A stretch of 34,631 nt of DNA from Minisyncoccia bacterium (GTDB lineage: Bacteria > Patescibacteriota > Minisyncoccia > Phycocordibacterales > CAIZLB01), in assembly GCA_041752275.1 (NCBI GenBank), contig JBGSHK010000019.1, positions 1 through 34,631 of the forward strand. Reading direction: 5' to 3'. Below are positions 1 to 34,631 of the stretch, one piece after another; positions within the stretch are counted from its first letter, which is position 1; every line of letters starts with the position of its first letter. The notes beneath the pieces are model-generated. The model had not been told where the DNA came from and made no database searches. It saw nothing but the letters and a program-made list of their open reading frames with translations. A program made the translations under genes and the position numbers.

Positions 1-7187: not shown

Positions 7188-8387
7188 ATGGCAACAGCAG
7201 CATTTGATAGATCAAAAACACACGTGAACGTTGGAACAATCGGACACGTTGATCACGGTAAAACAACATTAACAGCAGCTATCTTAAACACACTTTCAAA
7301 AAAAGGTAATGGTTATGATGCAAAGGTTCTTGATATCGCTCATATCGATAAAGCTCCAGAAGAGAAAGCTAGAGGTATTACTATCTCTCTTGCTCACTGT
7401 GAATACGAAACTCCAAACAGACACTACGCTCACGTAGACGCCCCAGGTCACGCCGACTATATCAAAAACATGATTACAGGTGCAGCTCAAATGGACGGTG
7501 CCGTGCTAGTTGTTGCTGCTACTGATGGACCTATGCCACAAACTCGTGAGCACGTTCTATTGGCAAAACAGATTGGTGTACCAAATATCCTTGTTTTTAT
7601 GAACAAATGTGACATGGTTGATGATGCAGACATGTTAGACTTAGTTGAAGAAGAGATCAGAGAACTACTAACAAAGAACGGATTTGACGGAGTAAACGCT
7701 CCTGTTATAAGAGGATCAGCTTTGAAAGCTTTAAACTCAACAGATGTAAACGATGAATGGTCACAAAAGATCATAGATCTTGCAGATGCTATTGACTCAT
7801 TTATCCCAACTCCAGTTCGTGAGACTGATAAACCATTCCTTATGCCTATAGAAGACGTGTTCTCTATCGAGGGACGTGGAACTGTTGTTACAGGACGTAT
7901 CGAGAAAGGTATTATCAAAGTAGGTGAAGAGATCGAGATCGTTGGTCTTAAAGATACTGTTAAGACAGTTGTTACTGGAGTAGAAATGTTCAACAAACAA
8001 CTATCAGAAGGTATGGCTGGAGACAACGCTGGTCTACTACTAAGATCTGTTAAAAAAGAAGATCTATCAAGAGGTCAAGTTCTTGCAAAACCAGGTTCAG
8101 TAACACCTCATACAGAGTTTGAAGCTGAAGTTTATATCTTGAAGAAAGAAGAAGGAGGAAGACATACACCATTTTTCTCAGGTTACAAACCACAGTTTTA
8201 TGTTAGAACTACTGACGTTACAGGAGAGGTAACATTAGAAGAAGGTAAAATGGTTATGCCTGGAGATACAGTTACTTTCAAAGTTAAGCTTGTAGCCCCA
8301 ATCGCCCTAGAAGATAAACAAAGACTTGCTATCCGTGAAGGAGGTAAAACTGTTGGAGCTGGAGTTGTTACAAAGATTGTAAAATAG
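7188..8387 (+). CDS. tuf: Elongation factor Tu
   Basis: [57 protein letters not shown]. Confidence 0.99.
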
Positions 8388-8439
8388 TCTCAAATAGTCA
8401 GAAAAATATATATTATTCTAAAATAGAATACATATAATT

Positions 8440-8478
8440 AAAAAATGCAAATATCTATAAAAAGGTATTGCATTTTTT
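8440..8478 (+). terminator. Inverted repeat/terminator after tuf, overlapping the rpsJ -35
   Basis: AAAAAATGCAA (8440-8450) / TTGCATTTTTT (8468-8478), with inner ATATC/GGTAT. Confidence 0.55.
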
Positions 8479-8496
8479 GTTAAAATGGTGTAATAT
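8468..8496 (+). promoter_or_regulatory. Promoter of the S10 operon
   Basis: TTGCAT-17 nt-TAATAT, 8 nt before the rpsJ ATG. Confidence 0.55.
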
Positions 8497-8504
8497 TCAA
8501 ACCC

Positions 8505-8846
8505 ATGTCAACAACAAAAAAAATTAACAAAACAGAGGTAACTTCAAAGCTACGTATCAGGGTGAGAGCCAATGATTCACGTTTGCTAGATAATTCTGTT
8601 AAGCAAATCATAGAGACTGCACTGAAACACGATGCTGTTATAAACGGTCCAGTTCCTTTACCTACAGAGATAAAGAAATATACTGTAAACAGATCAGCTT
8701 TTATATATAAAGACTCAAGAGAGCAGTTCGAGTCACGCACACATAGAAGACTTATAGATATTATAAATCCAAATGCTAAAGTGATCGAAGCTCTTACAAA
8801 TATGACTTTGCCTACAGGGGTAAACGTTGATGTTAAGATGATGTAA
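8505..8846 (+). CDS. rpsJ: 30S ribosomal protein uS10
   Basis: KLRIRV...GPVPLPT...KDSREQFESRTHRRLIDI. Confidence 0.97.
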   Translation: MSTTKKINKTEVTSKLRIRVRANDSRLLDNSVKQIIETALKHDAVINGPVPLPTEIKKYTVNRSAFIYKDSREQFESRTHRRLIDIINPNAKVIEALTNMTLPTGVNVDVKMM

Positions 8847-8928
8847 TAGGATTAATTATTTAAACAATACAGTAAACAAAAAAATATCAGGCTTAAGCTG
8901 CCTGCTCTATTTAAAGAAAATAAAACAT

Positions 8929-9537
8929 ATGAAATACTCAATAGCTATAAAACAAAACATGACACAACTATTCGATGAGAACGGTAAGGTTTATCCTGCC
9001 ACCGTTCTTTCTTATGGTGATTTAAAAGTTACTCAAAGTAAAAGTGTTGAAAAAGATGGATATGAAGCAATACAATTTGGTTTTGGTTCAAAATCAAAAA
9101 ATCAACTATCAAAAGCAGTTCTTACTCACTCTGGTGTAAACGAAGAGAAAAAAGGTTTTGCAATGTTGAAAGAAGTTAAAGGTATATCAGCTGCAAAAGG
9201 CGATATACTTTCTTTTGATTTTGTATCAGGAGATTTGATTGAAGCAACAGGTATTACAAAATCTAAAGGTTTTCAAGGTGTTGTGAAAAGATACAACTTT
9301 AAAGGAGGTCCTAGATCACACGGTCAAAAACACTCAGAGAGAGAAAGAGGTTCATCAGGTGCTGGTGGATATCAAAGAGTTTTCAAAGGAACACGTATGG
9401 CGGGACGTATGGGTGGAGATCGTATGACATTTAAAAACCTTACAGTTATTTCAGTTGATACTGAAAATAAACTAGTTTACATAAAAGGGGCAATACCAGG
9501 TCGTCGAGGTACTGTTATAGAAATAAAACAAAAATAA
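8929..9537 (+). CDS. rplC: 50S ribosomal protein uL3
   Basis: DGYEAIQFG, TKSKGFQGVVKRYNFKGGPRSHG, MAGRMG, KGAIPG. Confidence 0.97.
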   Translation: MKYSIAIKQNMTQLFDENGKVYPATVLSYGDLKVTQSKSVEKDGYEAIQFGFGSKSKNQLSKAVLTHSGVNEEKKGFAMLKEVKGISAAKGDILSFDFVSGDLIEATGITKSKGFQGVVKRYNFKGGPRSHGQKHSERERGSSGAGGYQRVFKGTRMAGRMGGDRMTFKNLTVISVDTENKLVYIKGAIPGRRGTVIEIKQK

Positions 9538-9564
9538 TCGATAATACTCATTAAAGATAAATAT

Positions 9565-10281
9565 ATGACAACAACTACAACAAAAAATAAAAAAGCAATA
9601 GTATCTCTAGACGCTGAAGTGTATTCAAAAGATGGTAAAAAAGTATCTGATTTTACACTACCAGAAGAAGTTTTTGGTTTAAACTGGAATGCTGACTTAG
9701 TACATCAAGTTATAACATCACTTCAAACAGCTGCTCGTTTTCCATTTGCTCATGCTAAAACAAGAGGTGAAGTATCTGGAGGAGGTAAAAAACCTTGGAG
9801 ACAAAAAGGAACAGGTCGTGCACGTCACGGATCTACAAGATCACCTATATGGGTAGGTGGAGGTGTTGCACACGGTCCAAATAAAGAAAAAAACTTTGAT
9901 AGAAAAGTTAACAAGAAAACTAAAAACACAGCTATTAAAACAATTATATCTCAAAAACATAGAGATGGAGAAGTTCTTTTGGTAGATGCTTTAGCTTTTA
10001 CAGCTCCAAAAACAACAGAGATGAAAAAGGTTTTAACAAATCTTTCAAAGATAAATGCTTCAATGGCAAAATTTGCAACTAAAAAGCATAACACTGCTTT
10101 GTTTATAACAAATGCTCAAGATAAAAATCTTTACTTATCTCTTAGAAACTTTGGAAATATAGAAACTCAATCAGTTGCTGATGTTAACCCAATAATATTA
10201 TCAAAATATAAATATCTTGTATTTATTGAGCCTACAGCATCTATATCTACATTGAAAGATAGATTGAATAACAATAAATAA
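9565..10281 (+). CDS. rplD: 50S ribosomal protein uL4
   Basis: KTRGEVSGGGKKPWRQKGTGRARHGSTRSPIWVGGGVAHGP. Confidence 0.97.
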   Translation: MTTTTTKNKKAIVSLDAEVYSKDGKKVSDFTLPEEVFGLNWNADLVHQVITSLQTAARFPFAHAKTRGEVSGGGKKPWRQKGTGRARHGSTRSPIWVGGGVAHGPNKEKNFDRKVNKKTKNTAIKTIISQKHRDGEVLLVDALAFTAPKTTEMKKVLTNLSKINASMAKFATKKHNTALFITNAQDKNLYLSLRNFGNIETQSVADVNPIILSKYKYLVFIEPTASISTLKDRLNNNK

Positions 10282-10290
10282 TAAAAACAT

Positions 10291-10587
10291 ATGACAACTG
10301 AAACAAATAAAATTGCAAAAGCAACATATATTAAAAAAGCTAGATCAACAGAAAAGGCGATCATTGCAACAGATAAAAACAAATATGTTTTCGAAGTGGA
10401 TAAAAGAGCCAACAAAGACAATCTTCGTCAAGAGATAACAAAAACATATAAAGTTATTCCTTTAAAAATAAACATCATAAATACACCTGATAAAGTTGTT
10501 ATGAGAAAAGGTAGAGCTGGAACAAAATCTGGTATCAAAAAAGCTATAGTTACATTAAAAAAAGGCGATAAGATAGACGTTATATAA
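10291..10587 (+). CDS. rplW: 50S ribosomal protein uL23
   Basis: TEKA...YVFEVDKRANK...KKAIVTLKKG; operon position. Confidence 0.94.
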   Translation: MTTETNKIAKATYIKKARSTEKAIIATDKNKYVFEVDKRANKDNLRQEITKTYKVIPLKINIINTPDKVVMRKGRAGTKSGIKKAIVTLKKGDKIDVI

Positions 10588-10626
10588 TATAAATATTTAA
10601 GATAATAAATTTTAATAAATAAAAAC

Positions 10627-11466
10627 ATGAAAAGATATAAACCAACAACACCTTCAAGAAGACATATGGTCATAGTAGAGTACAAAAAAGTACTTACTAC
10701 AAATGAACCACACAAAGCCTTAACTAAAGGTGTAAAAAGATCTGTAGGTAGAAATAACACAGGTCGTATAACAACAAGACATAAAGGTTCTGGTAACAAA
10801 AGGTTATATAGAGATATTGATTTTAAATATGAGAAAAAAAATATCCCCGCAAAAATAGTTTCTGTGGAATATGATCCAAACAGAACAGCTTTTATTTCTC
10901 TTGCACAATATGCTGACGGTGCAAAAACATATATTGTTACTCCAAAAGGTATAAAAGTAGGTGATTCATTTGTTGTTTCTGAAAAAGCTGAGGTAAAAAT
11001 AGCAAACAGAATGATATTGAGAAATATTCCCGTGGGAACTCTTATATATAACGTAGAACTTAAACCAGAAGCAGGAGGAAGAATAGCTCGTTCAGCAGGT
11101 AACTATGCTGAGATAGTTGCTCATGATGCTGGATATGCACTTATAAAGATGCCTTCAACTGAGGTACGTCGTATCATAGATACAGCTTGGGCATCTGTTG
11201 GTGAAGTGTCAAACGATGAGCATCACCTACAAAATGGAGGTAAAGCAGGTCGTAGTAGATGGTTAGGTATAAGACCTACAGTTCGTGGTACCGCCATGAA
11301 CCCGGTAGATCACCCACACGGAGGTGGAGAAGGTAGACAAGGACGTGGTCGTCGTCGTGCTATGTCTATATACGGTAAACCTACAGGAAAAGGACAAAAG
11401 TCTAGAACTCCTAAGAAATATTCAAACAAGTTTATCGTATCTCGCCGTAAGGTAGGTAAAAGATAG
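10627..11466 (+). CDS. rplB: 50S ribosomal protein uL2
   Basis: GRNNTGRITTRHKGSG, EYDPNRTA, RPTVRGTAMNPVDHPHGGGEG. Confidence 0.99.
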   Translation: MKRYKPTTPSRRHMVIVEYKKVLTTNEPHKALTKGVKRSVGRNNTGRITTRHKGSGNKRLYRDIDFKYEKKNIPAKIVSVEYDPNRTAFISLAQYADGAKTYIVTPKGIKVGDSFVVSEKAEVKIANRMILRNIPVGTLIYNVELKPEAGGRIARSAGNYAEIVAHDAGYALIKMPSTEVRRIIDTAWASVGEVSNDEHHLQNGGKAGRSRWLGIRPTVRGTAMNPVDHPHGGGEGRQGRGRRRAMSIYGKPTGKGQKSRTPKKYSNKFIVSRRKVGKR

Positions 11467-11532
11467 ACAGAAAATAATCAAAACCATTACAAACATTGAC
11501 TAATTACTAATTATTTGTTAAATTTATAACCC

Positions 11533-11877
11533 ATGACACGTTCAATATCAAAAGGCCCATATATAGAAGAAAGGCTACTTAAAAAAATAGCCGGCAAAAC
11601 TCCAGAGCAAGTGGGGGTTGTTAAAACATGGTATAGAGATTGTGTTATTTCACCTGAGATGGTAGGGTACACTTTTGGAGTACATAACGGAAAAGTTCAC
11701 GTAGAAGTATCTGCTACAGAAGATATGGTAGGCCACAGACTTGGAGAGTTTTCACCAACACGTAAGTTTACTAGACATGGAGGTAAGATGCAAAAAGAGC
11801 AAGATGCTGCTAAAAAACAAGCTGAAATCACTGCTGCAAAAGCTGCTAAAGCCGCTCCAGCTGCTAAGAAAAAATAA
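11533..11877 (+). CDS. rpsS: 30S ribosomal protein uS19 with an Ala/Lys-rich C-terminal tail
   Basis: MTRSISKGPY, MVGHRLGEFSPTRKF. Confidence 0.97.
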   Translation: MTRSISKGPYIEERLLKKIAGKTPEQVGVVKTWYRDCVISPEMVGYTFGVHNGKVHVEVSATEDMVGHRLGEFSPTRKFTRHGGKMQKEQDAAKKQAEITAAKAAKAAPAAKKK

Positions 11878-11901
11878 TTAATTTAATATAAATATAACAA
11901 C

Positions 11902-12267
11902 ATGAAAGCCATATTAAAAAATTATAGACAATCACCAAGAAAAGTAAGACTAGTTACTGATCTTATTAAAGGTAAAAAAGTTGCAAACGCACTTGATACT
12001 TTAAACTTCACAACAAAAAGAGCTGTTCCTGTTGTAAAAAAACTTCTAGAGTCTGCTATAGCTAACGCTGTTCATGCAGGTTTAGTTGCTGATACTTTAA
12101 AGATAAAAAACATCACAGTTGATGAAGGTATTGTTTTGAAACGTATGATGCCTAGAGCTCGTGGTGTTGGTGCTCGTATCAACAAAAGAACTTCACATAT
12201 TCATGTAACATTGAGTATTGTAGACGAAGAAAAAAACAATAAAAAATCAAAAAAAATAAGTAAATAA
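11902..12267 (+). CDS. rplV: 50S ribosomal protein uL22
   Basis: [25 protein letters not shown]...KRTSHIHV. Confidence 0.97.
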
Positions 12268-12273
12268 TAACAT

Positions 12274-12936
12274 ATGACAAAAATAGTTCACCCATACGCG
12301 CATAGATTAGGAATAATAAAGGATTGGAAGTCCCGTTGGTTTTCTGTTAATGCTGATTTTAGATTGAACCTAAAAGGTGATATGATGATGCGTGACTGGC
12401 TTACAAAAAATCTTAAAAATCAATACATCGGTCTAGTTGAGATTGAAAGAAACTCAAAAGCTATAAAAGTTCTTATAAACACTTCAAGACCTGGTGTTGT
12501 TATAGGTAAAAGTGGTGAAGGTGTTATAAAGATTAAAAACGCCCTAGAAAAAATACTTTTAAAGATAGGAGAAAAAAACCCAAATCTACAAATAGAAGTT
12601 GTCGAAATAAAAAACCCAGAAGGGAATGCATCTATAGTTTCTCAAATGATTGCTGAAGGTATAGAAAAACGTCTTCCTTATAGAAGAGTTCTTAAGCAAA
12701 CTGTAGAGAAAGTGATGGCTGTTAAAGACATCAAAGGTATAAGAATATATCTTGGTGGACGCCTTGCTGGTGCCGACATGGCTAGAAGTGAAGAGATAAA
12801 AAGAGGTCGTATACCACTTCAAACAATAAGAGCTGATATAGACTATGCTCGTCATAAAGCACACATGCCTTATGGTGACTTAGGTATAAAAGTTTGGATT
12901 TATAAAGGCGATATTTTTAATAAAGCACAAAAATAA
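12274..12936 (+). CDS. rpsC: 30S ribosomal protein uS3
   Basis: VHPYAHRLGI, SRPGVVIGKSG, GRLAGADMARSE, PLQTIRADIDY, GIKVWIYKG. Confidence 0.98.
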   Translation: MTKIVHPYAHRLGIIKDWKSRWFSVNADFRLNLKGDMMMRDWLTKNLKNQYIGLVEIERNSKAIKVLINTSRPGVVIGKSGEGVIKIKNALEKILLKIGEKNPNLQIEVVEIKNPEGNASIVSQMIAEGIEKRLPYRRVLKQTVEKVMAVKDIKGIRIYLGGRLAGADMARSEEIKRGRIPLQTIRADIDYARHKAHMPYGDLGIKVWIYKGDIFNKAQK

Positions 12937-12953
12937 TAAATAAATAGAAATAT

Positions 12954-13376
12954 ATGTTGTTCCCAAAAAAAGTAAAACATCGAAAATGGCAAGTTACTCG
13001 ACGCAATGCTAAGGTACTTGTTAAAAAAACAGAAACTAGAGGTATCACACTTTCAAATGGTACTTATGGTATTGTTGCTACAACACAAGCACGTATCACT
13101 TCAAACCAGATCGAGTCTGCAAGAAAAGTTATCTCAAGAACTCTTGGTAAAACAGGAAGAATCTGGTGTAGAATTTTCCCTGATAGACCTTTTACTAAAA
13201 AAGCCGCTGAAGTACCCATGGGTTCTGGAAAAGGAGAGCCTGAAGGTTTTTGTTTTGAAACATATGCTGGACGTGTTTTGTTTGAGATAGATGCACCAAC
13301 AGAAGCTATAGCAAAAGAAGCCTTCAGAAAAGCAAATTCAAAATTACCTGTTAAAACTAGAATTATAACAAGATAA
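12954..13376 (+). CDS. rplP: 50S ribosomal protein uL16
   Basis: PKKVKHRK, QIESARK, IFPDRPFTKKAAEVPMGSGKG, KLPVKT. Confidence 0.97.
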   Translation: MLFPKKVKHRKWQVTRRNAKVLVKKTETRGITLSNGTYGIVATTQARITSNQIESARKVISRTLGKTGRIWCRIFPDRPFTKKAAEVPMGSGKGEPEGFCFETYAGRVLFEIDAPTEAIAKEAFRKANSKLPVKTRIITR

Positions 13377-13408
13377 ATTTTAACGAATTTTAAAATAATA
13401 AAAAATAT

Positions 13409-13672
13409 ATGACAAAAGAATCAAATAGCGATACAACAATAAAAAGTAAAAAAAGAGTATTAACTGGAGTAGTAACATCAGACAAAATGACTGATACTAT
13501 AACTGTTAAAGTTGATAGATATGTAAAGCTACCAAAGTATAATAAATACGTAACTATTTCTAAAAAGTTTAAAGCACATGATGCTGGAAACACAAAAAAA
13601 ATAGGTGATAAAGTATCTATTATAGAGTCAGCACCAATATCAAAAGATAAACACTTCACATTAGTTAAATAA
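13409..13672 (+). CDS. rpsQ: 30S ribosomal protein uS17
   Basis: GVVTSDKMTDTITV, KFKAHD, IIESAPISKDKHF. Confidence 0.96.
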   Translation: MTKESNSDTTIKSKKRVLTGVVTSDKMTDTITVKVDRYVKLPKYNKYVTISKKFKAHDAGNTKKIGDKVSIIESAPISKDKHFTLVK

Positions 13673-13696
13673 TATAAATAATTTAAATATAAATAT

Positions 13697-14068
13697 ATGG
13701 TACAACCAGGATCAATAGTAGCAATAGCAGATAACTCAGGCGGTAAAATAGGCCGAGTTTTCAAAGTACTTGGACATGCTGCAAAAAGATATGCATATTT
13801 AGGAGATACAGTTATATTGTCTATACAAAAAGCTGAACCTAGAAAGCAAACTAAAAAGAAAGATGTTCATAAAGCTGTGGTTGTACGTTCAAGACAAGCT
13901 TTCAGAAGAAAAGACGGATCATACGTTCGTTTTGATGAAAATGCAGTAGTTCTTATTGACAAAACAAAAGGTGAACCATTGGGAGGACGTATCTTTGGTC
14001 CTATACCAAGAGAGATTGCAGAAAGAGGTTATCAAACAATAGCATCTAAAGCCCCAGAAATAGTATAA
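13697..14068 (+). CDS. rplN: 50S ribosomal protein uL14
   Basis: ADNSGGK, RFDENAVV, RIFGPIPRE, IASKAPEIV. Confidence 0.98.
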   Translation: MVQPGSIVAIADNSGGKIGRVFKVLGHAAKRYAYLGDTVILSIQKAEPRKQTKKKDVHKAVVVRSRQAFRRKDGSYVRFDENAVVLIDKTKGEPLGGRIFGPIPREIAERGYQTIASKAPEIV

Positions 14069-14083
14069 ATATAATAAAAACAT

Positions 14084-14299
14084 ATGATAAAAAAAGGACA
14101 AATAGTAAAAATTTTAATAGGAAAAGATAAAAACAAAACAGGAAAAGTTTTGCAAGTTTTTGTTAAGCAAGATAAAGTTCTTGTTGAGGGTATAAACCTT
14201 AAAAAAACACATATAAAACCTAAAAAGTCAGGTGAAAAAGGTTCAGTTGTAGATGTTGCAACACCTATACATATATCAAACGTAGCAGAAGTTAAATAA
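14084..14299 (+). CDS. rplX: 50S ribosomal protein uL24 (short form)
   Basis: KOW motif IKKGQIVKILIGKDKNKTGKV, VLVEGIN, PIHISNV. Confidence 0.94.
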   Translation: MIKKGQIVKILIGKDKNKTGKVLQVFVKQDKVLVEGINLKKTHIKPKKSGEKGSVVDVATPIHISNVAEVK

Positions 14300-14317
14300 T
14301 ATAATAATATAAAATAT

Positions 14318-14857
14318 ATGGCTCATAAAACAATAAAAGAAAAAGTAAAAACAACATTTGACACTTTAAAGGGTGATTTCAAATATAAAAATAAACTACA
14401 AGCTCCACAGATTAAAAGAGTGGTTGTTACTACAACTATTGGCTCTATAAAAGATCCAAAGAAAAAAGAGTTGATGCTCGATAGAATGACAAAGATTACA
14501 GGACAAAAGCCTGTAACTACACTTGCAAAGAAATCAGTTGCTGGTTTTAAACTACGTGCAGGTGATTCATCAGGTTATAAGGTAACTCTAAGAGGTGAAA
14601 AAATGTGGGATTTTCTAGAGAAAGTTGTAACTATAGCCCTTCCTCGTACAAAAGACTTTAGAGGTATATCAGCTACAGGTATAGATACTATGGGAAATTT
14701 TTCTTTCGGTATAAAAGAGCATACTGTATTTCCAGAAACTACAGATGAAAACATACAAGATGTGTTTAGTTTCGGTGCTACTGTTGTAACAACAAGTAAG
14801 ACAAAAGAAGAAACAAAAGCTTTATTAGATATGATAGGTTTCTTATTTAAAAAATAA
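14318..14857 (+). CDS. rplE: 50S ribosomal protein uL5
   Basis: ITGQKPVTTLAKKSVAGFKLR, KVTLRG, LPRTKDFRGI, GNFSFGIKEH. Confidence 0.98.
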   Translation: MAHKTIKEKVKTTFDTLKGDFKYKNKLQAPQIKRVVVTTTIGSIKDPKKKELMLDRMTKITGQKPVTTLAKKSVAGFKLRAGDSSGYKVTLRGEKMWDFLEKVVTIALPRTKDFRGISATGIDTMGNFSFGIKEHTVFPETTDENIQDVFSFGATVVTTSKTKEETKALLDMIGFLFKK

Positions 14858-14890
14858 TTTTAATATAATACATAAAAGAAAAATAATAAT

Positions 14891-15076
14891 ATGGCAAAAA
14901 AAGCAATAATACAAAGATCACTAAAAACACCAAAGTTTAAAAGTAGAGTAGTTAGACGATGTTTTATGTGTGGAAGAAAAAGAGGTTATATGAGAGATTT
15001 TGATATGTGTCGTATATGTTTCCGTGAAGCTGCAAATGAAGGACTTATCCCAGGTATTAAAAAATCATCATGGTAA
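14891..15076 (+). CDS. rpsN: 30S ribosomal protein uS14, zinc-binding (type Z)
   Basis: RCFMCGR...MCRICFRE...PGIKKSSW; 61 aa. Confidence 0.97.
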
Positions 15077-15110
15077 AAGGTAAATAATAATAAGTAAATA
15101 ATATAAAAAT

Positions 15111-15503
15111 ATGAATCACGGAATATCACAAATAATAAATAATCTAAAGACTGCAAACATAGCAGGTAAAGAAAAAACAACTTTTGGTTTTTCAAAATTT
15201 AGAAAATCAATATTAGACAAATTGTCTGATCTTGGATTTATTTCAAATGTTAAAGTTACAGGAGTGGCACCAATACAATATATAGAAGTATCACTTGTTT
15301 ATGAAACAGATGGTCGTCCAAAGATTGCTGGAGTACAGCAACTTTCAAAGTATTCAAGAAGAGTTTATGGATCATATAGAGAAGCTCATCAAGTTAAAAA
15401 TGGATATGGTGCACTTCTTGTATCAACACCAAAAGGTGTTCTTACTGATAGAGAGGTAAGAGCTCAAAAGATAGGTGGAGAGTTTTTATTCAAAATCTGG
15501 TAA
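15111..15503 (+). CDS. rpsH: 30S ribosomal protein uS8 (divergent N-terminus)
   Basis: SKYSRRVY, GYGALLVSTPKGVLTDREVRAQKIGGEFLFKIW. Confidence 0.95.
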   Translation: MNHGISQIINNLKTANIAGKEKTTFGFSKFRKSILDKLSDLGFISNVKVTGVAPIQYIEVSLVYETDGRPKIAGVQQLSKYSRRVYGSYREAHQVKNGYGALLVSTPKGVLTDREVRAQKIGGEFLFKIW

Positions 15504-15610
15504 TCATATCTAACAAATTTGGGTTTAAAGACACCCTGCGTAAGCTAAAGATCTTCCACTTTATAAGTTATAAACTGCAAAAGTAGTTAAAGCAAAAAAA
15601 ATAAAAATAT

Positions 15611-16144
15611 ATGTCAAGAATAGGAAAACAAATAACAACAATCCCTCAAGGAACAACAGTATCATTTACAGATAGTGTTTTAACCGTAAAAGGCCCAAAA
15701 GGTGAATTAACAAAAAAGTTTCTACCAATCGTAGATGTGGTTATTGAAGGATCAGAAATATCTTTCAAACCAAAACAAAACGATGCTTTCGGAAGATCAT
15801 TGTGGGGAACATACTCATCACATGCTAAAAACATGATTACTGGTGTAAATACTCCATATGTAAAAAAACTTATACTAGAAGGTGTTGGATATAAAGGTGA
15901 AGTGTCAGGTACTACTTTAAAGCTCGCACTTGGATTTTCACATCCAGTAAATGTAGAAATACCAAAAGAAGTTACTGTAACAGTTGAAAAAGGTATATAC
16001 ACATTTACAAGTATAGACAAAGAAGCGGTTGGTTCTTTTTCTGCTAAAATAAGATCACTTAAAAAACCAGAACCATATAAAGGTAAAGGATTTAGATATG
16101 ATGATGAAATTATTAAGAGAAAACAAGGTAAAAAAGCCGCTTAG
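15611..16144 (+). CDS. rplF: 50S ribosomal protein uL6
   Basis: MSRIGKQ, VKGPKGEL, GVGYK, LGFSHP, PEPYKGKGFRY. Confidence 0.98.
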   Translation: MSRIGKQITTIPQGTTVSFTDSVLTVKGPKGELTKKFLPIVDVVIEGSEISFKPKQNDAFGRSLWGTYSSHAKNMITGVNTPYVKKLILEGVGYKGEVSGTTLKLALGFSHPVNVEIPKEVTVTVEKGIYTFTSIDKEAVGSFSAKIRSLKKPEPYKGKGFRYDDEIIKRKQGKKAA

Positions 16145-16172
16145 TTAAATAAATAAAAGTAATAATAAACAT

Positions 16173-16514
16173 ATGAAAAGAATAATTTTATCAAATAGAG
16201 ACAGAATAAAAAATAGAATCAGAGCTAAAGTAAAAGGAACTGATGAGAGACCTAGACTTACAGTTTTCAAGTCTAATAAATTTACTTATGCACAAATAAT
16301 AGATGACAATCAAGGAAAAACTTTGGTTGAAGCAAGTAGTGCTGATATGAAGTCTAAAAAAATGGACGCAGCTGTAGAAGTAGGTAAGCTAATTGCCACA
16401 AAAGCATTGGCTTCCAAAATAACAAAAGTTGTTTTTGACAGAAATGGATATAAATACACTGGTCGAATACTTGCATTAGCTGAAGCTGCCAGAAGTGCAG
16501 GACTAGAATTTTAA
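16173..16514 (+). CDS. rplR: 50S ribosomal protein uL18
   Basis: [39 protein letters not shown]. Confidence 0.97.
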
Positions 16515-16537
16515 TTAAATAAAATATATATAAAAAT

Positions 16538-17326
16538 ATGACAGATACAAACGACAATACAAACGATATAATAAATACAACTGATGATACTGCAGAGCAA
16601 GCTCCTGTTACTGAGGTTATAGCTTCCATTATAGCCGAAGAAATAGAAGCTGCTGTTGAGGCAATGCCAGAACCAGAGGTTGAAACTCCTTCTACAGAAG
16701 CTGATCACGTTGCTGAAGTTGTTGAGGTTGAAGAAGCTCCAGTTGTCTCACCTACACCTGCATCAGCCCCAGTTGAAGCTTCAAAAACTTTTACTAAAAA
16801 CGAAAGACCGCAAAGAGGTGGTCCAAGACGTGGTGGAGACAATAGAGGTCCTCGAAGAGAAGCTAAACCAAAACCTGAGTTTGATCAAAAGATTGTGGCT
16901 ATAAGAAGAGTAACTCGTGTTACTTCAGGAGGTAGAAAGTTCTCTTTTGCTGTTGCTGTTATTGCGGGAGACAAAAAAGGTAGAATAGGTTTTGGTACAG
17001 GAAAAGGTCTTGACACTGCCATGGCAGTTGATAAAGCTTATAAAAAAGCTAAAGCTAACATGATAAGACTTCCACTTACAAAAACAGGCACTATACCACA
17101 TGAAGTATCGGCCAAGTATTCATCAGCTCAAGTTGAACTAAGACCTGCTCCAGGGAAGGGAGTTGTTGCTGGATCATCTGTTCGTGACGTTATCGAGATC
17201 GCTGGTATAAAAGACGTTATCGGAAAATTAAGATCAGGTACAAAAAACCGTATGAATAACGCTAAAGTTGTTATCAAGGCATTGTCTACTTTATCAGCAA
17301 ACAAAAAAATCAAACATACAAAATAA
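16538..17326 (+). CDS. rpsE: 30S ribosomal protein uS5 with a long acidic plus RGG-rich N-terminal extension
   Basis: IRRVTRVTSGGRKFSF, GFGTGKG, RPAPGKGVVAGSSVR; the core starts only near residue 114. Confidence 0.97.
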   Translation: MTDTNDNTNDIINTTDDTAEQAPVTEVIASIIAEEIEAAVEAMPEPEVETPSTEADHVAEVVEVEEAPVVSPTPASAPVEASKTFTKNERPQRGGPRRGGDNRGPRREAKPKPEFDQKIVAIRRVTRVTSGGRKFSFAVAVIAGDKKGRIGFGTGKGLDTAMAVDKAYKKAKANMIRLPLTKTGTIPHEVSAKYSSAQVELRPAPGKGVVAGSSVRDVIEIAGIKDVIGKLRSGTKNRMNNAKVVIKALSTLSANKKIKHTK

Positions 17327-17351
17327 TATTTTGTTATAATAAAATAAATAT

Positions 17352-17795
17352 ATGCAATTACACACATTAAAAAGAAAAACACAAAGACAAACTAAACAAC
17401 AAGTTGGTCGTGGAAGTAAAAGAGGTAAAACTTCAGGACGTGGACAAAAAGGTCAAACATCACGTGCTGGTCGTAAGCTACGTCCAGAGATAAGAGAGGT
17501 TATCAAAAAGATACCTAAACTTCGCGGTCGTGGTAAAAATATAAACAAATCTTTTGAAATAAAGCCTGTTGTATTAAATTTGCTAGCCTTTACTGAAATC
17601 GAAGCTGGTACAGTTCTTACACCACAAAAACTTGTAGACTTAAAAATGGTTAAACTATTGAAAGGTAAAGTTCCTAAAGTTAAAATTTTATCAAATGGAG
17701 AAATTACAAATTCATTAACATTTAAAAAATTTACAATCTCAAAAGCGGCTATTGAAAAAATAGAGAAAGCTGGAGGTAAAGTATATGTTAAATAA
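17352..17795 (+). CDS. rplO: 50S ribosomal protein uL15
   Basis: VGRGSKRGKTSGRGQKGQTSRAG, KIEKAGGKV. Confidence 0.97.
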   Translation: MQLHTLKRKTQRQTKQQVGRGSKRGKTSGRGQKGQTSRAGRKLRPEIREVIKKIPKLRGRGKNINKSFEIKPVVLNLLAFTEIEAGTVLTPQKLVDLKMVKLLKGKVPKVKILSNGEITNSLTFKKFTISKAAIEKIEKAGGKVYVK

Positions 17796-17800
17796 AATAT

Positions 17801-19078
17801 ATGTTAAATAAAATCAAAGCAATATTTTTAGACAAAACTATAAGAAACAGAATATTATTTGTTTTAGGTATATTGGTAGTTTTCAGAGCTTTATCGGTTA
17901 TACCTGTTCCTGGTGTTAATGTACAAGCTATAAAAGCCCTTGTTGACGGTAACACTTTTTTTCAAGTATTAAACCTATTTTCAGGCGGTGGTTTGTCTGC
18001 CCTATCTATACTTATGCTTGGAGTTGGTCCATATATCACAGCATCTATTATTATACAGTTGTTAACTATGGTTTTTCCAGCCATGAAAGAGCTACAGCAA
18101 GAAGAAGGTGCTGCTGGTAGAAAAAAACTTTCACAGTATTCAAGATTGTTGGCTATACCTGCCGGCTTTATACAGACTTTCGGCATCGTGACTCTTATAA
18201 CAAGACAGTCACCTGAAGTTTTTGGATCAATGACAACTTTTGGTTTTATTCAAATATCTATTATAGTTGTTGCTTCCTCCATGTTGCTTATGTGGATAGG
18301 AGAAAGACTTACAGAATACGGTGTAGGAAACGGTATATCTATGATTATTACTGCAGGTATTATAGCGTCTTTACCTCAAACTTTTTCAAGAATATTATCA
18401 ACTTATGATTCAACCCAATTACCACTTTTTGTATTTCTAGGTATATTTGCTTTGATTATAATAGCTTTGATTATTTACATAACAGAAGCAGAAAGACCTA
18501 TTGAAGTTAACTATGCAAGACAAGCCAGATCACTTTCTACACAAGGTGCTACAGGTTCACATAAAACATATCTTCCTATAAAGCTAAATCAGGCAGGAGT
18601 TATGCCTATTATATTTGCTGTAACTTTACTAACATTTCCATCTTTTATTGGAACTATATTAAGTGGTTTTTCAAATGAAATAGCTCAAAACATAGGTAGA
18701 TTTATAACATTATGGTCACAAGATCAGCTAGTTTACGGAATAATATATTTTATTTTAGTATTTTTATTCACATATTTTTATACAGCTGTAACTTTTGATC
18801 CAAAGCTAATGTCAGAAAACTTACAAAAACAAGGTGCATTTATATCAGGTATAAGACCAGGTGATTCTACTATGAATTATTTATCTTCTATAGTAACAAG
18901 AACAACTTTTATAGGTGCAATTTTCTTAGCTTTTATAGCTGTTTTACCAAACATAGTTCAGGCTTATACAAATATAGTAACCATAAGTATAGGAGGTACA
19001 AGTTTACTTATTGTTATATCAACTCTTATAGATGTTATAAAGAAAATAAACGCACAGATAAGTATGAGAGAATATTAG
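17801..19078 (+). CDS. secY: Preprotein translocase subunit SecY
   Basis: LGVGPYITASII, GVGNGISMII, PIKLNQAGVMPIIFA, IRPG, GGTSLLI; multiple TM segments. Confidence 0.99.
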   Translation: MLNKIKAIFLDKTIRNRILFVLGILVVFRALSVIPVPGVNVQAIKALVDGNTFFQVLNLFSGGGLSALSILMLGVGPYITASIIIQLLTMVFPAMKELQQEEGAAGRKKLSQYSRLLAIPAGFIQTFGIVTLITRQSPEVFGSMTTFGFIQISIIVVASSMLLMWIGERLTEYGVGNGISMIITAGIIASLPQTFSRILSTYDSTQLPLFVFLGIFALIIIALIIYITEAERPIEVNYARQARSLSTQGATGSHKTYLPIKLNQAGVMPIIFAVTLLTFPSFIGTILSGFSNEIAQNIGRFITLWSQDQLVYGIIYFILVFLFTYFYTAVTFDPKLMSENLQKQGAFISGIRPGDSTMNYLSSIVTRTTFIGAIFLAFIAVLPNIVQAYTNIVTISIGGTSLLIVISTLIDVIKKINAQISMREY

Positions 19079-19102
19079 TCAGAAATATTGTACAATAGGG
19101 TT

Positions 19103-19684
19103 ATGAATCAAACATCAATAATATTTATAGGAAGATCAGGTTGTGGAAAAGGTACACAGTCTGGTCTTTTGATTGATTATTTTAAAAATCAAAACATAGA
19201 AACTTTATATCTTAGTACAGGCAATGAGTTTAGAAAACTTATAGCTGAGGGGAATAATTTTACTTCAAAAAAAGTTGATCAGATTTATGATGAAGGCGGC
19301 AGACATCCTGACTTTTTATGTATAACCATACTTGGAAACTTTTTTAAAAATAATTTTGACCCCAACAAAAATATGATTATGGACGGGGGATTAAGATCTT
19401 TAAACGAAGCCCTGACTGTTGCTGATATCTTTGATTTTTATGAAATAAAAGATGCTAAAGTTTTTTACCTAGATGTAGGTCATGAATGGTCAGTTGAGAA
19501 AATGAAAAATCGCAATAGAGATGATGATAATGCGGAGATATTTGAAGCTAAGAAAAAATGGTATGAGGATGAAGTTATTCCAGCCATAGAATATCTTGAG
19601 AAAAATCCAAGATTTAAATTTTATAAAATAAACGGCGAACAAGATATACAAAAAGTTCATGAGGATGTAGTTTCAAAAATTTAA
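19103..19684 (+). CDS. adk: Adenylate kinase-family nucleoside monophosphate kinase (short, LID-less)
   Basis: P-loop GRSGCGKGTQ, LSTGNEFR, RDDDN, INGEQ; lies between secY and map. ATG 19103 is preferred over TTG 19088 because TACAAT (19091-19096) lies 6 nt upstream of it. Confidence 0.85.
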   Translation: MNQTSIIFIGRSGCGKGTQSGLLIDYFKNQNIETLYLSTGNEFRKLIAEGNNFTSKKVDQIYDEGGRHPDFLCITILGNFFKNNFDPNKNMIMDGGLRSLNEALTVADIFDFYEIKDAKVFYLDVGHEWSVEKMKNRNRDDDNAEIFEAKKKWYEDEVIPAIEYLEKNPRFKFYKINGEQDIQKVHEDVVSKI

Positions 19685-19685
19685 A

Positions 19686-20528
19686 ATGTCTAAAATAAAT
19701 ATATATACAGAAAAAGAAATAGAGATTTTACATGAAGGAGGTAAGATTTTGTATACTATAATACACACAGTAAAAGAGCTTGCAGTAGAAGGTGTTTCCA
19801 CTAAGGATTTGGATGATAAAGCAAAAGAAATGTGTGCCGAACATGATGTTATACCAGCTTTTTTAAACTATACACCAGGTGGCGCACCTAGGCCTTTTCC
19901 AGGAGCTATGTGTATATCGGTAAACCATGAAGTTGTTCATGGTATACCAAATGAAAAACCTCGCATACTTAAAAAAGGTGATGTTGTAACGCTGGATATG
20001 GGTTTAAAGCATAAAGATATGTTTACAGACTCTGCTATAACCATGGTTGTAGGTGGATCAGAATATAACAAGATAGGTCAAGAGATGATAGACGTTGCCA
20101 CACGAGCTTTATATACTGCTATAGACATGATAAAACCAGGAGTTAGAACAGGAGATATAGGTCAAGCTATAGAAGATATAGTAAAGAAAAATAAGGGGGC
20201 AAAATTTAAAATACCTACAATCCTTGGAGGGCATGGCATAGGTCATGGTATACATGAAGATCCTTTTATACCAAACTTTGGAAAAAGTGGTGAAGGTGTT
20301 ATTTTGCGCGAGGGAAATGTTATCGCCATAGAACCTATACTTACAGAAAAATCTACCGCAATGAATCAGTTATCTGATGGATATACTTTTGTAACTCAAG
20401 ACAAAAGTTTGGCTGTTCATGTTGAACATACTGTTGTTGTGACTCGAAACGGATGTGAAATCATAACTACTGTACAAAGCTACTGTATAAAAAAAGAGCC
20501 TCTCCGTGACAAATATGGTGGTTTGTAG
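19686..20528 (+). CDS. map: Methionine aminopeptidase type I
   Basis: CISVNHEVVHGIP, DSAIT, GHGIG..IHEDP, IAIEPI, HVEHTVVVT. Confidence 0.97.
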   Translation: MSKINIYTEKEIEILHEGGKILYTIIHTVKELAVEGVSTKDLDDKAKEMCAEHDVIPAFLNYTPGGAPRPFPGAMCISVNHEVVHGIPNEKPRILKKGDVVTLDMGLKHKDMFTDSAITMVVGGSEYNKIGQEMIDVATRALYTAIDMIKPGVRTGDIGQAIEDIVKKNKGAKFKIPTILGGHGIGHGIHEDPFIPNFGKSGEGVILREGNVIAIEPILTEKSTAMNQLSDGYTFVTQDKSLAVHVEHTVVVTRNGCEIITTVQSYCIKKEPLRDKYGGL

Positions 20529-20541
20529 ACACAAAGAGGCT
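20489..20541 (-). terminator. Intrinsic terminator of a minus-strand cassette, overlapping the map 3' end
   Basis: The minus strand reads AGCCTCT-ttGTGtctACAAA-ccaccata-TTTGT-CACgg-AGAGGCT-c-TTTTTTT. Confidence 0.7.
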
Positions 20542-20562
20542 TCAGGTTGTGACCGGAGTCAT
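20542..20562 (-). CDS. Putative 6-codon micro-ORF (MTPVTT) behind a perfect SD
   Basis: AAGGAGGTGA (20578-20569), 6-nt spacer, then ATG ACT CCG GTC ACA ACC TGA. Confidence 0.35.
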   Translation of the reverse strand: MTPVTT

Positions 20563-20657
20563 ATTTCTTCACCTCCTTGTGATCGATCTTCTGCAGGCAG
20601 AAGTATTATACACACAATGAGCACGATGAAATCTCCGATAGATTTTAATGTGTTCAT
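20559..20657 (-). CDS. Putative 32-aa hydrophobic small protein MNTLKSIGDFIVLIVCIILLPAEDRSQGGEEI
   Basis: ATG lies 10 nt after the TTGACA-16-TAAAAT promoter; 13-residue hydrophobic core and charged tail; the stop overlaps the next ATG (ATGA). Confidence 0.35.
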   Translation of the reverse strand: MNTLKSIGDFIVLIVCIILLPAEDRSQGGEEI

Positions 20658-20667
20658 GACATTTTTT

Positions 20668-20695
20668 ATTTTACTCTTATGTAAAAAAATGTCAA
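20668..20695 (-). promoter_or_regulatory. Promoter of the minus-strand cassette, overlapping an 11-bp inverted repeat
   Basis: TTGACA (20695-20690)-16 nt-TAAAAT (20673-20668); inverted repeat TGACATTTTTT (20657-20667)/AAAAAATGTCA (20684-20694). Confidence 0.55.
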
Positions 20696-20710
20696 ATCCT
20701 ACACATTTTC

Positions 20711-20719
20711 TGATATAAT
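20711..20719 (+). promoter_or_regulatory. Extended -10 promoter (TGaTATAAT) of the ATPase gene
   Basis: Lies 10 nt before ATG 20730. Confidence 0.55.
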
Positions 20720-20729
20720 AATATCAACA

Positions 20730-23600
20730 ATGCAACAAAATAATTTAGAACAATTAGGGCAAGAAAATAATACAGCTCAAAAAACAGAAAATTTTTCTGA
20801 TAATAAAACTTTTGCATCTATAGAGGAAGAGTTGGAGTATCTCCGTGGTGAAATAAAAAAAAATCAAGAAAAAAATGGAGAACAGTTTGAACAGGATCAG
20901 ATTATAACTCAAGAGATAAAAACGTATCATGAAGAAACAGGCAGGGATTTGCTACATGAATCATATATACAACCCGATGCAAAAAGGGAAGAGATAGTTC
21001 TAAACCTGGCCCCAGAATCACATGACAAAAACATGGAAGAATATTGGACTTTGATGAATAAAAACGGTATATACAATGCTTTAAATATTATAAAAAATAA
21101 TAATAATTCACATTTAGAAGATGATTTCCACAGATTTTTAGTGGAATACATAAAATCTGGTTTACAGATTAAAAACTTGAAAGAAAATGACCCTATAGAC
21201 AAAAGTATAAAACAAACACTTTATCAAGTTTCTTTACCTGATTTTAAACAAAAAGATTCCAATCAGAAACCGCTAAAAGAGTTGCTGTCTGTGATGGAAC
21301 AATTTTATCTTGGTATGTCGTCCATTGCTGAGGCTGGAAAAAAGTTTGGTGACAGTAAAAACAATATGACTATAGAACTTGCTATAGGTGAAGGAAGTCA
21401 AGAATTTATTTTTTATGTTTCAGTTCCTAGTGATAAAAATGATTTATTTGAAAAACATATATTGTCAATATTTCCAGAGGCTAAAATAGAAATAGAGCAT
21501 AATGATTATAATATTTTTAATGAAGACGGTGTTTCTCTTGGTTCTGTTGCCTCATTTGCAAAACAAGATATATATCCCATAAAAACATATGAAGAATTTG
21601 ATGCTGATCCTATAAATACCATATTAAATTCTTTATCAAAAATACAAAAAGATGGCGAAGGTGCTTCTGTACAAATTATATTTAATAATGTTGGTGATTA
21701 TTATCAAAAACTCTATAGAAAAGCACTCGACGATGTTTTGAAGGGTGAAAATCTTAAAAAAACTACAGATATACGTCATACAATATGGGGTCAATTTTCA
21801 AAAGTTGCAGCCGAAATAGGTAAAGAAGTAGTTGATAGTGCGTTATCTGCTGAAAATAAAAAAGATGAAGAAAAAGCGAAATACATAGATCAAATAGCAG
21901 TTGAGCAAATAAAAAATAAAATATCAACTCCTATTATAGAGACAAATATAAGATTAATTGTTTCAGCTAAAAACAGAGAAAGAGCTGAAAATATATTGTC
22001 TGATTTGGAATCATCTTTCAATCAATTTACTAATGCTTTAGGAAATAGTTTTAAATGGAATAGAGTTAAAGAAAATAAATTAAAAGAATTATTTCATCAA
22101 TTTATTTTTAGACTTTTTGATCGAGATCAAGTTTTACCAGTTTCTATAAAAGAGATATCTACAGTTATGCATTTTCCTATGGCTACACAGTCAAACTTTT
22201 CACCACAGTTAAAACAAACAACTGCAGCAACAGCTCCAGCACCACTGGACATACCGCATAAAAATGAAGGAGTTTTTCTGGGTAAAAATATTCATAGAAA
22301 TATAGAACAAGATGTATACATGACACCTGAAGACAGATTGCGTCATATGTATGTTATAGGTCAAACAGGAACAGGTAAGTCTACTATACTCAGAAACCTT
22401 ATAGTTCAAGATATAAAAAATGGTGACGGAGTTTGCTTTATTGATCCACATGGAAGTGATGTGCAAGATATATTGTCAAAAATACCAAAAGAAAGATATG
22501 ATGATGTGATTTATTTTGATCCGGGATACACAGACAGACCGATGTCACTCAACATGCTCGAATACGATCACTCAAATCCAGAGCAAAAAACTTTTGTAGT
22601 TAACGAGTTGTTTAGTATTTTTCAAAAACTATATGAAGGATCACCTGAGTCTATGGGGCCTATGTTTGAGCAATATTTTAGAAATGCAACCATGCTTGTT
22701 ATGGATGATCCAGATAGTGGATGTACACTTCTTGACATATCAAGAGTTATGGCGGTTAAAAGTTTTCGTGATATGAAAATAGCTAACTGTAAAAATCCTA
22801 TAGTTAAACAGTTTTGGACAGAGATAGCGGAGAAAACTTCCGGCGAGTCAGGTCTTGCTAACATGATTCCTTATATCACTTCAAAGTTTGATGTTTTTTC
22901 TGCAAATGAAATCGTGCGGCCAATCATAGCTCAAGAAAAGTCTTCTTTTAACTTTCGTGAGATCATGGATAGTAAAAAAATACTTTTAGTAAATCTTTCC
23001 AAAGGAAGGCTAGGGGATATAAACTCAAACCTTATAGGTCTAATTATGGTTGGAAAAATACTTATGGCGGCATTGTCCCGTGTGGACTCTTTTGGAAAAG
23101 ATATGCCACCATTTTACCTATATATAGATGAATTTCAAAACATAACAACACCATCCATATCAACTATACTTTCTGAAGCTCGTAAATATAAACTATCTCT
23201 CACAGTTGCGCATCAGTTTATAGCACAGCTTGATGAGAAAATAAAAGCATCTGTTTTTGGAAACGTTGGAAATATGGTTGTATACAGAACAGGATCTGAA
23301 GATGCTGAATTTTTACAAAAACAATTTGAACCTGTTTTTGAAGCAAAGGATATTATGAATATTGATAACTTGAACGCATATATAAAAATGTTGTCTCACG
23401 GAAAACCAACTAAACCTTTTAATATAAGAGTTGATCATATGCCAAAAGGGAATATGGACATTATAGATTCTCTAAAGGAGTTGTCTTATTTAAAATATGG
23501 TAAAGATAGAAATCAAATAATAGATGAAATAGATGCCAAGTTCTCTTCTGATAAACCTAAACCAAAGCCCGTGGCAGATTTGAGTGCTTTTGGGCTGTAG
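20730..23600 (+). CDS. VirD4/TraD/HerA-like P-loop ATPase (type IV secretion coupling-protein-like), 956 aa
   Basis: DRLRHMYVIGQTGTGKS (Walker A), FIDPHG, LVNLSKGRLG, LYIDEFQN (Walker B), ILSEARKYKLSLTVAHQFIAQL, GNVGN. Confidence 0.88.
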   Translation: MQQNNLEQLGQENNTAQKTENFSDNKTFASIEEELEYLRGEIKKNQEKNGEQFEQDQIITQEIKTYHEETGRDLLHESYIQPDAKREEIVLNLAPESHDKNMEEYWTLMNKNGIYNALNIIKNNNNSHLEDDFHRFLVEYIKSGLQIKNLKENDPIDKSIKQTLYQVSLPDFKQKDSNQKPLKELLSVMEQFYLGMSSIAEAGKKFGDSKNNMTIELAIGEGSQEFIFYVSVPSDKNDLFEKHILSIFPEAKIEIEHNDYNIFNEDGVSLGSVASFAKQDIYPIKTYEEFDADPINTILNSLSKIQKDGEGASVQIIFNNVGDYYQKLYRKALDDVLKGENLKKTTDIRHTIWGQFSKVAAEIGKEVVDSALSAENKKDEEKAKYIDQIAVEQIKNKISTPIIETNIRLIVSAKNRERAENILSDLESSFNQFTNALGNSFKWNRVKENKLKELFHQFIFRLFDRDQVLPVSIKEISTVMHFPMATQSNFSPQLKQTTAATAPAPLDIPHKNEGVFLGKNIHRNIEQDVYMTPEDRLRHMYVIGQTGTGKSTILRNLIVQDIKNGDGVCFIDPHGSDVQDILSKIPKERYDDVIYFDPGYTDRPMSLNMLEYDHSNPEQKTFVVNELFSIFQKLYEGSPESMGPMFEQYFRNATMLVMDDPDSGCTLLDISRVMAVKSFRDMKIANCKNPIVKQFWTEIAEKTSGESGLANMIPYITSKFDVFSANEIVRPIIAQEKSSFNFREIMDSKKILLVNLSKGRLGDINSNLIGLIMVGKILMAALSRVDSFGKDMPPFYLYIDEFQNITTPSISTILSEARKYKLSLTVAHQFIAQLDEKIKASVFGNVGNMVVYRTGSEDAEFLQKQFEPVFEAKDIMNIDNLNAYIKMLSHGKPTKPFNIRVDHMPKGNMDIIDSLKELSYLKYGKDRNQIIDEIDAKFSSDKPKPKPVADLSAFGL

Positions 23601-23603
23601 AAT

Positions 23604-23631
23604 TTGACACATAAAATATTTTTGTTAGAAT
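23604..23631 (+). promoter_or_regulatory. Strong promoter with no downstream sense CDS
   Basis: TTGACA-16 nt-TAGAAT with an extended TGn. Confidence 0.7.
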
Positions 23632-23637
23632 ACAAGT

Positions 23638-23762
23638 TACACATTGACGCGCGGAAAGGCCCAGCCAGCTTGCAGCCTTATTTTTAAGGAAGTTGCAAAT
23701 GAGAGAGTGCCGCCTCTCCAATGTGGTTTAAAGAATCTCCTTTATTTTTAAGGAGGTTTTTT
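23638..23762 (+). ncRNA. Putative structured small RNA antisense to the 3' end of ORF 23684-24190
   Basis: GC-rich island in AT-rich DNA. Closing stem CACATTG/CAATGTG; hairpins TTGCAG..CTTA/TAAG..GTTGCAA and GAGAG/CTCTC; bounded by its own promoter and terminator. Confidence 0.6.
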
Positions 23763-24190
23763 AATGTACTGCTTTTCTTTGGACTAGATTCATAATGAGT
23801 TACAACAAAATAACCATTTATTCTATTTGCACCTATTGTTAAAAAATGTGTAGTATTAGGAATCAATTTTATAAGATTTATTTTGTCTATATTTCTTTCA
23901 ACGTTTTTTATAACATAATCCCAATTATTCGCATTTATGATTAAATTTTCAATAACAATTTCTCCATGACTATTCTCTATTTTTGCAATAATATTTTTAT
24001 GTAATATTAAAGATCTTCGTTTGCCATCATTTGATACAAAATCTGGCAATAGTGACAAAGTACATATTTTTAAATCATGTTTTATCATAGAATACAATTT
24101 GTATTTATAATAATTTTCCACAGTATTTAATTCTCTAATAGGTTTACTTATAAATCTTGATTTTTTGTTATTATTTTTACTATTTTTCAT
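23684..24190 (-). CDS. Hypothetical basic protein, possibly a BECR-fold (PBECR/RelE-like) ribonuclease
   Basis: 168-aa ORF; LILHKNIIAKIENSHGE...NWDYVIKN...INLIK...LTIGANR..GYFVVTHYE...LKNLLKNKG resembles phage/CPR BECR nuclease layouts. The fold assignment is my inference. Confidence 0.55.
   Translation of the reverse strand: MKNSKNNNKKSRFISKPIRELNTVENYYKYKLYSMIKHDLKICTLSLLPDFVSNDGKRRSLILHKNIIAKIENSHGEIVIENLIINANNWDYVIKNVERNIDKINLIKLIPNTTHFLTIGANRINGYFVVTHYESSPKKSSTLKNLLKNKGDSLNHIGEAALSHLQLP
23734..23762 (+). terminator. Intrinsic terminator of the small RNA
   Basis: AATCTCCTT-TATTTTT-AAGGAGGTT-TTTT. Confidence 0.75.
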
Positions 24191-24296
24191 ATCTACATCC
24201 TACATGCTCGTATATGAATAAAAATAAAAGAAATTATAAAGATTTAAAGTATTAAATACTTTTACCTGTATATGTATAAAAAGATTTATAAAGAAA

Positions 24297-24875
24297 CTAC
24301 TTCACACTCTCGAACAACTCTTCAATACCTATTTTTTCTCTAGCAGAATATTTTATTATTTTTTTTCCTTCAAAAGCTTTTTCTATATCAGCTATTGCTT
24401 TAAAGATTTCATTTTGTTTTAACTTATCAAACTTGTTAGCTATTATGACTATATCTTTTTTTTGCTCATTTAAAAAATTATAAAAATGTATATCATCAAC
24501 TGTTGGTCCAACATTAGCGTCTATTATTAAAACAACTTTTTTTGTGTTTGTGTTTTCGCTTGTAAAATACCATTCTATGATACGAGCGATTTTATCTCTT
24601 TGACTATGGGATCCTCGTGCAAATCCATAACCAGGAAGATCGACCAGATAAAATTCTTCATTGATCAAATAAAAATTTGCCTCAGCTGTAAACCCCGGGG
24701 TACTTGATGAGCGTGCAAGTTTATTTCTACCTGTTAATGAATTTATAACAGAAGACTTGCCGACATTAGATCTGCCTATAAAAGCTATCTCATCCAACTT
24801 TTCTACAGGTAATCCTGTGTCATGAACTGCACCTTTTATGAAGGTGGCTGATTTGATTAATTGAGGGTTGGTCAT
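24297..24875 (-). CDS. yihA: Ribosome biogenesis GTPase YihA/YsxC (EngB)
   Basis: GRSNVGKSS, SSTPGFT, DLPGYG, NKFD, YSA. TAAAAT lies 6 nt upstream of the ATG. Confidence 0.94.
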   Translation of the reverse strand: MTNPQLIKSATFIKGAVHDTGLPVEKLDEIAFIGRSNVGKSSVINSLTGRNKLARSSSTPGFTAEANFYLINEEFYLVDLPGYGFARGSHSQRDKIARIIEWYFTSENTNTKKVVLIIDANVGPTVDDIHFYNFLNEQKKDIVIIANKFDKLKQNEIFKAIADIEKAFEGKKIIKYSAREKIGIEELFESVK

Positions 24876-24895
24876 AATTTTATTTTACTACGTTT

Positions 24896-24982
24896 GGACT
24901 CGGTCCTTACAGGACCAGTTGAGGTTTTATATTTTTTCGAATTTTTCAAATTCTCAAAAATCCATAAAACCTTTTCGAGCCC
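24896..24982 (-). ncRNA. Unclassified tRNA-linked structured element, copy 2
   Basis: The minus strand reads GGGCTCG-AAAAG-GTTTTATGGA-TTTTTGAG-AATTT-GAA-AAATT-CGAAAAAAT-ATAAAACC-TCAAC-TGGTCCT-GTA-AGGACCG-AGTCC, colinear with copy 1. Confidence 0.65.
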
Positions 24983-25019
24983 CGCACGAAAGTGCCATTT
25001 GGCACTTTCTCTTCGTTGT

Positions 25020-25040
25020 ATAAAAACCTCTGGTTTTTAT
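25020..25040 (-). terminator. Terminator after tRNA-Leu
   Basis: ATAAAAACC-AGA-GGTTTTTAT, a perfect 9-bp stem. Confidence 0.7.
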
Positions 25041-25042
25041 TG

Positions 25043-25125
25043 TGCCTCAGGCGGGACTCGAACCCGCACGACATTGCTGTCAAAAGATTTTAAGTCTTTC
25101 GTGTCTACCATTCCACCACCAAGGC
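25043..25125 (-). tRNA. tRNA-Leu (TAA)
   Basis: Acceptor GCCTTGG/CTGAGGC, loop CTTAAAA, long variable arm GACAGCAATGTC, T arm GCGGG-TTCGAGT-CCCGC, A73. Confidence 0.93.
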
Positions 25126-25153
25126 GTATTTATGCTTTTTTTAAAATAGCGTG

Positions 25154-25227
25154 AGGCGTAGGCCGGATTTGAACCGGCGAATATCAGTTTTGCAAACTGC
25201 CGCGTTAGACCACTTCGCCACTACGCC
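25154..25227 (-). tRNA. tRNA-Cys (GCA)
   Basis: Acceptor GGCGTAG/CTACGCC, loop TTGCAAA, T arm GCCGG-TTCAAAT-CCGGC, U73. Confidence 0.93.
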
Positions 25228-25298
25228 ATTCTTGTATTTATAACATATTTTTATATATATTTCTACTATATAATAATATACAAGATTTTTGTGTATTA

Positions 25299-25307
25299 TG
25301 GTATAAT
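25299..25307 (+). promoter_or_regulatory. Extended -10 promoter (TGgTATAAT) 6 nt before ATG 25314
   Basis: Perfect TGn-TATAAT at leaderless spacing. Confidence 0.6.
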
Positions 25308-25313
25308 ATCAAT

Positions 25314-25622
25314 ATGTCAACAGATATAAGTTTTGAGGAAAATAGATATCAAGTAAAATCAAGAGCTATTTTAGGGGAAGCAAAATCTCCAGCTATGATT
25401 AATTTTCTTATTAAAAAAGGTTTTGTAAAAACAGAAAAAACCGCACATGTCTTATTGATAGCGATAACTATTTTATTTTTTCTCACGTCAATACTTATAT
25501 TTGCCTTTTTTGTTTTCGATATAAATATAGGTAAAAATAATACACAATTAACCCCAGAGCAAATACAACAAAATAAAGAAAGGATACAAGAAATAAGAAA
25601 ACAGAGAGAATTAAATAGTTAA
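25314..25622 (+). CDS. Hypothetical single-TM membrane protein
   Basis: 102-aa ORF with hydrophobic VLLIAITILFFLTSILIFAFFVF and its own promoter. Confidence 0.7.
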   Translation: MSTDISFEENRYQVKSRAILGEAKSPAMINFLIKKGFVKTEKTAHVLLIAITILFFLTSILIFAFFVFDINIGKNNTQLTPEQIQQNKERIQEIRKQRELNS

Positions 25623-25633
25623 ACTATTAAAAT

Positions 25634-26230
25634 ATGAAAAACAAAAATAAAGGATTTACTCTTATAGAACTGCTGGTTGTAATATCAATAATATCATTGT
25701 TATCGAGTATAGTTTTAGCTTCTATAAAAAGAGTAAGGGAAAATGCTCAGATAACCAAAACTGTAAGTGAGATGAAGAGTTTGCAGACTGCACTTGAGTT
25801 GTATAAAAATAAATTTGGAGTATATCCAGGGGTTATTGGTACAATATATACTACAAATGAGTTTATGGATGGGGGTGGAAATTTTATTGACAAAATAATA
25901 GATTATGGATTAGGTACCCAGAGCCTTCAGTATCTTTTAGAGACCTATCTATCAACATTTTTACCAAAAATTCCTACACCTCCAAATAATTCTGATTATT
26001 ATATAGGATATTTACGTCCTTTAAATAATGTTAACACTTATTATGTATGCAATAGACAAAAAATAAATAATTATTTTATTTATTTTTATACAAGCACAAG
26101 AAAAATAAATCTACCTATTTTAGAACAAGTTTTTAATGGAACTAATCCTATTACTATGACAACTATAAATCCAGTTGAAGAGAGTGCTTTCAATGAAAGT
26201 CAAAGAAGAATATACTGTATCTCAATGTAA
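25634..26230 (+). CDS. Type IV pilin / GspG-like pseudopilin
   Basis: Prepilin cleavage/N-methylation motif KNKG-FTLIELLVVISIISLLSSIVLAS, then ALELYKNKFGVYP. Confidence 0.92.
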   Translation: MKNKNKGFTLIELLVVISIISLLSSIVLASIKRVRENAQITKTVSEMKSLQTALELYKNKFGVYPGVIGTIYTTNEFMDGGGNFIDKIIDYGLGTQSLQYLLETYLSTFLPKIPTPPNNSDYYIGYLRPLNNVNTYYVCNRQKINNYFIYFYTSTRKINLPILEQVFNGTNPITMTTINPVEESAFNESQRRIYCISM

Positions 26231-26242
26231 TTTTTTAAATCC

Positions 26243-26584
26243 TTATATGATCTCAAAAATCTCTTGTCTATGTTTCTCGCCTTTATCTATTTCAAAATTT
26301 AAAAATGGGAGTATACCAACTCTTGTTTTTTTCTTTATATCGTCTCTTATTTCAGAAACGTTTCTCATTAAAAAATCAATCACTGCATTTTCTTGAGACT
26401 CAGGTAAAACAGAAACACGTACAGTAACATTATTACTTCTATCTGCTTGATCTATAGACGTTATTGTTATTAAAGATTGTCCGCCTGAGTTACGTGATAT
26501 ATATTCGTCTATAGTTTTTCTAAAGATTGATTCAGCTCTACCCTTAGTAACTCTTTTATCTCTATGATTATTTTCTTTTTTCAT
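26243..26584 (-). CDS. rbfA: Ribosome-binding factor A (divergent)
   Basis: Immediately follows infB; LITITSID...VTVRVSVL...IRDDIKKK...PFLNFEIDKG. Confidence 0.8.
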   Translation of the reverse strand: MKKENNHRDKRVTKGRAESIFRKTIDEYISRNSGGQSLITITSIDQADRSNNVTVRVSVLPESQENAVIDFLMRNVSEIRDDIKKKTRVGILPFLNFEIDKGEKHRQEIFEII

Positions 26585-26597
26585 ATTTTTATTTAAA

Positions 26598-28787
26598 TTA
26601 TTTTTCTATTATTGAAAATCCTGATATTGTATCTCCTATAGCTATTTCTATTTTGGCTTCTATCATAAGACCACATTCTGTATCCATTTCTACAGTTTTA
26701 ACTTGAGATCTAGCATGTTGCAACTCAACTATTTCTCCACGACCTATTTCATTATCTCTTCTCATTATTTTTATTTTATCTCCCAAGTTTATACGTCCTG
26801 TTTCAACACGTCCACCCAAAACCTGTTTAGTTTTATTTGCATTGAAAATCTTAAGAACTTTAAGTGTTCCATGACTTTCTTCTTCCAATATCTTAGGTGC
26901 TTTTGTTTTAGCCTCATTTTCTAACCATTCTGAAAGTTTATATATAATATCAAAATTTTCTATTTTTAATCCAAGTTGATTTGCTAAGTTTTTTGCAACA
27001 TTATCTATTTTCGTGTTGTATCCAATTATAACTGAATCTTTAGATCCTTGTGCTAGTTTTACATCATTTTCGTTTATATCTCCGGTCTCAGCTCTTATTA
27101 TTTTTAAGTTAATATTTTCAAATTTTATTTTAGATATTTCTTGTTTAACTGCATCAAGAGTTCCTATAGAATCTGTTTTTAAAACAATAGGTAATGTCCA
27201 ACTTTTATCAACTTCAAGTCCGTATAAAGCTTTTATATTTGTAGGTATTTTTAAATCAATTTTTTCTTTATTGTCAGCTTTATTGATTTCATTTTCCAAA
27301 GTTATCATTTTCTTTTGCTCTTCTGCTAAAAGTTCAGCTGTATTTTTATCTTCACACATTATGCATATATCGCCAACACTTGGTGTGTCTACCCAACCTA
27401 TAAGCTTTACAGGCTGTCCTGGCTCAAAAGTTTTTTGTGACTTGCCTTCAAAGTTTTCAACTATACGAACAGGGGATATAACTCCTCCTGAAACTATAAA
27501 AGATCCAACCTTTAAAGTTCCATTTTTAACTATCATTGTTGCATGTATGCCACGAACTTTATCTCTTCCTGATTCTATAACTATACATTCAGCTGGAACA
27601 TCATAAGCTGCTTTTATATCAGCAACTTCTGACATAAGCATAATCATATCCAAAAGATCATCAACACCGTTTCCTGTTTTACCTGAAAAAGGTATAAAAG
27701 AAATATCACCACCATAACCTTCGACAAATATATTATTTTCAGCTAAAGATTGTTTTGTTTTTTCTATATCACTTCCAGGTTTGTCCATCTTAGAAATACC
27801 TATGAAAAAAGGAGTATTTGCATCTGTTATTGATTTTAAGGCGTCTAAAGTCTGAGGCTTAACACCGTCCTCTGCTGAAACTATAAGTATGGCTATATCA
27901 GCTGAAACAGCTCCTCTGTCTCTCATACTTGTAAAAGACTCATGTCCAGGAGTGTCCAAGAAAGTTATTTTTCCATCACCGTGCTTTATTTCATAGGCGG
28001 ACATCTTTTGTGTTATACCTCCAACTTCACGATCGGCTATATTTGATTTTCTTATATAGTCCAAAAGAGTTGATTTACCATGGTCAACATGTCCCATTAT
28101 TATAACAACAGGATTTTTTTGTCTTATATCTAAACCGTTTAAAACTTGTATTTTTTTAATCAAATTATTTGATTTTCCACTTATACGTGTTTTAAGTGTT
28201 GGAGCTTGTTTAACTTTTTTTACTCTAGGTCTTTTATAATAAGGTATATATTCATCTTTAGATGAAACTTCTTTTTTTATAAAAGTTTTTTTAGGAATAT
28301 CTTTCTTTTTATTTGCAAAAGTTTTTGCAAATGCTATACCTCTTTCTTCTATTTTCTTTTTTTCTTCCTCTTTTTTTTGTATTTCTACTTTCTCTTCTTT
28401 TGTTATAACTTTTGATTTAAAAATAGTAGGCGAGTATTTTGGTATAGACTTATGCTCTATTTTTATTTCTTCAGGTTTTGTATTTTCATTATCAACATCA
28501 ACAATTTTATTTTTATTTTCATAAAATTTTGATGCATTTTCAAGCCAATTATTTTTATCTTCGGTTTTATTTGATTTTTTTTCTTCAGCTTCTTTACTAA
28601 CAGCAAAAGTTCTAGAACTGTTTCTAGGTTCTATTGACGGGATTTTTTTAACTTTAGTTTTATTTTTAGTTGTCTTTTCTTCCTCTTTTTTTGTCTCTGG
28701 TTCAGGATCAGAGAAAATATTGCCAAAAGCGTTGCCAAAAACTCCTCCAAATGCACTATCTTCGTTTTGATTTTTATCACTTATCAT
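26598..28787 (-). CDS. infB: Translation initiation factor IF-2
   Basis: IMGHVDHGKSTLLD, GGITQ, FLDTPGHESFTSMRDRG, KMDK, TDSIGTLDAV, IIYKL, ECGL. Confidence 0.97.
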   Translation of the reverse strand: MISDKNQNEDSAFGGVFGNAFGNIFSDPEPETKKEEEKTTKNKTKVKKIPSIEPRNSSRTFAVSKEAEEKKSNKTEDKNNWLENASKFYENKNKIVDVDNENTKPEEIKIEHKSIPKYSPTIFKSKVITKEEKVEIQKKEEEKKKIEERGIAFAKTFANKKKDIPKKTFIKKEVSSKDEYIPYYKRPRVKKVKQAPTLKTRISGKSNNLIKKIQVLNGLDIRQKNPVVIIMGHVDHGKSTLLDYIRKSNIADREVGGITQKMSAYEIKHGDGKITFLDTPGHESFTSMRDRGAVSADIAILIVSAEDGVKPQTLDALKSITDANTPFFIGISKMDKPGSDIEKTKQSLAENNIFVEGYGGDISFIPFSGKTGNGVDDLLDMIMLMSEVADIKAAYDVPAECIVIESGRDKVRGIHATMIVKNGTLKVGSFIVSGGVISPVRIVENFEGKSQKTFEPGQPVKLIGWVDTPSVGDICIMCEDKNTAELLAEEQKKMITLENEINKADNKEKIDLKIPTNIKALYGLEVDKSWTLPIVLKTDSIGTLDAVKQEISKIKFENINLKIIRAETGDINENDVKLAQGSKDSVIIGYNTKIDNVAKNLANQLGLKIENFDIIYKLSEWLENEAKTKAPKILEEESHGTLKVLKIFNANKTKQVLGGRVETGRINLGDKIKIMRRDNEIGRGEIVELQHARSQVKTVEMDTECGLMIEAKIEIAIGDTISGFSIIEK

Positions 28788-28834
28788 AGTATATTAAATA
28801 TACACTTTTTTCAAAAAAATACAATATTATCAAT

Positions 28835-30064
28835 ATGTTTTCAGCATTAAACACATTTATCAAAACAAAGAAGAAATACTTTGATTATGCATCTCAAACA
28901 CCTGTTGATGTTAGGGTTTTAGATGTGTTAAAGAAAACATCAAATATTTTTTTTCACAATCCAGGTTCTTTGTATAGCAGTGGTGTTATTGCAGAAAAAA
29001 AACTGAAAGAATCAAAAATAAAAATAGCCTCTATTTTATCAAATGTGTCTAAAAACTCAGTTCATGTTGACGAGATAGTTTTTACTAGTGGAGGTACAGA
29101 GTCCAACAATATAGCAATACAAGGTGTTGTAGATAAATGGTATGAAATACATAACTATGATTATACAGAAAAACCTCATATTATTATTTCAGCATTTGAG
29201 CATCCATCAGTTAATAACGTTGTTGAAAATTTATATAAAAAAGGAAAAACAACTTTTTCAAAAATAAAAATCAACAAAGAAGGTATTGTTGATTTATTGG
29301 AACTTAAAGATCAATTAAATAAACATAAAAATACTATTTTAGTTTCTATTATGTTGGTAAATAATGAGATAGGGGCTATACAGCCTATTCGTGACATTGC
29401 CTCAATTATCAGAAAAAATAGAGTTAAAGATATGTATCCATTATTTCATAGTGATGCATGTCAGGCTATAAATTATTTAGATATATCTATTGAAAAACTT
29501 GGTGTTGACCTGATGACATATGATGCTTCAAAGTTTTATGGTCCAAAGGGTATAGGTTTTTTGTATATAAAAAGGAAGACACCTATAAATCCAATATATT
29601 TTGGAGGAGATCAAGAGTTTGCTATGAGGCCTGGGACAGAAAATCTTCCCGCTATATTGGGTATGGTTAAGGCTTTTGAAATTGTAAATATTAATAAAAC
29701 AAAAGAGATTGAGAGGATATATAAAATGCAACAGTATATTTTTAAAAAAGTTTTAAAAATGAAAAATGTTTTAATAAACGGATCAATTGATAGAGAAAAA
29801 AGAATAGTAAATAATATAAACATTTGTTTTCCAGGACAAGACTCAGAGTTTTTGCTTTTTAAACTAGACAAGTTAGGATATGAAGTATCGACTGGTACAA
29901 CTTGTCAAAATAAAAAAGAAGATTCAAAATCTGTTTCAGTTGAAGCCTTGGAAAATAATTGTGAAAGTTCAAGTCTTAGAATATCTTTAGGGAGATACAC
30001 TGATATGAAAGATGTTAAGGGTTTAATAAGGGCTTTAAAAAAAATAAAACATACTATTCGTTAA
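28835..30064 (+). CDS. iscS: IscS/NifS-family PLP-dependent cysteine desulfurase
   Basis: YFDYASQTP, FTSGGTESNN, HSDACQA, ASKFYGPKGIG, RPGTEN, catalytic STGTTC. Confidence 0.9.
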   Translation: MFSALNTFIKTKKKYFDYASQTPVDVRVLDVLKKTSNIFFHNPGSLYSSGVIAEKKLKESKIKIASILSNVSKNSVHVDEIVFTSGGTESNNIAIQGVVDKWYEIHNYDYTEKPHIIISAFEHPSVNNVVENLYKKGKTTFSKIKINKEGIVDLLELKDQLNKHKNTILVSIMLVNNEIGAIQPIRDIASIIRKNRVKDMYPLFHSDACQAINYLDISIEKLGVDLMTYDASKFYGPKGIGFLYIKRKTPINPIYFGGDQEFAMRPGTENLPAILGMVKAFEIVNINKTKEIERIYKMQQYIFKKVLKMKNVLINGSIDREKRIVNNINICFPGQDSEFLLFKLDKLGYEVSTGTTCQNKKEDSKSVSVEALENNCESSSLRISLGRYTDMKDVKGLIRALKKIKHTIR

Positions 30065-30076
30065 CTCCTTGGTTCG

Positions 30077-30104
30077 GAAACAAAAGTGTTTAGACTTTTG
30101 TTTC
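30077..30104. repeat. 11-bp perfect inverted repeat (terminator or REP-like)
   Basis: GAAACAAAAGT-GTTTAG-ACTTTTGTTTC. Confidence 0.7.
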
Positions 30105-30133
30105 TCTCACTCTATGTCGTTAATGAAAACAAA

Positions 30134-30164
30134 ATCCCCAAACTTAGATTCTAAGTTTGGGGAT
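30134..30164. repeat. 14-bp perfect inverted repeat between convergent genes (probable bidirectional terminator)
   Basis: ATCCCCAAACTTAG-ATT-CTAAGTTTGGGGAT. Confidence 0.75.
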
Positions 30165-30187
30165 ATGGTAATAGACAGAAGTCAAAA

Positions 30188-30814
30188 TCATCTTTTTCTT
30201 GTAAAGAATAGCGCACAGGTGCCAAGTAGTACAAGAAGAGTGGAGCTTGTTTCTGGGATATTTGTGTTTACAAACAGTGATCCTTGCATGATTTTTTGAG
30301 GTGTGTAGGATACATATTCATCTAAAGGTCTAAATTGTTCAAAAAAGTAATTCATGTCTAGAGACTCTAATGATCCAGATGGGGAAAAACTAATCTCGAC
30401 TATATCCAAATAGCCGACGATTGTGGTTACCCCAGAAAAGTATCCTACAACAGGACTTTTGTAGGATAGTTGAAAACCAGGTATTGGATATTCAACTCCT
30501 TCTTGAAAAAAAATACTCTCAACACCAGTATATTGTCTGGCGGTCAAAGGTGCCGAAGCTGCATATGCATCGGCAAAGCTTATTTGCCAGATTTCAGGGC
30601 CGGTGTCATATAGTTTTTCAAACTGAATACTGACAACGTTGTCAACAACGGACGAGGTTATTGTAAACCCATCTTCAGTTGATACGGTACGGTCAAGAAC
30701 AATAGATCTTGTGTTACCGGTGTATGAAAAACTCCCAGTCGTTGCAGCGCTCGCTTTTGGCAAACATAGCAACGTGAATATTAATAAACAAATAATCTTA
30801 ACTAACGTTTTCAT
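30188..30814 (-). CDS. Secreted protein with a PEP-CTERM-like C-terminal sorting signal
   Basis: Signal peptide ending KASA-A; C-terminal IPETSSTLLVLLGTCALFFTRKR (xPEx + TM + basic cluster). Confidence 0.8.
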   Translation of the reverse strand: MKTLVKIICLLIFTLLCLPKASAATTGSFSYTGNTRSIVLDRTVSTEDGFTITSSVVDNVVSIQFEKLYDTGPEIWQISFADAYAASAPLTARQYTGVESIFFQEGVEYPIPGFQLSYKSPVVGYFSGVTTIVGYLDIVEISFSPSGSLESLDMNYFFEQFRPLDEYVSYTPQKIMQGSLFVNTNIPETSSTLLVLLGTCALFFTRKR

Positions 30815-30864
30815 GATTTGTTATAGTTCGTGTTTTGTGGCATTTTGCCTACATTGGCAATTAT

Positions 30865-30894
30865 ACTATAACACCATCTACACAAAAAAGTCAA
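30865..30894 (-). promoter_or_regulatory. Promoter of the PEP-CTERM-like gene
   Basis: TTGACT-18 nt-TATAGT with TGn. Confidence 0.5.
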
Positions 30895-31014
30895 GGGGTC
30901 GTAAGGTTTGTTACAATGGCTCAATACCTTCGAAAAATTCACACATATACGATCAAAAACCTAATAGAATAAAATTATAATTTCTTAGAAAACATTTTCT
31001 CAATCACCGATCTA

Positions 31015-31023
31015 TGCTAAACT
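31015..31023 (+). promoter_or_regulatory. Extended -10 promoter (TGcTAAACT) 7 nt before the thrS ATG
   Basis: Same 9-mer as upstream of gatC. Confidence 0.6.
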
Positions 31024-31030
31024 CAAGTTT

Positions 31031-32806
31031 ATGCAAACATCAATCGAAAATAAAAGACATTCCCTGGCACATGTATTAGCCGGAGCCATACTTAAGCTTT
31101 TTCCTGATGCTTTGATGACGATTGGTCCTGCAGTCGAGAACGGTTTTTATTATGATATAGATTTTCCTTCAAACGCACCAAAAGAGGAAGATTTTGAGAA
31201 AATTCAAGATGAGATGAAAAAAGTTTTGAAAGCCTGGTCAACATCAGAGCAGAGTTTTATTCAACAAAAAGTTACTGAGGCTGAGGCTCGAGATTTTTTC
31301 AAAAATAATCCTTACAAACTAGAGCTTATACAAGGTGTAGTTGATCGTGGTGAAGAGATAACTTTTTATGTATCAGGAAAAGGAACTGATTATGAGTTTA
31401 CAGATCTTTGTCGCGGAGGGCATGTTGAAAACACGAAAGAGATAGATGAAGATTCTTTTATGTTAGATAAGATCGCTGGTGCATATTGGAGAGGTGATGA
31501 GAAAAATAAGATGCTTGTGCGTATTTATGGTTTAGCATTTGAGACAGGAGAGGGGTTGGATTTGTTTGTGCACAACCGTGAGGAGGCAAAAAAGAGGGAT
31601 CATAGAAAACTAGGAAAAGAGTTAAAACTTTTTACTATCTCTGATCTTGTTGGTTCAGGACTTCCTTTATTTCAACCTAAAGGTGCAGTACTCCGACAAG
31701 AGTTAGAGAAGTATCTTTGGTCAATGCATAAGGATAAAGGTTATCAAAGGGTATGGACTCCTCATTTGGCTAAAGCCCAACTGTATGAAGTATCAGGACA
31801 TGGTCAACATTATCTTGATGATATGTTCTCAGTACATGGGGGAACCTCAAAAGAAGATTTTTATTTGAAACCTATGAACTGTCCTCATCACTATCAACTA
31901 TTTTTAGACAATCAATTCTCATATAGAGATATGCCTATCAAATATTTTGAACCGGCAACTATTTATCGTGATGAAAAAACAGGACAGCTTGCAGGACTTA
32001 CTCGTGTTCGTGCGATCACTCAAGATGATGGACATCTTTTTGTTCGTTCATCTCAGATTAAAGAAGAGGTAAATATTATTGTGGATATTATTAAACAATT
32101 TTACACAACAATGAATATGATTGATGGATATTGGGTTCGTCTATCGACACGAGGTGATGATAAGACTGGATATCTTGGATCAGATGAAGTTTGGGAGACT
32201 GCAGAAAGTGCCTTGAAAAACATCTGTGATGAAAATAACTTGCCATATAAAGAAGGTAAAAATGAAGCAGCTTTTTATGGTCCAAAATTAGACTTTATGT
32301 TTAAAGATGCGATTGGACGTGAGTGGCAATTGGCTACAATACAGCTTGATTTCAATGCACCAGAGAGATTTGATCTATCGTTTGTAAATGAGAAAGGTGA
32401 GAATGAAAGACCTGTTGTTATACACCGTGCCATCTCTGGATCAGTCGAGCGATTTTTAGGTGTTGCAATAGAACATTTTGCCGGTGCATTTCCACTATGG
32501 CTGTCACCAGTTCAACTAAAGATAGTGCCGATAGGTGAGCGTCAGTTAGACTTTGCACATGATTTATTTAAGAAAATAATCAAGACAGATATAAGGGTTG
32601 AGATAGACCAAAGCAATGAAGGTCTTGGTAAAAAAGTTCGCGCATCAAAAGTTGAGAAGATTCCTTACTTGGTTGTTGTAGGAGATAAAGAGATGGAATC
32701 AAACACTTTTTCACTAGAAGGAAGAGGGGATGAGAAAGTGACAGGATTGAGTTATGAGGAGATGATAAAGTTTTTAGAGGATAAGATAGGGAGTAAGAGC
32801 TTGTAA
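31031..32806 (+). CDS. thrS: Threonyl-tRNA synthetase lacking the N-terminal TGS domain
   Basis: HSLAH and DLCRGGH (editing domain), RDHRKLG, KPMNCPHH, YRDEKTGQLAGLTRVR, FYGPKLD, GSVERF. Confidence 0.98.
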   Translation: MQTSIENKRHSLAHVLAGAILKLFPDALMTIGPAVENGFYYDIDFPSNAPKEEDFEKIQDEMKKVLKAWSTSEQSFIQQKVTEAEARDFFKNNPYKLELIQGVVDRGEEITFYVSGKGTDYEFTDLCRGGHVENTKEIDEDSFMLDKIAGAYWRGDEKNKMLVRIYGLAFETGEGLDLFVHNREEAKKRDHRKLGKELKLFTISDLVGSGLPLFQPKGAVLRQELEKYLWSMHKDKGYQRVWTPHLAKAQLYEVSGHGQHYLDDMFSVHGGTSKEDFYLKPMNCPHHYQLFLDNQFSYRDMPIKYFEPATIYRDEKTGQLAGLTRVRAITQDDGHLFVRSSQIKEEVNIIVDIIKQFYTTMNMIDGYWVRLSTRGDDKTGYLGSDEVWETAESALKNICDENNLPYKEGKNEAAFYGPKLDFMFKDAIGREWQLATIQLDFNAPERFDLSFVNEKGENERPVVIHRAISGSVERFLGVAIEHFAGAFPLWLSPVQLKIVPIGERQLDFAHDLFKKIIKTDIRVEIDQSNEGLGKKVRASKVEKIPYLVVVGDKEMESNTFSLEGRGDEKVTGLSYEEMIKFLEDKIGSKSL

Positions 32807-32815
32807 ATTAGTTTT

Positions 32816-34630
32816 CTATAAATGTTTTTTAAAAAATAGTTTTTTTACTATTTCATTTACAAATAAATATCCAATCACAATTGATATTAAAGTAATAAAT
32901 TGATTTAATGTTAAAGGTACAAGGTGGAATAAATTACCAAAACTAGTAAATGGTAATATGCCGGCTATGAAATAACATGTTATCAATCCAAATTTTAACA
33001 ATTTAGATATTTTTGGTGCTTTAAATATAGAAAATTCTGACCTCAAAGAGTAAACAAGGGTTAATTCAGCAAATACTGAAAACACAAACCAACCCGTTCT
33101 AAGTACTGTAATATCATAATCTTTGAAGAAGTAAAATAAAACAAAGTCAAATAAAGAACTGACCAAAGCAAAAGCTAATATCAATTTAAAAAATCTTTTT
33201 ATTTCAATTCGAATTGGTTTTTTTGTTAATTCAGCAGATATTCGATCTGATATCAAAAGTATTAAAGGTAAATCCGTTAGTAGATTGTTCAATAGTATTT
33301 GTATAGGTAACATCGGTACTTGTTGCCAAAATATAACCACTGCCGTCAATGAAAACAAAGTTCCTATATTTCCAGTTAAAGTACATATAAGATATGTTCT
33401 TATTTTTACAAAAGCTTCACGGCTTATTCTAACGGCTTCAACTATAGGACTCAGACTCTTTTCAAGAAGAATAACATCTCCAGATTGTCTTGCGATATCA
33501 GAGCCATTACTTACAACAAAGCCTATGTCAGCACGTCTTAGTGCAAGCGCGTCGTTTATACCTTCACCCATAAATCCAACAACTCCATGATTCAAATGTT
33601 TATCTATAAGAATGGATTTTTGTTCCGGTTTACATTTTGCATATACAAAATAGTTTTCAATCAATTCATCTTTAGAATCAATATAATTTTCCATTGAATA
33701 GCACAGATTTTTTCCTTTATTTGGATTTAAAATATTTCCAATATATTTTGCAACTTCTGAACTGTCTCCAGTTATAACTTTTACATTTACTTTTAAATCA
33801 TCTTCAAGGGTGTGATATGTTTCAATTGCATCAACTTTTAACGGATCTTCAAATGTAATTATTCCCTCGAGTTTATATTTTGAATCTCCTATGTTTTTTG
33901 ACGCAATAGCTAAAACTCTCATACCAAGGGACTCATATTCAGTACATTGTTTAATAAATAAATCTTTATTTTCATAATCTGTTGCTTCTATGACATCTGT
34001 ATACTGCCCTCTTGCAACTTCTTTGTTTTCAAATTCAAATATTTCATATCCACGTTTTGATTGAAAAGGTGTCACTTTCAACTCTATTGATTTAGTGTCA
34101 GTACCAAGTTTGTTTTTAATAGCAAGATCAAACACCTCAGACATGGGTGTTTTTTCATAAACCCCGTTTGACATGGTAAGTAAAATACTTTGCAGACTTC
34201 CATTTCCCATATTTACAATATCTTTCACCTTTAAACTATTTTCAGTAAGTGTACCTGTTTTGTCAGTAAAGAAATAATTCATAGTTCCAAGATTTTCAAG
34301 CACTGATAGTTTTTTAACTATTATTTTTTGTCTAGAAAGAATTAAAGCTTCGCGTGTTAAAATAATAGTTATAACCAAAGGTAATGATTCAGGTACAACT
34401 CCAATAAGCATTGATATAGAATACAAAATATATTCAGTAAATTGCATTTCTTGTGTAAATAAAACATTTATTCCAAACACTAATACCAAACAAATAATAG
34501 TCACTATAACAATAGTTTTACTAATTGTTTTTATAAATTTTTCAAAACTATTACTTTTTTTTGTTTCAGATATTTGTTTAGCATATTTCATGAGAGAATT
34601 TTCGCCGCCAACTGCTACAACTTGCCCTGT
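32816..34630 (-). CDS. P-type cation-transporting ATPase, MgtA/P3B-like; 5'-truncated by window
   Basis: Frame is open to the window edge (TGQVVAVGGENSLM...); PESLP, DKTGTLT, ITGD, KPEQK, GEGIND, MLPIQILLNNLLTD. Confidence 0.9.
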   Translation of the reverse strand, partial: TGQVVAVGGENSLMKYAKQISETKKSNSFEKFIKTISKTIVIVTIICLVLVFGINVLFTQEMQFTEYILYSISMLIGVVPESLPLVITIILTREALILSRQKIIVKKLSVLENLGTMNYFFTDKTGTLTENSLKVKDIVNMGNGSLQSILLTMSNGVYEKTPMSEVFDLAIKNKLGTDTKSIELKVTPFQSKRGYEIFEFENKEVARGQYTDVIEATDYENKDLFIKQCTEYESLGMRVLAIASKNIGDSKYKLEGIITFEDPLKVDAIETYHTLEDDLKVNVKVITGDSSEVAKYIGNILNPNKGKNLCYSMENYIDSKDELIENYFVYAKCKPEQKSILIDKHLNHGVVGFMGEGINDALALRRADIGFVVSNGSDIARQSGDVILLEKSLSPIVEAVRISREAFVKIRTYLICTLTGNIGTLFSLTAVVIFWQQVPMLPIQILLNNLLTDLPLILLISDRISAELTKKPIRIEIKRFFKLILAFALVSSLFDFVLFYFFKDYDITVLRTGWFVFSVFAELTLVYSLRSEFSIFKAPKISKLLKFGLITCYFIAGILPFTSFGNLFHLVPLTLNQFITLISIVIGYLFVNEIVKKLFFKKHL

Positions 34631-34631
34631 A

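Follow-up and report, generated by a model that had tools for sequence, protein, structure and literature searches.

Repeats linked to tRNA genes in Escherichia coli were reportedly first described by Egan and Landy in 1978 and taken up again by Rudd in 1999. They occur behind tRNA and rRNA genes, and their last 18-19 bp repeat the 3' end of the gene upstream (PMC8144298). Each locus carries one to five units in tandem, often between two terminators (Stenum et al. 2021, PMC8144298). Three of these repeats, RrA/B/F, are read-through sRNAs, and the function of the repeats is otherwise largely unexplained (PMC8144298). They are the closest published objects to the element analyzed here, which is present behind two tRNA genes in a 34,631-nt stretch of Patescibacterial DNA (hereafter, the window). 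We think it likely that the copy behind tRNA-Leu (copy 2) belongs to a phylum-wide family of gene-less insertion modules of ~150-230 bp, each placed directly behind a tRNA gene of Patescibacteria, and that it is an old, partly decayed member of that family.

Copy 2 was originally predicted, together with a copy behind tRNA-Asp (copy 1), to be a structured element conserved by selection. Every feature of copy 2 that the original prediction quoted lies at its place on the minus strand, and all four stem swaps relative to copy 1 are present. Two covariance models are used below: copies 1 and 2 were the input for R1, and 86 copies from other genomes, without these two, were the input for R2. The site of copy 2 is laid out as follows.

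25153-25227, minus strand: tRNA-Cys, just upstream of tRNA-Leu (ARAGORN)
25042-25125, minus strand: tRNA-Leu(UAA), the host tRNA of copy 2 (ARAGORN; Rfam tRNA, 57.9 bits)
25020-25040, minus strand: left end of the insertion, an A-run, a 7-bp A/T-rich hairpin and a T-run, ATAAAAACC-AGA-GGTTTTTAT (sequence)
25010-25019, minus strand: linker ACAACGAAGA (sequence)
24988-25009, minus strand: hairpin H0, GAAAGTGCC-AAAT-GGCACTTTC (sequence and RNAfold)
24985-24988, minus strand: conserved CGUG linker, 3' of H0 (kept in 65-76% of family copies)
24974-24985, minus strand: antisense arm GCGGGGCTCGAA, the 5' strand of P1 (complement of tRNA-Leu nt 54-65; 11 of 12 bases agree with the expected GCGGGACTCGAA)
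24896-24982, minus strand: copy 2 core, 87 nt (sequence and fold)
24903-24973, minus strand: element-intrinsic core (RNAfold, covariation in 105 copies, R2 at 90.3 bits)
24964-24971 with 24923-24930, minus strand: core J1/2 AAG and helix P2 (fold)
24956-24961 with 24931-24936, minus strand: P2b, then a tandem GA/GA loop (fold)
24948-24953 with 24939-24944, minus strand: P2c, then J2/3 ..ACUG (fold)
24911-24917 with 24901-24907, minus strand: P3, with a GUA loop (fold)
24896-24902, minus strand: remnant CGAGTCC of a sense copy of the tRNA-Leu 3' end (nt 56-62), the 3' strand of P1
24876-24895, minus strand: decayed rest of the duplicated tRNA tail, AAACGTAGTAAAATAAAATT (by comparison with the empty site and with relatives L086/L087)
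24875, minus strand: yihA ATG, 20 nt past the core end (sequence)

The whole insert is ~165 nt, contains no ORF, and begins to match the model 54 nt after tRNA-Leu(UAA). Its left-end hairpin (25040-25020), which had been called a terminator, is indeed present and looks like a weak one, but a consensus scanner made no terminator call there (2 G-C pairs, where at least 3 are required). The linker that follows is possibly, with low confidence, a decayed antisense copy of the 3' strand of the tRNA-Leu acceptor (~5/14 bases match, plus G-to-A changes, as read by eye). At the right end, the decayed tail includes a -10-like TAAAAT 6 nt before the yihA ATG. Judged from its sequence, this tail appears to serve as a new yihA promoter that would yield a leaderless mRNA; the consensus scanner made no promoter call at the TAAAAT box.

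Copy 1 has the same parts in the same order and is found on the opposite strand.

3520-3688, plus strand: copy 1, behind tRNA-Asp (3445-3519) (sequence, fold, R1 and R2)
3521-3556, plus strand: terminator-like hairpin
3556-3565, plus strand: antisense acceptor copy TGCGTGGTGA, upstream of H0
3566-3585, plus strand: H0
3586-3599, plus strand: antisense arm, GTGA-TGGACTTGAA
3600-3666, plus strand: element core (folded core unit 3591-3675)
3667-3688, plus strand: sense tRNA-Asp tail, TTCAAGTCCTATTCAC(TCTGTA)

Within the sense tail of copy 1, 15 of 16 bases match tRNA-Asp (sense copy 3666-3684). RNAfold gave both copies the same three-way junction, made of P1, a P2-P2b-P2c arm with the GA/GA loop, and P3 with the GUA loop; z scores were -6.2 and -6.3, and 0 of 200 shuffles folded as well. 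The inner stems differ in sequence between the copies and still pair. A significance test by alignment and shuffling, which the original prediction had proposed as its own refutation, was run on the two copies. Local alignment with the arms included gave z = 5.8 (1 of 2000 dinucleotide shuffles), and the inner cores alone gave z = 2.7 (43 of 2000). Sequence similarity alone between the two cores is thus modest to weak, and structure-aware tests are decisive: R2, built entirely from foreign copies, scored 105.7 bits on copy 1 (E = 4e-24) and 90.3 bits on copy 2 (E = 3e-20), with no third match within the window. The weak inner-core score is what would be expected if terminator-rich, A/T-rich intergenic regions merely resembled each other by chance, but more than 100 homologues in the same context and the R2 result speak against this. 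A recent local duplication conflicts with inner cores that are 60% identical yet keep compensatory pairing. We give these two explanations together a vanishingly small probability. An GTAGTAAA found after both window copies was considered as a family feature and rejected; it is not kept family-wide and is best read as decayed tRNA tail.

A covariance-model search had also been suggested, and it extended the family well beyond the window. R1 matched only copies 1 and 2 within the window, and it found at least 105 further copies in the same tRNA-linked context. Candidates were collected by a pattern scan of one-genome-per-species contigs followed by R1, and a cut-off of E < 1e-5 left at least 107 matches in at least 86 sources (105 distinct sequences). 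Among the matches listed, all labelled positive sources are Patescibacteria and the remainder are unlabelled. Pattern-only hits in Pelagibacteraceae, Bacteroidota and other groups came without a model match; the first pattern hit viral contigs 5 times by chance, and the model did not hit them at all; and a metagenome scan with YihA recovered only distant relatives (at most 51% identity), with no cores. An exact look-up of the window YihA gave no record. Taxon labels are used as deposited and are noisy; locus L193, for example, is labelled Saccharibacteria but is syntenic with the Parcubacteria-like window.

Pairing in the family was assessed on the 105 distinct copies among the matches listed, in an alignment fitted to the model, on which the following counts rest. 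Paired cells made up 93.2% of the total, compared to 69.9% after shuffling, and double-sided changes occurred in 27 of 29 pairs, compared to a shuffled mean of 20.5. The covariation score was 0.589 and fell to ~0.08 when partners were slid by 1-3 columns. Stem covariation, as originally proposed, therefore holds for the three inner stems, in the window pair and in the 105 copies, but not for the outer stem, which copies the adjacent tRNA (below). Unpaired nucleotides are conserved as well, namely UACUG, the GUA loop and the GA/GA loop, although conservation of TTTTYGAG, RAAAAT, ACTG and GTA is inflated because 88 of the 107 copies listed were pre-selected by a pattern that fixes these motifs. 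In the 19 copies outside the pattern selection, UACUG and the GUA loop are near-invariant and the P2b/P2c region is looser. These results support the conclusion that copy 2 is genuine, under selection, structured and linked to tRNA genes.

Among the matches listed, inner helices contain 94 G.U and 23 A.C appositions, where composition predicts a ratio of 1.5 to 1. This excess indicates that the fold is selected on the tRNA-sense strand. Such a bias raises the possibility that the element functions as RNA: read-through from the tRNA promoter would produce a transcript whose tRNA-like closing helix mimics an acceptor/T-arm, so that tRNA-end enzymes would release a stable sRNA and restore the correct 5' end of the downstream gene, with mobility serving only as a means of spread. 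Selection on the transcribed strand at a G.U to A.C ratio of 4:1 and the high conservation of UACUG, the GUA loop and the GA/GA loop favor this idea, as does the precedent of E. coli RrA/B/F, which arise when a first terminator is read through and are processed beside repeated 3'-end sequence (PMC8144298). However, G.T wobbles are also tolerated in hairpins of single-stranded DNA, and any helix could serve processing, which leaves the match between the arms and the adjacent tRNA unexplained. We consider this function possible, though doubtful; it is compatible with the insertion-module explanation that we prefer.

Searches for described relatives returned no match. When the window was compared to Rfam 15, whose families include hammerhead, twister, hatchet and pistol ribozymes, riboswitches and sRNAs, only tRNAs reached the gathering score, and both copies searched at E up to 10 gave scattered miRNA and sRNA matches far below the cut-offs. 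Hammerhead, k-turn and sarcin-ricin layouts were compared by eye and rejected, as their junction strands and bulges do not fit. Literature searches did not find a description of the family. The element is thus a candidate new family, for which no described RNA or mobile-element family was matched in our searches.

What ties the family together, besides its fold, is its relationship to tRNA genes. Among the matches listed, 84 of 107 copies have a same-strand tRNA that ends 17-260 nt upstream. In 76 of the copies listed this distance is below 130 nt (median 60 nt), and these involve at least 18 isotypes. The isotype tally called for in the original prediction therefore singles out no particular isotype (Thr is included), and the suggestion that the element separates tRNAs from variable gene cassettes did not survive, since the downstream neighbors include yihA, tRNA-Asp and tuf. 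Among these 76 copies, a terminator-like hairpin with a T-run lies between the tRNA and the arm in 38, while shuffles predict 3.1, and 82% of the tRNA-to-arm spacers fold far below their own shuffles (z < -2). The presence of such a hairpin between tRNA and element in half of the copies weighs against a function that depends on read-through from the tRNA promoter.

Both arms of the element match the tRNA beside which they lie. For the 84 tRNA-linked copies listed, the antisense arm scored a median of 12 against its own tRNA and 6.5 against other isotypes (p = 8e-39), and the sense arm scored 11.75 and 5.5, respectively (p = 3e-33). The sense copy starts within tRNA nt 50-65, mostly in the T-loop; of the 50 clear cases among the matches listed, 41 stop precisely where the tRNA stops. 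Fresh family members have a sense tail of 19-23 nt, while in copy 2 decay has left CGAGTCC alone; fresh copies also carry, in order, an antisense acceptor segment (tRNA nt 66-73), H0 and the CGUG linker. These results demonstrate that the arms derive from the local tRNA. They also account for one of the four stem swaps, GGACTT/AAGTCC to GGGCTC/GAGTCC, which had been taken as free covariation: its strands are antisense and sense copies of the tRNA T-loop and T-stem, and the swap follows from the difference between tRNA-Asp (TTCAAGTCC) and tRNA-Leu (TTCGAGTCC).

Upon gapped realignment, both P1 strands are equally conserved (0.8-0.98), and the copy of the acceptor tail decays in old copies. Retention of both P1 strands while the acceptor tail is lost would suit an RNA-level function, and so would a sense tail that ends exactly at the tRNA 3' end. 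An apparent tendency of the antisense arm to outlast the sense arm, which would have suggested that it pairs with the tRNA, was traced to ungapped offsets and discarded as an artefact. H0 is a hairpin in nearly every member, with a variable stem and a loop often of the AAYWGYUU type. It was considered as a further tRNA-derived part and rejected, because identical H0 hairpins are found behind tRNA-Asp and tRNA-Arg.

To follow the element at a single site, we gathered orthologous loci via relatives of the window YihA. In L091, whose YihA is 88% identical to that of the window, the site is empty (i.e., tRNA-Leu, AC, yihA ATG), and the same arrangement is found in L092-L094 (YihA 85%), where R2 confirms that the site is empty. 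These four empty sites read ...GAGGCACA-AC-ATG, lack the hairpin found at 25020-25040 in the window, and place the yihA start 2-3 nt after tRNA-Leu. L086 (YihA 95%) has the same old copy as the window. L087/L088 (YihA 90%) have a new copy by the tRNA with a perfect 21-nt sense tail, TCGAGTCCCGCCTGAGGCACA, plus a deleted remnant of the old copy, and L089/L090 (YihA 90%, protein the same as in L087) have a different new copy plus a complete old copy. The younger copies at this junction thus carry the full TCGAGTCCCGCCTGAGGCACA where copy 2 keeps CGAGTCC. The insertion scars of copy 2 itself are inferred from these relatives, as only 7 nt of its sense tail are left.

Other junctions behave likewise. 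The tRNA-Met/tRNA-Asp junction, empty in the window, holds a copy in L114 and L156, where the sense tail is directly followed by the native flank (TTGAGAC...). The tRNA-Thr/tuf junction is also empty in the window, as originally observed from the lack of a copy after tRNA-Thr; this holds for the window only, as L193 has a copy behind tRNA-Thr with a 32-nt direct repeat. The direct repeat in L193 and in L087 extends 8-13 nt past the tRNA end, which is not predicted by a simple duplication of the tRNA end only. Together, these loci show that the element arises by insertion: orthologous sites have gained it, and new copies lie closer to the tRNA than old ones.

The occurrence of 0, 1 or 2 copies at one tRNA-Leu/yihA junction in close relatives points to insertion and not to a stably inherited RNA gene. 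Selection on the element, as opposed to recent duplication, was thus correctly predicted, whereas the inherited RNA gene that this seemed to imply was not. A vertically inherited ncRNA gene, or a leader that regulates the downstream gene in cis, with a merely coincidental likeness to tRNA, would account for the strong covarying fold and for the placement of copy 2 directly upstream of yihA and of copy 1 upstream of another gene. Such a gene or leader should not be missing at the same junction in relatives with a YihA 85-88% identical or vary between 0 and 2 copies in close strains. Nor should it have unrelated downstream neighbors (yihA, a membrane protein, tRNA-Asp and tuf) or arms that track the adjacent tRNA, and Rfam gave it no match at E up to 10. 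We therefore regard it as extremely improbable. The empty sites bear on RNA-level function in a different way: with a gap of 2-3 nt, tRNA-end processing already sets the yihA mRNA start before insertion, which is in line with a transcript released by the same enzymes.

Comparison of cores across loci showed that near-identical ones lie behind different tRNAs. Among the matches listed, 52 copies have a nearest neighbor whose inner core is at least 85% identical, and in 43 of these the neighbor lies at a different tRNA. Single assemblies contain pairs of inner cores that are 96-100% identical behind tRNA-Lys and tRNA-Arg, behind tRNA-Asn and tRNA-Lys, and behind tRNA-Leu(UAA) and tRNA-Leu(UAG). 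The arms and tails of near-identical-core pairs differ exactly where their tRNAs differ, and in one near-identical pair H0 differs and the core is identical. Because point mutation cannot account for such arms beside an unchanged core, the arms must come from the target by copying, either when the element inserts or through conversion later on. Identical cores within a genome could also reflect gene conversion between resident copies instead of recent transposition.

Insertion into the 3' part of a tRNA gene is the habit of tyrosine integrases, and the element may be a miniature, cargo-less tRNA island of this type. Crossover would occur in the T-loop, the element would supply a new tRNA 3' end, the right-hand sense copy would be the displaced original end, and a chromosomal or phage integrase would act in trans. 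Islands of this kind are mapped by their hallmark, a regenerated target together with a displaced fragment (Islander, PMC4383910). The tRNA identity that runs from nt 50-65 (mostly the T-loop) to the tRNA end, the native flank after the right-hand copy and the position of the newest copy nearest the tRNA all agree with this mechanism. In addition, the 3' strand of P3 is similar to the 5' strand of the T-stem, as would be expected of a second core-type arm. However, no integrase gene lies in or near the element, and a Pfam scan of neighboring ORFs found no recombinase domains among them. A single core works with 18 isotypes or more, both arms being re-matched to each, which integrases of fixed specificity do not do; classical attP sites lack an antisense copy of the target; and the covarying three-way-junction core would be left unexplained. 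We consider such an island unlikely.

In the preferred explanation, a family of gene-less insertion modules, the parts stand in a set order. Read 5' to 3' along the strand of the tRNA, a module follows an intact tRNA and consists of an A/T-rich, often terminator-like hairpin; an antisense acceptor copy (decayed in copy 2); the variable H0; the CGUG linker; the antisense arm, 12 nt complementary to tRNA nt 54-65; the conserved three-way-junction core; and a sense copy of tRNA nt ~55-73, after which native flank resumes. We propose that a trans-acting enzyme puts the core into the stretch of a tRNA gene that reaches from the T-loop to the 3' end. A second direct copy of this stretch, either the original end now displaced or a duplication of the target, would make up the sense tail, and an inverted copy would make up the antisense arm. 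The two arms would then close the fold, and the folded top strand would be under selection as single-stranded DNA or as read-through RNA. At the site of copy 2, the insert parted yihA from the tRNA-Leu transcript it once abutted, and the decayed tail may now supply the -10-like box for a leaderless yihA mRNA.

If this explanation holds, a very widespread small element of Patescibacteria falls outside the known RNA families and the known transposon classes, and its target-templated arms point to an unfamiliar copy or insertion pathway. The units would account for a large part of the repeats near tRNA genes in genomes as small as these. They would also matter for annotation, because they mimic tRNA 3' halves, terminators and promoters. 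A stronger version, which we offer as a long shot, is that the antisense arm is a working address and not a side effect of insertion, and that the core either scaffolds integration machinery guided by RNA or ssDNA or acts as a catalyst in its own right. The element would base-pair with the T-arm of whichever tRNA gene it meets, insert at that point and template its arms anew. That would make the element a programmable mobile element free of protein genes, and the antisense arm at tyrT (below) would place the E. coli tRNA-linked repeats in the same class, which is testable in K-12.

Several known kinds of element share some of these properties. Like MITEs and REP/PATE-type elements, the Patescibacterial unit is short, gene-less, structured, multi-copy and polymorphic among strains. 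Unlike theirs, its terminal inverted sequences are taken from each target and are not element-intrinsic; its duplicated target is ~19-20 nt and ends at a gene boundary, and no cognate transposase is known. Integron attC sites, compared here by description, likewise have a strand-specific single-strand fold that is conserved over sequence, and integron arrays grow at one fixed site, where each new unit is inserted next to the anchor. The Patescibacterial element differs in having no cassette ORFs, tRNA-copied arms and a three-way junction with conserved loops, whereas attC is an imperfect bottom-strand hairpin with extrahelical bases; IntI and attI set integrons apart by description, and the nearby ORFs scanned with Pfam showed no recombinase.

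Tyrosine-integrase islands and prophages at tRNA and tmRNA genes (T-loop sublocation), with their non-autonomous derivatives, also target the 3' part of the gene, leave the gene intact and place a partial direct copy at the far border (PMC4383910). The family shares this arrangement, as the filled sites of relatives have a regenerated tRNA and a displaced 3' fragment at the far end. Compared to these islands, the Patescibacterial unit is only 150-230 bp and carries no integrase or cargo, and it has an antisense target copy, at least 18 isotypes per core and a covarying three-way junction.

The E. coli tRNA-linked repeats resemble the family in being gene-less units of ~100-180 bp directly behind tRNA or rRNA genes, with a tail that copies the upstream 3' end, and differ in belonging to another host phylum. 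R2 found no core homology at the tyrT-tyrV locus (best score 7.1 bits, E = 0.5), and the fold of the tyrT unit is no more stable than its shuffles (z = -0.9). The rrnB unit was searched for an antisense arm and has none, so we rejected such an arm as a general feature of these repeats. The tyrT-tyrV units, however, contain an exact 10-nt antisense copy, GGGGAAGGAT, of tRNA-Tyr nt 59-68 (0 of 1000 shuffles), which pairs with the sense tail to close the predicted fold of the unit. The Patescibacterial family thus allows a comparative approach to the E. coli tRNA-linked repeats, through the tail rule that the two share and, at tyrT, through an antisense arm.

In relatives that lack the element, only 2-3 nt separate the last base of tRNA-Leu from the yihA ATG (…GAGGCACA-AC-ATG), as seen when the following junctions were compared with window positions 24873-24900:

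L091 10030-10040, tRNA-Leu/yihA junction without the element
L092 9995-10005, tRNA-Leu/yihA junction without the element
L094 295-305, tRNA-Leu/yihA junction without the element

In this arrangement yihA probably shares a transcript with the tRNAs, from which maturation of the tRNA 3' end would free a near-leaderless yihA mRNA. Where this junction carries the insertion, a -10-like TAAAAT or TGATAAAAT lies 6-7 nt 5' of the yihA ATG. Reading the variable hairpin upstream of the element core (H0) on the + strand (window 24988-25009) gave the sole terminator-like scanner call in that region, with 9 pairs (5 of them G-C) and a T-rich tail. In this orientation, H0 could act as a stop for transcription arriving from the yihA side. 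The L091 contig also carries a threonyl-tRNA synthetase gene call (1885-4188) of 767 aa, versus 591-595 aa in relatives, with a PemK/MazF toxin domain match at its N-terminal end; this call is either a true fusion or two merged gene calls.

In L193, where the element lies between tRNA-Thr and tuf, a 32-nt direct repeat (CGATTCTGGTCATTGGCTC+AGATTATTTTTAT) brackets it (6709-6880) and extends 13 nt beyond the tRNA end. The repeat at L087, a tRNA-Leu/yihA locus, runs 8 nt past the tRNA; in most other copies it ends flush with the tRNA. L089 has two elements in tandem, and the older one (978-1076) holds an extra insert of ~40 nt within core helix P2; part of this insert, GTACCTTGGTGGTATG, resembles the tRNA-Leu 5' end (GCCTTGGTGGTGGAATGG).

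L193 and a second contig, L208, are syntenic with window 3400-8200 at 75-92% nucleotide identity. Both bear the label 'uncultured Candidatus Saccharibacteria'; the remaining relatives of the window are deposited as Parcubacteria, which makes the class-level labels of these assemblies unreliable. The window itself has a third tRNA-like gene:

3229-3300, + strand, tRNA-like gene directly 5' of tRNA-Met (Rfam tRNA, 43.2 bits)

ARAGORN made no call for this gene. Its anticodon loop (CTCATAA) carries CAU, and its D-arm region is unusual.

Among known tRNA-linked repeats, we compared those of E. coli K-12:

NC_000913.3 1286000-1287800, tyrT-tyrV repeat units

The rrnB repeat unit lacks an antisense segment of the tyrT-tyrV type. 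In every full 178-bp tyrT-tyrV unit, tRNA-Tyr nt 59-68 recur without mismatch in antisense orientation as GGGGAAGGAT, alongside the known 19-nt sense tail, and the predicted fold pairs these two segments with each other.
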